Below, piece after piece: positions 1 through 64,000 of a stretch of DNA of 64,000 nt. Source of the DNA: Lachnospiraceae bacterium (lineage in GTDB: Bacteria; Bacillota; Clostridia; Lachnospirales; Lachnospiraceae); the NCBI GenBank assembly GCA_017438775.1, contig JAFRUR010000053.1, forward strand, positions 2,812 through 66,811. The letters are read 5' to 3'. Within the stretch, counting starts at the first letter, position 1. Each line of letters starts with the position of its first letter. Position numbers and translations under genes: made by a program. The notes beneath the pieces are model-generated. The model was not told where the DNA came from. It made no database searches and was given only the letters and a program-made list of their open reading frames with translations.

Positions 1-156
1 GGAAGGCGGCAGAGTTCTTTTTCATCATTTCTTTGACCTCATGTGACCTGAAGAGGGCACAGGCGGTGCTGGACTGCATCCGGGACAGAAGCAGTCGGGA
101 CGATTGGATTCAACATGCTTTTCGGCAGGGACGTAAACAGGCCGATACGGAAGGAC

Positions 157-237
157 GCAAAAAGGCGCCCCGCGGGGGCGCCTCAAATTCGACCGGTGAC
201 AAAATGTGTACACCAAAAGAAGGCGATCAGCATCGCC
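157..237 (-). terminator. two tandem stem-loop/T-tract terminators forming the expression platform of the cobalamin riboswitch
   Basis: On the minus strand, GGCGAT-gctg-ATCGCC is followed by TTCTTTT (222-237). GGCGCCCC-gc-GGGGCGCC is followed by TTTTT (159-182). Both lie between the riboswitch aptamer and a minus-strand ATG at 28/25. Confidence 0.7.
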
Positions 238-239
238 GT

Positions 240-445
240 CCGGCCGAAAGCACCCGCCGTGCTTTTTCCGTTTCTTGCTTCCGGGGCAGGTCTCCTGGCT
301 CGCGTTCATCCTCCGGCCGCCGTCTTCCCGAATCTCTCCAGTGACGTATGGGCGGCCTTCGTCCCGCATACAGTAGCGGGGGCTGCTGCGGCATCGCACC
401 GCATTCCCTTTTCACCCCTGCGCGTGTGCGCAGAGACACCTCGAA
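240..445 (-). ncRNA. cobalamin (B12) riboswitch aptamer
   Basis: The minus strand reads GGTGAAAAGGGAATGCGGTG...GCAGCAGCCCCCGCTACTGTA...GTCACTGG...GGGAAGACGG...AGCCAGGAGACCTGCC. The last element is the B12 box (285-300 in plus coordinates). Order and spacing of the conserved blocks match the cobalamin riboswitch consensus. Confidence 0.8.
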
Positions 446-459
446 ACCATTCTGGTCCC

Positions 460-488
460 ATTGTATAACGCGCGTGCGGTAAGGTCAA
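460..488 (-). promoter_or_regulatory. sigma-A type promoter driving the cobalamin riboswitch
   Basis: The minus strand has TTGACC (483-488), a 17-nt spacer, then TACAAT (460-465), just upstream of the aptamer. Confidence 0.55.
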
Positions 489-619
489 GTAAACTATGCG
501 GAGAGAAGCATCATCAAAAGAGATTCCCCGTGCCTGCCGAAGAATCGCGGCTGTCTTCGGGAGAGCCGTGCCGGGACTGAAATTCCGGTGGATTCTTGTC
601 ATACTTTTGAAACGCGCCC

Positions 620-649
620 TTGCCCCGCGCTGGCGTTTTGTGGTATGAT
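620..649 (+). promoter_or_regulatory. candidate extended -10 promoter
   Basis: TTGCCC (620-625), an 18-nt spacer, then TGgTATGAT (641-649), upstream of the small membrane ORF. Confidence 0.4.
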
Positions 650-706
650 GCAAACTGGGTGTATAGGGCGCGTCAATTGCGTCCGGGATGCCCGGAGGAA
701 CTCGGA

Positions 707-895
707 ATGGAGATGTTTTCCGTCTCGGCGGCGGGGATACTGCTTCTGCTTTTCATCGTGCTGATGATCGTCGGCGCGGTGAGGCTTCGCCGCGGCAGAA
801 AACGGGCCGTCTACAGCATCTGGATCGGCCTGACCGGAGCCCTGTTTGCCGGCATGTATTTCTTCACCTGGCTGTGGATCTATTACCGCGGGTAA
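707..895 (+). CDS. small hypothetical membrane protein (62 aa, two hydrophobic segments)
   Basis: ATG at 707 is preceded by GGAGGA (694-699). The translation MEMFSVSAAGILLLLFIVLMIVGAV...LTGALFAGMYFFTWLWIYY has two TM-like stretches. I recognise no family. Confidence 0.45.
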   Translation: MEMFSVSAAGILLLLFIVLMIVGAVRLRRGRKRAVYSIWIGLTGALFAGMYFFTWLWIYYRG

Positions 896-1012
896 GGAAG
901 CGGGGAATTGCCAGACGCAGGCCGCGGGAAACTGCGGACCAGTGCCCCGAATCTGATTTCAGACACCAGGCATGGATCTTTCCGAAAGCCCCGGAAGAGA
1001 AAGGAGCTGCGT

Positions 1013-1606
1013 ATGAACGGACGCGACGCGGTGATGACCCGCCGCAGCTGCAGAAAGTATCTGGATAAGCCCGTGGAGCGGGAGAAACTGGAGCTCATCG
1101 TGGAGGCCGGACGCGTGGCCCCTACCGGCAGCAACAGCCAGACGACGCACTTCATCGTCGTGCAGAACAAAGAGGTGCTGGACACCCTGGAGCGCCTCGT
1201 GCAGGAGCAGTTCGCGAAGATGGAAGAGGAGCCCGGCATGTACCGTTCGATGGCAAACGCCATCAAGGTCTCCAAGCAGGGGCGCTACGTCTTCCACAGG
1301 GACCCCGCGGTGCTCATCATCACCGCGAACAGGATCGGCTACGGCAACGCGATGGCGGACTGCGCCTGCGCGCTGGAGAACATGTTCGTCATGGCCAACG
1401 AGCTCGATCTGGGGAGCTGCTACATCAATGCCCTCAAGTGGCTGTCGGAGGACCCGGTCCTCATCGAATACGAAAAGTCCCTGGGCATGGCGGACGACGA
1501 GCGCGTTTTCGGGGCCGCCGCCATCGGCTATCCGGATACCAAAGACGGGCTGCCGCCGCGGAACGATATCCCGCATTCCGGCAACCCCGTGACCTGGGTC
1601 GAATAA
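1013..1606 (+). CDS. nitroreductase family protein
   Basis: The internal ATG at 1013 has AAGGAG 7 nt upstream. The N-terminus RRSCRKYLDKPVEREKLELIVEAGRVAPTGSNSQTTHFIVV is the typical nitroreductase-fold signature. Confidence 0.85.
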   Translation: MNGRDAVMTRRSCRKYLDKPVEREKLELIVEAGRVAPTGSNSQTTHFIVVQNKEVLDTLERLVQEQFAKMEEEPGMYRSMANAIKVSKQGRYVFHRDPAVLIITANRIGYGNAMADCACALENMFVMANELDLGSCYINALKWLSEDPVLIEYEKSLGMADDERVFGAAAIGYPDTKDGLPPRNDIPHSGNPVTWVE

Positions 1607-1678
1607 CTCTGTACTTGCGCTTGTTTTCCCGGTGCGCCTGATGTATACTGTGCGATGGCCTGCGGAAAAGGAGAGATT

Positions 1679-2080
1679 ATGGAGAATAGAGGAGAGAAGG
1701 CCGTCTGGCTCAAGCATAACGGCCACAACTGCTGTCAGGCCGTCCTCGCCGCGTTTGCGGGAGAGGCGGGACTGGAGCCGGAGACCCTGAAGAAACTGGG
1801 GGCCGCATTCGGCACGGGCATGGGCTGCATGGAGGCCACCTGCGGCGCTCTGTGCGGGGCCGAGATGCTTCTGGGGCTTGCGGAGTACCAGGGAGCCCCG
1901 CTGCGCGCCCGCGCGAAGGAGATGTACCGGGTGTTCGAAGAGCGCTGCGGCGCGACCCTCTGCAAGGATCTGAAAGGCGTCGCGACCGGACAGATGCTCT
2001 GTTCCTGTGATGACTGTGTGCGCCACGCGGCCGACATCGCGGAAGAGATGCTCCTTTGGGGCGGGGAAGAGACTGCATGA
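1679..2080 (+). CDS. C_GCAxxG_C_C family (putative redox-active) protein
   Basis: It contains NCCQAVLAAF and GMGCMEATCGALCGA (the C-GCAxxG-C-C pattern). ATG 1679 follows AAAGGAGAG. Confidence 0.8.
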   Translation: MENRGEKAVWLKHNGHNCCQAVLAAFAGEAGLEPETLKKLGAAFGTGMGCMEATCGALCGAEMLLGLAEYQGAPLRARAKEMYRVFEERCGATLCKDLKGVATGQMLCSCDDCVRHAADIAEEMLLWGGEETA

Positions 2081-3915
2081 ACATATTCAACGTACTGACC
2101 CTTCTGGGCGGTCTGGCGATGTTCCTTTACGGCATGCGCCTCATGGGCGATGCCCTGAAGGAGAGTTCGTCCGGCACCCTGAAGAAGGTCATGGAAAAGG
2201 TGACGGACAACCCCGTGAAGGCCTTTATCCTGGGCGTCGCGGTGACAGCCCTGATTCAGAGCTCCACGGCCACCATTGTGATCACCTCCGGCCTTGTGGG
2301 CGCCGGGATCCTGTCGCTGCATCAGGCGCTCGGGATCATCATCGGCGCCAACGTCGGAACAACCGTGACAGGCCAGGTCATCCGCCTGCTGGACCTTGAC
2401 GCCTCCGGGGCGTCCTGGCTCCAGTTCTTCAAGCCCTCCACCCTGGCGCCCATCGCCCTGATCGTGGGTATCGTCCTGATCATGGGCGCCCGGATGCAGA
2501 AGAAGCGCGCGATCGGCAATATCGCCATGGGCTTCGGAATCCTGTTTTCCGGTCTTCTCAACATGACCGGGGCAGTGAATTCCCTGGCGGAGAGCGGCAT
2601 CGTGGAGGAGATCTTTACCGGTCTGGGCAACAACCCCGTTCTGGGTTATCTGGCCGGCGCTGGAATCGCCTTCACGCTGCAGAGTTCCTCGGCCACCATC
2701 GGTATCCTGCAGGCGTTCTCATCGTCGGGGCTGCTGGTCTTTAAGGCCATCTACAGCGTGATCGTCGGCATCTACCTGGGAGACTGCGTGACCACCGCCA
2801 TCGTCTGCTCTATCGGAGCGCGGTCGGAGGCAAAGCGCGTGGGTATCGTCAACATCCTGTTCAACCTGAGCGAGACCGTGCTGGTCCTGGTCGTCGTCAC
2901 CATCGTGCATAAGCTGGGCTTTCTGGAAAGCCTCTGGAACAGCCCCGTAAACTCGGGCATCATTGCGAACACGAACACCATCTTCAACCTGGGCTGTGCC
3001 GTGGCGCTGTTCCCGCTGCTCAACACGTACGAGAAGCTCAGCCGGAAGATCGTGAAGGACGATGCCGACAAGCCCGATCCCTTCCGCGAGAAGGTGGGCG
3101 CCCTTTCGCCCGCGTTCTTCTCCACGCCGGCCCTGGCGCTCGGCAGCTGCTACGACCTGCTTCTCATGATGTTCCGCACCGCGCGTGAAAACATCCGCAG
3201 GAGCTGGGGGCTGATCGACAACTACGATCCGAACGTCTGGCTGGAGATCCAGGACACGGAAGAGGGAATCGACCGCGCGACCGACAGTGTCAGCAAATAC
3301 ATCGTGGAAATACTTCCGCGCCTGAAGGAGAAACAGCACGTCGCCATCGTGACACAGTACCACAAGGTGGCCACGGAGTTTGAGCGTCTGGGCGACCAGG
3401 CCGTCAACATCTCGAAGATGGCGCAGAACCTTTCGGAGCAGGGAACGGAATTCACGCCCACGGCCATGAAGGAACTGGACGTCCTGATTGCGCTTCTCGA
3501 GGAGATCCTGTCCAATGCGGAGCTCTCGTTTGAACGGCGCAACCTGGAGGCGGCCTACCGCATCGAGGCACTCGAGCCAGTGGTGGAAGACGTCATCGAC
3601 GTCCTCAAGAACAACCACCTGCGGCGCATGAGCCTCGGCGAATGCACGGTCTACGCCGATGCCGCCTTCATGAACCTCCTGGTGGACATGAAGAGGATCG
3701 CGGACGTCTGCTCCAACATCGGTATTGCCACCATCATCCGCGTGAGGCCGGAACTGGCCGACCGCGAGCATCACTACTTCGAGGCGCTGCACGGCGGCGA
3801 CGACGAGGCTTTCAACAAAAACTATCAGCAGGCGCATGACGCCTACTTCAGTCAGCTGCGCGGGACTCCCGAGGCAGAAGAGAAACAGGGCGCCGACGAA
3901 GCGCCGCAGGCTTAA
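2077..3915 (+). CDS. Na/Pi cotransporter family protein with C-terminal PhoU-like region
   Basis: MNIFNVLTLLGGLAMFLYGMRLMGDALK...ALIQSSTATIV is present, with a repeated QSSSATIGIL motif. The start overlaps the upstream stop (ATGA). Confidence 0.85.
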   Translation: MNIFNVLTLLGGLAMFLYGMRLMGDALKESSSGTLKKVMEKVTDNPVKAFILGVAVTALIQSSTATIVITSGLVGAGILSLHQALGIIIGANVGTTVTGQVIRLLDLDASGASWLQFFKPSTLAPIALIVGIVLIMGARMQKKRAIGNIAMGFGILFSGLLNMTGAVNSLAESGIVEEIFTGLGNNPVLGYLAGAGIAFTLQSSSATIGILQAFSSSGLLVFKAIYSVIVGIYLGDCVTTAIVCSIGARSEAKRVGIVNILFNLSETVLVLVVVTIVHKLGFLESLWNSPVNSGIIANTNTIFNLGCAVALFPLLNTYEKLSRKIVKDDADKPDPFREKVGALSPAFFSTPALALGSCYDLLLMMFRTARENIRRSWGLIDNYDPNVWLEIQDTEEGIDRATDSVSKYIVEILPRLKEKQHVAIVTQYHKVATEFERLGDQAVNISKMAQNLSEQGTEFTPTAMKELDVLIALLEEILSNAELSFERRNLEAAYRIEALEPVVEDVIDVLKNNHLRRMSLGECTVYADAAFMNLLVDMKRIADVCSNIGIATIIRVRPELADREHHYFEALHGGDDEAFNKNYQQAHDAYFSQLRGTPEAEEKQGADEAPQA

Positions 3916-3930
3916 CGCAGGAGGAGAGAC

Positions 3931-5211
3931 ATGGTCAGAGCGATCGTTGGTGCCAACTGGGGCGACGAGGGAAAAGGTAAGATCACGGATATGCTGGCGG
4001 CGGAATCGGACATCGTTGTCCGCTTCCAGGGCGGCGCGAATGCCGGCCACACCATCATCAACCCGTACGGGAAATTTGCGCTGCATCTGCTTCCGTCGGG
4101 CGTGTTCTATGAGCACGTCACGAGCGTGATCGGCAACGGCGTCGCGCTCAACATCCCCTATCTGATCGAGGAGATCCAGTCCATCGTGGACAAGGGCGTG
4201 CCGCGCCCCCACATCCTGGTCTCCGACCGCGCCCAGATCCTGATGCCGTATCACGTGGATCTGGACACCTATGAGGAAGCCCGCCTGGCCGGCAAGAGCT
4301 TCGGCTCCACCCGTTCCGGCATCGCGCCGTTCTATTCGGACAAGTACGCGAAGATCGGCTTCCAGGTGAGCGAGCTCTTCGGCGACGAGGCCGATCTGCG
4401 CGAGCACGTGGAGAAGGTCTGCCTTCTGAAGAACGTCCTGCTCGAGCACCTCTATCACAAGCCCCTGCTCGATCCCGACGAAATGATGAAGCTTCTCGCG
4501 TCCTACCGCGAGATGATCCGCCCTTACGTCTGCGACGTCTCCGCGTACCTGCACGACGCCCTGAAGGAGGGCCAGCAGGTCCTGCTCGAGGGCCAGCTCG
4601 GTTCCCTGAAGGATCCGGACCACGGCATTTATCCGATGGTCACTTCGTCTCACACGCTGGCCGGCTACGGCGCCATCGGCGCAGGCGTGCCCCCGTATGA
4701 GATCAAGAACGTGACCGTGGTCGTCAAGGCGTACTCCAGCGCTGTCGGCGCGGGCGCCTTCGTGAGCGAGATCTTCGGCGAGGAAGCCCAGGAGCTGCGC
4801 GACCGCGGCGGCGACGGCGGCGAGTACGGCGCCACCACCGGCAGACCGCGCCGCATGGGCTGGTTCGACGCGGTGGCGACGCGCTACGGCGTGCGCGTGC
4901 AGGGCGGCACGGAAGTGGCCCTGACGGTCCTCGATGTCCTCGGCTATCTGGACGAGATCCCGATGTGCGTCGGCTACGATATCGACGGCGTCATCACCCG
5001 CGACTTCCCGCCGACGGCGCGCCTGTCCCACGCGAAGCCCGTCTACAAGATCATGCCCGGCTGGAAGTGCGATATCCGCGGCATCCGCACCTATGAGGAA
5101 CTGCCGCAGGCCTGCCGCGCCTACATCGAGGCCATTGAAGAGGAGATCGGCGTGCCGATCCGCCTCGTTTCCAACGGCCCCGGCAGAGACGACATTATCC
5201 GCAGAGACTGA
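3931..5211 (+). CDS. purA: adenylosuccinate synthase
   Basis: The N-terminus VGANWGDEGKGKITD is the PurA P-loop. The protein is full length at 426 aa. Confidence 0.95.
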   Translation: MVRAIVGANWGDEGKGKITDMLAAESDIVVRFQGGANAGHTIINPYGKFALHLLPSGVFYEHVTSVIGNGVALNIPYLIEEIQSIVDKGVPRPHILVSDRAQILMPYHVDLDTYEEARLAGKSFGSTRSGIAPFYSDKYAKIGFQVSELFGDEADLREHVEKVCLLKNVLLEHLYHKPLLDPDEMMKLLASYREMIRPYVCDVSAYLHDALKEGQQVLLEGQLGSLKDPDHGIYPMVTSSHTLAGYGAIGAGVPPYEIKNVTVVVKAYSSAVGAGAFVSEIFGEEAQELRDRGGDGGEYGATTGRPRRMGWFDAVATRYGVRVQGGTEVALTVLDVLGYLDEIPMCVGYDIDGVITRDFPPTARLSHAKPVYKIMPGWKCDIRGIRTYEELPQACRAYIEAIEEEIGVPIRLVSNGPGRDDIIRRD

Positions 5212-5327
5212 TTTGATTCCGGCTGTCCGCAGGGACATACAGGAATCCGTGTGACAATGTGTTTTCCTGAAATCGTGCCTGCCACTGCGCGGCCAGATTT
5301 CCGGAATGACGAAAGAGAGAGACGGTC

Positions 5328-5954
5328 TTGATCAAAAATATCTTATTCGACATCGGCAACGTCATGGTCGACTACGACTGGCGCGGGAACCTCATTTTCA
5401 ATATCGGTCTGACCCCCGAAGTGACCGATCAGATGGGTGAGGCCCTGTTTCTGAACTCCTTCATGGACGAAGTGGACCGCTCCCTCCTCACGGAGGAGCA
5501 GATCGCGGAAACCATCGTGAAGTCCCGCCCGGAGATCGACCCGCAGGTCATCCGCGAGTGCCTGGCGCGCACGCACGAGGGCCTGAACGAGTATCCCGAG
5601 TCCGCGCCCCTGGTGCGCGACCTGAAGGCGCAGGGCTTCAAAGTTTATTACCTGTCCAACTACGCGACCGACAACTTTGAGATGGCGCTGCGGGACTTTG
5701 CATTTCTCAAAGAGGTGGACGGCGGCGTGGTGTCGTGCGACATCCACGTGGTCAAGCCCGAGCCCGGCATCTACACGACGATTCTTGATCGGTACGGTCT
5801 GAAGGCGGAGGAGTGCCTCTTCTTTGACGACCGTCTGAACAACGTCGAAGCGGCCAAGCGCCTGGGCTTTCACACCTGGCTGGTGGAGACCAAGCCCGCC
5901 ATTGCATCGATCCGCCGCGGCCTGAAGTATTTCGGGATCCAGACCTCCGTGTAA
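5328..5954 (+). CDS. HAD family hydrolase
   Basis: TTG start. The ILFDIGNV motif I (DxG variant) and the C-terminal FFDD motif fit a HAD-IA-like architecture. Confidence 0.75.
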   Translation: MIKNILFDIGNVMVDYDWRGNLIFNIGLTPEVTDQMGEALFLNSFMDEVDRSLLTEEQIAETIVKSRPEIDPQVIRECLARTHEGLNEYPESAPLVRDLKAQGFKVYYLSNYATDNFEMALRDFAFLKEVDGGVVSCDIHVVKPEPGIYTTILDRYGLKAEECLFFDDRLNNVEAAKRLGFHTWLVETKPAIASIRRGLKYFGIQTSV

Positions 5955-6006
5955 AGTGCCTGCCGCTCGAACCGGAGTTTGCCGTGATCCTGCGAGGAGG
6001 ATCGAT

Positions 6007-7263
6007 ATGCCGTCTGAGCAAAAAAAACGATCCACATACGGCGATACGGGGCAGCTTGCGCAGCTGCCCCTGCGTTTATCTGCGTGGTTTGCGGATCACC
6101 GGCGCATGCTCCCGTGGCGGGAGAACGCCGCGCCTTACCGCGTCTGGGTCTCGGAGATCATGCTCCAGCAGACCCGGATCGAGGCGGTGATCCCGCACTT
6201 CGAGGCCTTTCTCTCGCAGTTCCCGGACATCCCGGCCCTGGCCGCGGCCCCGGACGACGCGGTGATGAAGGCCTGGCAGGGGCTGGGCTATTACAGCCGC
6301 GCCCGAAGCCTGAAAAAGGCCGCGCAGGTCTGCGTGGAAACGTACGGCGGGGAGCTTCCGTCCACCTTTGAGGAACTGTCCGCCCTGCCCGGCATCGGCC
6401 CGTACACGGCCGGCGCTGTCGCCTCCATCGCCTTCGGGCGCCCCGTGCCCGCCGTGGACGGCAACGTCCTGCGCGTCGCCGCGCGCCTGTGCGGGAGCGA
6501 AGCCGACGTGATGGAGGAGCGCACGAAAAAAGACTTCTTCGCGATGCTGTCGGACGTCATGCGCGGCCCGGACTTTGCGATGCATCCGGGGGCCTTCAAC
6601 GAGGCCCTGATGGAACTGGGCGAGACCGTCTGCATCCCGAACGGGAGCCCGCTGTGCGCGGACTGTCCCCTGCGGGAGGACTGTATCGCCTGGCGCGAGG
6701 GGCGTCAGGAAGACCTGCCCGTGCGTCTCGGAAAGAAGGCGCGCAGAACGGAAGAGCGGACCGTCTTCGTGATCAGCGCCGGGGACCGGTATCTTCTGCA
6801 CAGACGCCCTGAAACGGGCCTTCTGGCCGGCCTGTACGAGTTCCCGTCCGCGGACGGAACGCTGGGGTGGGAAGAGGCGGTGCGCTTTGTGGAAGATCTT
6901 CTGCGGGGCGGGGAAGCAAAAGACCTGGAGAGTGCAGGAGAGGTCTGCAACAAATCTTCCGCTTCGGCAGACAGCGGTTCCGCATCGAATCGAGGTCACA
7001 ACCGCTGCAGCGGAGCCGCAGCAATTACCGAAGACCAGACGGACGGTTTTGGCTGCGATTTGGAACAGGCGTTTCTGGGCAGCGCAAAGCACGTCTTCTC
7101 CCACGTGGAGTGGCACATGACGGGCTGGCGCGTCGGGCTCCCGGAAAGCGCCGCGCAGGCGCCGCTTCCGGACGGCTATGTCTGGGCGGGTGCGCGTGAG
7201 ATCCGCGAGGTCTACGCCCTGCCGTCGGCGTTTCGCTTCTTTCTTCAGGCGATCGGCGCCTGA
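6007..7263 (+). CDS. mutY: A/G-specific adenine DNA glycosylase
   Basis: LPWRENAAPYRVWVSEIMLQQTRIEAV, GLGYYSRARSL, the HhH-GPD region and the Cys cluster CADCPLREDC are present. ATG 6007 follows GAGGAGGA. Confidence 0.9.
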   Translation: MPSEQKKRSTYGDTGQLAQLPLRLSAWFADHRRMLPWRENAAPYRVWVSEIMLQQTRIEAVIPHFEAFLSQFPDIPALAAAPDDAVMKAWQGLGYYSRARSLKKAAQVCVETYGGELPSTFEELSALPGIGPYTAGAVASIAFGRPVPAVDGNVLRVAARLCGSEADVMEERTKKDFFAMLSDVMRGPDFAMHPGAFNEALMELGETVCIPNGSPLCADCPLREDCIAWREGRQEDLPVRLGKKARRTEERTVFVISAGDRYLLHRRPETGLLAGLYEFPSADGTLGWEEAVRFVEDLLRGGEAKDLESAGEVCNKSSASADSGSASNRGHNRCSGAAAITEDQTDGFGCDLEQAFLGSAKHVFSHVEWHMTGWRVGLPESAAQAPLPDGYVWAGAREIREVYALPSAFRFFLQAIGA

Positions 7264-7415
7264 GGAGCGTCGGGGCGGAGGGCGCTGCCCTGAATTAGTT
7301 TCAGACATACAGGGACGCCCCGGCAGGTATACGGAACATGCGCCAGGAGACATCAGCCATTGTCCCCCGGCAGGCATACCGGACCTGTTTGTACGAAAAA
7401 GTTTTTGTGAGATTT

Positions 7416-7440
7416 GGAATATCCTCTCGAAAACAGCGAC
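7416..7440 (+). promoter_or_regulatory. candidate ECF-type promoter (GGAAT-N16-CGAC)
   Basis: GGAAT (7416-7420) and CGAC (7437-7440) are separated by 16 nt and lie ~40 nt upstream of the sigma-factor start. They resemble the generic ECF -35/-10 pattern. Confidence 0.3.
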
Positions 7441-7481
7441 TTAATGTGTGAAGGCGCTAATGCACCAGCCGGAGGATCAGC

Positions 7482-8039
7482 ATGGAAGACCGGAACATCA
7501 TCGAGCTATACTGGGCCAGAGACGAAAGGGCCATCGCGGAGTCGCAGAACAAGTACGGCGGCCTCTGCACGCATATCGCCCTGCGGTTTCTCGGGGTCCG
7601 CGAGGACGCGGAGGAGTGCCTGAACGACGCTCTGCAGGCGGCCTGGAACGCCATCCCGCCCGAGAGGCCCGAGAAACTGGGCGCGTGGCTCTCACGCGTC
7701 ACCCGGAACCTTGCTGTCAGCCGGTACCGCAGAGACCATGCGGCACGGCGCGGGACCGAGACCGACGTGATGCTCTCGGAGCTGGAGGACTGCATCCCCT
7801 CCGGTGAGAGCGTCGAGGGGGCGGCCGAGGCGGCGGAGCTTTCGCGGACGATCGACGCGTGGCTTCGCACCCTGGACAAAACCGACCGCGTCGCGTTTCT
7901 GCGCAGGTACTACGCGGGCGAGAGCCTGACCGAGGTCGCGGAGGTGGCCGGTCAGACGCCGGCAGCCATGGCCAAGCGCATGTTCCGCCTGCGGGCAGGC
8001 CTTCGCACATTCCTGGAAAAGGAGGGAGTCGCGCTGTGA
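7482..8039 (+). CDS. sigma-70 family (ECF-like) RNA polymerase sigma factor
   Basis: At 185 aa it has region-2-like EDAEECLNDALQAAWNAIPP and region-4 HTH LTEVAEVAGQTPAAMAKRMFRLR. The N-terminal IIELYWARDERAI type is common in Clostridia. Confidence 0.85.
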   Translation: MEDRNIIELYWARDERAIAESQNKYGGLCTHIALRFLGVREDAEECLNDALQAAWNAIPPERPEKLGAWLSRVTRNLAVSRYRRDHAARRGTETDVMLSELEDCIPSGESVEGAAEAAELSRTIDAWLRTLDKTDRVAFLRRYYAGESLTEVAEVAGQTPAAMAKRMFRLRAGLRTFLEKEGVAL

Positions 8040-9559
8040 GCGAGAAGAATGAGAAACTGATGGGAGCGATCTCCGGAATCGGAGACGACCTGGTGGAAGA
8101 GATGGCGGAAGATATCGCCGCCGTGAAGAAGGCTGCGGAGACTGAGTCGTCCCATGAGGGCGCCGGAAGGATCATCAAAGCCGATCTGACCCGCACGAAC
8201 GATGCGCCGCAGAAGAAGCGCCGCACGCCGCTTCGCAGACGGATCGCCGCTCTGGCGGCCGCCGCAGCGGTGCTGCTGGGAGCGGTCCTGCTTCCCGGCG
8301 TGTTCCAGAAGGGCGGCGTTCTGCCGGGTCAGACAGACGGACCGAAAGGAGCGGAAAAGGGCGTGGTAACGGTACTGGCGGAAGCGGCCTATCCGGAATT
8401 GGAGGTGCATAACTTCGAAAGCCTGGATTTGTATCAGGAGGCGGTCGCGGCCTTCATGCAGCGCGCCATCCCTGAGATTGCGAAGGCGGGAGACGAGGGA
8501 CAGAACCTGGCGTTTTCGCCCCTGAACATCTATATGGCCCTGTCCATGCTGTCGGAGACGGTCGGCGGCGATACGCAGAAGGAGATCCTGGATCTCCTGG
8601 GTGCGAAAAATATGGAACTCCAGCGCCGCATGGCAGCCGCTGCCTGGAAGAACAACTATTTCAACGGAGATCATGGCAAACTCCTGCTGGCCAACTCCAT
8701 GTGGCTTCGCGAGGGCTTTCCTTTCAAGAAGGCTGCCATCGAGACGCTGGCCAGAGAGCATTTCGCTTCCTCCTTCTCCGGCCAGCCCGGCACCGCGGAG
8801 TTCGACAAGGCTTTGCAGGACTGGATCAACAAACAGACCGACAACATGGTGAAGGACAGCGTGGATACCCTTAAAATGGATCCCGCCACGATCATGGCCC
8901 TGGTCTCCACGATCCGCTTCTCCGGCATCTGGTCCGACGAGTTCATGGACAAGTTCAACACGGAGGACACCTTCCACGCGAAGGCAGGCGACGTGACTGC
9001 GACCTTCATGCACCAGACCCATGCGGACACGGTGTTTTACGGAGAGAAGTATTCCGCGGCAAGCAAGGACTTCAACAGCGGTTACATCATGGACTTCATT
9101 CTCCCGGACGAGGGCGTGGATCCCGCGGAGCTGCTGAGCGATCCCGACGTGCTCAAGTTCCTCACCGAGTCCTGGGCGGAGCGGTATGAGCGCACGCAGC
9201 AGAAGCGCGCGCTGGTGAACCTGTCGGTCCCGAAGTTCGATATTTCTTCGGATCTTCATCTTGAAAAGGCCCTGCAGTCCCTCGGAATCACCTCTGCCTT
9301 CAGCGCCGACAAGGGCGACTTTTCGCCCCTCACGGATGAAGGCGGAATCTTCCTGTCTTCCGTGCAGCACGGCGCCCGCATCCTCATCGATGAGAAAGGC
9401 TGCGAGGCTGCGGCCTACACCGCCATGATGGTGTGCGGCGCGGCGATGCCTCCGACCGACATCATCGACTTTACCCTGGACCGTCCCTTCGTCTTTGCGG
9501 TGCGCGGCGGCGACGGCGTGCCCGTCTTCGTGGGCATCGTGGAGACCCCTGCGAAGTAA
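8036..9559 (+). CDS. membrane-anchored serpin with anti-sigma-like N-terminal cytoplasmic segment
   Basis: GTG 8036 overlaps the sigma stop (GTGA); an alternative ATG is at 8060. The layout is an N-terminal acidic IGDDLVEEMAEDI segment, a basic stretch, then a TM helix (IAALAAAAAVLLGAVLLPGVF). A full serpin fold follows: FSPLNIYMALSML...hinge EKGCEAAAYTAMM...FTLDRPFVFAV. Confidence 0.8.
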   Translation: MSEKNEKLMGAISGIGDDLVEEMAEDIAAVKKAAETESSHEGAGRIIKADLTRTNDAPQKKRRTPLRRRIAALAAAAAVLLGAVLLPGVFQKGGVLPGQTDGPKGAEKGVVTVLAEAAYPELEVHNFESLDLYQEAVAAFMQRAIPEIAKAGDEGQNLAFSPLNIYMALSMLSETVGGDTQKEILDLLGAKNMELQRRMAAAAWKNNYFNGDHGKLLLANSMWLREGFPFKKAAIETLAREHFASSFSGQPGTAEFDKALQDWINKQTDNMVKDSVDTLKMDPATIMALVSTIRFSGIWSDEFMDKFNTEDTFHAKAGDVTATFMHQTHADTVFYGEKYSAASKDFNSGYIMDFILPDEGVDPAELLSDPDVLKFLTESWAERYERTQQKRALVNLSVPKFDISSDLHLEKALQSLGITSAFSADKGDFSPLTDEGGIFLSSVQHGARILIDEKGCEAAAYTAMMVCGAAMPPTDIIDFTLDRPFVFAVRGGDGVPVFVGIVETPAK

Positions 9560-9580
9560 GCGAAAACAAAAGAAACAAGA

Positions 9581-9610
9581 AAGAAGCGGCGGAGATATCC
9601 GCCGCTTCTT
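9581..9610. terminator. bidirectional stem-loop terminator between the convergent serpin and glycerate kinase genes
   Basis: A perfect 12-bp stem AAGAAGCGGCGG / CCGCCGCTTCTT with a 6-nt loop. It has a T-rich tail in the minus-strand sense. Confidence 0.75.
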
Positions 9611-9642
9611 GATTCGTATACCGGAAAAAACGGAACTGTGCG

Positions 9643-10824
9643 TTACCCGCGCCGCATGAACTCGCGCATGGAGCGGTCGCTGTCTTTCAGCTGCATGCCG
9701 GCCTTCAGCATGTAGAAGGTGCGGCGCGCCGCGTCGAGATAGAGCTCCCTGGCGCGGCCGATGGCCTCGTCCAGGGTCATGGGCGCATTGACGGTGGTCA
9801 TGAGAGAGGAGACGCCATGATCCAGGATGTCCATCGCGCCCCGGCCCAGACCGCCGCAGATCCCGACCACGGGGATGCCGGCCGCCGCGGCCGCTTCGCC
9901 CACGCCGGCCATGACTTTGCCCTGGGCGCTCTGCCAGTCGGTGCGTCCCTCGCCGGTGATCACGAGGTCCGTGCCTTCGAGTCTTTCCTTGAAGTGGATG
10001 AGGTCCAGCACGGTGCGGATCCCGGAGCGGAGCGTGCCGCCCAGGACGACGGAGAGCGCCGCCCCCAGGCCGCCGGCCGCGCCGGTGCCGGGCAGGAGAG
10101 AGCAGTCCTTGCCGCAGGTCTCCTTGAGGAGCGCCTGGTAGCGCAGCATGCCTTCCTCCAGAAACGCGAGTTTGGCGGTATTTGCGCCCTTCTGCGGGCC
10201 GAAGGTAAACGTGGCGCCGTCCGGGCCGCAGAGGACGTTCTGAACGTCACACATGATGGTCAGCGAGGCGCTCTGAAGGCGCGGGTCGAGACCCGCGAGA
10301 TCCAGGGAGGCGAGGCGCCGGAGGTCTTCTCCGCGTCCCTCGAGTTCGTTTCCGTCCTTATCCAGAAGACGGGCGCCCAGGGCGCGGAGGCAGCCGATGC
10401 CGCCGTCGTTGGTGGCGGAGCCCCCGATGGCCACGGCGATGTCCGTATAGCCCTGTTCCAGGGCGTCGCGGATCAGTTCTCCGGTGCCATAGGTGGTGGT
10501 GCGCAGGGGATCGCGCTCTGCGGGCTGAAGAAGAGGCAGGCCCGAAGCTGCGGCCATTTCGATGACCGCGCGGTCACCCGGGAGAATGGCGTAGGAGGCC
10601 TCTACGGGGCGGAAGAGAGGGTCGTTTACGGTGACGGTGCGCATCGAGCCGCCCTCGGCTTTGGCCACCGCGTAGGCCGTTCCCTCGCCGCCGTCGGCGA
10701 CCGGGACGCCCTCGCAGGCGCAGTCCGGAAACACCTCGCGGGCCGCCTGGGTGAGCAGACGCGCGGTGTCCTCGCTGGTAAGGCTCCCCTTAAAGGAATC
10801 GGATACGAACAGGAAATGCAGCAT
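9643..10824 (-). CDS. glxK: glycerate kinase
   Basis: SDSFKGSLTS, VPVADGGEGT, IGGSATNDGG and ITGEGRTDWQS are the GlxK/GarK family hallmarks. Confidence 0.9.
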   Translation of the reverse strand: MLHFLFVSDSFKGSLTSEDTARLLTQAAREVFPDCACEGVPVADGGEGTAYAVAKAEGGSMRTVTVNDPLFRPVEASYAILPGDRAVIEMAAASGLPLLQPAERDPLRTTTYGTGELIRDALEQGYTDIAVAIGGSATNDGGIGCLRALGARLLDKDGNELEGRGEDLRRLASLDLAGLDPRLQSASLTIMCDVQNVLCGPDGATFTFGPQKGANTAKLAFLEEGMLRYQALLKETCGKDCSLLPGTGAAGGLGAALSVVLGGTLRSGIRTVLDLIHFKERLEGTDLVITGEGRTDWQSAQGKVMAGVGEAAAAAGIPVVGICGGLGRGAMDILDHGVSSLMTTVNAPMTLDEAIGRARELYLDAARRTFYMLKAGMQLKDSDRSMREFMRRG

Positions 10825-11147
10825 GGCGTTCTCCTTCCGGAATTTGCTTTCAGAGGGTCAGTTCCGAAAAACGGGTCCGTCTGAATCCATCGGGTCCTCT
10901 GCAGGACCGGTCCGCGCATCCCGGATTATTTCTTGAACTTGTCCCACTATGAGTATACCCGAAGGCGGGAACTCTGACAAGAGAATCCGTGCGGGCTGAC
11001 ACGGCGAAGGAGCGGAAGAAAGCCGAAGAAGCGCGTCCGTCCGTGCCTGGTTCCTTCCCTGTTCCTCCTTCCGGCCGGAAGCGGGATCCGATCGGTATTT
11101 CTCCGTTTCCGGGGAGATAAAATGTCATAATTCCCCACAGAAATGGA

Positions 11148-11176
11148 TTGATTTTTTGACAGCAGTATCATATACT
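11148..11176 (+). promoter_or_regulatory. candidate sigma-A promoter for the ECF S-component gene
   Basis: TTGATT (11148-11153), a 17-nt spacer, then TATACT (11171-11176). Confidence 0.5.
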
Positions 11177-11232
11177 CCAGTCAGATAGCATTGTATCTCC
11201 GCCTAAGGGAGAACAGTAGCAGGAGGAAAAAC

Positions 11233-11883
11233 ATGAATACCAGTGTCAAGACTCGTCGCATGGCCATGACGGCCGCTCTCACCGCTGTCATCATCCTGAT
11301 GTCCAGCGTCCCGTTTCTGGGGTACATCCCTCTCGGCTTTATGAATGCCACCATCCTTCACGTGCCGGTCATCGTCGGTGCCGTTCTTCTCGGCCCGAAA
11401 GCCGGGGCGTTTCTCGGACTGGTCTTCGGCATTACGAGCGTCGTTAAGAACACCCTGACGCCCAACCCGACGTCCTTCGTGTTCTCGCCGTTCTATGCGA
11501 CTTCCGTTTTCGGCGTGCAGCCGGGAAGCATCATCGGTTCGCTCATCATCGCCATCGTGCCCCGCGTCCTGATCGGCGTGGTCGCCTACTTTGTCTATGC
11601 GGGCATCAAGAAGGCCATCCGCGGCAACATCGGCCGCACCGCGGCCTACGCCTGCGCCGGCGTGGCGGGCTCCCTCACCAACACCATCCTGGTCATGAAC
11701 CTGATCTACGTCTTCTTCGGCCAGGCCTACGCCTCCGCCAGCGGACGCGCCTTCCAGACCCTCTACGGCTACATCCTGGCCGTTATCGTGGGCAGCGGCA
11801 TCCCGGAGGCGATCGTGGGCGGCATCCTGACCGCCGTCATCTCCACGGTCCTGTTCAAGGTCGTCAAGGAAGACAGAAAGTAA
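11233..11883 (+). CDS. ECF transporter S component (substrate unknown)
   Basis: ATG follows AGGAGG. It is a six-TM protein with LTAVIILMSSVPFLGYIPLGFMNATILHVPVIVGAVLLGP, typical of ECF vitamin-uptake S components. Confidence 0.75.
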   Translation: MNTSVKTRRMAMTAALTAVIILMSSVPFLGYIPLGFMNATILHVPVIVGAVLLGPKAGAFLGLVFGITSVVKNTLTPNPTSFVFSPFYATSVFGVQPGSIIGSLIIAIVPRVLIGVVAYFVYAGIKKAIRGNIGRTAAYACAGVAGSLTNTILVMNLIYVFFGQAYASASGRAFQTLYGYILAVIVGSGIPEAIVGGILTAVISTVLFKVVKEDRK

Positions 11884-12047
11884 GCCGTCCCGCAAAAATG
11901 GGAATACCGGCCGCATGAAAAAAGAATAACCCGCGCGTTGCAAGCCCGCGGGAGCAGGTGTATCATAAGATGAGGCCTGCCGCTGCCGACACCGGCCGCG
12001 GCGGGTCTTCTGTATAGAAACGAAACCGTTTCGAAAGGAGAACCCCT

Positions 12048-13070
12048 ATGAAGCCGGATATTGATTGGGCAAATCTAGGATTTGGCTACATCCCCACGGA
12101 CTACCGATACGTGTCGAATTTTAAGGACGGAGCCTGGGACGAGGGCGCTCTGGTGACGGATGCCACCATCACTCTGAGCGAGTGCGCCTGCGTATTCCAG
12201 TATTCCCAGTCCTGTTTTGAGGGCCTGAAGGCCTACTATACGAAGGACGGACACATCGTATGCTTCCGTCCGGACCTCAACGCCTCCCGCATGGCGGAGA
12301 CCGCGGCCCGGCTGGAAATGCCTCCGTTCCCGGAAGACCGCTTTGTCGAGGCGGTCAAGCAGGTCGTGGCCGCCAACAAGGATTTCGTCCCGCCTTACGG
12401 CTCCGGTGCGACGCTGTACATCCGGCCTTTCATGATCGGTTCGGACGCCGTCATCGGCGTCAAGCCCGCGAACGAATACCATTTCCGTATTTTTGTCACC
12501 CCGGTGGGCCCGTACTTCAAGGGCGGCGCAAAGCCGATGACGATCAAGGTCAGCGACTTTGACCGCGCGGCGCCTCATGGCACCGGCCACATCAAGGCCG
12601 GCCTGAACTACGCGATGAGCCTGCATCCCATCGTGGTCGCCCATCAGGAGGGCTACGCGGAGAACATGTACCTGGATCCCCAGACCCGCACGAAGGTCGA
12701 GGAGACCGGCGGCGCGAACTTCATCTTCGTGACGAAGGACGGCACCCTGGTTACGCCCAAGTCCCCGAGCATCCTGCCGTCCATCACGCGCCGCTCCCTC
12801 ATGTATGTGGCGGAGCACTATCTGGGCATGAAGGTGGAGGAGAGAGAAGTCCTGCTTTCCGAGGTCCCGGACTTCGCAGAGTGCGGCCTGTGCGGCACCG
12901 CAGCGGTCATTTCGCCTGTCGGTCGCATCGTGGACCACGGCCGCGTCATCGACCTGCCCTCCGGCATGGAGGAGATGGGACCGTACACCAGGAAGCTGTA
13001 CGACACCCTGACCGGCATCCAGATGGGCCGCATCGATCCGCCCGAAGGCTGGGTCGTCAAGATCGCGTAA
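12048..13070 (+). CDS. ilvE: branched-chain amino acid aminotransferase
   Basis: At 340 aa it shows LGFGYIPTDYRY, FEGLKAY and a fold-type IV PLP enzyme pattern. Confidence 0.9.
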   Translation: MKPDIDWANLGFGYIPTDYRYVSNFKDGAWDEGALVTDATITLSECACVFQYSQSCFEGLKAYYTKDGHIVCFRPDLNASRMAETAARLEMPPFPEDRFVEAVKQVVAANKDFVPPYGSGATLYIRPFMIGSDAVIGVKPANEYHFRIFVTPVGPYFKGGAKPMTIKVSDFDRAAPHGTGHIKAGLNYAMSLHPIVVAHQEGYAENMYLDPQTRTKVEETGGANFIFVTKDGTLVTPKSPSILPSITRRSLMYVAEHYLGMKVEEREVLLSEVPDFAECGLCGTAAVISPVGRIVDHGRVIDLPSGMEEMGPYTRKLYDTLTGIQMGRIDPPEGWVVKIA

Positions 13071-13181
13071 CTGCATATTGATTTCCTGCGGGGGCCGCGC
13101 TGCGGTCCCCGTTATTTTTTGCGGAGGCGAATACCGCGGCATACTTGACTGAATTGTATCAGAAAAAGCGAGAGAATCCGA

Positions 13182-13210
13182 TTGAACAAAACCGTCGGAA
13201 ATGATAGAAT
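13182..13210 (+). promoter_or_regulatory. extended -10 promoter upstream of split transketolase
   Basis: TTGAAC (13182-13187), a 17-nt spacer, then TGaTAGAAT (13202-13210). This leaves a ~120-nt leader. Confidence 0.5.
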
Positions 13211-13335
13211 AACAATGGCGTATCACGTGCCCGGAATCACTTGCGCAGAAACGCTTCCCGGAGCATGGCTTTGTGCCGGGAAGGGCAGGCGCGGCGGGCG
13301 CTGCACCAGGATAAATCAAGGAGGAAAGAACTGTT

Positions 13336-14139
13336 ATGGATTACGCGAAATTGGCGACAGAGATAAGAAAAGACATCATCCAGATGGTCTATGCCGCTCA
13401 GTCCGGGCATCCCGGCGGATCTCTGTCCATCGTGGAGATGCTGATCGCCCTGTATTACAAGGTGATGAAGAACATCGATCCGAAGGATCCTCATCGCGAG
13501 GACCGCGACCGGTTTATTCTGAGCAAGGGCCACTGCTGCCCGGCTCTGTATGCAGTTCTGGCGGAGAAAGGCTACTTCCCGAAGGAAGACCTGGTCACCC
13601 TCCGCAAGTTCGGCAGCCACCTGCAGGGTCATGCGGACATGAACAAGACCCCCGGCGTGGACTGCAACGGCGGTTCCCTGGGACAGGGCGCGGCCATCGG
13701 CGCCGGCATGGCGCTTGCCGCGAAGCACAAGAAGGCGGACTACCGCGTCTTCGTCATCATCGGCGACGGCGAGAGCCAGGAAGGTCTGGTCTGGGAGGCG
13801 GCCATGAGCGCGGCCCACTACAAGCTGGACAACCTCGTCTTCCTGCTGGACCACAACGGACTGCAGATCGACGGCCCCAACGACAAGGTCATGAGCATCG
13901 GCGATATGTGTGCGAAGTTCGAGGCCTTCGGCTGGGCCGTGGAAAAGGTCAACGGCCACGACATCGACGCGGTCGCGGCGGCCTGCGAAAACAAGGTCCC
14001 CGGCAAGCCCAAGTTCATCTGCTGCGAGACCATCAAGGGCAAAGGCGTCTCCTTCATGGAGAACAACGTCGCCTGGCACGGCAAGGCCCCGGGCAAGGAA
14101 GAATACGAGATCGCCATGAAAGAACTGGAGGTGTGCTGA
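13336..14139 (+). CDS. transketolase, N-terminal (TPP-binding) subunit
   Basis: SGHPGGSLS, GSLGQG and IGDGESQEG motifs are present. It is immediately followed by the C-terminal subunit gene. Confidence 0.92.
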   Translation: MDYAKLATEIRKDIIQMVYAAQSGHPGGSLSIVEMLIALYYKVMKNIDPKDPHREDRDRFILSKGHCCPALYAVLAEKGYFPKEDLVTLRKFGSHLQGHADMNKTPGVDCNGGSLGQGAAIGAGMALAAKHKKADYRVFVIIGDGESQEGLVWEAAMSAAHYKLDNLVFLLDHNGLQIDGPNDKVMSIGDMCAKFEAFGWAVEKVNGHDIDAVAAACENKVPGKPKFICCETIKGKGVSFMENNVAWHGKAPGKEEYEIAMKELEVC

Positions 14140-14140
14140 T

Positions 14141-15064
14141 ATGGGAAAGTCTTTACGTGTTGCCTACGGTGAGGCCCTGCGCGATCTCGGCGCCGTCAAC
14201 GATAAAGTCGTCGTTATGGATGCGGACCTGTCTAACGCCACGATGACGAACATTTTCGCCAAAGTCTATCCGGAGCGCTTCTACGATTTCGGCATCGCGG
14301 AAGCCAATATGATGTGCGAGGCCGCGGGCTTTGCCCACAGCGGGCTCATCCCCTTCGCGAGCACCTTCGCGCTCTTCGGCGCGGGCCGTGCCTTCGAGAT
14401 CATCCGCAACGCCATCTGCTATGTGAACGCGAACGTGAAGCTCGGTCTGTCCCACGCGGGCCTGTCCGTCGGTGAGGACGGCGGCTCCCATCAGGCCATC
14501 GAAGATATCGCCCTGATGCGCGCGCTGCCCAACATGACCATCCTGGCCCCCTGCGACGAGATCGAGACCCGCAAGGCCGTCTTCGCCGCGGCGGAGATCA
14601 ACGGACCGGTCTTCATCCGCACGTCCCGTCCTTCCACGGACATCGTCACCAAGGAAGAGGATCCCTTCGTGGTCGGCAAGGCCAACGTGCTCAAAGAGGG
14701 CACCGACGTCGCCCTGTTCTCCTTCGGACTCATGGTGTCCCGCGCCCTGAAGGCCGCGGAAGCCCTGGAGGCGGAGGGAATCAGCACGGCCGTCGTGAAC
14801 TTCCACACCATCAAGCCCATCGACAAGGAGATGATCCTGAAATACGCGAATTCCGCAAAGGCTGTCGTCACGGCGGAAGAGCACACCGTGATGGGCGGCT
14901 TCGGCAGCGCCGTGGCGGAAGTTCTCGCGGGACACGGCCAGGCGAAGTTTGCCATGGTCGGAATCCAGGACAAGTTCGGCAAGTCCGGCAAGCCGGACGA
15001 GCTGTTCGAGGCGTACGGCCTGACTGCGGAGAACATCGCCGCGACGGCCAAGAGCCTGCTGTAA
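14141..15064 (+). CDS. transketolase, C-terminal (pyrimidine-binding) subunit
   Basis: FYDFGIAEANM and GEDGGSHQAIEDIALMRALPNM are present. The start is 1 nt after the upstream stop. Confidence 0.92.
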   Translation: MGKSLRVAYGEALRDLGAVNDKVVVMDADLSNATMTNIFAKVYPERFYDFGIAEANMMCEAAGFAHSGLIPFASTFALFGAGRAFEIIRNAICYVNANVKLGLSHAGLSVGEDGGSHQAIEDIALMRALPNMTILAPCDEIETRKAVFAAAEINGPVFIRTSRPSTDIVTKEEDPFVVGKANVLKEGTDVALFSFGLMVSRALKAAEALEAEGISTAVVNFHTIKPIDKEMILKYANSAKAVVTAEEHTVMGGFGSAVAEVLAGHGQAKFAMVGIQDKFGKSGKPDELFEAYGLTAENIAATAKSLL

Positions 15065-15068
15065 GCGG

Positions 15069-15722
15069 ATGCGGAACACGATCCTGTACCTCTGTCAGGA
15101 TGCGGGAGCCGGCGGGCGTGAAGCACTGTTTTCGCGCCTGCTGGCTCTTTATATCCGCGCAGAGGGAGAAGACGCCCCGGCTGCGCTGGCCGGCGCCCCG
15201 CTTCTGAAAGAGGAAGGCGGCAAGCCGTACTTCCCGGAAGAGGCGCAGACGGGTCTGTCCATCAGTCACAGCGACGGCGCCTACGCCGTGCTGTTTTCCC
15301 CGGGTGCTGTCGGCGTGGACATCCAGGACAAGAGCGACCCGCTCAAGACGGAGGAAAACGTCCTCCGCATCGCGAACCGGGTCTTTCACCCGACGGACTG
15401 CCTGTGGCTGCGCGAGGGTGACGTCCGCACGCGGTTCTTCCTGCTGTGGACGGCCTACGAGGCCGCTGCCAAATACACCGGAAAGGGCATTTTCGCGGAG
15501 GAAAAGCCCATCGTCCGTCCGGCCCGGGAGGAATTCCTCCCGATCCTCTATCTGGGGGAGGAAGGCATGCCGATTTCCCTGGAAAGGCACTGCTGCACGT
15601 GGATGCGGGACGGTCTTTCCTTTACGACCATCTGGCCGCAGGAGAACTTCGTGTGCACCTGCGTGACGGACGTGCCGCTGGATGCCGTGGTCCTGTCGGG
15701 ACCGCTCGGGAACAGAAAGTAA
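15069..15722 (+). CDS. Sfp-type 4'-phosphopantetheinyl transferase family protein
   Basis: GGKPYFP, SISHSDGAYAV, VGVDIQ and LLWTAYEAAAKYTGKG align by eye to the Sfp motifs GKPxxP, ISHSG, GIDIE and WSMKESFIK. Confidence 0.75.
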   Translation: MRNTILYLCQDAGAGGREALFSRLLALYIRAEGEDAPAALAGAPLLKEEGGKPYFPEEAQTGLSISHSDGAYAVLFSPGAVGVDIQDKSDPLKTEENVLRIANRVFHPTDCLWLREGDVRTRFFLLWTAYEAAAKYTGKGIFAEEKPIVRPAREEFLPILYLGEEGMPISLERHCCTWMRDGLSFTTIWPQENFVCTCVTDVPLDAVVLSGPLGNRK

Positions 15723-15810
15723 CAAAAGAAATCAACAGTCACATTTCCGCAGGGCGCCCCTCATCGGACGCCCTGCAGAACCGTCAGAAACTTTTTTGCA
15801 GGAGAAACGA

Positions 15811-16689
15811 ATGGAACTCATTCTGGAAGGAATCGAGAAGCGATTTGGAGAAAAGGCAGTCCTCAAGGGGGCGTCCTACACGTTTGAAGAAGGCAAGATC
15901 TACGGACTTCTGGGCCGCAACGGCGCCGGCAAGACGACGCTGTTCAACTGCCTGAGCGGAGATCTCGGCATCGACGCCGGCACCATGCGCCTGATGGACG
16001 GCGGTCAGGATGTCTACGACCCCGAACGGATCGGTCTCTCCTTTGCGGAGCCCGTGCTTCCGGGCTTCCTGACGGGAGAGGAGTACCTTCGCTTTTACCT
16101 GGACGTGAATGCAGACCGGATCGAGAACCCCCTCTCGATCCCGGAGTACTTCGACCTCATCCGCATGGCCCCGGAGGACCGCGGCCGGCTGATCAAGAAC
16201 TACTCCCAGGGCATGAAAAACAAAATGCAGATCGTGAGTTTCCTGATCTCGCGTCCCCCCGTGCTCCTGCTGGACGAGCCCCTGACCAGCTTCGACGTGG
16301 TTGTCGCCCACGAGATGAAGGAAATGCTCAAGGGCATGAAGGAAGGCCGCATCATCATTTTCTCGACGCATATCCTGCAGATCGCCTCGGACATCTGCGA
16401 CGAGATCGTGATGCTGCGCGGCGGCACCCTGTCCGGGCTGGACCGCTCGCAGATGGACCGCGAGGACTTCGAGGAGGAAGTCATCCGCCTGCTCCGCGAG
16501 GACGAGCCCGGCGCGAACCTTACCCGTCCGGAGCCACAGGTCGTCTATGCGGGAGCGGGAGAGGCGCAGGCCGGTGTGCCTGCCCCTGTGGCCGCGCCGG
16601 AGGGCATGCCCGCTGCAGCCGCGCAGGAGACGGTTTCCACCGCAGCGCAGACGCAGGGGGACGCCATCCCCGCCGCGCCGGAGGACTGA
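15811..16689 (+). CDS. ABC transporter ATP-binding protein with Ala/Pro-rich C-terminal tail
   Basis: Walker A GRNGAGKTT, signature YSQGMKNK and Walker B LLLDEP are present. ATG 15811 follows GGAGAA. Confidence 0.88.
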   Translation: MELILEGIEKRFGEKAVLKGASYTFEEGKIYGLLGRNGAGKTTLFNCLSGDLGIDAGTMRLMDGGQDVYDPERIGLSFAEPVLPGFLTGEEYLRFYLDVNADRIENPLSIPEYFDLIRMAPEDRGRLIKNYSQGMKNKMQIVSFLISRPPVLLLDEPLTSFDVVVAHEMKEMLKGMKEGRIIIFSTHILQIASDICDEIVMLRGGTLSGLDRSQMDREDFEEEVIRLLREDEPGANLTRPEPQVVYAGAGEAQAGVPAPVAAPEGMPAAAAQETVSTAAQTQGDAIPAAPED

Positions 16690-16692
16690 TCT

Positions 16693-18336
16693 ATGTGGAG
16701 ACTCCTCTGGTGGAAACAGATCGTTCTGTTTCATAAACAGGCGAATCAGCTCATTTACTCCCTGCAGAAGCTTCCCCTGATCGGGAAAAAGGTGCCGGAA
16801 TCCTGGTACCGCATGGACGGGGCGAAGACGGCCATCGGCGCTGTCGCGACGGTGCTCGGCATCCTGTTCGAGTTCGTCAAGAAGTTCCTCTACTGCATCA
16901 TCTTTCTGGCGGGGCCGGCCATCTTCATCCAGTCCGAGATCTGGGGGCAGGAGGCGCCCGGAAACATTCTGGCCGCGATCGCGCCGATGTGCCTCTGGCT
17001 CTACTTTGTTTTGAGCAGCCTCTTCGGCGCAGTTTTCAACACGACGCTGTTCGAGGCGGGAGAGGAGGACTTCATCCTCCTGCGCCAGCTGGGCGTGAGC
17101 CCCCGGAACTATCTTGTCGGGAAGATCCTGGAGGCGAATCTCCGCATCACCGTGTTCATGATCCTGCCGCTGAGCATTCTGGTGGGTCCTCTGAAGGCGA
17201 TCCTGCTCCTCGTGATCCGATTCGGCCTGCGCTTCGCCTCGGAGGCCTTCGGCGCGCACCGCTTCGATATCGGGAAACGCCGGGATGAAAAGAGGTGGTG
17301 GGTCTATCTCATCCCGATGCTCGCCACGGCGGCGATCGCCTATGCGCTTCCGGCGCTGCTCGGCCCGGAGCGGTTCCCGCTGCTTTCCGGTGCGCTTTCC
17401 GTGCCGGTCCTGGCCGTGCTCGCGGCCCTGTCCGCGGCGGTCGGCGTCTTCTCGTGGCGCTGGCTGTGCCGGTTCAAAGGCTACGCCCGTCTGCGTCAGC
17501 GCTTTTACACCTACGAGCGCGTGATGCAAATCCAGACGGCCATGGAAGAGGCGAACAAGAACCAGATGGACAGCTACTCCTCGGAGGATGAGCTCACGCC
17601 TGCGGAACAGGCCCGCGTGTCCTTGAAGCACGGCTACGCCTATCTGCACGAGCTCTTCGTGATCCGCCACAAAAAGATCCTGCTACGGTCCACGAAAAAG
17701 AAGACCATCATCACGGCAGCGGCCTCGGCGGGCATTCTGATCGCGATGCTGTTCATCCCGCAGGAGAGGCGGGACGAGCTCTGGTCGACCTTTGTTCTGC
17801 GCGGCGGCAGCGTGATGTTCTTTATGTTTTATTTCATGTCGGGCGGCGCCCTTGTCTGCAAGGCCTTCTTTTACCACTGCGACGAGAGCATGCTGCGCTA
17901 CGGGTATTTCCGCAGGCCGGAAGCGCTGCGCGACTGTTTCCGTCTGCGTCTGAAGACGCTGTCGCTCCTGAGCGTGCTCCCTGCGGTCCCGGTGATCGCC
18001 GGCACCTTCGTGCTGCCGTTTCTGACGGGGCATGCGGACGAGATCCACCTGGCGATTCCCCTCGCCCTGGAAGCCCTGATCCTGCCGGTGTTCTTCTCCG
18101 TGTTCCATCTGTTCTGCTACTACATGTTCCAGCCCTACACCCATGACGGACAGATCAAAAGCCCGTGGTTCCGCTTCGCCAGCATGGCGATCTACATCGC
18201 GGCCTACGTGCTGCTGTACTCCGGAATCGAGAGCCTCTGGATGCCGGTCATCGTTCTGGGCGTGACCATCCTGTTCCTGGCTGTGGCGCTGTACTGTGTG
18301 ATGAGATTCGCTCCGAAGACGTTCCGAATCAAATAA
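16693..18336 (+). CDS. polytopic membrane protein, probable permease partner of the ABC ATPase
   Basis: The start is 3 nt after the ATPase stop. The 547-aa protein has many hydrophobic segments in two halves. I recognise no family. Confidence 0.65.
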   Translation: MWRLLWWKQIVLFHKQANQLIYSLQKLPLIGKKVPESWYRMDGAKTAIGAVATVLGILFEFVKKFLYCIIFLAGPAIFIQSEIWGQEAPGNILAAIAPMCLWLYFVLSSLFGAVFNTTLFEAGEEDFILLRQLGVSPRNYLVGKILEANLRITVFMILPLSILVGPLKAILLLVIRFGLRFASEAFGAHRFDIGKRRDEKRWWVYLIPMLATAAIAYALPALLGPERFPLLSGALSVPVLAVLAALSAAVGVFSWRWLCRFKGYARLRQRFYTYERVMQIQTAMEEANKNQMDSYSSEDELTPAEQARVSLKHGYAYLHELFVIRHKKILLRSTKKKTIITAAASAGILIAMLFIPQERRDELWSTFVLRGGSVMFFMFYFMSGGALVCKAFFYHCDESMLRYGYFRRPEALRDCFRLRLKTLSLLSVLPAVPVIAGTFVLPFLTGHADEIHLAIPLALEALILPVFFSVFHLFCYYMFQPYTHDGQIKSPWFRFASMAIYIAAYVLLYSGIESLWMPVIVLGVTILFLAVALYCVMRFAPKTFRIK

Positions 18337-18501
18337 GCCGGAGCCTGATCAAACGGACGTGTCTGCCAACGGCAGCTGTGTGATGGAATTGAGTGGAGAT
18401 CTGTCCGAAGAAAGGTGTCTGTTCATTTGAGGATGCCGGAGAGCCGGGCAGAAATGGTTCGAAAAGTCGTGTCTGCGCCCGCAGGGGACGGGAGATAAAT
18501 C

Positions 18502-19221
18502 GTGTTCTGGAAAGTGTTTTTGCCGGTGTCTCTTCTTGCCGGCCTGATTCATGGAATCACCGGCTTCGGTGCGGGCATCGTGGTGATGATCGCGCTGACG
18601 CAGTTTTACCCCGTGCGGGAGGGGGCAGGGATGTCCGCCCTGATCCTTCTGGGGATGATCGTCCTGATGGTCATCCGCTACCGGAAGGAGATCCGGGTCC
18701 GGCAGGCCGTTCTCCCCGCGGTGCCCTACGTCCTGTGCAGCGCCCTGGCCATCCGGCTTTCGGGCGCGATCGACGCAGGAATCATGAAACGCGCCCTGGG
18801 CGCGTTTCTGCTGGTTCTGTCCGTCTATGAACTTTTCATTGCCGGGAAGGGGGAGAAGCGGGAGATCGGGACCGCCGGCTCCTTTGCCATCGTTGCCGTC
18901 GCCGGCGTCTTTGAGGGGCTTTTCAGTATCGGCGGACCGCTGATGGTGATCTACTTCCTGCAGCGCACCGAGGATACCCGCGAGTACCTCGGCACGCTCC
19001 AGTTCTTCTTTCTGATCATTACTGTCTGCAACACAGCGCTGCGCGTGGCGGAGGGGATCCTCCGGCCGGAACACTTTCCCGTGATCGCGCTCTGCTGCGC
19101 CGGCGTGGCGGCGGGATCTCTGATCGGCGGCCTCGTGGTGGACCGTCTGGACCAGAAGGTCCTGCGCCGGATCACCTATGCGGCCATCGGCCTGGCCGGT
19201 CTGTACTACCTGATCGCCTGA
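18502..19221 (+). CDS. sulfite exporter TauE/SafE family protein
   Basis: GTG start. GLIHGITGFGAGIVVM and a second GGPLMV repeat are typical of TauE/SafE. Confidence 0.8.
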   Translation: MFWKVFLPVSLLAGLIHGITGFGAGIVVMIALTQFYPVREGAGMSALILLGMIVLMVIRYRKEIRVRQAVLPAVPYVLCSALAIRLSGAIDAGIMKRALGAFLLVLSVYELFIAGKGEKREIGTAGSFAIVAVAGVFEGLFSIGGPLMVIYFLQRTEDTREYLGTLQFFFLIITVCNTALRVAEGILRPEHFPVIALCCAGVAAGSLIGGLVVDRLDQKVLRRITYAAIGLAGLYYLIA

Positions 19222-19225
19222 CGGC

Positions 19226-19651
19226 TTATCTGCGGTACTTTTCTTCGCAGTACTTGCAGCGGTAAACTTCGTTTTCCTCGTCCGCGAGGAAGAAGACCTG
19301 CGGCAGCTCCTGCTCGATCTGCGAGATGCAGCGCGGGTTCCTGCACTTGATCACGTTGGTGAGCTTCGCGGGAAGAGAGAGCTTTTTCTTCTCGATGATT
19401 TTCTCGTTTTTGATCACATTTACGGTGATGTTGTGATCCACAAATCCGAGCACGTCAAGATCGATGTTGTCCAGGCCGCCCTCGATCTTGATGATGTCTT
19501 TCTTTCCCATCTTGCTGCTTCTGGCGTTCTTGATGATCGCCACCTGCACGTCCAGTTTATCCAGCCCCATGTAGCGGTAGATCTCCATGGATTTGCCCGC
19601 GGGGATGTGGTCCAGAACGATACCCTCTGTCAGTCCGCTGATGTTTAACAT
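19226..19651 (-). CDS. pyrI: aspartate carbamoyltransferase regulatory subunit
   Basis: GIVLDHIP and the C-terminal zinc motif CRNPRC...YRCKYC are present. It overlaps the pyrB stop. Confidence 0.93.
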
Positions 19652-20568
19652 ACCTTCACCTCCAGAAGCGTTGCGATGAGCGCCATGCGCACGTAGACGC
19701 CGTAGCGCGCCTGCCTGAAGTACGCCGCGCGGGGATCCGAATCGACCTCGACCGAGATCTCGTTGACGCGGGGCAGGGGATGGAGCACGAACATGTCCTC
19801 GGGCGCCAGCGCCATCTTCGCGCGGTCCAGGATGTAGCTGTCCTTCATGCGGATGTATTCTTCCTCATTGAAGAAGCGCTCTCTCTGCACGCGCGTCATG
19901 TACAGGATGTCGAGCTGCGGCAGGGCCTGCTCCAGGCTCACGACTTCCGTGTAGGGGATGTTGTTCCTCTCCAGAACCGACTCGCGCACATAGCTCGGGA
20001 TCTTGAGCTCGGGCGGGGAGATGAGCACGAAGCGGACGTTCGCGTAGCGGGACATGGCCGTCATCAGGGAGTGCACCGTGCGGCCGAACTTGAGGTCGCC
20101 GCACAGGCCGATGGTCAGGCTGTCCAGCCGGCCTTTCAGATGATAGATGGTGGACAGATCCGTCAGGGTCTGCGTGGGGTGCTGGTGGCCGCCGTCTCCC
20201 GCGTTGATGACCGGGATCAGGGAGTGCGTCGCGGCGACGAGGGGCGCGCCTTCCTTGGGGTGGCGCATCGCGCAGATGTCCGCGTAGGAAGAAATGACGC
20301 GGATGGTGTCCGCCACGCTTTCTCCCTTGGAGGCGGAAGAGGAGTCCGCGGAGGAGAAGCCGAGGACGCTGCCGCCCATGTTGAGCATGGCGGCCTCGAA
20401 GCTGAGGCGGGTGCGGGTACTGGGCTCGTAGAACAGGGTCGCGAGCTTCTTTCCGTCGCAGATGTGTGCGTATTCCGAGGGGTTGGCCTCCATCTTTCCG
20501 GCCAGTGCCAGAAGGTCGGCGGTTTCCTCCACGGAGAGATCCATGGGGTTGAGCAGATGCCTGAGCAT
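19645..20568 (-). CDS. pyrB: aspartate carbamoyltransferase catalytic subunit
   Basis: [21 protein letters not shown] and HPLPRV motifs are present. Confidence 0.95.
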
Positions 20569-20686
20569 AGGGCGGTCCTCCGTAAGTTGATCTTTGTCTC
20601 ATCATAACACAAACCCCCGAGGAAAAAAAGACACAGTTGCAGTTCGTCCCCTTGCGGAGGGCGTTTTTTGCTCGTATAATGGAGTC

Positions 20687-22054
20687 ATGAAAATCGTCGT
20701 CTGCGGCGCGGGAAAACTCGGCTATGCCGTGATCGCCGCGCTCAAACAGGAAGCTAAATACGAGATCATCCTGATCGACCGGGAAGAATCTGTCCTGCGG
20801 GACGCCTGCAACGCACTGGACGTGCACGGCGTCTGCGGAGATGCCGCGGAGGAAGCCGTCCTTCGCCGCGCCGGCGTTCCGGATGTGGACCTTGTGATCG
20901 CCCTCACCGGTGACGATGCGGCCAATATCCGCAGCGCGTCCACGGCGGGGGCTCTTGGCGTGTACCACACGATGGCGCGGGTGCGCGAGCCCAACCACCG
21001 CAAGGAGGGCTCGATCGTGGCGCGCCACCTCGGGATTCGCCTGGTCCTCAACCCGGAGCGCGAGGCGGCCATGGAGATCGCCCGTCTGCTGCGCCTTCCC
21101 GCAGCGGTCTATGCGGAGACTTTTGCCGCGGGCCGCGCGGAGCTCGTGGCCTTCCGCGTCACGGAGAACGACCGCGTGCTTCTCGGGAGCTCCGTGGCCA
21201 AGGTGCTGCAGACGATCCACCTGCCGGTGCTGTTCGGCATCGTCGTGCGCGGAGAGGAGACCTTCATCCCGCGCGGAGATTTTTACCTGCAGGAGGGTGA
21301 CCTGGTCTACGTGCTGGGGCAGCCCGGGGACATCATGGCCTTCTTTACGGCCATCGGAAAGTACGTCGGCAAGGTGGACCGCTGCATGATCATCGGCGGC
21401 GGAGAGATCGCCTATTACCTCGGGAAAGCCCTGGAGGGCATGGGCATCAAGTCCGCGATTATCGAGACGAATCCGGACCGCGTGGCGCTGCTGCGCGAGC
21501 TTCTCCCGGAGTGCGATATCATCCAGGGGGACGGCGCCAACGACCGCACCCTGCTGGAGCGCCACATCACCACGATGGGCGCCGTGGCGGCCCTGACCGG
21601 ACGCGACGAACAGAACCTCCTGGTCGGCATGCACGCGGGACGCATGGGCGTGGCGCGCATTATCGCGAAGATCAATCGCAGCGGGTACCGCCGCATGGCC
21701 ATGGACATGGGGATCGAGCGCATCGTGATGCCCCAGGAGATCATCGCGGAGCGCGTGATCGAATATGTGCGCGCCCTGCAGAACGGGCGCGACAGCGACC
21801 TGACAGCCATGTACCGGCTGGCGGCCGGCAAGGCGGAGGCCATGGAGTTCATGGTGGGCGAGGACTGCCCGGTGCGCGGGAAGCCGTTTTCCTCGCTGGC
21901 TTTCCGGGCCGGGGTGCTGGTGGCCTGCATCATCCGGGACAACGCCCTGATCATCCCCAGCGGAAACGATCACCTGGAGGCGGGAGACAGCGTGGTCATC
22001 CTGTCCAGCGGCGCTCACGCGGAGCGTCTCGCGGACGTGTTTGATATGGACTGA
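20687..22054 (+). CDS. trkA: Trk system potassium uptake protein TrkA (two RCK/NAD-binding repeats)
   Basis: MKIVVCGAGKLG and a second IIGGGEIAYYLG Rossmann repeat are present. The product is 455 aa from ATG 20687. Confidence 0.88.
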   Translation: MKIVVCGAGKLGYAVIAALKQEAKYEIILIDREESVLRDACNALDVHGVCGDAAEEAVLRRAGVPDVDLVIALTGDDAANIRSASTAGALGVYHTMARVREPNHRKEGSIVARHLGIRLVLNPEREAAMEIARLLRLPAAVYAETFAAGRAELVAFRVTENDRVLLGSSVAKVLQTIHLPVLFGIVVRGEETFIPRGDFYLQEGDLVYVLGQPGDIMAFFTAIGKYVGKVDRCMIIGGGEIAYYLGKALEGMGIKSAIIETNPDRVALLRELLPECDIIQGDGANDRTLLERHITTMGAVAALTGRDEQNLLVGMHAGRMGVARIIAKINRSGYRRMAMDMGIERIVMPQEIIAERVIEYVRALQNGRDSDLTAMYRLAAGKAEAMEFMVGEDCPVRGKPFSSLAFRAGVLVACIIRDNALIIPSGNDHLEAGDSVVILSSGAHAERLADVFDMD

Positions 22055-22147
22055 CCGGGAAGGACCGGTCCGAAGACCCGAAAGAGTCCGTCCGGCGCGG
22101 ACGGCTTAGGCTCAAGAGTTGCCGCGGATGCGGCAGAGGGAGGCTTT

Positions 22148-23059
22148 ATGGAGAGAAAGGATCTGTTTCTTCAGACCAACGGAGAGCGCCTGCACGTCGC
22201 GGTGTGGTATCCGGACGGAGAGGTGCGCGCCGTTCTGCAGATCGTGCACGGCATGCAGGAGTACATCGGCCGCTACGCGGAGTTTGCCGGCTTCATGGCC
22301 GGACAGGGAATTGCGGTCGTCGGCCACGATCACCCCGGCCACGGCGAGACGGCGGAAGGGAAGCAGCTTGGTTTCTTTGCGGAAAAGAACGGAGACCAGC
22401 TGGTCCTGTCGTGCATGGCCGCGGTCACGGCCTACGCGCAGAAGACCTTCCCCGGCAAGCCTCTGTTCCTGCTGGGCCACAGCATGGGTTCCTTCTTTGC
22501 CAGATACTATCTGACCCGCCGCGGCGACGTCCTGAAGGGCGCCATCATCATGGGCACGGGCCAGCAGCCCAAGGCGGCCATCACGGCGGTCTGCAAGCTG
22601 GCGGAGGCGATCTGCGCCGCCAAGGGGCCGCGCCACTGCAGCAAGTTCATCGCGAATGCGGCCAACGGCGGCTTCAACAAGAAGTTCGAGGCGGAGGGCA
22701 AAAACGCCTGGCTGTCCCACAACGAGGAATCCGTCGCGGCCTACAACCAGGATCCGTTCTGCCAGTACATGTTCTCGGCCGGCGCCTACCGCGACATGTT
22801 CCACGTCATCAAGAAACTCTCTTTTGAAGAGGACATGGACCGCATCCCGAAGGATCTGCCGGTGCTCTTTGTTTCCGGCGCGGACGACCCCGTCGGCGAT
22901 TTCGGCAAGGGGCCCAGAATTGCGGCGGACGCCATGCGCAAGTATGTGAACAGCGTGCAGCTCAAGCTCTACGACGGCATGCGCCACGAGATCCTGAACG
23001 AGCCGGACCGTCTCATGGTCTACGACGACCTGCTCGAGTTCATCGAAAAGCACATCTGA
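22148..23059 (+). CDS. alpha/beta hydrolase (lysophospholipase/monoacylglycerol-lipase-like)
   Basis: VHGMQEYIGRY, the nucleophile elbow GHSMGS and a C-terminal MRHEIL are present. Confidence 0.8.
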   Translation: MERKDLFLQTNGERLHVAVWYPDGEVRAVLQIVHGMQEYIGRYAEFAGFMAGQGIAVVGHDHPGHGETAEGKQLGFFAEKNGDQLVLSCMAAVTAYAQKTFPGKPLFLLGHSMGSFFARYYLTRRGDVLKGAIIMGTGQQPKAAITAVCKLAEAICAAKGPRHCSKFIANAANGGFNKKFEAEGKNAWLSHNEESVAAYNQDPFCQYMFSAGAYRDMFHVIKKLSFEEDMDRIPKDLPVLFVSGADDPVGDFGKGPRIAADAMRKYVNSVQLKLYDGMRHEILNEPDRLMVYDDLLEFIEKHI

Positions 23060-23160
23060 TCGGGCAGCTTCGTGGCGCCTGGCAAGGGGCGCTGCAGACG
23101 CCGCAAAAATGTTCAGATCCGCTGTCCTTCCGGCCCTGAAACGGGGCCGGAGGGGCCGCT

Positions 23161-23700
23161 GACCCATCCGGCAAATCAAATCCGGTAAATCCATTAAGTC
23201 CATTCCGTTCCATCAAATCCATTCATTCCGACAAACATATCGAACACATTATAAACACACATCCGGCATTTTCTTCACATCCAACCTGTCCATCTCATTT
23301 CATCTGTTCGATTCGTTTGATTTTTTCAACGTATTCGACCCGTTCAATTCATTCAACCCAATGAACTTCGACCCATTCAAATTTATAAAACTTATCCGGA
23401 ATTTTGATTTTTATGATGCTTCCGCAGCATATCCGAATCCTTCAGGTTTCCAAAACTTCCCAATCACCCGATCATCTCAAACATCTCAAACATTTCAAAC
23501 TCCCCAATCATCTCAAACATCTCAAACACTTCAAACATCCCAATCATCCAAATCATCCCAGACATCCCATATACATTCGAACTGTTCTGAGGTATACGCC
23601 CGCGCTTTCCGGGTCTGATCCCGTTCACATCTGTTCTTCATTTCATCGGCACATCATCTGACACATCATTGAGCACATCATCATTCACATCACAAGGAGG
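23161..23700 (+). repeat. G-depleted, AT-enriched low-complexity intergenic tract
   Basis: My hand count gives roughly one G per ten bases on the plus strand over ~540 nt, in an otherwise >60% GC window. It contains many short degenerate TCCATT / TTCAA / CATC motifs. Confidence 0.85.
23472..23570 (+). repeat. 11 tandem 9-nt units (consensus ACATCTCAA) organised as ~36-nt super-repeats
   Basis: The units read tcatctcaa acatctcaa acatttcaa actccccaa | tcatctcaa acatctcaa acacttcaa acatcccaa | tcatccaaa tcatcccag acatcccat. Confidence 0.9.
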
Positions 23701-23706
23701 AAACGC

Positions 23707-25230
23707 ATGTATCAATTTGTTTACGGCGGGACGCTGTTCGGCGTCGACGGCCGTCTGATTCGCGTGGAGGCGGACATCTCGAACGGACTGCCTTCGTTTG
23801 AAATGGGAGGGCGTCTGTCCGCGGAAGTCAAGGAGTCGCGGGAACGCGTGCGGACGGCGCTGCGCAACTCCGGCGTCCATTTGCCGGCGCGGCGGATCTC
23901 GCTGAGTCTCGCGCCCGCGGATCTCCCGAAAAGCGGAACGGGGTTCGACCTCGCGATCGCCGTCGCCCTGCTGGCGGCGCTGGAACTGTTTCCCGAGGAG
24001 AAAAAACAGGACTGTGTATTTCTGGGAGAACTGGGCTTGTCCGGAGAAGTGCGCCCCGTGCGCGGTGTCCTGCCCGTGGTCTGTACGGCGCGCGACGAGG
24101 GCCTGACCACCTGCTTTGTTCCGGTGGAGAACGTGCGGGAGGCGCGGGCGATCCCGGGGATGCGGATCGTCGGCGTGAGCAGCCTGGACCACGCGCTGCG
24201 CGTCCTGAAAGGGGAGGCCGAAGGAGAAGAGCCTCCCGCGCAGGAGGAGGCGGCCGCGGAGCGCCCGGGAGATTTCGCCGACGTCGCCGGCATGCAGACC
24301 GGGAAGCGTGCGGCGGAGATCGCCGCGGCGGGAATGCACAACCTTCTGATGATCGGGCCGCCCGGCGCGGGAAAGAGTATGCTGGCGGGGCGCATCCCGG
24401 GCATCATGCCCCCGATGACGTGGGAGGAGCGCATCGAACTGACCAAGATTTATTCGAGCCGCGGTCTCCTGCGCGGGCAGGGGCTGATCGCGGAGCGCCA
24501 GTTCCGGTCGCCTCACCACACCATCACAAAGACAGCTCTGGCCGGGGGAGGCGTCGTCCCGCGTGCGGGCGAGGTCACCCTGGCGCACCGGTCCATCCTG
24601 TTCCTGGACGAACTTCCGGAGTTCGACCCGCATGTGCTCGAGGTCCTGCGCCAGCCTCTGGAGGAGAGGCGCCTCACGGTCTCCCGCAGCAGCGGCGTCT
24701 ACACCTTTCCTGCGGACATCATGCTGGTTGCGGCGATGAATCCCTGCAAGTGCGGCTTTTACCCGGACCGCGGGCGCTGCAGCTGCTCGGAGCGCGACGT
24801 GCGCAAGTACCTGGGGCGCATCAGCCGGCCGCTTCTGGATCGATTTGACCTGTTTGTGGAGGTACCCCCGGTGCTGTATGAGCAGCTGCGCAGCACGGAG
24901 CGGGAGGAGAGTTCGGAGAAGATCCGCATTCGTGTGGCGGAGGCGCGGGAGAGGCAGATCGCGCGCCTGAAGGACAGCCACATGGTCTGCAACGCACAGA
25001 TGGGGTCGGAAGAGGTCAAGGCGTTCTGCCGCCTCGGGAGCCGCGAGGAGAGCTATCTGGAGCAGATCTACCGCACCCTGGGGTTTTCCGCGCGCGGGTA
25101 TACGCGCGTTCTCAAACTTGCCCGCACGATCGCGGACCTCTCCGGGAAGGACGAGATCGGAACGATGGAACTGTCCGAGGCGGTGTCTTTCCGCCGCGCC
25201 GGCGAGACCTTCTGGGGAAGGGGTGGCTGA
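23707..25230 (+). CDS. comM: YifB/ComM family Mg-chelatase-like AAA+ ATPase
   Basis: Walker A GPPGAGKSM, ILFLDELPEF and RFDL are present. ATG follows AGGAGG. Confidence 0.92.
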   Translation: MYQFVYGGTLFGVDGRLIRVEADISNGLPSFEMGGRLSAEVKESRERVRTALRNSGVHLPARRISLSLAPADLPKSGTGFDLAIAVALLAALELFPEEKKQDCVFLGELGLSGEVRPVRGVLPVVCTARDEGLTTCFVPVENVREARAIPGMRIVGVSSLDHALRVLKGEAEGEEPPAQEEAAAERPGDFADVAGMQTGKRAAEIAAAGMHNLLMIGPPGAGKSMLAGRIPGIMPPMTWEERIELTKIYSSRGLLRGQGLIAERQFRSPHHTITKTALAGGGVVPRAGEVTLAHRSILFLDELPEFDPHVLEVLRQPLEERRLTVSRSSGVYTFPADIMLVAAMNPCKCGFYPDRGRCSCSERDVRKYLGRISRPLLDRFDLFVEVPPVLYEQLRSTEREESSEKIRIRVAEARERQIARLKDSHMVCNAQMGSEEVKAFCRLGSREESYLEQIYRTLGFSARGYTRVLKLARTIADLSGKDEIGTMELSEAVSFRRAGETFWGRGG

Positions 25231-25334
25231 GCGGAACGTGGAGGAATGCGGACATGAAAGAGCAGAACAAGAGAGCGCGAAACGAGGAAGGACAGGACAT
25301 AGAAGAACAGGAAATGGAAGAACAGAACGTTGAA

Positions 25335-25407
25335 GGACAGGACACAGAGGGCAGGACACAGAGGGCAGGACACAGAAAGGCAGGACACGGAAGGAAAGGA
25401 CACAGAA
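25335..25407 (+). repeat. five tandem 14/15-nt purine-rich units (GGCAGGACACAGAG)
   Basis: Units start at 25335, 25350, 25364, 25379 and 25393. They sit inside a ~235-nt tract (25231-25465) that is almost free of T. Confidence 0.85.
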
Positions 25408-25465
25408 GGGAAGAAAGGCCTGCGGCAGATGAGAACACAAAACAAGGATCGGGAGGAGAGATGAT

Positions 25466-26659
25466 ATGACAAGAGAAGAGATCTTATACTTTCTCGCTTT
25501 CTGCGAGATTCGGGCCGAGAAGAAGCGGGACCTGTGGCGCGCCGTGCCGGACACGGGCGTGCTGTACCGGCTGAGCCTGCGCGAACTGCGGGAATTCGGC
25601 CTGACGGGGCGCGAGGTCGACGCCTGGAAGAAGCGAAAGCGCGACGACGCCGACTGGCGCCGCGAGTGGGAGAGCCTGCCCGACCGCGGCGTGCGCTTCC
25701 TGACGGAGGCGGACCCGGGGTATCCGGAGCGGCTCAAATTGATCTATGACGCCCCCTTTGGCCTGTTGTATAAAGGGGAACTTCCCTCGGACCGGCTCCC
25801 GGCCGCGGCCGTGGTGGGTGCCAGAAATTCCACGGCCTACGGGAGGGAGATGGCCCGCCGCGCCGGGGAGGAACTGGCGCGCCGCGGCGTCCAGGTCGTG
25901 AGCGGGATGGCCGCAGGCATCGACGGGGAGAGTCACCGCGGCGCCCTGGCCGCGGTCAAGGCGTTCCCGGACAGCGCGGGGACCTTTGCCGTCTTCGGGT
26001 GCGGCATCGAGGTCTGTTACCCGAAGGAGCACGAGGACCTGTACGCGACGATTCCGAACCGGGGCGGCCTCATCTCGGAACTGGGGCTTTTCACCGCGCC
26101 GCTTCCGATGCATTTCCCGATGCGCAACCGGATCATCGCGGGACTGTCGGACGTCGTCATCGTGGTGGAGGCGCGGAAAAAGAGCGGATCGTTCCTCACG
26201 GTGGACTTCGCCCTGGAGCAGGGGCGGGACGTGCGCGCCGTGCCGGGACGGCTCACGGATCCGCTCTCTGAGGGGTGTCATCAGCTGATCGCAGCGGGGG
26301 CCGGGATCGTGACCGACTTCGCGGAAGTGGCGGAGCAGCTCTACGGACAGGCCGCTCTGCGCTTCGTGGAGAAGACCCCGCGGCGGCGGGAAACCAGTCG
26401 CGCGCCGGCCGGAAAGGGCACAAATGCGCAGAAAGACGCCTCGGATGCGGCGTCCGAAAAACGCCGGAAGGAATTTGTTGACGGTCTTGCCACGCCGGAA
26501 AAACTGTTGTATAGTATTCTGGATTCCGGCCCGAAACAGAGAGACGAGATCGCCGCACAGTGCGCGCTTTCCGGCGCGCAGATCGACGCGGGCCACCTGA
26601 CTCTGGAGATGCTCGGCCTGGCCGCGCGCGGGGACGGAAATATATATCGGAAGGTTTGA
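25466..26659 (+). CDS. dprA: DNA-processing protein DprA
   Basis: VVGARNSTAYG, VVSGMAAGIDG and FPMRNRIIAGLS are DprA/Smf Rossmann-fold motifs. Confidence 0.92.
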   Translation: MTREEILYFLAFCEIRAEKKRDLWRAVPDTGVLYRLSLRELREFGLTGREVDAWKKRKRDDADWRREWESLPDRGVRFLTEADPGYPERLKLIYDAPFGLLYKGELPSDRLPAAAVVGARNSTAYGREMARRAGEELARRGVQVVSGMAAGIDGESHRGALAAVKAFPDSAGTFAVFGCGIEVCYPKEHEDLYATIPNRGGLISELGLFTAPLPMHFPMRNRIIAGLSDVVIVVEARKKSGSFLTVDFALEQGRDVRAVPGRLTDPLSEGCHQLIAAGAGIVTDFAEVAEQLYGQAALRFVEKTPRRRETSRAPAGKGTNAQKDASDAASEKRRKEFVDGLATPEKLLYSILDSGPKQRDEIAAQCALSGAQIDAGHLTLEMLGLAARGDGNIYRKV

Positions 26660-26667
26660 GAATACAA

Positions 26668-28635
26668 ATGGCAAAGAATCTGGTCATCGTGGAGTCCCCG
26701 GCAAAGGTCAAGACGATCCGCAAATTCCTTGGCGCAAATTACGACGTGCAGGCCAGCGGCGGCCACGTCAGAGATCTCCCCAAGAGCTCGATGGGCGTGG
26801 ACGTGGAACACGATTTTGAACCCAAATACATCACCATCCGCGGCAAGGGCGACACCCTTGCGATGCTGCGCCGGCAGGTCAAGAAGGCGGATAAGATCTA
26901 TCTCGCGACCGACCCGGACCGCGAGGGAGAGGCCATCAGCTGGCACCTCGTGGAGGCCCTGCACCTCCCGGAGGACAGGACCAGCCGCATCAGCTTCCAG
27001 GAGATCACCAAGAGCGCGGTCCGCGCGGCCTTCAAGGCGCCCCGCAAGATCGACATGGATCTTGTGGACGCGCAGCAGGCGCGCCGCGTTCTGGACCGCA
27101 TGGTGGGGTATTCCATCAGCCCGCTGCTCTGGGCCAAGATCAAGCGCGGTCTGTCCGCGGGCCGCGTGCAGTCCGCGTCCCTCCGCATGATCGCGGACCG
27201 CGAGGCGGAGATCGACGCCTTCGTGCCGGAGGAGTACTGGAGCATCACCGCACATCTGCGCGCGGAAAAGCAGCGCCGCGACATTGTGTTCCGCTACTAC
27301 GGATCCGACAACAAAAAGACCGACATCCCGAACGAGACCGTCTGCCGCGGGATCCTCGCGGAGATCGAAAAGGAGACCTTCGTGCTGGCCTCGGTCAAGA
27401 CCGGAGAGCGCATCCGCAAGGCCCCGCTCCCCTTCACGACCAGCACCATGCAGCAGGAGGCGGCCAAGCTTCTCGGCTTCTCCACCAGCAAGACCATGCG
27501 CATGGCCCAGCAGCTGTACGAGGGCGTGGAGATCAAGGGACAGGGCAACGTGGCCCTGATCTCTTACCTGCGTACGGATTCGACCCGCATCTCCGACGAG
27601 GCGGACGCCGCGGTGCGCGAGTACATCCGCACCCAGTACGGCCCCGACCACGAGGGAGGCAGGACCCAGACCGCGGAGAGCCAGGGACGCGTCCAGGACG
27701 CCCATGAGGCCATCCGTCCGACCAACGTCTCCCTGTCCCCGGTCAAGGTCAAGGAGAGCCTTCCCCGCGACCTGTTCCGTCTGTATCAGCTCATCTGGAA
27801 GCGGTTCGTCGCCAGCCGCATGGCCGACGCCCGCTACGATACCCTGCAGCTTCGCGCCGATGCGGGCCGCCATCAGTTCACGGCGTCCGGCAGCTCGGTG
27901 CGCTTCGAGGGCTTCCTCTCCGTGTATCAGGTGGAAGATGAGGAGAAGGCCATCCCTGCCTCCGGTCTGAAGGAGGGCGAGCCGATGATCTGCTCCGGCA
28001 TCGAGGAGAAGCAGCACTTCACGCAGCCTCCGGCGCACTTCACCGAGGCCACGCTGGTCCACGAGATGGAGCAGAGCGGCATCGGACGTCCCAGCACCTA
28101 TGCGCCCACCATTTCCACCCTGCTGGCGCGCCATTACGTCACCAAGGACGGCCGCAACCTCTTCATCACGGAACTGGGCGAGGCGGTGAACGACGTCATG
28201 CTCCAGGCCTTCCCGCACATCGTGGACCGCAAGTTCACGGCGGAGATGGAGAGCGAGCTTGACGGCGTGGAAGAGGGCAAGGTGCCCTGGAAGCAGGTCA
28301 TCCGCGGCTTCTATCCGAGCCTGAAGGAAGACGTGGCCAGGGCGGACGAGATGATCTCGCACATCGACATCCAGGACGAGGTGTCCGACGTCACGTGTGA
28401 GCTCTGCGGGCGCAAGATGGTGTACAAGTACGGGCCGCACGGCAAGTTCCTTGCCTGCCCCGGCTTCCCGGACTGCCGCAACACCAAGCCGTATTATGAG
28501 CCGACGGATTCCGTCTGCCCCAAGTGCGGCGGAGAGATCCTGATCAAGAAGACGATGAAGGGACGTCGCTACTACGGGTGCAGCAATTATCCGGAGTGCG
28601 ACTATATGTCCTGGCAGAAGCCTTCGGCAGATTAA
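26668..28635 (+). CDS. topA: DNA topoisomerase I
   Basis: MAKNLVIVESPAKVKTI, the TOPRIM DPDREGE motif and C-terminal Cys4 zinc ribbons (CELCG...CPGFPDC, CPKCG...CSNYPEC) are present. Confidence 0.95.
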   Translation: MAKNLVIVESPAKVKTIRKFLGANYDVQASGGHVRDLPKSSMGVDVEHDFEPKYITIRGKGDTLAMLRRQVKKADKIYLATDPDREGEAISWHLVEALHLPEDRTSRISFQEITKSAVRAAFKAPRKIDMDLVDAQQARRVLDRMVGYSISPLLWAKIKRGLSAGRVQSASLRMIADREAEIDAFVPEEYWSITAHLRAEKQRRDIVFRYYGSDNKKTDIPNETVCRGILAEIEKETFVLASVKTGERIRKAPLPFTTSTMQQEAAKLLGFSTSKTMRMAQQLYEGVEIKGQGNVALISYLRTDSTRISDEADAAVREYIRTQYGPDHEGGRTQTAESQGRVQDAHEAIRPTNVSLSPVKVKESLPRDLFRLYQLIWKRFVASRMADARYDTLQLRADAGRHQFTASGSSVRFEGFLSVYQVEDEEKAIPASGLKEGEPMICSGIEEKQHFTQPPAHFTEATLVHEMEQSGIGRPSTYAPTISTLLARHYVTKDGRNLFITELGEAVNDVMLQAFPHIVDRKFTAEMESELDGVEEGKVPWKQVIRGFYPSLKEDVARADEMISHIDIQDEVSDVTCELCGRKMVYKYGPHGKFLACPGFPDCRNTKPYYEPTDSVCPKCGGEILIKKTMKGRRYYGCSNYPECDYMSWQKPSAD

Positions 28636-28742
28636 AGCGCACAAAGATTAAAATTGTATTAAATTGACTGATAACTCTTGAAAAAAATAAGATTTTCGTG
28701 TTACCATGGGCATAACAACATCCGGAAGGGAGGTTTGCGCCC

Positions 28743-29513
28743 ATGGGAATAGAATTGCTGGATAAAACCAGAAAAATCAACCGTCTGCTTCAAAATTCGC
28801 ATTCCAAGAAGATCGTGTTTGGGGATCTGTGCCGTGTTCTCAGCGGGACGCTCTCTTCCCATGTCCTGGTCATCAGCCGCAAGGGCAAGGTCCTGGGCAT
28901 CGGAGCGGCGCCGGAAGGCGGTCCCATCCCCAAAGAACTGCTGTTCGCGTCGGGAGACATGGTCGGAGAGCTCCTGAACGAACGCATGCTCAGTATTCTG
29001 TCGACACAGGAAAACGTCAACCTCGTCACCCTGGGCTTCTCGGTGGAGGACATGCGCGGCGTGCGCGCCATGGTCAGCCCCGTCTTCATCGCGGGAGAGC
29101 GCCTGGGCACCATCTTTATCTTCCAGTCGGTCCGCGACTATGACCTGGACGACATCATCCTCTGCGAATACGCCGCTGCCGTGGTCGGTCTGGAGATTCT
29201 CCAGTCGCTGCGGGAGGAGAGCGAAGAGGAGGAGCGCAAGATCAGCGTGGTCCGATCCGCCATGAATACGCTTTCGTATTCGGAGCAGGAGGCCATCTTC
29301 AGCATCTTTGACGAGCTCAGAGGCCGCGAGGGCATCCTTGTGGCGAGCAAGGTGGCAGACCGCGTGGGCATCACCCGTTCCGTCATCGTGAATGCCCTGC
29401 GCAAGTTCGAGAGCGCCGGTATCATCGAGTCCCGCTCCTCGGGTATGAAGGGCACTTATATCAAGATCACCAACGACTGTCTCCCGGAGGAACTGCGCAA
29501 AATGCGCGAGTGA
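28743..29513 (+). CDS. codY: GTP-sensing pleiotropic transcriptional regulator CodY
   Basis: LLDKTRKINRLLQ and the C-terminal wHTH ASKVADRVGITRSVIVNALRKFESAGIIESRSSGMKGTYI are present. Confidence 0.93.
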   Translation: MGIELLDKTRKINRLLQNSHSKKIVFGDLCRVLSGTLSSHVLVISRKGKVLGIGAAPEGGPIPKELLFASGDMVGELLNERMLSILSTQENVNLVTLGFSVEDMRGVRAMVSPVFIAGERLGTIFIFQSVRDYDLDDIILCEYAAAVVGLEILQSLREESEEEERKISVVRSAMNTLSYSEQEAIFSIFDELRGREGILVASKVADRVGITRSVIVNALRKFESAGIIESRSSGMKGTYIKITNDCLPEELRKMRE

Positions 29514-29536
29514 GCCGGGCATCCATCCCGCCTGAG

Positions 29537-29586
29537 GGACCGCGGTATGGCTTCGGATAGAAGCCGCGCCGCGGTCCTTTTCCTTT
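29537..29586 (+). terminator. intrinsic terminator after codY
   Basis: GGACCGCGG...CCGCGGTCC forms an outer stem with a nested hairpin, followed by TTTTCCTTT. Confidence 0.7.
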
Positions 29587-29600
29587 CGAACAAATGTTCC
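29587..29600 (+). promoter_or_regulatory. LexA (Firmicutes SOS/Cheo) box
   Basis: CGAACAAATGTTCC compares to the consensus CGAACRNRYGTTCG with one mismatch. It lies 10 nt upstream of the uvrB -35. Confidence 0.65.
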
Positions 29601-29609
29601 CGACATCCC

Positions 29610-29638
29610 TTTACATCCGCAGGGGCATGTGCTATACT
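29610..29638 (+). promoter_or_regulatory. uvrB promoter (extended -10)
   Basis: TTTACA (29610-29615), a 17-nt spacer, then TGcTATACT (29630-29638). Confidence 0.65.
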
Positions 29639-29688
29639 CGGTGCGGAAGCAGACGCAGGTCTCACTTCACTTCTCGCAGAGGATCACC

Positions 29689-31680
29689 ATGGAATTCAAA
29701 CTGCATTCGGACTACGCGCCCACGGGAGATCAGCCCGAGGCCATCGAGTCCATCGTCCGCGGCTTTCAGGAGGGAGAGCAGTTCCAGACCCTTCTGGGCG
29801 TCACCGGCTCCGGAAAGACTTTCACCATGGCCAACGTCATCGCCCGCCTGGGGCGTCCCACCCTGGTCATCGCCCACAACAAGACGCTGGCGGCCCAGCT
29901 GTACGGAGAATTCAAGGAGTATTTCCCGGAAAACGCGGTGGAATACTTTGTTTCCTATTACGATTATTACCAGCCGGAGGCCTACGTTCCCTCCACGGAC
30001 ACCTATATCGAGAAAGATTCCGCCATCAATGACGAAATCGATAAACTGAGACATTCCGCTACGGCGGCCCTCTCAGAGCGCCGGGACGTCATCATCGTGG
30101 CTTCCGTTTCCTGCATTTACGGCCTGGGCAGCCCCATCGACTACAAGAACATGGTGGTGTCGCTGCGCCCCGGCATGCAGGTGGAGCGCGACGCCGTCCT
30201 GCGCAAGCTGGTGGACATGCAGTACACCCGGAGCGAGATGGACTTCAAGCGCGGCACCTTCCGCGTCCGCGGGGATATTGTGGATATTTTCCCCGCGTAC
30301 GAAAACGACCGCGCCGTCCGCATCGAATTCTTCGGGGACGAGGTCGACCGCATCCTGGAGATGGACGTGGTCACCGGCCGCCCCCGCGCCCAGCTGGAGC
30401 ACACGGCCGTGTTCCCCGCGTCGCACTACGTTGTCCCCAAGGAAAAGATGGAGCGGGCCACCCACGCCATTGAAGAAGAACTGGAAGAGCGCGTGAAGTA
30501 CTTCCAGAGGGAGGACAAGCTCCTGGAGGCGCAGCGCATCGCGGAGCGCACCCATTACGATGTCGAGATGATGCGCGAGACCGGCTTCTGCTCCGGTATC
30601 GAGAACTATTCCCGCCACCTGAGCGGCCTGGAGCCGGGCGCGCCGCCTTATACCCTCATGGATTACTTCCCGGAGGATCTCCTGATCTTTGTGGACGAAT
30701 CCCACATGACCATCCCCCAGATCCGCGCCATGTACCACGGGGACCGCTCGCGCAAGACCACGCTGGTGGAGTACGGCTTCCGCCTGCCGTCGGCCCTGGA
30801 CAACCGTCCTTTGAGTTTTGATGAATTCGAGGCCCACATCGACCAGATGCTCTTTGTCTCCGCGACGCCGGGCCCGTATGAAGAAGCCCACGAGCTCTCC
30901 CGCACGGAGCAGGTCATCCGCCCCACGGGGCTCCTGGACCCGGAGGTCACCGTGCACCCGGTGGAGGGCCAGATCGACCACCTCCTCGGAGAGATCCGCA
31001 AGGAGACGGACAAGGGCAACAAGGTCCTTGTCACCACCCTGACCAAGCGCATGGCGGAAGATTTGACCACATACCTGCGCGAGGTCGGCGTGCGCGTGAA
31101 ATACCTGCACTCGGACATCGACACGCTGGAGCGGAGCGAGATCATCCGCGACATGCGCATGGACCTGTTCGACGTCCTGGTGGGCATCAACCTCCTGCGC
31201 GAGGGCCTGGACATCCCGGAGATCGGCCTGGTGGCCATCCTGGATGCGGATAAAGAAGGCTTCCTGCGCTCGGAGACGGCCCTCATCCAGACCATCGGAC
31301 GCGCGGCCCGCAACGTGGGCGGCCGCGTCATCATGTACGCGGACACCATGACGGATTCCATGGCCCGCGCCATTTCGGAGACCAACCGCAGGCGCGAGAT
31401 CCAGCAGGCCTATAACCAGGCCCACGGCATCACCCCGCGCTCCATCCAGAAGGCGGTGCGGGAACTCATCAGCATCTCCCGCGCGGCGGAACCGGGCGGC
31501 GTGCGCCCGGAGAAGGGGCTGGAATCCATGGATCAGAAGGAGCTTGGCAAGCTCCTGTCGGAACTCAGAAAGAAGATGAACGCCGCGGCGGCGGAACTCA
31601 ATTTCGAAGAGGCTGCCGTGCTGCGTGACCAGATGATCGAAGTCAAGAAGCAGCTGGAAGGCTTCGGGGACAACACATGA
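29689..31680 (+). CDS. uvrB: excinuclease ABC subunit B
   Basis: GDQPEAI, Walker [10 protein letters not shown], helicase motifs and the C-terminal UVR domain [11 protein letters not shown] are present. Confidence 0.96.
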
Positions 31681-34511
31681 AAGAGAAGCAGTACATCCGC
31701 ATCCGCGGCGCGAACGAACACAACCTGAAAAACCTCAGCGTGGATATCCCCCGCAACGAGCTCGTTGTCCTGACCGGCCTGTCCGGTTCGGGCAAGTCCT
31801 CGCTCGCTTTCGATACCATTTACGCAGAGGGCCAGCGCCGCTACATGGAATCGCTCTCGTCGTACGCCCGCCAGTTCCTCGGCCAGATGGAAAAGCCGGA
31901 TGTGGAGAGCATCGAAGGCCTCTCGCCGGCCATCTCCATCGACCAGAAATCCACCAACCACAACCCGCGTTCCACGGTGGGCACCGTCACGGAAATCTAC
32001 GATTACCTGCGTCTTCTCTACGCGCGCATCGGCATTCCGCACTGCCCGAACTGCGGCCGGGAGATCCGCCGGCAGACGGTGGACCAGATGGTGGATCAGA
32101 TCCTTCGTCTTCCGGAAGGGACCCGCCTGTCCCTTCTGGCGCCGGTGGTGCGCGGCCGCAAGGGCCAGCACGAAAAGGTGCTGGAGCAGGCCCTGCGCAG
32201 CGGCTACGCCCGCGTCCTGATCGACGGCCATCTGTACGACCTCTCGGAAGAGATCAAGTTAGAGAAGAACATCAAGCACGACATCTCCATCGTCGTGGAC
32301 CGCGTCGCGGTCCGTCCCGGCCTGGAGAAGCGCCTCTCGGATTCGATCGAGACAGCCCTGGCCGCGGCGGACGGCCTCATGAACGTACAGATCGAGGGCG
32401 GAGACCTCCTCACCTTCAGCGAAAACTACGCCTGCCCGGACTGCGGCATCAGCATCGAGGATGTGGAGCCCCGCAGCTTCTCCTTCAACAACCCCTTCGG
32501 CGCCTGCCCGGTCTGCGCCGGTCTGGGCTACAAGATGGAGTTCGACCCGGACCTTCTCATTCCGGACGGTTCGCTCAGCCTGAGCCGCGGCTGCATTGCC
32601 GTGAACGGCTGGCAGTCCGCCATGGACCCGGGGAGTTTTTCGCACGCCATTCTCGTAGCTCTGGCCAAGGAGTATCAGTTCTCCCTGGACACCCCGTTTG
32701 ACGATTATCCGGAGGAGATCCGGGACCTCCTTCTCTACGGAAAGGGGAGCCGTCCCATCAAGGTCCCCTACCGCGGCACCCGCGGCGTGGGCGTCTACGA
32801 CGTCACCTTCGAGGGCCTCATCCGCAATGTAGAGCGCCGCTACCGCGAGACCTATTCGGAGAGCGGAAAGGCGGAGTACGAGTCCTTTATGCGCTTCACG
32901 CCCTGCAATGCCTGCGGCGGACAGCGCCTCAAGCCCTCGTCCCTCGCGGTCACGGTGGGCGGGAAGAACATCTACGAAGTCACCCAGTTCCCGATCCGGG
33001 AGTTCCGGGACTACCTGGAGAACCTGGACCTCGGTCCCACGCAGCAGGCCATCGGCGCCCAGATTCTCAAGGAGATCAAGGCGCGCGCGGGCTTTCTGGT
33101 CAGCGTCGGACTGGATTATCTGTCCCTCGGCAGAGCGGCGGGATCGCTCTCCGGCGGAGAATCGCAGCGCATCCGCCTCGCCACACAGATCGGGTCCGGC
33201 CTGGTGGGCGTGGCCTACATCCTGGACGAGCCGAGCATCGGTCTGCATCAGCGGGATAATGACAAGCTTCTGGCCACGCTGCAGCGCCTGCGCGACCTGG
33301 GCAACACGGTGATCGTCGTGGAGCACGACGAGGACACCATCCGCGCGGCGGACACCGTGGTCGACATCGGCCCCGGCGCCGGCGCGCACGGAGGAGAACT
33401 CGTGGCCGTCGGCACGGCGGAAGACCTGATGAAGAACCCGCGCTCCATCACGGGGGCCTATCTGTCGGGCAAAAAGAAGATCCCCGTGCCGGAAGAGCGG
33501 CGCGCGCCCCAGGGGTGGCTCACCGTCAGAGGGGCTGCGGAAAACAACCTGAAAGACATCGACGTCCGGTTCCCGCTGGGCGTGTTCACCTGTGTCACGG
33601 GCGTGTCCGGCTCCGGCAAGAGCTCCCTCGTGAACGAGATCCTTTTCAAATCCCTCGCCAGAAAGCTCAACCGCGCGCATACCATTGCCGGGAAGCACAA
33701 GGGCATCGATGGGGTCGAGCAACTGGACAAGGTCATCGCGATCGACCAGTCGCCCATCGGAAGGACGCCGCGTTCCAATCCCGCGACCTACTGCGGCGTG
33801 TTTGACATGATCCGCGACCTCTTTGCCGCCACGGCGGACGCGAAGGAGCGCGGCTACAAGAAGGGCCGCTTCAGCTTCAACGTGAAGGGCGGCCGCTGCG
33901 AGGCCTGCGGCGGAGACGGCATCCTCAAGATCGAGATGCACTTCCTGCCGGACGTCTACGTCCCCTGCGAGGTCTGCCACGGCCAGCGCTACAACCGCGA
34001 GACCCTGGAGGTGCGCTACCGCGGCAAGAACATTTACGAAGTTCTGGAGATGACGGTGGAAGAGGCCCTGCCGTTCTTTGAGCACGTGCCGGCCATCCGC
34101 CGCAAGATCCAGACCCTCTACGACGTCGGCCTCTCGTACGTGAAACTGGGCCAGCCCTCCACCACGCTGTCGGGAGGAGAGGCACAGCGCGTGAAACTCG
34201 CCACGGAGCTCTCCCGCAAGAGCACAGGAAAGACCATCTATATCCTGGACGAGCCGACCACCGGCCTGCACTTTGCGGATGTCCACAAGCTGGTGGAGAT
34301 CCTGCACCGCCTCACGGACGGCGGGAACAGCGTCGTCGTGATCGAGCACAACCTGGACGTCATCAAAACGGCGGACTATATCATCGATCTCGGCCCCGAG
34401 GGAGGAGATATGGGCGGCACCGTGGTGGCCGTCGGCACGCCGGAAGAGATCGCGCGCGTTCCGGAATCCTACACGGGACAGTATGTGCGCCGCTACCTGC
34501 CGAAGGCATGA
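31677..34511 (+). CDS. uvrA: excinuclease ABC subunit A
   Basis: [13 protein letters not shown] and two ABC modules ([20 protein letters not shown]) with zinc-finger cysteines are present. The start overlaps the uvrB stop (ATGA). Confidence 0.96.
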
Positions 34512-34516
34512 CCGGC

Positions 34517-34547
34517 AGGCGGGCCTTACCCTGGGTGAGGCCCGCCT
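34517..34547 (+). terminator. stem-loop after uvrA (weak terminator candidate)
   Basis: AGGCGGGCC / GGCCCGCCT form a 9-bp stem with a 13-nt loop. There is no clean T-tract. Confidence 0.35.
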
Positions 34548-34817
34548 CTCTGGAAAACCGGGAAGGCAGGAAGCCTGTTTCTGCCTGTTTTCTCTGCACC
34601 GGTCCGGCATGCGTCGATGCGGCATTTGGCATAAAGCGCTGCCTGCTGCGTTCGGATTCCCATCTCCCCGGAAGACGGGCAAAAGGAAAGATGCTTGCGT
34701 CAGTCTCCGTTTTATGCTAAAACAGGTGCGTGACGTTTCGCCTGCGGCTTCTGCCGCGTCTGGATTCTTTTCCGTTCATCTGTGGCCCGCTTCGGGCCGT
34801 GCCAAGAAGGAGCAAAT

Positions 34818-36110
34818 ATGAGAGAGAAACTGGAGAGCCTCCCGCTTTCCGAACTTCGCGAGATCGCGAAGTCGAAGGGGATTCGCGGTGTGACCACCAA
34901 GAAGAAGGCAGATCTGATCGAAGAACTGCTTGCCCTGGGAGAAGAGAAACCGAAGCCCGCCATGCCGGAAGAACTGCAGGCTCTCAGTTCGGACGAGACT
35001 GCGTCCGGTATCCTGGAGGTCATGCCGGACGGCTTCGGCTTCATCCGCTGCGAGAATTACCTCCCCGGAGAAAATGATATCTATGTTTCGCCGTCCCAGA
35101 TCCGCAAGTTCAATCTGAAGACGGGAGACTTCGTCACGGGTCCGCAGCGTGTGAAGACCGGGACCGAGAAGTTTGCGGCCCTCCTGTATGTGGACAAGAT
35201 CAACGACCAGCCCAACGTCGTGGCTCAGAGGCGCCCCAACTTCGAGGATCTTACCCCGATCTTCCCGAATGAACGCATCCACCTGGAGACCGCGGGAGGA
35301 GAGGTGTCCATGCGCGTCATGGATCTGCTTGCCCCCATCGGCCGCGGCCAGAGAGGCATGATCGTTTCCCCGCCCAAGGCTGGCAAGACCACGATTTTAA
35401 AGCAGGTCGCGCGCGCTATCACGAAGAATCACCGTGACATGCACCTCATCATCCTGCTGATCGACGAGCGCCCGGAAGAGGTTACGGACATCAAGGAGTC
35501 CATCGAGGGAAGCAGCGTGGAGGTCATCTACTCCACCTTTGACGAACTCCCGGAGCATCACAAGCGCGTCTCGGAGATGGTCCTGGAGCGCGCGAAGCGC
35601 CTGGTGGAGCACGGCAAGGACGTCGTCATCCTGCTGGATTCGATCACCCGTCTCGCCCGTGCCTACAACCTGACGGTCACCCCGAGCGGCCGCACGCTCT
35701 CGGGCGGTCTGGATCCGGCGTCTCTGTATATGCCCAAGCGCTTCTTCGGCGCCGCCCGCAACATGCGGGAGGGCGGAAGCCTCACGATTCTTGCCACGGC
35801 CTTGGTGGAGACCGGGAGCCGCATGGACGAAGTCATCTTCGAGGAATTCAAGGGCACCGGCAACATGGAGATCGTCCTGGACCGCAGGCTCTCGGAACGC
35901 CGCATCTTCCCCGCCATCGACATCCTGAAGTCCAGCACCCGCCGGGACGACCTTCTCCTCACGCCGGAAGAGAAGGAAGGCGTGGACAAGCTCCGCCGCG
36001 TCATGACCACGCTCAAGTCGGAAGAGGCGGCCGAGCGCATCCTGGATCTGTTCGGGCGCACCCGAACGAACCGCGAATTCCTGGAGATGGTCAAAAAGAT
36101 GCATTTCTGA
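34818..36110 (+). CDS. rho: transcription termination factor Rho
   Basis: The N-terminal LSELREIAK, the RNA-binding GFGFIR and Walker A PPKAGKTT are present. ATG 34818 follows AAGGAG. Confidence 0.95.
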   Translation: MREKLESLPLSELREIAKSKGIRGVTTKKKADLIEELLALGEEKPKPAMPEELQALSSDETASGILEVMPDGFGFIRCENYLPGENDIYVSPSQIRKFNLKTGDFVTGPQRVKTGTEKFAALLYVDKINDQPNVVAQRRPNFEDLTPIFPNERIHLETAGGEVSMRVMDLLAPIGRGQRGMIVSPPKAGKTTILKQVARAITKNHRDMHLIILLIDERPEEVTDIKESIEGSSVEVIYSTFDELPEHHKRVSEMVLERAKRLVEHGKDVVILLDSITRLARAYNLTVTPSGRTLSGGLDPASLYMPKRFFGAARNMREGGSLTILATALVETGSRMDEVIFEEFKGTGNMEIVLDRRLSERRIFPAIDILKSSTRRDDLLLTPEEKEGVDKLRRVMTTLKSEEAAERILDLFGRTRTNREFLEMVKKMHF

Positions 36111-36161
36111 TCCTCACGGGAAAGACGTGTTTCCGGCCATCTCGTTTACGTAAAAAAGTTC

Positions 36162-36190
36162 TTGCAAAAGACAGTGCCTTGTGCTATAGT
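36162..36190 (+). promoter_or_regulatory. rpmE promoter (extended -10)
   Basis: TTGCAA (36162-36167), a 17-nt spacer, then TGcTATAGT (36182-36190). Confidence 0.65.
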
Positions 36191-36244
36191 AGCAAAGCTT
36201 GTGATGGTTGGAACCATCAAAAATCGGCGTAGAGGAGTAAAGAC

Positions 36245-36454
36245 ATGAGAGAGGGCATTCATCCGAAATATTATCAGGCCAAGGTGACCTGCAACTGCGG
36301 CAACGAGTTCGTGACCGGCTCCACCCGCAAAGAGATCCACGTGGAGATCTGCTCCAAGTGCCATCCGTTCTACACGGGTCAGCAGAAGGCGGCGCAGGCT
36401 CGCGGACGTATCGAGCAGTTCAACCGCAAGTACGGCATCAAGACCGAAGCGTAA
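36245..36454 (+). CDS. rpmE: 50S ribosomal protein L31 (zinc-ribbon, type A)
   Basis: [14 protein letters not shown]...[10 protein letters not shown] are present. Confidence 0.95.
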
Positions 36455-36465
36455 GAAGGCTGCAC

Positions 36466-36497
36466 AGGCTGAGGGGTTTCTCCTCAGCCTTTTTTTC
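36466..36497 (+). terminator. intrinsic terminator after rpmE
   Basis: The AGGCTGAGG / CCTCAGCCT stem is followed by TTTTTTT. Confidence 0.85.
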
Positions 36498-36539
36498 TAT
36501 ACCCGGGCCGTTTCTGTCCGGACTGCAAGAGAGAATGAT

Positions 36540-37481
36540 ATGAAATATTCCGGTATCGGCGGTCAGGCCGTGCTGGAGGGCGTCATGATGAAAAACGGTG
36601 CGGATTACGCCGTGGCCGTGCGCCGTCCGGACGGAGAGATCGAGTGCAAAAAAGATCATAAAGAGGGCATCCTCCAGCGTCATCCCGCGCTGGACAAGCC
36701 TTTGATTCGCGGCAGCCTTATCCTGGTGGATTCGATGGTGCTGGGAATCGACACGCTCAACTATTCGGCTTCGTTCTATGATGAGGAGGATCCCGCGCCC
36801 TCCAAAGAGAAGGAGAGCTCCCTTCCCATCGCCTTCGCGGTGGCGGCCTCGCTCCTTCTTGTGATCGGCCTGTTTATTCTGCTCCCGTCGTTTCTGTCCC
36901 AGCTTCTGGGCAGGGTCGTTTCCTCTCGGCCGGTGCTCGCGGTTTTCGAAGCCCTGATTCGTATCGCCCTGTTTGTCGGCTATGTGGCCGCCATTTCCCT
37001 GATGAAGGACATTCGCCGCGTCTTCATGTACCACGGGGCGGAGCACAAGTGCATCAACTGCGTGGAGCACGGCCTTCCGCTCACGGTGGAGAACGCCGCG
37101 AAGAGCTCGCGCTTTCACAAGCGCTGCGGCACCAGCTTCATGATCGGCGTGATGATTCTGAGCGCCGTGTTCTTCATGTTCCTGCAGTTCGATTCGATTC
37201 TGCTGCGCCTGGTCACGCGTCTGATTCTCATTCCCGTGATCGCCGGCATTTCTTATGAATTTCTTCGCCTCGCGGGGAGCGGGGACAGTGTGCTCACGAA
37301 TATTCTGAGCCGGCCCGGCCTCTGGATGCAGCGCCTGACCACCCGCGAACCGGACAGCGATATGCTCGAGGTCGCCATCACGTCGGTGGAGGCTGTGTTT
37401 GACTGGAAAGCCTATCTGAAGGAGAACTTCGGCGAGGACGCCGTCAGCGCCTGCGAAGGCCCTTCCTGCCCGGGGCTGTGA
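36540..37481 (+). CDS. DUF1385 (YqhQ-like) membrane protein
   Basis: GGQAVLEGVMMK and YHGAEHKCINC motifs are present. It holds the conserved position upstream of prmC-prfA. Confidence 0.85.
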   Translation: MKYSGIGGQAVLEGVMMKNGADYAVAVRRPDGEIECKKDHKEGILQRHPALDKPLIRGSLILVDSMVLGIDTLNYSASFYDEEDPAPSKEKESSLPIAFAVAASLLLVIGLFILLPSFLSQLLGRVVSSRPVLAVFEALIRIALFVGYVAAISLMKDIRRVFMYHGAEHKCINCVEHGLPLTVENAAKSSRFHKRCGTSFMIGVMILSAVFFMFLQFDSILLRLVTRLILIPVIAGISYEFLRLAGSGDSVLTNILSRPGLWMQRLTTREPDSDMLEVAITSVEAVFDWKAYLKENFGEDAVSACEGPSCPGL

Positions 37482-38398
37482 TGACGCACCGGGAATGCGT
37501 GGCGGCGGGGACCGCTCTTTTGGAGAAGGCACAGGTGCCAGAGGCGGCGCTTGACGCCCTCGAACTCTACCTTTACGTGACCGGGATGTCCCGCGCCTAT
37601 TATCTGATGTACAGAGAGGATGCCGCGCCGCAGACGGCCGCGGACCGCTATGCGCAGCTGATCGAACTTCGCGCATCCCGCGTCCCGCTCCAGCACATCA
37701 CGGGAGAGCAGGAGTTTTACGGCCGCGCGTTCCATGTGAGCGGAGACGTCCTCATCCCGCGCCAGGACACGGAGGTCCTGGTCGAGACGGTGCTGCAGGA
37801 CGTGCGCCGCGGCGTATTCGGAAGTGAAAGCCGTGCGGCCGCAACAGAGATCCCTCAAGGGCGCGCAGCCGAAGATGCGCCGGCGGAGTCCCCCCTGCGA
37901 ATCCTTGATCTGTGCACCGGTTCGGGCTGCATCGCCGTGACACTGGCTTTGGAGACCGGCGCCAACGTGACAGCGTCGGATCTTTCGCCGGCCGCGCTCC
38001 GCGTTGCCCACGGGAACGCTTCCGGCCTGGGCGCACGTGTCACGTTCCTTGAGGGAGACCTCTGGGATGCCCTCCCGGAGGATGCGGGCCCGTTCGATAT
38101 CATTGTGTCCAATCCGCCCTATATCCGCGCCGCGGAACTGGAGGATCTCCAGCCGGAGGTACGCGATCACGACCCGCGCATGGCGCTGGACGGAGGGGAG
38201 GACGGGCTTGTCTTTTACCGCCGCATCGCGGCCGGAGCGCCGGCATATCTGGCGGATAACGGCCGGCTTTATGTCGAGATGGGCGCGGAGCAGGGGCCGG
38301 ATGTGGAGGCCCTGTTTGCCGCGGCTGGCTTTTCTGAGATCAGGACCGTCCGCGACCTTGCGGGACTGGACCGCGTGGTCTGCGGCGTCAAGAGGTGA
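37478..38398 (+). CDS. prmC: peptide chain release factor N(5)-glutamine methyltransferase
   Basis: [13 protein letters not shown], the [13 protein letters not shown] motif and the NPPY catalytic motif are present. The start overlaps the upstream stop. Confidence 0.92.
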
Positions 38399-38403
38399 TC
38401 GGA

Positions 38404-39486
38404 ATGTTTGAACAGTGTGAAGGCGTGCTTCGCCGCTACGACGAGGTCCTCCTGGAGCTTGGAAGCCCGGAGGCCGCCGCAGATCCCGGCCGGTTCCGCG
38501 CCCTCATGAAGGAGCAGGCGGAACTCACGCCCGTCGTGGAGGCCTATCGCGATTTCAAGCGAGCGGAGGAAGCCATCGCCGGGAGCCTCGAACTCCTGGA
38601 CGCGGAAAAGGAAGAGGAACTGCGCGAACTGGCGCGGCAGGAGCTTGCCGAGGCCAAAGAGAGGAAGGCGCAGGTGGAAGAGCGCCTGAAGATCCTGCTG
38701 CTCCCCAAAGACCCGAACGACGATAAAAACGTCTTCGTGGAGATCCGCGCGGGCGCGGGCGGGGACGAGGCGGCGCTGTTTTCCTCCGACCTCTACCGCA
38801 TGTATACCCGCTATGCGGAGCGCAGCGGCTGGAAAGTCGAACTCGCCAGCGTGAGTGAGGGCGCCCTGGGCGGCTTCAAGGAGATCGTGTTCATGATCTC
38901 CGGCCAGGGGGCGTATTCCAAACTGAAATATGAGAGCGGCGTCCACCGCGTCCAGCGCGTGCCGGAGACGGAGAGCGGCGGAAGGATCCACACCTCCACG
39001 GCCACCGTGGCCATCATGCCGGAGGCGGAAGAGGTGGACGTGCAGATCGACCCGAACGACATCCGGTTTGACGTGTTCCGGTCCTCCGGCAACGGCGGAC
39101 AGAGCGTCAACACCACGGATTCGGCCGTGCGCCTGACGCATCTCCCGACGGGAATCGTCATTTCCTGCCAGGACGAAAAGAGCCAGCTCAAGAACAAGGA
39201 TAAGGCCCTGAAGGTCCTCCGCGCCCGCCTCTACGAGCGCGAACTCGAGAAGAAGCAGGCCGAGGAGGCGGAAAACCGCCGCAGCCAGGTGGGCACCGGG
39301 GACCGGTCGGAGAAGATCCGCACCTACAATTTCCCGCAGGGACGCGTGACGGATCACCGGATCAAACTCACACTGTACAAGATCGACCAGATCATGGACG
39401 GGGACCTCGGAGAGATCCTGGAGGCCCTGATCTCTGCCGACCGCGCGGCGCGGCTTGCGGGCAAAGACGCAGAAAAAAACAGTTGA
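38404..39486 (+). CDS. prfA: peptide chain release factor 1
   Basis: PET tripeptide (RVQRVPETE), GGQ motif (SGNGGQSVN). ATG 38404 is preferred over the overlapping GTG 38395 because AGAGGTGA sits 5 nt upstream. Confidence 0.93.
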
Positions 39487-39542
39487 AATACCTGTGACGT
39501 TATGTTAGACTATCGTGGCTAGGTTTTTGGCAGGAGGAAAAA

Positions 39543-39794
39543 ATGAAGACGACTATCGCTGTTATTCTGACTATTATCCTGGTTCTGGTTTGCATCGCAC
39601 TGGTCGTGACCGTGCTGCTTCAGGAAGGTAAGAACGCCGGTCTCGGAAGCCTCGCCGGCATGAACAATACCGATACCTATTGGGGAAAGCACAAGGCGCA
39701 GACGCTGGAAGGCCGTCTGGAAAAGATGACCAAGGTCCTTGTCGCAGCGTTTATGATCATCGCCCTGATCCTGAACCTCAAATTGCTGCACTGA
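39543..39794 (+). CDS. secG: preprotein translocase subunit SecG
   Basis: The 83-aa protein has an N-terminal TM helix followed by LLQEGKNAGLG. Confidence 0.85.
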   Translation: MKTTIAVILTIILVLVCIALVVTVLLQEGKNAGLGSLAGMNNTDTYWGKHKAQTLEGRLEKMTKVLVAAFMIIALILNLKLLH

Positions 39795-39802
39795 TCAAAC
39801 GA

Positions 39803-39826
39803 GGCTGCCTGCGGGCAGCCTTTTTT
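39803..39826 (+). terminator. intrinsic terminator after secG
   Basis: GGCTGCC-tgcg-GGCAGCC is followed by TTTTTT. Confidence 0.85.
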
Positions 39827-39871
39827 GCTTTTTGATACAGGCTGCGGAAAGGAGATTTTCGCGGAGAGAAT

Positions 39872-40342
39872 ATGGGAAAAGACAGCGTCAAACTGATCGC
39901 GAACAACAAGAAGGCCTACCACGACTTCTTCATTGAAGATACGTACGAGGCCGGGATCGCCCTCGCGGGAACGGAAGTCAAGTCCCTGCGGCGCGGCAAC
40001 TGCAGCCTGAAGGAGAGCTTCGTCCGGATTTCGAAAGAGGGAGAGGTCTTCATCGAGGGCATGCACATCAGCCCCTACGAGCAGGGCAATATCTTCAACA
40101 AAGATCCCCTGCGCGTGCGCAAACTCCTGCTCAACCGCGCGGAGATCCGCAAACTCGGGGCCGGCATCCGGGAAAAGGGATACACCATCGTGCCGCTGCA
40201 GGTGTATTTCAAGGGGAGCCTCGTGAAGGTCCAGATCGGCCTGGCCCGCGGCAAGAAACTGTACGACAAACGCGATTCCATCGCAAAGAAAGACGCGCAG
40301 CGTGACATGGAGCGCGCGCAGAAAGAGAGGGAGCGGGGATGA
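39872..40342 (+). CDS. smpB: SsrA-binding protein
   Basis: [28 protein letters not shown] and the basic C-terminal tail are present. Confidence 0.95.
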
Positions 40343-42045
40343 AGAGACACATGTTCAAGGTACTGGCACTTATGCTTGCGGTGATGCTTCTGGCCGGCTG
40401 CGGAAAGACGCCCGCGCCCACGACCACGGCGGCTCCGGAAACGACGGCGCCCGCATCCACGGCCCAGGAGACGGAGACGCCCGGAAGACAGGTCCCGGAC
40501 ACGGAGACGACCGAGCCGGAGACCACGGAGCCCGCGGCAACCGAGCCGGAAAGCACGGCACCGGCCACGACCGAGGCGGAGCCCGTCGTCGAAGCTGCGC
40601 TCCCTGCCCTGTTTACGCAGACCGTATATGACTACTCTTTTGACGGCAACAGAGACGTCTTCCTGGCGGAGTCGTATTACGGGCTTGTTTCCCTGTCGGA
40701 GCAGAGCGCGAAGGACTATCCGATGCTCGCGGCTGCCATGAAAGCGGAGAAGGACGAAGAGGCGAAGCGCAAGGAAGAGTTCCTGCAGAATTTCAATTCC
40801 GGTGCCAAGTCTCAGTATGAAGAAGACAAGGAGAGCTTCCGCAAGAATTATCTGCACGGGGACGTCCTGGTCCGCCGCGCGGACCGCAGGATCGTCAGCT
40901 TCCTCTACGATGAGGACGTCTATTACGGCATGAAGCACCGGGAGCGCTATATGACCGGCGTGAACTTCGAGACCCAGACCGGAAAGCGCCTGGATCTCCG
41001 CGACGTCGTGACCGATGTGGACAAGCTGGGCCAGCTGATCTATGACGAGCTGAAGATCTTCTACGGCGACGGCGTGTATGAGGACCTCAAGGCATCCGAT
41101 ATCGACTGGAGCCGCCTGAAGGAGACGGCCTGGACCCTGGATCCGTACGGAATCACCTTCTATTTCGGCTACCGTGAGCTGACCGAATACAGCGCCGGCA
41201 ACCCGACCGTGACCCTGTCGTTTGCGGAGCATCCGGATCTGGTCAAAAAGGAGTATCAGGAAGCCGAGGAACAATACTGCGTGGAATTCTCCGTTGACCG
41301 CCCCATGTATTTCGATCTGGACGGCACCGGCACGCCGGACATCATCGGCGTGGAAGGCCAGGAGAACATGGACGGCGCCTTTGAGACCCTCAGCGTCCTG
41401 GTGAATGGTCACTGGTATGACAAAGACGGCTTCTACGCCTATAACCTGAATCCTGTCTTTGTCCACACCGGCAAGGGCAGAAACTACGTCTACGTGCACA
41501 CGGCCTCCGATAACGACTATCAGACCTTCGAGAACTTCAAGGTCGAGTCGGGCACGACGGGCTATCTGGGAACCACGTCCTGCGGCTGGCACTACGAGAT
41601 GCCTTCGGACGCCAGTCTTGGTTACCTTCGGAGCGTTCTGACGGATCCGAGGGCGTTCGTCCTGGATACCCGGACGGATCTTCTGAGCACGATCAACGGC
41701 ACCTGCCCGTATTACGTGGATTCGAACGGCAGGCCGAAGACGGACCAGACCTGGTATGACCTGAGCTATACCCTCACCTTTACGGCCAAAGCCGATGTGC
41801 CTGTGACCCTGGTCACGAAGGAAGGCAAAAAGGTCGGAGAGGGCGTCGTTCCGAAGGGCACAAAGCTGGGCTACGTCCGCACCGACGACAAGAGCTGGGG
41901 CGATTTCATTATTTCCGAGGGAGGCCCGATCTCTGACGTGGCGTATGACTACGTGCGCGTGGATGTGGAGATCCGCGACTGGACGAAGTACGTGAACAAC
42001 GTGGATATTGAAGAACTCTTCGACGGCATCATGTTTGCCGGATAA
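40339..42045 (+). CDS. lipoprotein with Thr/Pro/Glu-rich linker and DUF3298/DUF4163-like (RsiV/PdaC-like) region
   Basis: The lipobox LLAGC follows a signal peptide. [20 protein letters not shown] linker is present. The segment [16 protein letters not shown]...[18 protein letters not shown] resembles the DUF3298 fold family. The start overlaps the smpB stop (ATGA). Confidence 0.65.
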
Positions 42046-42067
42046 GAGAAAAGAGCAGAGAAGGAAA

Positions 42068-42105
42068 CAGGGACGGGGACGGCTGAAAAGCCGTCCCCGT
42101 CCCTG
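42068..42105 (-). terminator. strong stem-loop terminator closing the ssrA transcription unit (also downstream of the plus-strand lipoprotein gene)
   Basis: A 16-bp perfect stem CAGGGACGGGGACGGC / GCCGTCCCCGTCCCTG with a 6-nt loop. The T-rich run (TGTTTCCTTCTCTGCTCTTTT) is present only in the minus-strand sense. Confidence 0.8.
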
Positions 42106-42106
42106 G

Positions 42107-42281
42107 TTGCTCTCCGCGAGCGAAGCGGGTGGAGGTTGCATGAGTCAAATCGAACACAGCGGCCGCGCACTTTGCTGCGCGGCCGCGTAGGAACGATTTC
42201 ATTCTGTCGGGCGTGCAAGCCGCCCATCGGCACAGCCGATTTCTAATGGCGGCTTGCTGTCCGCGAGCGAAGCGAGTGGAG
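42107..42281 (-). repeat. 28-nt imperfect direct repeat (26/28) duplicating the ssrA 3' end and flank, 147 nt apart
   Basis: TTGCTcTCCGCGAGCGAAGCGgGTGGAG (42107-42134) matches TTGCTgTCCGCGAGCGAAGCGaGTGGAG (42254-42281). Each copy is followed by AATCGAAC, the T-loop complement. Confidence 0.85.
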
Positions 42282-42622
42282 CTGAGGGGAATCGAACCCC
42301 TGTCCGAAAGCCCATCCACCCCGGTTTCTCCCATCACAGTCTCCGATTTGACATTCCCTCTGCCGCACGCCCGAAGACAGGCTTACGGTTTCAGTAGCTT
42401 CATCTTTTCGTCTTACGCCGCAAAGCTTAGGCGAAAGCGTGCCTCACCGTTCATGATGCCGGTGACCGGTGGGGGTGAGCAGCCCCGGGCCGACAGCTGC
42501 CCTTAGGCAGCGAGCGCAAACTGATTGTTGGCGTTTAAGTTTAAGTTCCGTTTTTTATCGTGGCCACGGTCCACGGATGGCTTCCAGAGATTCCGAACCC
42601 CCGTCGAAACCAGTACAGCCCC
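42277..42622 (-). ncRNA. ssrA: transfer-messenger RNA (tmRNA)
   Basis: The minus strand starts GGGGCTGTACTGGTTTCGACGGGGGTTCGG and ends GGGGTTCGATTCCCCTCAGCTCCA. The acceptor stem pairs with a G3:U wobble. The tag ORF GCC AAC AAT CAG TTT GCG CTC GCT GCC TAA encodes ANNQFALAA. CCA is not encoded. Confidence 0.92.
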
Positions 42623-42652
42623 CTGTACTGTCGAAACGATGTTCGCTGTGAT

Positions 42653-42680
42653 AGTATAGCAGAAAACCCGGAAAAGTCAA
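42653..42680 (-). promoter_or_regulatory. ssrA promoter (extended -10)
   Basis: The minus strand has TTGACT (42675-42680), a 16-nt spacer, then TGcTATACT (-10 hexamer 42653-42658), ~30 nt upstream of the mature 5' end. Confidence 0.6.
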
Positions 42681-42957
42681 ATATCCTCAAATCCTGCGCG
42701 GCGGACCCGTGAAAAATGCCGGCGTTGACTTCGTGGATACAGAAGCCCGCGGTGCCGACAGCCGGGGAGAGTGCGCCGACGTGCAGAGATCGCGGCGGCC
42801 CCGGCCGCAGACGGCACCTGGAAAACGTGAAAACGGCCGCATCCTGCGGGGATGCATCGGGAATCATGCCGATGTCTTTTCTGCACGAATTCGGAGAGCG
42901 GATTCCGGGGAGCCGGGGGGCCGGAAAAAAGTATAAAAAAATCCATGAGAAAAGTGG

Positions 42958-42986
42958 TTGACATTTGTCTGGGGGGTTGTTATAAT
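42958..42986 (+). promoter_or_regulatory. consensus promoter for the tRNA-Pro/tRNA-Glu unit
   Basis: TTGACA (42958-42963), a 17-nt spacer, then TGtTATAAT (-10 hexamer 42981-42986). Confidence 0.8.
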
Positions 42987-43017
42987 CGCATGGCACGATG
43001 CGTGACAGGAGCAACAG

Positions 43018-43091
43018 CGAGGCGTGGCTCAGTTTGGTAGAGCGCTGCGTTCGGGACGCAGAGGTCGCAAGTTCGAATCTTGTCGCCTCGA
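43018..43091 (+). tRNA. tRNA-Pro (anticodon CGG)
   Basis: Hand-folded cloverleaf with acceptor CGAGGCG/CGCCTCG and D-arm GCTC-AGTTTGGTA-GAGC. The anticodon arm is CTGCG-TTCGGGA-CGCAG and the T-arm is GCAAG-TTCGAAT-CTTGT. Discriminator A; no encoded CCA. Confidence 0.9.
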
Positions 43092-43097
43092 TTGTAT

Positions 43098-43169
43098 GGC
43101 CAGTTGGTCAAGGGGCTAAGACGCCGCCCTCTCACGGCGGAAACAGGGGTTCGATTCCCCTACTGGCTA
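43098..43169 (+). tRNA. tRNA-Glu (anticodon CUC)
   Basis: It aligns by eye with the Firmicute tRNA-Glu pattern GGCC.GTTGGTCAAG.GG.TAAGAC. The anticodon arm is CCGCC-CTCTCAC-GGCGG and the T-arm is AGGGG-TTCGATT-CCCCT. There is a G1:U72 wobble. Confidence 0.85.
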
Positions 43170-43172
43170 TGA

Positions 43173-43205
43173 AGAGCAGGAACGAAGGTTCCTGCTCTTT
43201 TCCTT
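43173..43205 (+). terminator. intrinsic terminator after the tRNA pair
   Basis: AGAGCAGGAAC-gaag-GTTCCTGCTCT is followed by a T-rich run. Confidence 0.85.
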
Positions 43206-43395
43206 TGCTCCGGCAGGCCGCAGCGCGGAAGTGCTTTTCGCGCCGTCTCCGTCACCGGATCCGATAGAAAAATGCAGGGATATCCCTTCGGGGTAAGAAC
43301 GCTTCCGTGCGCCGGCTCCGTCGCCGCACAGAGCGGCATCTGCGCTGCATTCCGCCGCCGCCCGGGCCGCTTTCTCTTTTTCAATAAAAAAGTAC

Positions 43396-43424
43396 TGGAC
43401 ATTTGCTTTGCTTTATGTTAATAT
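43396..43424 (+). promoter_or_regulatory. promoter of the rimP-nusA-infB operon (extended -10)
   Basis: TGGACA (43396-43401), a 17-nt spacer, then TGtTAATAT (-10 hexamer 43419-43424). Confidence 0.6.
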
Positions 43425-43448
43425 CCCACCGTAACAGATGGGACCTCG

Positions 43449-43480
43449 GAAGTGAGCCGGCAGCGGCTCACTTCTTTTAT
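43449..43480 (+). terminator. leader terminator/attenuator upstream of rimP
   Basis: GAAGTGAGCCG-gcag-CGGCTCACTTC (11-bp stem) is followed by TTTTAT. It sits between the promoter and the rimP RBS. Confidence 0.7.
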
Positions 43481-43518
43481 GCCGTTTGCGCGTGCGCGCG
43501 GCCGGAAAGGAGAGCCGT

Positions 43519-43983
43519 TTGGCAAAGAGAGAAGAGATCGAGGCCAGGGCCGAAGAACTGCTTCTGCCCGTCGTATCGGAATACGGCCTGGAACTGGTGG
43601 ATGTGGACTACGTCAAGGAAGGTTCGGACTTTTACCTGCGCGCCTACATCGACAAGCCGGGCGGCGTGACCATCGGCGACTGCGAGACCGTGAGCCGCGC
43701 CTTTGACCCCATCCTGGACCGCGAGGACTTCGTCCCCGGCGCGTACATCTTTGAGGTCAGTTCCCCGGGGCTGGGGAGGCCGCTCAAAAAGGACAAGGAT
43801 TACGCCCGCGCCGTCGGTCAGAAGGTCGAAGGAAAGCTCTTTATGGCCGCGGACGGCATCAAGGCCTTTGAAGGCACCCTCACGGAGTACACGGCGGACA
43901 CCCTGACGGTGGACATCGAGGGAACGCCCCGCACGTTCCGCCGCGCCGACATGGCGCTCATCCGCCTCGCATTTGATTTTTGA
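43519..43983 (+). CDS. rimP: ribosome maturation factor RimP
   Basis: TTG start 4 nt after AAAGGAGAG. LELVDVDYVKEGSDFYLRAYIDKPGGVTIGDCE is typical RimP. Confidence 0.88.
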   Translation: MAKREEIEARAEELLLPVVSEYGLELVDVDYVKEGSDFYLRAYIDKPGGVTIGDCETVSRAFDPILDREDFVPGAYIFEVSSPGLGRPLKKDKDYARAVGQKVEGKLFMAADGIKAFEGTLTEYTADTLTVDIEGTPRTFRRADMALIRLAFDF

Positions 43984-44055
43984 CGCACCGTTCGTTTGAC
44001 ACCATAGCGACAGCCAGCCCGCACCGCGGGATAAGAAAAGGAGGACACCGGAAAA

Positions 44056-45246
44056 ATGGCAGCGAGAAAGACCAAGAAGGAGGAGCCGCAGGAGAGCCTG
44101 CTTGACGTTCTTCTGGTACTGGAGAAGGAGAAGGACATCAGCCGCGACGTCATCTTTGACGCCATCGAGAACTCTCTGATCACGGCCTGCAAGCAGCACT
44201 TCGGCAAGGCGGACAACGTCCGCGTGGAAATGGACCGCGAGACCGGCCAGTACCATGTGTTTGCCGACAAGGAAGTCGTGGAGGAAGTGGAGGACCCCGC
44301 CCTGCAGATGTCTCTGGACGAGGCAAAGGCGATCGACCCGAGATACGTCCTCGGCGACATCGTCCCGATCGAGGTGCGCTCCAGGGATTTCGGCCGCATC
44401 GCCACCCAGAACGCGAAGAACGTCATCCTGCAGAAGATCCGCGAGGAAGAGCGCCGCGTCATGTTCGATGCCTTCCACGACAAGGAGCGCGAGGTCGTCA
44501 CCGGTGTGGTGCAGCGCTACCTCGGCCGCAACATCTCCGTGAACCTGGGCAAGGCCGATGCCATCCTGAGCGAGAACGAGCAGGTGCGCACCGAGCACTT
44601 TGAGCCCACGGAGCGCATCAAGGTCTACATCCTCAAGGTGGAAGACACCACCAAGGGGCCGCGCATCCTGGTGTCCCGCACCCATCCCGAACTGGTCAAG
44701 CGCCTGTTCGAGAGCGAGGTCACGGAAGTGGCGGACGGCATCGTTGAGATCATGGCGATCTCCCGCGAGGCCGGCTCCCGCACCAAGATGGCCGTCTGGT
44801 CCAAGGACCCGAACGTGGATCCCGTCGGTGCCTGCGTCGGCGTGAACGGAAGCCGCGTGAACGCCATCGTGGACGAGCTCCGCGGAGAAAAGATCGACAT
44901 CATCAACTGGGATGAGAACCCGGCCATTCTGATCGAGAACGCCCTGAGCCCCGCGAAGGTCATCGTGGTCATCGCGGACGAGGACGAGAAGACCGCACAG
45001 GTCATCGTGCCGGACTATCAGCTCTCGCTGGCCATCGGCCGCAGCGGCCAGAACGCCCGCCTGGCGGCCCGCCTGACCGGCTACAAGATCGACATCAAGA
45101 GCGAGACGCAGGCGCGCGAGTCCGGTCTGCTGGATGAGATCGGCTACACCGATGACATGAACGCGGACTACGCCGGCTACGAGGAGTATTACGAGGGCTA
45201 CGACGATACGTACGATCAGGAGCCCGCGCAGGAGACGGAAAGCTAA
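44056..45246 (+). CDS. nusA: transcription termination/antitermination factor NusA
   Basis: LEKEKDISRDVIFDAIE, the S1 domain, tandem KH (GACVGVNGSRV, LAIGRSGQNARLA) and an acidic tail are present. Confidence 0.95.
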   Translation: MAARKTKKEEPQESLLDVLLVLEKEKDISRDVIFDAIENSLITACKQHFGKADNVRVEMDRETGQYHVFADKEVVEEVEDPALQMSLDEAKAIDPRYVLGDIVPIEVRSRDFGRIATQNAKNVILQKIREEERRVMFDAFHDKEREVVTGVVQRYLGRNISVNLGKADAILSENEQVRTEHFEPTERIKVYILKVEDTTKGPRILVSRTHPELVKRLFESEVTEVADGIVEIMAISREAGSRTKMAVWSKDPNVDPVGACVGVNGSRVNAIVDELRGEKIDIINWDENPAILIENALSPAKVIVVIADEDEKTAQVIVPDYQLSLAIGRSGQNARLAARLTGYKIDIKSETQARESGLLDEIGYTDDMNADYAGYEEYYEGYDDTYDQEPAQETES

Positions 45247-45266
45247 ACCATACGGGAGGTACCCGG

Positions 45267-45545
45267 GTGACTGCTGTAAAGAAGATTCCGATGCGCCGCT
45301 GTGTCGGCTGCTCGGAGATGAAAGAGAAAAAAGAACTGCTCCGTGTCCTCCGCACGCCGGAGGGAGACATCATTCTGGACACGGCGGGACGTCAGAACGG
45401 CCGCGGCGCGTATCTGTGCAAAAACGCGGACTGCCTGAAAAAGGCCAGGCGCTCGAAGGCGCTGGAACGTTCTCTGGACGCCGCCATTCCGGAAGAGGTC
45501 TACGAGCGGCTGGAAAAGGAGATGACGGATCTTGCCGAGGGATAA
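45267..45545 (+). CDS. ylxR: YlxR family RNA-binding protein (DUF448)
   Basis: PMRRCVGC...GRGAYLC motif. The GTG start is 8 nt after GGGAGG. Confidence 0.85.
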   Translation: MTAVKKIPMRRCVGCSEMKEKKELLRVLRTPEGDIILDTAGRQNGRGAYLCKNADCLKKARRSKALERSLDAAIPEEVYERLEKEMTDLAEG

Positions 45546-45879
45546 GGCGCTGTCGCTCCTCTCGCTCGCGGCCAAGGCCGGACGGGTCAAAAGCGGAGAA
45601 TTCATGACGGAACGCACCGTCAAAACTCACGCCGCCGTGCTCGTCATCGTGGCAGGGGATGCGTCGGACAACACGAAAAAGCAGTTTCGGGATCTTTGCA
45701 GACATCACCGCGTACCCATGGCTCTGTACAGCACAAAAGAAGAGCTGGGGCACAGCATCGGGCGGGGCGAGAGAGCCTCGCTGGCCGTGACAGACCCCGG
45801 CTTTGCGGAAGGACTAAAGGGTTTAGGCCTGCATTTGGAAGACGAAGGGAGACCGTATGGGAAAAAAGAGAGTATATGA
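45532..45879 (+). CDS. ribosomal L7Ae/L30e/S12e/Gadd45 family protein (YlxQ-like)
   Basis: TTG start. [14 protein letters not shown]...[13 protein letters not shown]...[12 protein letters not shown] resembles B. subtilis YlxQ. Confidence 0.8.
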
Positions 45880-48800
45880 TATTGCAAAGGAGCTGGGACT
45901 GTCCAGTAAGGACGTCCTGGAATTGTTAAAGACAATGGGGCATGAACTGTCCTCGACTTCGAGTTCCGTGGATAACGACGTGGCCGATCAGCTGAAGGCC
46001 GCGATCGTCGGCGCCGCGAAAAAGGCATCCGCGCAGAAACCGGCGGAGCCGAAGACGGAGGCCCCCAAGGCGCCGGCCGCGGAAAAGCCCGCTGCTGCAA
46101 AGCCCGCTGCGCCCGCGCAGAAGGCCGAGCCGGCGCAGCCCGCACCCGAGAAGGCGCCGCAGGGCGCTGCCCCGGAGAAGCCCGCAGAGCCAGTGAAGAA
46201 GCGCGTGTCTGTGGTGTTCCGTTCGCAGAACGCCGGTTCGAACCGCGGCGGAAGACCCGGCCAGGGAGGTTACGGCAGACCCGGTCAGGGCGGCTATGGC
46301 AGACCCGGCCAGGGTTACGGCGGACAGGGCCAGCGCCCGGCCCAGCAGGGAAGACCCGGACAGGTCAACCCCGGGCAGGCGAACGGCCGCAGACTCGGTA
46401 TCCCGCAGGGAGCCCGCTCCGTGGAGGAAGTGGAGGCCGAGAAGCGCCGTCGCATCCTGCAGGAGAAGAAGGAGGCCGAGGAGCGCGCTGCGGCGGCAGC
46501 CGCGAAGCGCGAGGCAGAGCTGGAAGCGGCCAGAAAGGCCGCGGAGGAAGCCGCTGCCCGCGAGGCCGAACAGAAGAAACAGCAGGAGGCTGAGGCCGCC
46601 GCAAAGGCCGCGAAGTCTGCGGAGTCCGAGAAGCCCGCGGAGCCCGTGAAGCCTGTGGAACCCGTGAAGCCTGCAGAACCTGTGAAGCCCGAAGTGCCCG
46701 TGGAGCCTGAGATCGTCATCCCCCGCATGACGGAGGAGGAGAAGGCGGAACTGGCGCGTCTGGAGGCCCAGAAGAAGGAACAGGAGCGCCTCCGCGAGGA
46801 GGCTGCCCGCCGCGTGGCGCTGATGCGCGCGCAGGAGGCGGAGGCCAACCGTCCGAAGGAGTCCCGCGAGCGCACGCCCCGCACGCCCGGACAGGGCGGC
46901 TACAACCGCGGCGGTCAGGGAAGGCCCGGCCAGGGCGCGCGTCCCGGCCAGGGAGGTCCCGGACAGGGCGGCTACAGCCGCGGCGGACAGGGAAGGCCCG
47001 GCCAGGGCGGCCCCGGACAGGGCGGCTATAACCGCGGCGGTCAGGGAAGACCCGGTCAGGGCGCTCCCGCGCAGGGTGGCGCCCCCGCAGGCGGTGCCGG
47101 CAAGGGCGGCGGAAAGCGCTCCGACAGCAAGAAGAAGGATTACCGCAAGGACGACCGCTTCAACAAGGAAGAGGTCGGCAAGAACGGCAAGCGCCCGAAC
47201 AAGGCTGATTTTGTCCAGCAGCGCGCGCAGGAGAAGGTGGAGCCTGAGATCAAGGTCATCGTGCTTCCCGAGTCCCTGACGATCAAGGAACTGGCGGACA
47301 AGATGAAGCTGCAGGCGTCCGCCATCGTCAAGAAGCTCTTCCTGGAAGGCAAGATCGTGACCATCAACCAGGAGATCGACTTCGAGACCGCGGAGAATAT
47401 CGCTCTGAGCTACGACGTCCTAGTGGAAAAGGAAGAGAAGGTCGACGTTCTCGCGGAGCTCCTCAAGGACGAGGACGATCCCGAGGAGACCCTGGTCGAG
47501 CGTCCGCCCGTCATCTGCGTGATGGGTCACGTCGACCACGGCAAGACCTCCCTTCTGGATGCGATCCGCAAGACCAACGTGACCTCCCGCGAGGCGGGCG
47601 GAATCACGCAGCATATCGGCGCCTACATGGTGGAGATCAACGGAAGGAAGATCACCTTCCTGGATACGCCCGGACACGAGGCCTTCACGGCTATGCGTCT
47701 GCGCGGCGCCCAGTCCACCGATATCGCCGTTCTGGTCGTTGCCGCGGATGACGGCGTCATGCCGCAGACCGTGGAGGCCATCAACCACGCGAAGGCCGCC
47801 GGCGTCGACGTCATCGTCGCCGTCAACAAGATGGATAAGCCCGGCGCCAACCTCGACCGCGTGAAGCAGGAACTCTCCGAACACGAACTGGTGCCGGAGG
47901 ACTGGGGCGGATCCACCGTCTTCGTGCCTGTTTCCGCCAAGACCGGCGAGGGCATCACGGACCTGCTGGAGATGATCCTTCTCTCCGCGGACGTGCTGGA
48001 GCTGCGCGCGAATCCGAACCGCAGAGCCAGAGGCCTTGTGCTTGAGGCCAAACTGGACAAGGGCCGCGGCCCCGTGGCCACCGTCCTGGTGCAGAAGGGT
48101 ACCCTCCATGTGGGCGACAACGTGGCTGTCGGTTCCTGCTACGGCAAGGTCCGCGCCATGATCGACGACCAGGGACGCCTTGTGAAGCAGGCGACGCCCT
48201 CCACGCCCGTGGAGATTCTGGGCCTGTCCGACGTCCCCGGCGCCGGCGAGGTGTTCGTCCAGACCGAGAACGACAAGGAGGCCAGGAGCTTTGCCGAGAC
48301 CTTCGTGCGCGAGGGCAGAGAGAAACTTCTGGAGGAGACCCGTGCCCGCATGAGCCTGGACGACCTCTTCAGCCAGATCCAGGCCGGCAACCTCAAGGAA
48401 CTCAACCTTGTGGTCAAGGCCGACGTGCAGGGTTCTGTCGAGGCCGTGAAGCAGTCCCTGACCAAGCTTTCCAACGACGAGGTCGTGGTCAAGGTCATCC
48501 ACAGCGGTGTCGGCGCCATCAACGAATCCGACGTCACCCTGGCCAGCGCTTCGAGCGCCATCATCATCGGCTTTAACGTCAAGCCCGACGCGACGGCCCG
48601 CGGAATCGCGGAGCGCGAGAAGGTCGACGTGCGTCTCTACAACGTGATCTACCAGGCCATCGAGGACATCGAGAACGCCATGAAGGGCATGCTCGATCCG
48701 ATCTACGAGGAGCAGGTGATCGGCCACGCGGTCGTGCGCCAGACCTTCAAGGCCAGCGGCGTCGGCACCATCGCCGGTTCCTACATCCTGGACGGCAAGT

Positions 48801-49000
48801 TCCAGCGCAACGCGAAGGTCCGCATCAGCCGCGGCGGCGAGCAGATCTACGAGGGCGCCCTGACGTCCCTGAAGCGCTTCAAGGACGACGTGAAGGAAGT
48901 GAACGCCGGCTATGAGTGCGGTCTCGTCTTTGACAAATTCAACGATCTGAAGGAGGACGACACCATCGAGGCCTACATCATGGTGGAGGTCCCCAGGTAA
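45857..49000 (+). CDS. infB: translation initiation factor IF-2 with long low-complexity N-terminal region
   Basis: [14 protein letters not shown], the GTPase G1 [17 protein letters not shown] and NKMD are present. The product is 1047 aa. Confidence 0.96.
46255..47110 (+). repeat. in-frame Gly/Gln/Pro/Arg/Tyr-rich nucleotide repeats within infB
   Basis: Repeated CCGGACAGGGCGGCTAyArCCGCGGCGGwCAGGGAAGrCCCGGyCAGGGC units lie around 46888-47063. Related GRPGQGGY units lie at 46255-46330. An E/A/K-rich block lies between them. Confidence 0.8.
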
Positions 49001-49018
49001 GCCCGAAAGGAGTTTGCC

Positions 49019-49405
49019 ATGCGTAAAAACAGCGTAAAGAACGTCCGGATCAACGCGGAGGTGCAGCGCGCCCTGTCGGAGATCATCCGGACCGAAGTGA
49101 AGGATCCGCGGATCGACCCCCTCACCAGCGTCACGCTGGTGGAGGTCGCCCCGGACCTGAAGACCTGCAAGGCCTATATCAGCGTGTTGGGCGGAGAAGA
49201 GAGCGGGAAGGAAACCCTGGCCGGTCTCAAAAACGCGGCTCCCTTTATCCGGAGCCTTCTGGCGCGCCGGATCAACCTGCGCAACACCCCGGAGATCCGC
49301 TTCATTCTGGACACCTCGATCGCCTACGGCGTGCGGATGACCAAACTGATCGACGATGCCGTCGCGCAGATTCCGGAGCGGGAGGAAGAAGATGAAGAGG
49401 CTTGA
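49019..49405 (+). CDS. rbfA: ribosome-binding factor A
   Basis: RINAEVQRALSEIIRTEVKDPRI is typical RbfA. Confidence 0.92.
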   Translation: MRKNSVKNVRINAEVQRALSEIIRTEVKDPRIDPLTSVTLVEVAPDLKTCKAYISVLGGEESGKETLAGLKNAAPFIRSLLARRINLRNTPEIRFILDTSIAYGVRMTKLIDDAVAQIPEREEEDEEA

Positions 49406-50336
49406 CGACATCCTGTCGGGAGCGGGCCGCATCCTGGTGACCGGACACGTCCGCCCCGATGGTGACTGTGTGGGCGCCTGCCTTGCGGTGCGCGCCTACG
49501 CCGCCGCGGCCTTTCCGGAGGCGCAGGTCGACGTGTGTCTGGAGCCGTTTTCGCCGACCTTTGATTTCCTGAAGGGCTCCGGAGACGTCATCGCCGCCCC
49601 GGAGGGAGCCTACGACCTTGTCCTGGTGCTGGACGCCAGCAGCTTCGACCGCATCACGGAGAGCGCCGTTCCTGCCTTTCAGACGGCCGGCAGGACCTTC
49701 TGCATCGATCATCATGTGACCAACACGATGTTCGCGCAGGAGACCCACGTGGAGGCGGAGGCCAGCTCCACCTGCGAAGTCCTCTTCGGACTGATGCGGG
49801 AGGACCGGATCGACGCGGAGATCGCGCGCTGCCTGTATCTGGGAATCGTGCATGACACGGGCGTCTTCAAGCATTCCAACACCGGGGAGCGCACGATGCG
49901 GATCGCCGGGCGTCTGATCAGCCTTGGCGCCGTGCCCGCACGGATCATCGACGACACGTTCTACGCGAAGACCTTCGTGCAGAACCGCCTCCTGGGCAGG
50001 GCTCTTGTGCGTGCGCAGCTTTTCTGCGACGGCGCGATCGTCTGCTCCTGGATCTCGAAGGAGGATCTCGATCGCGAGGGCGCCGGGAGCCAGGACATCG
50101 AGGGCATCATCGACCAGCTGCGCGTCACGCAGGGCACCCGGATCGCGGTGTTCCTGTACGAACTGGCGCTGAATGAATGGAAGGTGAGCCTGCGCGCGAA
50201 CGACACCGTGGACGTCGCTGCCGTCGCCGCGGAGTTCGGAGGCGGGGGCCACGTGAAGGCGGCCGGCTGTTCCCTGAGCGGTTCGCTCAATGACTGCGCG
50301 AATACGCTTCTGGAGCGCCTGGCGCAGGAAGTGTAA
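49392..50336 (+). CDS. nrnA: DHH/DHHA1 family phosphoesterase (NrnA-like oligoribonuclease/pAp phosphatase)
   Basis: HVRPDGDCVGA, IDHH and GGGGH motifs are present. The start overlaps the rbfA 3' end. Confidence 0.85.
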   Translation: MKRLDDILSGAGRILVTGHVRPDGDCVGACLAVRAYAAAAFPEAQVDVCLEPFSPTFDFLKGSGDVIAAPEGAYDLVLVLDASSFDRITESAVPAFQTAGRTFCIDHHVTNTMFAQETHVEAEASSTCEVLFGLMREDRIDAEIARCLYLGIVHDTGVFKHSNTGERTMRIAGRLISLGAVPARIIDDTFYAKTFVQNRLLGRALVRAQLFCDGAIVCSWISKEDLDREGAGSQDIEGIIDQLRVTQGTRIAVFLYELALNEWKVSLRANDTVDVAAVAAEFGGGGHVKAAGCSLSGSLNDCANTLLERLAQEV

Positions 50337-50348
50337 AGGAGAAGCCGT

Positions 50349-51254
50349 TTGAACGGGATCCTGAATGTGTATAAAGAGCAGGGATATACCTCTCACGACG
50401 TCGTTGCCCGTCTGAGAGGTATTCTGCATATGAAAAGGATCGGCCACACGGGGACGCTGGATCCGATGGCGGAAGGCGTCCTTCCGGTCTGTGTGGGCTC
50501 CGCGACCCGTCTGAGCGAATTCCTGACGGAGAAGGAGAAGACCTACGAGGCTTCGGCCGTCCTGGGGCGGGAGACCGACACGCAGGACGCCACCGGACAG
50601 ATCCTGCGCGAGCGTCCCGCGGAGGCGGCTCTCGTCACGCGGGAGATGCTGGAGACGGCCCTGTTGTCTTTCCTCGGAGATTACGACCAGATTCCGCCGA
50701 TGTACTCCGCCCTGAAAGTGGACGGGAAAAAACTCTACGAGCTGGCCCGCAAGGGGAAAGAAGTGGAACGCGCGCCGCGCCGCGTGCGGATCGAACACAT
50801 CGAGCTGCTTTCCGCGGACCTTCCCGCCTTTTCATTTCGCGTGACCTGTTCCCGCGGGACCTATGTGCGCACCCTGTGCGCGGACCTGGGAGACAGGCTC
50901 GGCTGCGGGGCGGTGATGTCGTCGCTTCTGCGCACGCAGAGCGGGACCTTCTCATTGGAAGAGTCCCGTACGCTGGCGCAGATCGAAGCGGCCGTAAAAG
51001 AAGACCGTCTGGGGGACATTCTGCTTCCGGTGGAATATCCCTTCCTGGGCCGCGCCGCGGTGCATGTGCGCGGCGACGGAGAGAAGTATCTGCAGAACGG
51101 GAACCCGCTGCGCCCGGAACACGTGGACGCCTTCCCGCAGAGCGGTGAGGTGCGCGTGTATGACGCTTCGGGGGCGTTTGCTGCCCTGTACCGCACCGAT
51201 GCCGAACGCGGCCTTCTGTGGCCGGTCAAAATGTTTCTGGACAGAAGATCATGA
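50349..51254 (+). CDS. truB: tRNA pseudouridine(55) synthase
   Basis: TTG start 7 nt after AAGGAG. GILNVYKEQGYTSHDVV and HTGTLDPMAEGVLPV, containing the catalytic Asp, are present. Confidence 0.93.
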   Translation: MNGILNVYKEQGYTSHDVVARLRGILHMKRIGHTGTLDPMAEGVLPVCVGSATRLSEFLTEKEKTYEASAVLGRETDTQDATGQILRERPAEAALVTREMLETALLSFLGDYDQIPPMYSALKVDGKKLYELARKGKEVERAPRRVRIEHIELLSADLPAFSFRVTCSRGTYVRTLCADLGDRLGCGAVMSSLLRTQSGTFSLEESRTLAQIEAAVKEDRLGDILLPVEYPFLGRAAVHVRGDGEKYLQNGNPLRPEHVDAFPQSGEVRVYDASGAFAALYRTDAERGLLWPVKMFLDRRS

Positions 51255-52174
51255 GAATTTACGCGGACTATCGCGAGGTCCCGGAGGGAATTCCCTCCGC
51301 GGTCACGCTTGGAAAATTTGACGGCCTGCATCTGGGCCACCGGCTGCTGATGGACCGCCTGCGGGCGGCCGGGGCGCAGGGCCTTCGCACCGTGGTGTTC
51401 ACGTTTGCTGGCCCCGTGGGCGCAGCGGCCGGAGCCGCGCCGGTTCCGGTGCTCCTCACGCGGGAGGAACGGCGTCTGCTTCTGGAGGACTGCGGCGTCG
51501 ATGTCCTGATCGAGCAGAACTTCGCTGCGGTCAGGGACCTCGAGGCGGAGGACTTCCTGGCCTGCGTCTTAAAGCAGCGGCTCGGGGCCGAGCGCATCAT
51601 CTGCGGTGAGGATTTCCGCTTCGGAAAACGGCGCGCCGGCGATGCCGCCATGCTGGAGAGGCTCGCGGAGCCGATGGCGTATGCGGCGGAGGTCTGCGAG
51701 AAACTGCGCGACGAGGGAGAGGAGGTCTCCTCGACCCTGGTGCGGCGCCTGGTCGCGGAGGGACAGATCGAGCGCGCGGCGCGGCTTTTGGACGGCGGCT
51801 ATCCGGTGTTCGGGACCGTGGTGCACGGGACGCGCCTGGGACACGTTCTGGGCACGCCCACGCTCAACCAGATCCTGCCTTCGGATAAACTCCTGCCGCC
51901 GAACGGCGTCTATCTTTCCCGCGTGTACGCGGACGGCGCCTGGCACCGCGGGATCACCAATATCGGCACCAAGCCGACGGTGTCGGGAGAGGGCCGGCGC
52001 GGAGCGGAGACCCATCTGCTGGATCCGGTGGGAGAGCTGTACGGACAGGAGATCCGCGTGTATCTGCAGGCCTTCCTGCGCCCGGAGCAGAAGTTCGCGG
52101 ACATGGAGTCCCTGGCTGCGCAGATCCGCTGGGACATCCGGGCCGCGCAGGCCATGCTGGAAAAGGCGGACTGA
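51251..52174 (+). CDS. ribF: bifunctional riboflavin kinase / FAD synthetase
   Basis: LGKFDGLHLGH (FMN adenylyltransferase) and the C-terminal PTLN...E.H riboflavin kinase region are present. The start overlaps the truB stop. Confidence 0.92.
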   Translation: MRIYADYREVPEGIPSAVTLGKFDGLHLGHRLLMDRLRAAGAQGLRTVVFTFAGPVGAAAGAAPVPVLLTREERRLLLEDCGVDVLIEQNFAAVRDLEAEDFLACVLKQRLGAERIICGEDFRFGKRRAGDAAMLERLAEPMAYAAEVCEKLRDEGEEVSSTLVRRLVAEGQIERAARLLDGGYPVFGTVVHGTRLGHVLGTPTLNQILPSDKLLPPNGVYLSRVYADGAWHRGITNIGTKPTVSGEGRRGAETHLLDPVGELYGQEIRVYLQAFLRPEQKFADMESLAAQIRWDIRAAQAMLEKAD

Positions 52175-52219
52175 GGGACTGGAAACATATCTGTAACAAC
52201 TCATCGGAGCATTCAGGTG

Positions 52220-52247
52220 AAAAACCCACGGGATTCGTGGGTTTTTC
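52220..52247 (+). terminator. intrinsic terminator after ribF
   Basis: ACCCACG-ggatt-CGTGGGT is flanked by an A-run and followed by TTTTT. Confidence 0.85.
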
Positions 52248-52285
52248 GCGTTATATCCGGTCAAAACGATGTCATACCGCGAGGG

Positions 52286-52314
52286 TTGACAAATGTTTGC
52301 CGCAATGTTACAAT
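52286..52314 (+). promoter_or_regulatory. consensus promoter for the NlpC/P60 gene (extended -10)
   Basis: TTGACA (52286-52291), a 17-nt spacer, then TGtTACAAT (-10 hexamer 52309-52314). Confidence 0.75.
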
Positions 52315-52319
52315 GCGCC

Positions 52320-52347
52320 TGTAACAATTCGTAACATTTTCGTAACA
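52320..52347 (+). promoter_or_regulatory. three GTAACA direct repeats at 10/11-bp phasing (WalR-like TGTWAH-N5-TGTWAH)
   Basis: tGTAACAattcGTAACAttttcGTAACA has hexamers at 52321, 52331 and 52342, immediately downstream of the -10. Confidence 0.5.
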
Positions 52348-52372
52348 ACACTTGAGTGTTTTCGTTTAGTTT

Positions 52373-53581
52373 ATGAGAAAAGCCTTTTTCAAAATTTCAG
52401 CACTTCTTCTGGCCGCCAGCGTGTCCGTGACTTCGCTGGCCGCTGGTTTGCTCCCGAATTCCGCGGTTTCTGCGGATGATTCCTCTGTTACCGTCTCGAG
52501 TTTTTCCGCGGCTGAACTGGGCGCTGCTCTGGCCCAGGAGAGTTACTATGCCTCTTTCGGCTCCGTCGCGGTGGAAGAGAAGGCGTCCCGTTCCGGCATC
52601 ACCGGCACGCTGAGCCGTTTCTTCCGCGCATATACGAGCGGGGCTGTGGAAGAGGAAGTCACCCGCGCGCTGGACACCCTCACCTCTGACGAGGCCAGAC
52701 AGGAGCTCGAGGCCAAGACCGCCGTTGTGGATTCCTACGAGAACCTCGGCATCGCCCGTCCGACCGGCTACCTGAACGTGCGTCAGAAGGCGGATTCGTC
52801 CGCGAAGATCATCGGCAAGATGCTGCGCAACGCCGCCTGCGAGATCGTGGGAGAGAGCGGCAACTGGTACCAGATCGAATCCGGCTCCGTGAAGGGCTAC
52901 GTTTCCAAGGACTTCATCGTCACCGGAGAAGAGGCCCGCGAGATCGCCCTGGAGCACGTGGAGCACCGCGTCATCGTCACCAGCAACGGAAACCTGAACG
53001 TGCGCCAGGAGCCGTCCACGGATGCCAAGATCGTGGATAAGGTCGCCGAGAACGAGCGTTACGACGTCGAGGAATCCCTCGAAGGCTGGATCAAGATCCA
53101 TGTCGGCGTGAACGAAGACGGCAAGGACGTCTACGGCTACATTTCCTCCGAATTTGCGGACGTGCGCTACTGCCTGGCCGAGGCGGTGGAATTCACCCCC
53201 GTCTCCGCGAAGACCAAGCTCCGCACGGATCTCGTGAACTTCGCGATGCGCTACCTTGGAAACCGCTACGTGTTCGGCGGCACCAGCCTGACCGGGGGAA
53301 TCGACTGTTCCGGCTTCGTCATGCGGATTTACGAGCACTTCGGCTACAGCCTGCCGCGCACCTCCGCGGAGCAGGCGAAGATCGGCCGCCGCATCAGCTC
53401 CTCGCAGATGCAGCCCGGAGACCTGATCTTCTACACCTACGGCAGAGGACGCATCTGCCACGTCGCGATGTACATCGGCGGCGGGAAGATCATCCATGCG
53501 GCCAACTCCAAGAAGGGAATCATCATTTCCCGCTGGAACGCGAGCACCCCGGCCCGCATCATCTCGGTCATCCGCGACTGA
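52373..53581 (+). CDS. secreted C40 (NlpC/P60) peptidoglycan peptidase with SH3 domains
   Basis: A signal peptide is present, followed by two SH3b-like modules (GYLNVRQKADSSAKIIG..., GNLNVRQEPSTDAKIV...). The C-terminal NlpC/P60 core has DCSGFV and a His (HVAMYIG). Confidence 0.88.
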   Translation: MRKAFFKISALLLAASVSVTSLAAGLLPNSAVSADDSSVTVSSFSAAELGAALAQESYYASFGSVAVEEKASRSGITGTLSRFFRAYTSGAVEEEVTRALDTLTSDEARQELEAKTAVVDSYENLGIARPTGYLNVRQKADSSAKIIGKMLRNAACEIVGESGNWYQIESGSVKGYVSKDFIVTGEEAREIALEHVEHRVIVTSNGNLNVRQEPSTDAKIVDKVAENERYDVEESLEGWIKIHVGVNEDGKDVYGYISSEFADVRYCLAEAVEFTPVSAKTKLRTDLVNFAMRYLGNRYVFGGTSLTGGIDCSGFVMRIYEHFGYSLPRTSAEQAKIGRRISSSQMQPGDLIFYTYGRGRICHVAMYIGGGKIIHAANSKKGIIISRWNASTPARIISVIRD

Positions 53582-53605
53582 CCGGCTCAAGGAACAGAGA
53601 CCACG

Positions 53606-53636
53606 CCCGCGGCGCACTGCCGCGGGTTTTCTTTTT
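53606..53636 (+). terminator. intrinsic terminator after the NlpC/P60 gene
   Basis: The CCCGCGGC / GCCGCGGG stem is followed by TTTTCTTTTT. Confidence 0.8.
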
Positions 53637-53671
53637 GCCCGAAAAATGTTGAAAAATCGCGAAAAATTTGC

Positions 53672-53700
53672 TTGCATGGGCAGAGGCCCTGTGCTATATT
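53672..53700 (+). promoter_or_regulatory. rpsB-tsf promoter (extended -10)
   Basis: TTGCAT (53672-53677), a 17-nt spacer, then TGcTATATT (-10 hexamer 53695-53700). This leaves a ~100-nt leader. Confidence 0.65.
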
Positions 53701-53808
53701 GGAAAGGCTGAAAATACGCACGTCTGCCGACTTTCGAACGGTGCCGCTCTTTGGTCGATCGAGGGGATGGGGGCAGGCGGAAGAAAAAACCGAATGGAGG
53801 TAAAAAAT

Positions 53809-54573
53809 ATGAGCGTAGTTTCAATGAAGCAGCTGCTGGAAGCGGGCGTGCACTTCGGTCACCAGACCCGCCGCTGGAATCCCAAGATGGCTCCCTACAT
53901 CTACACGGAGCGCAACGGGATCCACATCATCGACCTGCAGAAGTCCGTGGGCATGGTGGAAGACGCCTACAAGGCGGTCGCTCAGATCGTCGCTGAGGGC
54001 GGCACCATCCTGTTCGTCGGCACCAAGAAGCAGGCGCAGGACGCCATCCAGACGGAGGCGGAGCGCTGCGGTATGTTCTATGTGAACCAGAGATGGCTGG
54101 GCGGCATGCTCACCAACTTCAAGACCATCCAGAGCCGTGTGGACCGCCTGAAGGCGATCGAGCGCATGGAAGTGGACGGCACCTTCGACGTCCTGCCCAA
54201 GAAGGAAGTCGCCGCTCTCGAGAAAGAGCTCGAGAAGCTGGAGAAGAACCTGGGCGGCATCAAGGAGATGAAGAGACTCCCCGACGCCATCTTCATTGTC
54301 GACCCCAAGAAGGAGCGCATCTGCGTGCAGGAAGCGCACACCCTGGGTATCCCGCTCATCGGCATCGCGGACACCAACTGTGATCCGGAAGAGCTGGACT
54401 ACGTCATCCCCGGCAACGACGACGCCATCCGTGCGGTCAAGCTGATCGTCTCCAAGATGGCCGACGCCGTGGTGGAGGCCATGCAGGGCGAGCAGTTCGG
54501 CGATGCCCTTGTCGAGGCGGAAGAGATGACCGCTCCCGAGGAAGCGGGAGAAACCGCAGAGGAGGAAGAGTAA
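53809..54573 (+). CDS. rpsB: 30S ribosomal protein S2
   Basis: [25 protein letters not shown] 53809 follows GGAGG. Confidence 0.96.
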
Positions 54574-54574
54574 T

Positions 54575-55516
54575 ATGGCAGCGATCACAGCAGTAATGGT
54601 GAAAGACCTGCGCGAGGTTACCGGCGCGGGCATGATGGACTGCAAGAAGGCCCTGACCGCCACCGAAGGCGATGTCGAGAAGGCCATCGACTGGCTCCGT
54701 GAGAAGGGCCTTGCCAGCGCGCAGAAGAAGGCCGGCCGCATCGCAGCGGAAGGCGTCGTGACCACCCTGGTCGCGGAAGGCGAGAAGAAGGCCGTCGTCG
54801 TGGAAGTCAACGCGGAGACCGACTTCGTTGCCAAGAACGAGAAGTTCCTCAGCTACGTCGCCGACGTCGCTGCCCAGGCCCTCAAGACCGAGGCTGCCGA
54901 TATCGAAGCCTTCATGGAAGAGGCGTGGGAGAAGGATCCGTCCCTGACCGTCCGTCAGGAGCTGTCCGAGCAGATCTCCGTCATCGGAGAGAACATGAAC
55001 ATCCGCCGTTTCCAGAAGGTGGAAGAGCCGGAAGGCCTCGTGGTGTCCTACGTCCACGGCGGCGGCAAGATCGGCGTCCTTGTGGACGTGGCTTCCGACG
55101 TTGTGAACGACGCCGTGCGTGAGATGGGCAAGAACCTGGCCATGCAGATCGCGGCCCTCAAGCCCCTCTACACCACCAACAAGGAGATCAGCGACGAGTA
55201 TAAGGCCCACGAGATCGAGATCCTGCGCGCGCAGATCGAGAACGATCCCAAGATGGCCGGCAAGCCCGCCAAGGTCATCGAGGGCGCCGTCATTGGCCGC
55301 CTGAACAAGGAACTCAAAGAGATCTGCCTGATGGACCAGACCTACGTCAAGGCCGAGGACGGCAAGCAGTCCGTCGCCGCCTACGTCGCCGAGGTCGCCA
55401 AGGCCCAGGGCGCGAACATCGCCGTGAAGGGCTTTGTCCGCTTCGAGACCGGCGAAGGCATGGCCAAGAAGGAAGAGAACTTCGCGGAGGAAGTCGCGAA
55501 GCAGATGCGGAAGTAA
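54575..55516 (+). CDS. tsf: translation elongation factor Ts
   Basis: VKDLREVTGAGMMDCKKAL is the UBA-like N-terminus. Confidence 0.96.
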   Translation: MAAITAVMVKDLREVTGAGMMDCKKALTATEGDVEKAIDWLREKGLASAQKKAGRIAAEGVVTTLVAEGEKKAVVVEVNAETDFVAKNEKFLSYVADVAAQALKTEAADIEAFMEEAWEKDPSLTVRQELSEQISVIGENMNIRRFQKVEEPEGLVVSYVHGGGKIGVLVDVASDVVNDAVREMGKNLAMQIAALKPLYTTNKEISDEYKAHEIEILRAQIENDPKMAGKPAKVIEGAVIGRLNKELKEICLMDQTYVKAEDGKQSVAAYVAEVAKAQGANIAVKGFVRFETGEGMAKKEENFAEEVAKQMRK

Positions 55517-55574
55517 GACGAAGACGATCCTTCGTGTCTGCCGTCGGTCTTTGACCGAAAAAAGAGATAAGAGT

Positions 55575-55606
55575 GGCTCTCCATCTCCGGATGGAGAGCC
55601 TTTTAT
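55575..55606 (+). terminator. intrinsic terminator after tsf
   Basis: GGCTCTCCATC-tccg-GATGGAGAGCC is followed by TTTTATT. Confidence 0.85.
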
Positions 55607-55728
55607 TGTGCCTTCGCTCTCCCGAAAACGCGATAAGCAGCCCTTGCCGCGGCGCTTTCTGTACAAAAGCGGCCCAGAGTCGCGGTTTCGGCTTTCATAA
55701 CTAAAAAAATAGTACTTTTTTTCGTTTT

Positions 55729-55768
55729 TGTCTTAACAATTAGACATTCTTTTGGTAGTATTGTCTAA
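55729..55768 (+). promoter_or_regulatory. AT-rich promoter candidate overlapped by TTAGACA/TGTCTAA inverted repeat (operator-like)
   Basis: The promoter candidate is TTAACA (55733-55738), a 17-nt spacer, then TGgTAGTAT (-10 hexamer 55756-55761). A perfect 7-bp inverted repeat TTAGACA (55740-55746) N15 TGTCTAA (55762-55768) overlaps it. A third near-copy TGTCTTA lies at 55729-55735. Confidence 0.45.
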
Positions 55769-55872
55769 AATGACGCATGCCGAGCGCAGGAAGCAGTTCC
55801 AAGCGGCGGCTTGACAGCTGCTGTACAGCGAAGCATTCGCGTACGGCATCGACACATGAGGAGGATGTGATT

Positions 55873-57051
<1,179 letters not shown>

Positions 57052-57137
57052 GGATACTGCATCGCAGCTGAAACCTGTAAACCGCAATCGTAACCTGGGC
57101 ACACGTGCCCGCAATCAACCAAAAAAAGAGGAGTAAT

Positions 57138-58523
57138 ATGAGCGAGAAGAAACAGTTCAAACTTTTCAACCTGCCCTGGCCGATGTTCGTTTTCATTTCG
57201 ATCATCGTCCTGATCTCCGCCTATATCGGTGTCCTTCCTGTCGGTATGGCCGGCTGTTTCGCCTTCATGATCGTCCTCGGTACCTGGCTGGACCTGATCG
57301 GCAACAAGACGCCCATCATCCGCAGCTACTTCGGCGGCGGCGCCATCGTGATCCTGTTCGGTGTCGCCCTGCTGCACTATTTCCACCTGCTTCCCGAGAT
57401 TGTCAATGATGCCCAGGGCAACGCGACGGGCTACATGCAGTTCTGGAAGAGCTTCGACCTCGTCGGCAGCATCAACACCTTCTTCAAGCCGACCGGCGCC
57501 TTCCTTGACTGGTATATCGCCGCGCTGATCACCGGCTCCATCCTCGGCATGAACCGCACCCTGCTGATCAAGGCCGCGTCCCGTTACTTCCCGGCCATCT
57601 TCGGCGGCCTTATCCTCGCGTTCGCCCTTTGCGCCGGTGTTGCGGCGGTCATGGGTTACGGCGCTGTGAAGGCCCTCCTTCTGATCGCCCTGCCTATCAT
57701 GGGCGGCGGCATGGGTGCAGGCGCGTCACCGCTCTCGAAGATCTTCGATGCCTCCGGCACCATGACGGCTGCTGAGGCTCTGAGTGTCATGACGCCCGCT
57801 GTTGCCATCGGCAATGCGCTTTCCATCGTGATTGCCGGTCTGATCGTCAAACTGATCTCCAGCAAGACCTGGAACGGCCAGGGCCAGCTGATGCAGGCCG
57901 GCAGCGTCGATCCCAAGGAACTCGAGATCAGCCCCGAAATGCAGGCGAAGAGAGATAAGCTCTCCCTTGCCAACATGGGCGTCGGCCTGCTTGTCTCCGG
58001 TACGTTCTTTGCCTGGGGCTTCATCTGCAGCAACATCTGGGCCGCGATCTTCCCGAAGGTCACGATCCACGCCTACGCCTTCATGATCATCACGGTTGCC
58101 ATCTTCAAGATCGGCGGCTTCCTTCCTGAGTGGATCGAGATCGCCTGCTATCAGTGGTTCCAGTTCATCATGAAGAACCTCACCAACGTCCTGCTCGTCG
58201 GTATCGGTCTCTGCTACCTGGATATCGGACAGGTCGTCAACAGCTTCTCCATCACCTACCTGATCCTCTGCGGCGTGACCGTTCTCGGCGCGTTCTTCGG
58301 AGCCGGCTTCATCGGCAAGTTTGTCGGCTTCTATCCGGTGGAAGCAGGTATCACCGCCGGCCTCTGCATGTCCAACATGGGCGGCACGGGTGACGTCGCC
58401 GTGCTTTCCGCGGCAGACCGCATGGAGCTGATGCCTTTCGCGCAGATCTCCTCCCGTCTGGGCGGTGCCATCATCCTGCTGCTCGGCTCGCTGATGCTCT
58501 CGATCATGGGAGGCATGCTGTAA
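57138..58523 (+). CDS. 2-hydroxycarboxylate transporter family protein (malate/citrate:cation symporter, MaeN/CitS-like)
   Basis: This polytopic protein has GGGAIV and MGGGMGAGASP reentrant-loop-type motifs. It is adjacent to the malic enzyme gene. Confidence 0.85.
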   Translation: MSEKKQFKLFNLPWPMFVFISIIVLISAYIGVLPVGMAGCFAFMIVLGTWLDLIGNKTPIIRSYFGGGAIVILFGVALLHYFHLLPEIVNDAQGNATGYMQFWKSFDLVGSINTFFKPTGAFLDWYIAALITGSILGMNRTLLIKAASRYFPAIFGGLILAFALCAGVAAVMGYGAVKALLLIALPIMGGGMGAGASPLSKIFDASGTMTAAEALSVMTPAVAIGNALSIVIAGLIVKLISSKTWNGQGQLMQAGSVDPKELEISPEMQAKRDKLSLANMGVGLLVSGTFFAWGFICSNIWAAIFPKVTIHAYAFMIITVAIFKIGGFLPEWIEIACYQWFQFIMKNLTNVLLVGIGLCYLDIGQVVNSFSITYLILCGVTVLGAFFGAGFIGKFVGFYPVEAGITAGLCMSNMGGTGDVAVLSAADRMELMPFAQISSRLGGAIILLLGSLMLSIMGGML

Positions 58524-58534
58524 AAAATCGGCTG

Positions 58535-58563
58535 CTTCAGGCGCCCCTTTGCGGGGCCTGAAG
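58535..58563 (+). terminator. stem-loop after the transporter gene (no clear T-tract)
   Basis: CTTCAGGCgCCC / GGGGCCTGAAG form an imperfect stem. Confidence 0.35.
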
Positions 58564-58737
58564 TGAAGTAAGACGCAGCAGGTTTGCCGCCATAAGCTGT
58601 CCCCCTGTCAGGCACGGAGGCTTATGGCGGCACCTTTTATGAATTTGTCCGGAAGCGCTGCTGCCGTCTGTCGCAGGTCAGACGACCGGGCGTCGGCCCC
58701 GGACGAGGCGTCTGCCAAGGAAGAGAGGTTGGACAAT

Positions 58738-59354
58738 ATGTGGGAAAAAGCCGGACATTGTATCGGGTGCGGTGCCGGAGAGGAGAAAGCCAGGCTTTAC
58801 GATTTTCACGTCCTGACGGTCCGTACTCTGGCTGTCAGAGATCTGGACCGTCACAAGAAGGTGCAGTCCCTCGGCGATTTTGCGGACTTCGCGGTCTGTG
58901 AGGGGTGCGCGGCCAAACGGCTGGCAAAGGACCTGTCGCCCCTTCGTGCGGCGTCCCGCTCCCTGATCGGATTCGGCATTGTCCTTGTTCTGGGCATCGC
59001 CCTGCTTCTGGTCGACTTTCTCGTCCTGAACCGACAGCTGGTATTCCTGATGCTGGGCGCCTTTGCCGTCATCTGCGGCGTCCTGGGACTCGTTTCCAAG
59101 TGGAAGGACGCATCGGAGCGAAGCGAAGAGCTTCGGAAGATGGGAGAGAAGGAAGCCCTGTACGAGGAAGCGTGGGAGGAACTGAAGACCCATGCCCCAA
59201 AAAGGACAAGGATATCGACCTGACCTACATTCCGGTCGACCAGAAGACGATGCAGCGCAAGAACGGGGATCTGATGATCCTTTACGACCTCCTTCCGGAG
59301 ATCGCTCTGCAGGCGTATGACCGGGTGCACCGGGAATACAGCATGAACCGGTGA
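58738..59354 (+). pseudogene. hypothetical Cys-rich/2-TM protein gene with reading frame broken at an A5 run
   Basis: The frame from ATG 58738 stops at 59223. A second frame continues with protein-like sequence KKDKDIDLTYIPVDQKTMQRKNGDLMILYDLLPEIALQAYDRVHREY to 59354. The switch point is CCCCAAAAAGG (A-run 59199-59203). Confidence 0.5.
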
Positions 59355-59504
59355 CCGGCAGAAAAGGATTCATAACGCAGAGGAAATAGTTTTTTATCGG
59401 CATCCCTGCGGAACCATGGCCTTTCCGGCCCGGTTCTGTTCTTCACACAGCCGGCGCACGGAGGACAGCTGCGCCGGTTTTTCACAGGAGAAAGGAGGAG
59501 ACGC

Positions 59505-60224
59505 ATGCGCCTGGACAGGTTTCTCGCGGAGGCCGGAAACGGCACCCGGAGCGAGATCAAAAAGAGCGTACGCGCCGGTGACGTTGCCGTCAACGGCGTC
59601 ATCGAGCGCGATCCGGGCCGTCATGTCGATCCGCAGACGGATGCCGTCACCGTGCGCGGCAGAGCGGTATCGCTGGAGCTTCTCCGGTACTTTCTCATCA
59701 ACAAGCCGGCCGGTGTGGTCACGGCCACGCAGGACAAAAACGCCGGGACCGTGCTGGACCTCATTCCGGCGGAGCTGCGCCGCGGCCTCTATCCCGTGGG
59801 GCGGCTGGATAAGGACACGGAGGGTCTGCTCCTCCTGACGAACGACGGCCCCCTGGGTCATGGACTGCTGTCGCCGCGCCGTCACGTGGAAAAGACCTAC
59901 GCCGCGGTGCTTCGCGTCCCCCTCACGGTAGAGGCGCAGGCGCGGCTTGCGGAAGGCGTGGACATCGGCGATGAGACGCCCACCCTGCCCGCCTCGGTGC
60001 AGGCGACCGAAGACGGCTGCCTTCTGACCATCCGCGAGGGAAGGTATCACCAGGTCAAGCGGATGATGCTGGCCGTCGGGAACGAGGTGCTGCATCTGCG
60101 CCGCGTCTCCATGGGCGGACTCGTTCTGGATTCGGACCTTGTTTCCGGCGGGTACCGGCCCCTCACGGAAGAAGAGGTGCGCGGCCTGTATGAGGCTGCG
60201 GGGATGCCGTTTCCGGACACATAA
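59505..60224 (+). CDS. rsuA: RsuA/RluB-family rRNA pseudouridine synthase (S4 domain plus catalytic domain)
   Basis: MRLDRFLAEAG (S4), GRLDKDTEGLLLLTNDG with the catalytic Asp, and YHQVKRM are present. Confidence 0.9.
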   Translation: MRLDRFLAEAGNGTRSEIKKSVRAGDVAVNGVIERDPGRHVDPQTDAVTVRGRAVSLELLRYFLINKPAGVVTATQDKNAGTVLDLIPAELRRGLYPVGRLDKDTEGLLLLTNDGPLGHGLLSPRRHVEKTYAAVLRVPLTVEAQARLAEGVDIGDETPTLPASVQATEDGCLLTIREGRYHQVKRMMLAVGNEVLHLRRVSMGGLVLDSDLVSGGYRPLTEEEVRGLYEAAGMPFPDT

Positions 60225-60349
60225 GCGGCCCGGTTTGGTGATCGAGTGCGGCACCGCTTTTCTGCTGAAAGGGGCGCGGCGCCGCAGGTTCCGGCAAATG
60301 CAGCGCATGCGCCGTGGACCGGACGGACAGACAAAAGAAAATAACGTAA

Positions 60350-60715
60350 GGCGAGGATATCATCCATTCGGTCTGTTCCCACGGATACGGAATCACGCCC
60401 GCCTGCGGCATCACGGTCGACGTGGAACCTGTCCACGAGATGGAAAAGGTCCTGTTCGCTTCGGATGAGCTGACCGGCCTGATCTGGGCTTCGGCCCTGA
60501 TGCGCCCCTCAAAGAGCACCAAAGACATGGAACTCAAGTCGCTCAAAAAGAAGTACAAGAGCAAGGGGTTTGCCGCGGGCGTATCGCGCGAAGTGATCGA
60601 GCGCGGCGCGCAGATGCTCGGCTGGGATCTGGACAGGCTTCTCGAGATGACGCTGCGGGCGATGGCCGCCTCCGAGGATGCGATCGCCGCAGAAATGGCC
60701 GCTTACGAGGCGTGA
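60350..60715 (+). pseudogene. C-terminal remnant of an HD-superfamily (COG2316-like) hydrolase gene
   Basis: The open frame begins right after TAA 60347-60349. It reads GEDIIHSVCSHGYGI...VEPVHEMEKVLFASDELTGLIWASALMRPSK...AAGVSREVIERGAQMLGW. From memory this matches the C-terminal ~120 aa of ~190-aa HD proteins. The HD-motif half is absent. Confidence 0.45.
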
Positions 60716-60837
60716 GGACGGTATCGGACGATCGTCTGACCGATGCGGAATGACGCGGCGGACATGGGGCCTGACAAGGCTCCGGGAGAGCCGTCCGGAG
60801 GCCCGAAAAACCAACTAGATATTGCGCTTTTGCGGGA

Positions 60838-60870
60838 AAATACCACAACTTATTGTTGTGGTATTTCTTA
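60838..60870. terminator. perfect 12-bp hairpin terminator
   Basis: AAATACCACAAC-ttatt-GTTGTGGTATTT is followed by a T-rich CTTATGTT. Confidence 0.7.
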
Positions 60871-61000
60871 TGTTATGTTATACTGACAAGGAATGTCGGA
60901 ACAAACATTCTTATTTGTGTACGAATAAATCCGGCTGAGTCCCGCAAAAACATCCGATGCGGGCACAGGCCGAAGATCGATCTCAAACCGGAGGAATCAA

Positions 61001-64000
61001 GTGGCAGAGAGAAAGAAAACGTCCGCGGGAACGCGCAGCACGTCGGGGAAGGGTGGAACGGCCGGAAGGTCTGCCGCCTCTTCTTCGCGCACGCGCACCT
61101 CGCGCACGGCCGGAAAACGCACTGTGCCTGCAGAGAGGCCGCCCCGCATCGAGCCGCAGAGGAGCGGCCGTACCCGCACGGAGCGGGCGGCCGAGCGGGA
61201 ACCCCGCCCCACGCTGCGGGAGGAATATGAGGGATCCTTTATTCCCAGGGAGATCGTGCTGCTGATCGCATTTGCGGCCGCGGTACTTCTTGTGCTGAGC
61301 AATTTCCATCTGTGCGGAAAGATCGGAGACCTGCTGTATTCCGTGATGCACGGTCTGTTCGGCATCTTCGGGTACCTGTTCCCTGTGCTGCTGTTCGGCA
61401 TCGCCTTTTTCCTGGTGGCCAATCCCCGCAGCATCAAGGCTAAGATCAAGGCCGCGTCCACGGTGGTCCTGTTCTGGCTGCTCTGCGGTTTTGCCCAGCT
61501 CGTGGCCGGGAACTTTGATCCTTCCGTCACTTACGGCGGATATTACGAACTGGGGCAGAAGGGTCTCACCGGCGGCTTTTTCGGCGGACTGTGGACCAAG
61601 ACCATGCTTCCGGTCTTCAGCGCGATCGGCACCGGCGTTATCCTGCTGGTGCTCATGGCGATCGCTCTTGTTCTGATTTCGGAAAGGTCCCTGATCGGTT
61701 CCGTGAAGGACGGTGCTGTCCGCGCAAAGAACGGCGCCCAGGAATTTCACATGCGCCATCAGGCCGCGCAGGCCCGCGAGCGCATCCGCCGCAGGGCGGA
61801 ACAGCAGCACACCGGCGTGTCCATGGATACCGACCTGAATCCGGACGGCCAGGTCTCTGGAGAGATCCTTCCGGAGGCGGCGCCCCTGCCTTCTCTCAAA
61901 GAAGAGGCTGCGCAGAATCCCGTTTCCGCCGCGGCCGCCGCAGCAGCACAGCCCGCGCCGGAAGTGGATCCGATGGAGGAGATCCTGCGCCGTTTTGACG
62001 ACGACAACTGGAAGAAGCCAGCGCAGCCGGTGCAGCCCGGGCCCGCAGTGACTCCTGTCCGGCCCGTTCAGACGGCGGCTCCGGTGCAGCCGGTTCAGAC
62101 CGCAGCTCCGGTGCAGCCGGTCCGGCCCAGAGACCTGGAGATCCCGGTGCGTCCGGAGGAACTTCCTCCGCCGGAAGTGACCGAGGAGCCCCCGGTCGAA
62201 GTCCATTCCCTGAAAGAGCTTGCCGGTTACGTTCGTGAAGATCCGACCGGCCAGATCCATGCCTCCGATGTGACGGTCCTCCCGGTCTTCTCGGACGGCA
62301 GGGAGAAGGGAGCCATCGACCTGTCCGGCCGCCGCGGCGGATTCTTCTCCGTCCATGCGGTCGAGACTACGGACAACACGGAATACAAGCCCAAGAGCAA
62401 TATCGTGTACGGGGACGTCCCCGAGAGCTCGGAGAAGGCCTACCGGGAGATCCGGCGCCGCGAAGAAGAGCGGTTTGAGCCGGACGATACTGCGCCTCCC
62501 GCAGAGAGCAGCGGTTCCGGCGCGTCGATCGACCGTCCGATCCGTCCTCAGCCCGGAGACGTGACCCCTGCCGCGTCCGTGCGTCCCGCAGGCCCTGCCG
62601 CTGCCTCTGCGGAGCCCGCACAGACGCCGTATCGCCCCGTGAACGATCCCGGGCAGACCGTGCAGCCCGTGCAGCGTCCCGCTTACACAGAACGCCCGGC
62701 AGATCCGGTTCGCCCCGTGCAGGCGCCCATCCGCCCGCAGGAGCAGGTGATCGTGGACTACGATCCCAGAATGTCGGAGGAGAAGGCCGGCGCCCCTGCG
62801 CAGGATCCGGATATCATCCGCAAGACCACAGCCTCGGGCAAGGTGATCGAGGTCGAGAAGAAGGAGAGCATCTTCTCGGACCGCCGCTCCGGAGAGAGTT
62901 CCTCCTCCGGGAAGACCTTCGGCGGACAGCCCCGCACGCAGGGCGCTGCCGCGGCACAGCCCGCAAAGCCTGTTCAGACGCCTCCGCCCGTGAAAAAGAA
63001 GCCGCGCCGTCCGTATGTGGCTCCGTCCCTGAATCTGCTCAAGCAGGGCGACAAGAACAACGGCGGCATGACCAAGGAGGCCCTGCGCGAGACTGCGTCC
63101 AAACTCCAGTCGACCCTGCAGAGCTTCGGCGTCGGCGTGCGCATCACCGACATCAGCTGCGGACCCACCGTCACGCGGTATGAGCTGCAGCCCGACCAGG
63201 GTGTCAAGGTCTCGAAGATCACCCAGCTGCAGGACGACATCAAACTGAGCCTCGCCGCGGCGGACGTCCGCATCGAGGCCCCGATCCCGGGCAAGAGCGC
63301 GGTCGGCATCGAGGTGCCCAACTCCACCAACCAGACCGTTTTCCTGCGCGATATTCTGGAGTCGGAGGCCTTCCGCAAGCATCCGTCCAAGGTTGCCTTC
63401 GCCGTGGGACGCGACATCGGCGGACAGGCCGTGGTCACGGATATCTCCCGCATGCCGCACCTGCTGATCGCCGGCGCCACGGGCTCCGGTAAATCGATCT
63501 GCATCAACACCCTGATCATGAGTATCCTGTACAAGGCCTCACCTGAGCAGGTCAAACTGATCATGATCGATCCCAAGGTCGTGGAACTCGGAATCTACAA
63601 CGGCATCCCGCACCTGATGGTGCCCGTCGTCACGGATCCCAAGAAGGCCTCCGGCGCGCTCAAGTGGGCCGTGGCCGAGATGACCGACCGCTACAGGAAG
63701 TTCGCGGAACTGAACGTCCGCGATCTGCGCTCCTATAACGAGAAGATGCGCGAAAAGCGCGCGGAGGGCGACACCGACGCGGCGGAGCTGCCCATGGTGG
63801 TCATCATCGTGGATGAGTTCGCGGACCTTATGATGGTCGCGCCCGGAGAGGTGGAAGATTCGGTCTGCCGCCTCGCGCAGATGGCGCGCGCCGCGGGCAT
63901 GCACCTGGTGCTGGCCACGCAGAGGCCGTCCGTGAACGTCATCACGGGCCTGATCAAGGCCAACGTGCCGTCCCGCATCGCCCTGGCCTGCTCGAGCAGC
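61001..64000 (+). CDS. ftsK: DNA translocase FtsK/SpoIIIE (3' end beyond window)
   Basis: GTG 61001 lies 6 nt after GGAGGA. The layout is a basic N-terminus, TM segments ([15 protein letters not shown]...), a long Pro/Ala/Gln-rich linker, then the motor domain. The motor has Walker [11 protein letters not shown] (from ~63467), [12 protein letters not shown] and LATQRPS. The frame is open to the last base. Confidence 0.92.

What the first reader, a model, noticed from the sequence alone, without database searches (positions are those of the whole stretch)
7416..9559. ECF-type sigma factor translationally coupled to a membrane-anchored inhibitory-type serpin (possible protease-sensing anti-sigma factor)
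The gene after the sigma factor overlaps its stop (GTGA). It has the layout of Clostridial single-pass anti-sigma partners: a short acidic cytoplasmic N-terminus (IGDDLVEEMAEDI), a basic stretch and one TM helix. Its whole ~370-aa extracytoplasmic part, however, is a serpin. It starts SPLNIYMALSML and ends FTLDRPFVFAV. The hinge, EKGCEAAAYTAMM, has the small-residue run compatible with loop insertion, which is the inhibitory class. Bacterial serpins are normally described as secreted or lipoprotein inhibitors. A serpin used as the sensor domain of a sigma/anti-sigma pair would couple covalent capture of an external protease, and the large S-to-R conformational change, to transcription. I am not aware of this arrangement being described.
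Basis: partly seen in the sequence, partly recalled or inferred. Interest (0 to 1): 0.75.

Follow-up and report, generated by a model that had tools for sequence, protein, structure and literature searches.

The report
Serpin-tipped membrane anti-sigma factor operon
A gut Clostridia bacterium has a two-gene switch in which a membrane protein that most likely holds a transcription factor (an ECF sigma factor) inactive carries a complete protease-trapping serpin on the outside of the cell; the pairing recurs in dozens of gut and rumen genomes, I found no published description of it, and it suggests a way for bacteria to sense proteases and replace the inhibitor they use up.

Summary
An ECF sigma gene (7482-8039) overlaps by GTGA a 507-aa gene (8036-9559). 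That protein has a conserved cytoplasmic helix motif, a basic stretch, one TM helix (aa 70-90) and a full serpin domain (Pfam E=6.5e-63) with an inhibitory-type hinge and P1 Ala469.

The pairing is not a one-off. In 80 genome loci, every serpin with a cytoplasmic motif plus TM anchor follows an ECF sigma directly, mostly with a 4-nt overlap (38 with this sigma clade, 11 with a second clade and a different motif). None of about 20 lipoprotein-type paralogues has a sigma.

In 80 metagenome loci found with the sigma, 71 of 77 downstream genes overlap by 4 nt. They encode the same N-terminal motif plus TM, fused to unrelated ectodomains; only 5 are serpins. So the N-terminus is a modular anti-sigma-type partner and the serpin is one of its sensor or effector domains.

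A clade-conserved ECF-type promoter scores 29.7 bits at 7413-7455; the next best site in 64 kb scores 11.

Best reading: a self-inducing loop that replaces surface serpin consumed by proteases. Sigma binding, inhibition and protease-triggered release are inferred, not shown. I found no description in the literature searched. It is a new variant of a known kind.

The parts
7413..7455 (+). ECF-type promoter-like element: -35-like TGGAATAT (7415-7422; GGAAT 7416-7420), 16-nt spacer, -10-like GCGACT (7436-7441; CGAC 7437-7440), then the conserved downstream stretch TAATGTGTGAAGG
   Evidence: The clade consensus from related loci is tGtaAcAT-N15-TTTgCGtCTtTATAGgTGAAgGG. A position weight matrix built without the window scores 29.7 bits here; the next best site on either strand of the 64 kb scores 11.0. 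No sigma-70-type promoter was found in 7200-9750.
7482..8039 (+). ECF (group 4) sigma-70 family sigma factor, 185 aa; GGAGG ribosome-binding site at 7471-7475
   Evidence: Pfam Sigma70_r2 and Sigma70_r4_2; TIGR02937 at 67.5 bits against a cut-off of 42.9; no named equivalog reaches its cut-off. Closest solved relatives are SigW and CnrH. Clade hallmarks are EDAEECxND, LSELEDCIP, FLRRYW/Y and a C-terminal LEKEG.
8036..9559 (+). Single-pass membrane protein, 507 aa: putative anti-sigma N-module fused to an extracytoplasmic serpin; the GTG start overlaps the sigma stop (GTGA)
   Evidence: The AF2 model has pLDDT 82 and pTM 0.78.
8036..8116 (+). Conserved cytoplasmic helix motif (aa 1-27, SEKNEKLMGAISGIGDDLVEEMAEDI): the proposed sigma-binding segment
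   Evidence: Conserved as MxSEKLxDAxTxIxDxLIExA in TM-anchored serpins. The same motif is found in non-serpin partners of the same sigma clade. AF2 predicts helices 3-13 and 17-38. There is only a weak sub-threshold hit to NCBIfam NF052375 'antisigma' (E=1.5e-4) and no Pfam hit.
8117..8242 (+). Non-conserved, predicted disordered cytoplasmic insert followed by a basic stretch (aa 28-69, ending KKRRTPLRRR)
   Evidence: It is a gap in most homologues and has pLDDT below 50. The basic residues on the N-side of the TM helix fit an N-in topology (positive-inside rule, established knowledge).
8243..8305 (+). Transmembrane signal-anchor helix (aa 70-90, IAALAAAAAVLLGAVLLPGVF)
   Evidence: Hydropathy scan. 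A77, A78 and L80 are invariant in the TM-anchored family. AF2 predicts a helix at 70-82.
8363..8401 (+). Juxtamembrane N-terminal extension of the serpin (aa 110-122, VVTVLAEAAYPEL) with invariant Y119-P120
   Evidence: Invariant YP. AF2 predicts a strand at 112-115 with pLDDT 84, so the segment is modelled as docked on the serpin body. The equivalent segment in P0002 is a strand at 65-67. In most TM-type homologues the three residues before it are A-[YF]-A; in the window protein they are V-T-V.
8444..9550 (+). Serpin domain (aa 137-505)
   Evidence: PF00079 E=6.5e-63, full profile coverage. The nearest natural solved structure is tengpin, both by sequence and by fold (Foldseek E=1.6e-29).
9392..9454 (+). 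Reactive-centre loop, P17 E453 to P4' P473; hinge EKGCEAAAYT; predicted scissile bond A469-A470
   Evidence: Alignment to conserpin carrying the alpha-1-antitrypsin loop. The loop is conserved as EEG[CV]xAAA[YF]TV..xxGAAxPP in both TM-type and lipoprotein-type relatives. It has pLDDT below 50 and is exposed in the model, as in a native serpin.
9581..9610 (.). Hairpin with a 13-bp stem between the serpin stop and the convergent glycerate-kinase-like gene: likely bidirectional terminator that closes the two-gene operon
   Evidence: sequence.

Best explanation
This is a two-gene, self-inducing ECF sigma / membrane anti-sigma module in which the extracytoplasmic domain of the anti-sigma factor is a functional inhibitory serpin displayed on the cell surface.

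Resting state (inferred): the conserved N-terminal cytoplasmic helix of the 507-aa protein holds the co-translated sigma at the membrane.

Trigger (inferred): an external serine protease with elastase-like preference (P1 Ala) attacks the reactive-centre loop. The serpin is consumed as a suicide inhibitor and switches from the stressed to the relaxed fold. The spent molecule is then cut near the membrane and cleared by regulated intramembrane proteolysis.

Output (partly shown): freed sigma reads the conserved ECF-type promoter at 7413-7455. That is the only strong site in the 64 kb, so the main product is more sigma and more surface serpin. The module would then act as a homeostat that replaces inhibitor as fast as proteases use it up.

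A specific coupling is proposed for most family members. As in tengpin, the juxtamembrane N-extension is docked on the native serpin body. It would come loose after loop insertion and expose an A-x-A site to signal peptidase, as happens at site 1 in RsiV and RsiP.

Shown here: the gene anatomy, the domain identities, the conservation of the pairing, the modularity of the N-terminal module, and the conserved promoter. Inferred: sigma binding, inhibitory activity, the identity of the target protease, and every proteolytic step.
For: (1) Domains and overlap.

(2) Strict association in 80 genome loci. TM-anchored serpins with motif 1 sit directly after a clade-1 ECF sigma in 38 cases, mostly with a 4-nt overlap. 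Serpins with motif 2 sit after a different 156-aa ECF sigma in 11 of 11 cases. About 20 lipoprotein-type paralogues have no sigma.

(3) The N-terminal motif follows the sigma clade, not the ectodomain. In 80 metagenome loci found with the sigma alone, 71 of 77 downstream genes overlap by 4 nt. Of 59 distinct partners, 53 have a TM helix 15-100 residues in and 41 match a regular-expression version of the motif. Their ectodomains include a beta-propeller, Big_14, DUF4179, DUF4349, DUF5643 or nothing known to Pfam. Only 5 are serpins.

(4) The reactive-centre loop (hinge, length, G-A-A at P2-P1') is the same in anti-sigma-type and lipoprotein-type relatives, so the fused serpin looks like a working inhibitor. 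AF2 models it in the native fold with an exposed loop.

(5) A promoter motif is conserved upstream of the sigma genes and matches uniquely in the window. A hairpin terminator follows the serpin gene.

(6) In L064, L069 and L077 a further serpin gene follows the sigma-serpin pair, which fits serpin being the output.

(7) The nearest solved structure is tengpin. Its N-terminal region docks on the native body, traps the metastable state, and sits where strand s1A moves after the S-to-R change (PMC1905895). The equivalent segment here is modelled as a docked strand.

(8) A-[YF]-A immediately before that segment occurs in 37 of 47 TM-type but 5 of 30 lipoprotein-type relatives (Fisher p=9e-8, not corrected for phylogeny). 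Signal peptidase is the site-1 protease for RsiP and regulated intramembrane proteolysis controls RsiV (PMC8844934 and PMC6066255, titles and abstracts).

(9) Related gut serpins inhibit neutrophil elastase and proteinase 3 (PMC5127057), and tengpin inhibits leucocyte elastase.
Against: - No direct test of sigma binding was possible.
- The cytoplasmic module matches no curated anti-sigma family. It has no Pfam hit, no zinc-finger HxxxCxxC motif, and only a sub-threshold NCBIfam hit. Its conserved part is only about 25 residues.
- The window protein itself has V-T-V, not A-x-A, at the proposed signal-peptidase site, and its TM-to-serpin linker is longer than usual. The proposed site-1 mechanism may therefore not apply to this copy.
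- Cleavage of the reactive-centre loop is near the C-terminus and does not by itself shorten the membrane-attached part, so a second event is needed.
- The hinge has Cys at P14 and an aromatic residue at P9, which is atypical though compatible with insertion (established serpin knowledge).
- Only 64 kb of the genome could be scanned for promoters, so the regulon may be larger.
- The AF2 output gives no contacts, so the strand partner of the N-extension is unknown.
Confidence: 0.55

Rival explanations
1. It is a genuine sigma/anti-sigma pair, but the serpin is only cargo. The anti-sigma factor responds to some other envelope signal, or simply sets a 1:1 stoichiometric brake. The serpin acts purely as a surface-anchored or shed protease shield whose loop cleavage has no effect on sigma release.
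For: The same N-terminal module carries many unrelated ectodomains, so the release mechanism could be generic to the module and independent of the ectodomain. Loop cleavage is far from the membrane end of the protein. The window copy lacks the A-x-A site.
Against: In modular anti-sigma families that have been studied, the ectodomain is normally the sensor; RsiV and RsiP are examples (papers listed). The only strong promoter match in the window drives the serpin operon itself, so a signal unrelated to proteases would induce only a protease inhibitor. A-x-A is enriched specifically in the sigma-coupled serpins.
Confidence: 0.25
2. The downstream protein is not an anti-sigma factor. The N-terminal motif serves membrane targeting or another role, the sigma merely transcribes the operon, and the sigma is controlled elsewhere.
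For: No curated anti-sigma domain is detected. The conserved cytoplasmic part is very short. No binding test was possible.
Against: The 4-nt overlap with the sigma stop occurs in 71 of 77 metagenome loci and most genome loci. The motif changes when the sigma clade changes while the serpin stays the same. The motif is lost, together with the sigma, in the lipoprotein paralogues. This layout is the usual one for ECF anti-sigma factors: 82 ECF groups have single-pass partners (PMC7826278).
Confidence: 0.08
3. The hydrophobic segment is a constitutively cleaved signal peptide, so the serpin is simply secreted, as described bacterial serpins are. The gene order with the sigma would then have no post-translational meaning.
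For: Many homologues carry A-x-A a few residues after the hydrophobic segment. The closest paralogues are exported lipoproteins.
Against: The segment is 21 residues long and lies behind 69 residues (30-40 in homologues) of conserved, helical, acidic-then-basic sequence. That is far longer than the N-region of a signal peptide. The window copy has no A-x-A. The putative site is modelled as a strand docked on the serpin body. No signal-peptide predictor was available, so this rests on general rules.
Confidence: 0.07
4. The serpin domain has lost inhibitory function and works as a non-covalent ligand-binding sensor, as non-inhibitory serpins do in animals.
For: The hinge is atypical at P14 (Cys or Val) and P9 (Tyr or Phe). 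No activity data exist.
Against: The hinge keeps E-x-G at P17-P15 and Ala at P12-P10. The loop has canonical length and is conserved together with that of the lipoprotein paralogues. Relatives such as tengpin and the siropins are true inhibitors.
Confidence: 0.05

Closest known systems
SigV/RsiV and SigP/RsiP of Bacillus and relatives (ECF sigma with a single-pass anti-sigma factor, site-1 cleavage by signal peptidase, then regulated intramembrane proteolysis)
   Same: Both have a two-gene ECF operon and an N-in single-pass anti-sigma factor with a short cytoplasmic part. In both, the ectodomain meets an external enzyme or drug directly. An A-x-A-type site just outside the membrane is present in most family members (37 of 47). 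Papers: PMC6066255 and PMC8844934.
   Different: The ectodomain here is a serpin, not DUF4179/DUF3298. The proposed trigger is covalent suicide inhibition with a fold change, not reversible ligand binding. The sigma reaches no SigV or SigP equivalog cut-off. The window copy lacks A-x-A.
Tengpin (Thermoanaerobacter tengcongensis serpin; PDB 2pee, 2pef)
   Same: It is the nearest natural solved structure by sequence (E about 5e-31) and by fold. It is a Firmicute serpin with an N-terminal region ahead of the serpin core that docks on the native body and controls the metastable state, and it inhibits leucocyte elastase (PMC1905895).
   Different: No sigma factor or signalling role is described for tengpin. 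Identity is only 24-26%, and its N-terminal peptide has a different sequence.
Secreted or lipoprotein gut and oral bacterial serpins (siropins, Bifidobacterium longum serpin, miropin)
   Same: Same superfamily and same habitat. The closest paralogues of the window serpin (36-48% identity) are lipoproteins with the same reactive-centre loop. Siropins inhibit neutrophil elastase and proteinase 3.
   Different: Those proteins have export signals and no regulatory partner. The window protein has a cytoplasmic motif plus a TM anchor and is translationally coupled to a sigma. The serpin reviews searched mention no sigma factor or transmembrane form.
SigI/RsgI systems of cellulolytic clostridia
   Same: The concept is the same: one conserved anti-sigma N-module plus TM helix carries interchangeable extracellular sensor domains, so that paralogous sigma factors report different external cues.
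   Different: Those use SigI-type sigma factors and the RsgI_N domain, which is not detected here. Their sensors are carbohydrate-binding modules. Serpins in those organisms are described as cellulosome components, not as anti-sigma domains (my own knowledge; the co-mentions were not read in detail).
CnrH/CnrY (class II short anti-sigma domain)
   Same: A very short cytoplasmic anti-sigma segment on a single-pass protein. CnrH is among the closest solved sigma factors (E=1.1e-6).
   Different: No detectable sequence similarity in the anti-sigma part. CnrY has no large ectodomain and works with CnrX.

Membership tests
Serpin superfamily (PF00079), inhibitory class | Full-length serpin fold | tested here: met
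   Pfam E=6.5e-63 over profile positions 3-370 of 370. AF2 core pLDDT above 90. The top Foldseek hits are all serpins.
Serpin superfamily (PF00079), inhibitory class | Hinge compatible with loop insertion (P17 Glu, P15 Gly, small residues at P12-P9, no charged or Pro residue at P14) | tested here: met
   E453-K-G-C-E-A-A-A-Y-T. P12-P10 are Ala, P14 is Cys (Val or Cys in relatives), and P9 is Tyr, which is atypical but at an outward-facing position.
Serpin superfamily (PF00079), inhibitory class | Forms a covalent, SDS-stable complex with a target protease | not testable with these tools
   Needs biochemistry. P1 Ala469 only suggests elastase-like targets.
ECF (group 4) sigma-70 factors | Only sigma-2 and sigma-4 domains, about 180-200 aa | tested here: met
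   Sigma70_r2 plus Sigma70_r4_2 in 185 aa; TIGR02937 above its cut-off.
ECF (group 4) sigma-70 factors | Co-transcribed cognate regulator and a conserved, group-specific promoter upstream of its own operon | tested here: met
   4-nt overlap with the partner gene. The clade promoter consensus gives a unique 29.7-bit match at 7413-7455. Promoter function itself was not tested.
Class I anti-sigma factors (zf-HC2 / four-helix anti-sigma domain) | Anti-sigma domain of about 80-90 aa, often with HxxxCxxC | tested here: not met
   No Pfam hit in aa 1-110. No His or Cys motif in aa 1-69. The conserved part is about 25 aa.
Single-pass membrane anti-sigma factors in the broad sense | Gene immediately downstream of the ECF sigma; N-in cytoplasmic segment, one TM helix, extracytoplasmic domain; the cytoplasmic segment co-varies with the sigma clade | tested here: met
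Single-pass membrane anti-sigma factors in the broad sense | Physically binds and inhibits its sigma | not testable with these tools
No natural fusion was found.
RsiV/RsiP-type anti-sigma factors processed by signal peptidase | A-x-A signal-peptidase site just outside the TM helix, masked until the signal arrives | tested here: inconclusive
   In the family, A-[YF]-A occurs in 37 of 47 TM-type versus 5 of 30 lipoprotein-type relatives, and it lies in a modelled docked strand. The window protein has V-T-V.
RsiV/RsiP-type anti-sigma factors processed by signal peptidase | DUF4179-type juxtamembrane domain | tested here: not met
   No DUF4179 hit in the window protein. There are weak DUF4179 hits in three non-serpin partners of the same sigma clade.
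Lipoprotein or secreted bacterial serpins | Short N-terminal signal peptide with a lipobox or signal-peptidase I site | tested here: not met
   The hydrophobic segment begins at residue 70 and there is no lipobox. The paralogues with a lipobox (for example MKR..LTAC) are a separate class without a sigma.

The most novel reading that the evidence does not exclude
The serpin works as a one-shot mechanical protease receptor. Covalent capture of an external protease drives insertion of the reactive-centre loop. This dislodges the juxtamembrane N-extension from the serpin body, as the tengpin structures suggest. The freed segment exposes a signal-peptidase (A-x-A) or other site-1 cleavage site, and regulated intramembrane proteolysis then releases the sigma. 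That would make it a receptor that turns a proteolytic attack into transcription through the serpin S-to-R fold change. It would be used by many gut Clostridia to sense host elastase-type proteases and replace their surface inhibitor.
Probability: 0.3. Interest if true: 0.9.

Novelty: new variant of a known kind. Interest (0 to 1): 0.74.

Why it matters
Serpins are known as stand-alone suicide inhibitors, and no bacterial serpin has been tied to signal transduction in the literature I could search. ECF anti-sigma factors are known to sense ligands or to be cut by dedicated site-1 proteases. An ectodomain that is itself a covalent protease trap would be a new way to perceive a signal.

The arrangement is common in gut and rumen Clostridia (Oscillospiraceae, Lachnospiraceae, Ruminococcus, Acutalibacteraceae; human, mouse, rabbit and ruminant samples). 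In those habitats host pancreatic and neutrophil elastases are abundant and are linked to inflammatory bowel disease.

If the loop works as proposed, it explains how commensals match inhibitor supply to protease load. It would also offer a compact protease-responsive genetic switch, and it gives a direct experimental handle: add elastase and read the promoter at 7413-7455.

Tried and rejected
- A profile of the N-terminal module (alignment A2) was searched against 5.8 billion proteins. It returned only 5 short hits, because the motif is too short for database-wide E-values. The question was answered instead by fetching loci with the sigma.
- I looked for a natural sigma/anti-sigma fusion to fold by querying with sigma plus the N-terminal region. 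All 120 best hits were sigma-only proteins of 184-194 aa.
- A look-up of the contig encoding P0001 found nothing on record.
- Hits at E below 1 to Paratox, Terminase_6, DUF1796 and others were dismissed as sub-threshold noise.
- The NCBIfam hits 'antisigma' NF052375 and CU044_5270 on the N-terminus (E about 1e-4, 18-22 bits against a cut-off of 100) were treated as a hint only.
- I considered that the long ORF 7859-9559 (566 aa) is the real gene. I rejected this because its first 59 codons overlap the sigma gene in another frame and homologues start at the conserved motif.
- The 433-aa and 472-aa antisense ORFs were treated as GC-rich artefacts.
- The neighbour-joining tree of serpin domains shows lipoprotein and anti-sigma types interleaved. 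It has no support values, so I use it only as a suggestion that N-terminal modules were exchanged repeatedly.


Full report
**1. What is in the sequence**

Between a MutY-like gene (5956-7263, +) and a convergent glycerate-kinase-like gene (9643-10824, -) lie two overlapping genes on the + strand.

- The first gene, 7482-8039, encodes a 185-aa protein with Pfam Sigma70_r2 and Sigma70_r4_2. It matches NCBIfam TIGR02937 (sigma70-ECF) above the cut-off, but no named equivalog reaches its cut-off.
- The second gene starts at GTG 8036 inside the sigma stop (GTGA), behind AAGGAGGGAG, and ends at 9559. Its 507-aa product is identical to an NCBI 'hypothetical protein' from a Lachnospiraceae MAG.
- Residues 137-505 are a complete serpin domain (PF00079, E=6.5e-63).
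- Ahead of the serpin domain come four segments:
  - a conserved acidic helix motif (aa 1-27);
  - a non-conserved insert ending in KKRRTPLRRR;
  - a 21-residue hydrophobic helix (aa 70-90);
  - a linker ending in a conserved Y119-P120.
- A hairpin with a 13-bp stem at 9581-9610 closes the unit, and there is no sigma-70-type promoter in the region.

**2. The serpin looks like an inhibitor**

- Alignment with a conserpin carrying the alpha-1-antitrypsin loop gives P17 E453, P15 G455, P12-P10 AAA, P1 A469 and P1' A470, followed by MPP.
- Across 78 relatives the loop is conserved in length and content, EEG[CV]xAAA[YF]TV..xxGAAxPP. It is the same in membrane-anchored and lipoprotein-type proteins.
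- AF2 (pLDDT 82, pTM 0.78) gives a confident serpin core with a low-confidence, exposed loop, as in a native serpin.
- The nearest natural solved structure, by sequence and by fold, is tengpin.
- Tengpin and the gut siropins are true inhibitors of leucocyte/neutrophil elastase (PMC1905895; PMC5127057).

Inhibitory activity of the window protein itself is inferred.

**3. The pairing is conserved, and the N-terminus tracks the sigma**

The closest 120 homologues (36-48% identity) split into two groups. One has lipoprotein signal peptides. The other has MxSEKLxDAxTxIxDxLIExA, a basic stretch and a TM helix.

A scan of one genome per species returned 80 loci from gut and rumen Clostridia. Among serpin genes with enough upstream DNA:

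| Serpin N-terminal type | Gene directly upstream | Count |
|---|---|---|
| Motif 1 + TM | Sigma of the window's clade, mostly 4-nt overlap | 38 |
| Motif 2 (MxRYxKANEGIHAPEELK) + TM | A different 156-aa ECF sigma | 11 of 11 |
| Lipoprotein signal peptide | No sigma | about 20 |

I then ran the converse test and fetched 80 metagenome loci with the sigma alone.

- In 71 of 77 loci the downstream gene overlaps the sigma stop by 4 nt.
- Of 59 distinct partners, 53 have a TM helix 15-100 residues from the start, and 41 match a regular-expression version of the motif.
- The ectodomains are unrelated to each other: a beta-propeller, Big_14, DUF4179, DUF4349, DUF5643, or nothing known to Pfam.
- Only 5 partners are serpins.

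The cytoplasmic motif plus TM helix is therefore the standard, modular partner of this ECF clade, and the serpin is one of many domains it carries. When the sigma clade changes, the motif changes while the serpin stays. When the sigma is absent, the motif is replaced by an export signal.

This is the pattern expected of a cognate anti-sigma factor. Single-pass partners are the commonest kind across ECF groups (PMC7826278). Physical binding could not be tested.

**4. Promoter and output**

- Upstream of the sigma genes there is a conserved ECF-type motif, tGtaAcAT-N15-TTTgCGtCTtTATAGgTGAAgGG.
- A matrix built without the window scores 29.7 bits at 7413-7455. The next best site on either strand of the 64 kb scores 11.0.
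- Within this window, then, the sigma's only evident target is its own operon, whose other product is the serpin.
- In L064, L069 and L077 an extra serpin gene follows the pair, and L059 has two tandem pairs.

This points to a closed loop whose output is surface serpin.

**5. How it most likely works**

Serpins are consumed one-for-one by their targets. If the spent membrane-bound serpin is removed down to the membrane, its sigma is freed and the operon is induced. Inhibitor would then be replaced in proportion to protease load.

Two observations suggest how consumption could be coupled to removal.

- First, in tengpin the N-terminal region docks on the native body, and its place is taken by strand s1A after the S-to-R change. 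Here the equivalent conserved segment is modelled as a short docked strand. It spans residues 112-115 (pLDDT 84) in the window protein and residues 65-67 in P0002, only about 10 residues beyond the TM helix.
- Second, the three residues before that segment are A-[YF]-A in 37 of 47 membrane-type relatives but in only 5 of 30 lipoprotein-type relatives (p=9e-8, uncorrected for phylogeny). This resembles the signal-peptidase site-1 mechanism reported for RsiP, and the regulated intramembrane proteolysis of RsiV (PMC8844934, PMC6066255).

The window copy has V-T-V at this place and a longer linker. For this particular protein the attacking protease, or another one, may make the first cut. All these steps are inference.

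**6. Rivals**

- The serpin may be cargo on a generically regulated anti-sigma factor.
- The N-terminus may not bind the sigma.
- The hydrophobic segment may be a constitutively cleaved signal peptide.
- The serpin may be non-inhibitory.

Each is weighed in the rival list. The co-variation of motif with sigma clade, the long conserved cytoplasmic region and the conserved loop argue against the last three.

**7. Comparison and novelty**

The system works like an RsiV- or RsiP-type ECF switch and like the modular RsgI sensors, but it fails the membership tests for class I anti-sigma domains and for DUF4179. The serpin is a tengpin-like member of the serpin superfamily.

Searches for serpin together with anti-sigma, sigma factor or extracytoplasmic function found no relevant paper. 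The ECF reclassification paper and two serpin reviews do not mention such a link. The supplements of the ECF paper were not held.

I rate it a new variant of a known kind. It is widespread, I found no description of it, and it offers a testable and potentially new sensing mechanism.

**8. Limits**

- Most loci come from MAGs.
- Start codons and sigma identification rest on phmmer and simple rules.
- The tree has no support values.
- The Fisher test ignores relatedness.
- Only 64 kb was scanned for promoters.

Noticed in passing
L033, L041, L045, L048, L052, L057, L066, L069, L074, L075, L079 (e.g. L079:2305-4394): A second, unrelated ECF sigma clade (156-aa proteins, not found by phmmer with the window sigma) is also translationally coupled (ATGA) to TM-anchored serpins. 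These carry a different cytoplasmic motif, MxRYxKANEGIHAPEELK. The serpin has therefore been recruited to at least two sigma/anti-sigma lineages.
   Followed up: partly
window 7441-7455; related loci: Just downstream of the -10-like CGTCT/CGACT, the stretch TATAGGTGAAAGG(CC)TTT is conserved across many loci (TAATGTGTGAAGGCG in the window). This is longer than expected for a -10 element alone. It could be a start-site or discriminator region, or a leader element.
   Followed up: no
L064:6548-8284, L069:6340-7848, L077:4341-6122; L059:1142-5523: In three loci a second serpin gene lies directly after the sigma-serpin pair. It has its own TM or signal segment, and in two cases an extra N-terminal region of about 230 aa. 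L059 holds two tandem sigma-serpin pairs. L005, L007 and L028 hold tandem lipoprotein serpins.
   Followed up: partly
Alignment A4, position equivalent to window aa 111-113: A-[YF]-A (a signal-peptidase-like A-x-A) precedes the conserved N-extension in 37 of 47 TM-type serpins but in only 5 of 30 lipoprotein-type serpins, which mostly have K-Y-Q. The window protein is an exception, with V-T-V.
   Followed up: yes
window 8117-8242 (aa 28-69 of the serpin protein): A low-complexity insert of about 40 aa, predicted disordered, lies between the conserved helix and the TM helix. It is absent from most homologues. Inserts at the same place occur in P0082, P0109 and L056, the last made of EQERG-type repeats.
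   Followed up: no
P0044 (685 aa): One database homologue is an ABC-ATPase (PF00005) fused to a serpin. This is probably a gene-calling or assembly artefact and not a real fusion.
   Followed up: no
window 42274-42622 (-), 43018-43091 (+), 43097-43170 (+), 268-458 (-): A tmRNA (tag peptide ANNQFALAA), tRNA-Pro(CGG), tRNA-Glu(CTC) and a cobalamin riboswitch are present elsewhere in the window.
   Followed up: no
window 5956-7263 (+) and 7270-7293: The upstream gene is MutY-like by its sequence motifs (my reading of the ORF translation, not tested with Pfam). As listed it has a long N-terminal extension, so the real start is probably further downstream. A weak terminator-like hairpin follows it.
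   Followed up: no
L061:1744-3822: Here a clade-1 sigma gene lies immediately downstream of a TM-anchored serpin that lacks the motif, which is the reverse order. The contig ends too soon to see the sigma's own partner.
   Followed up: no
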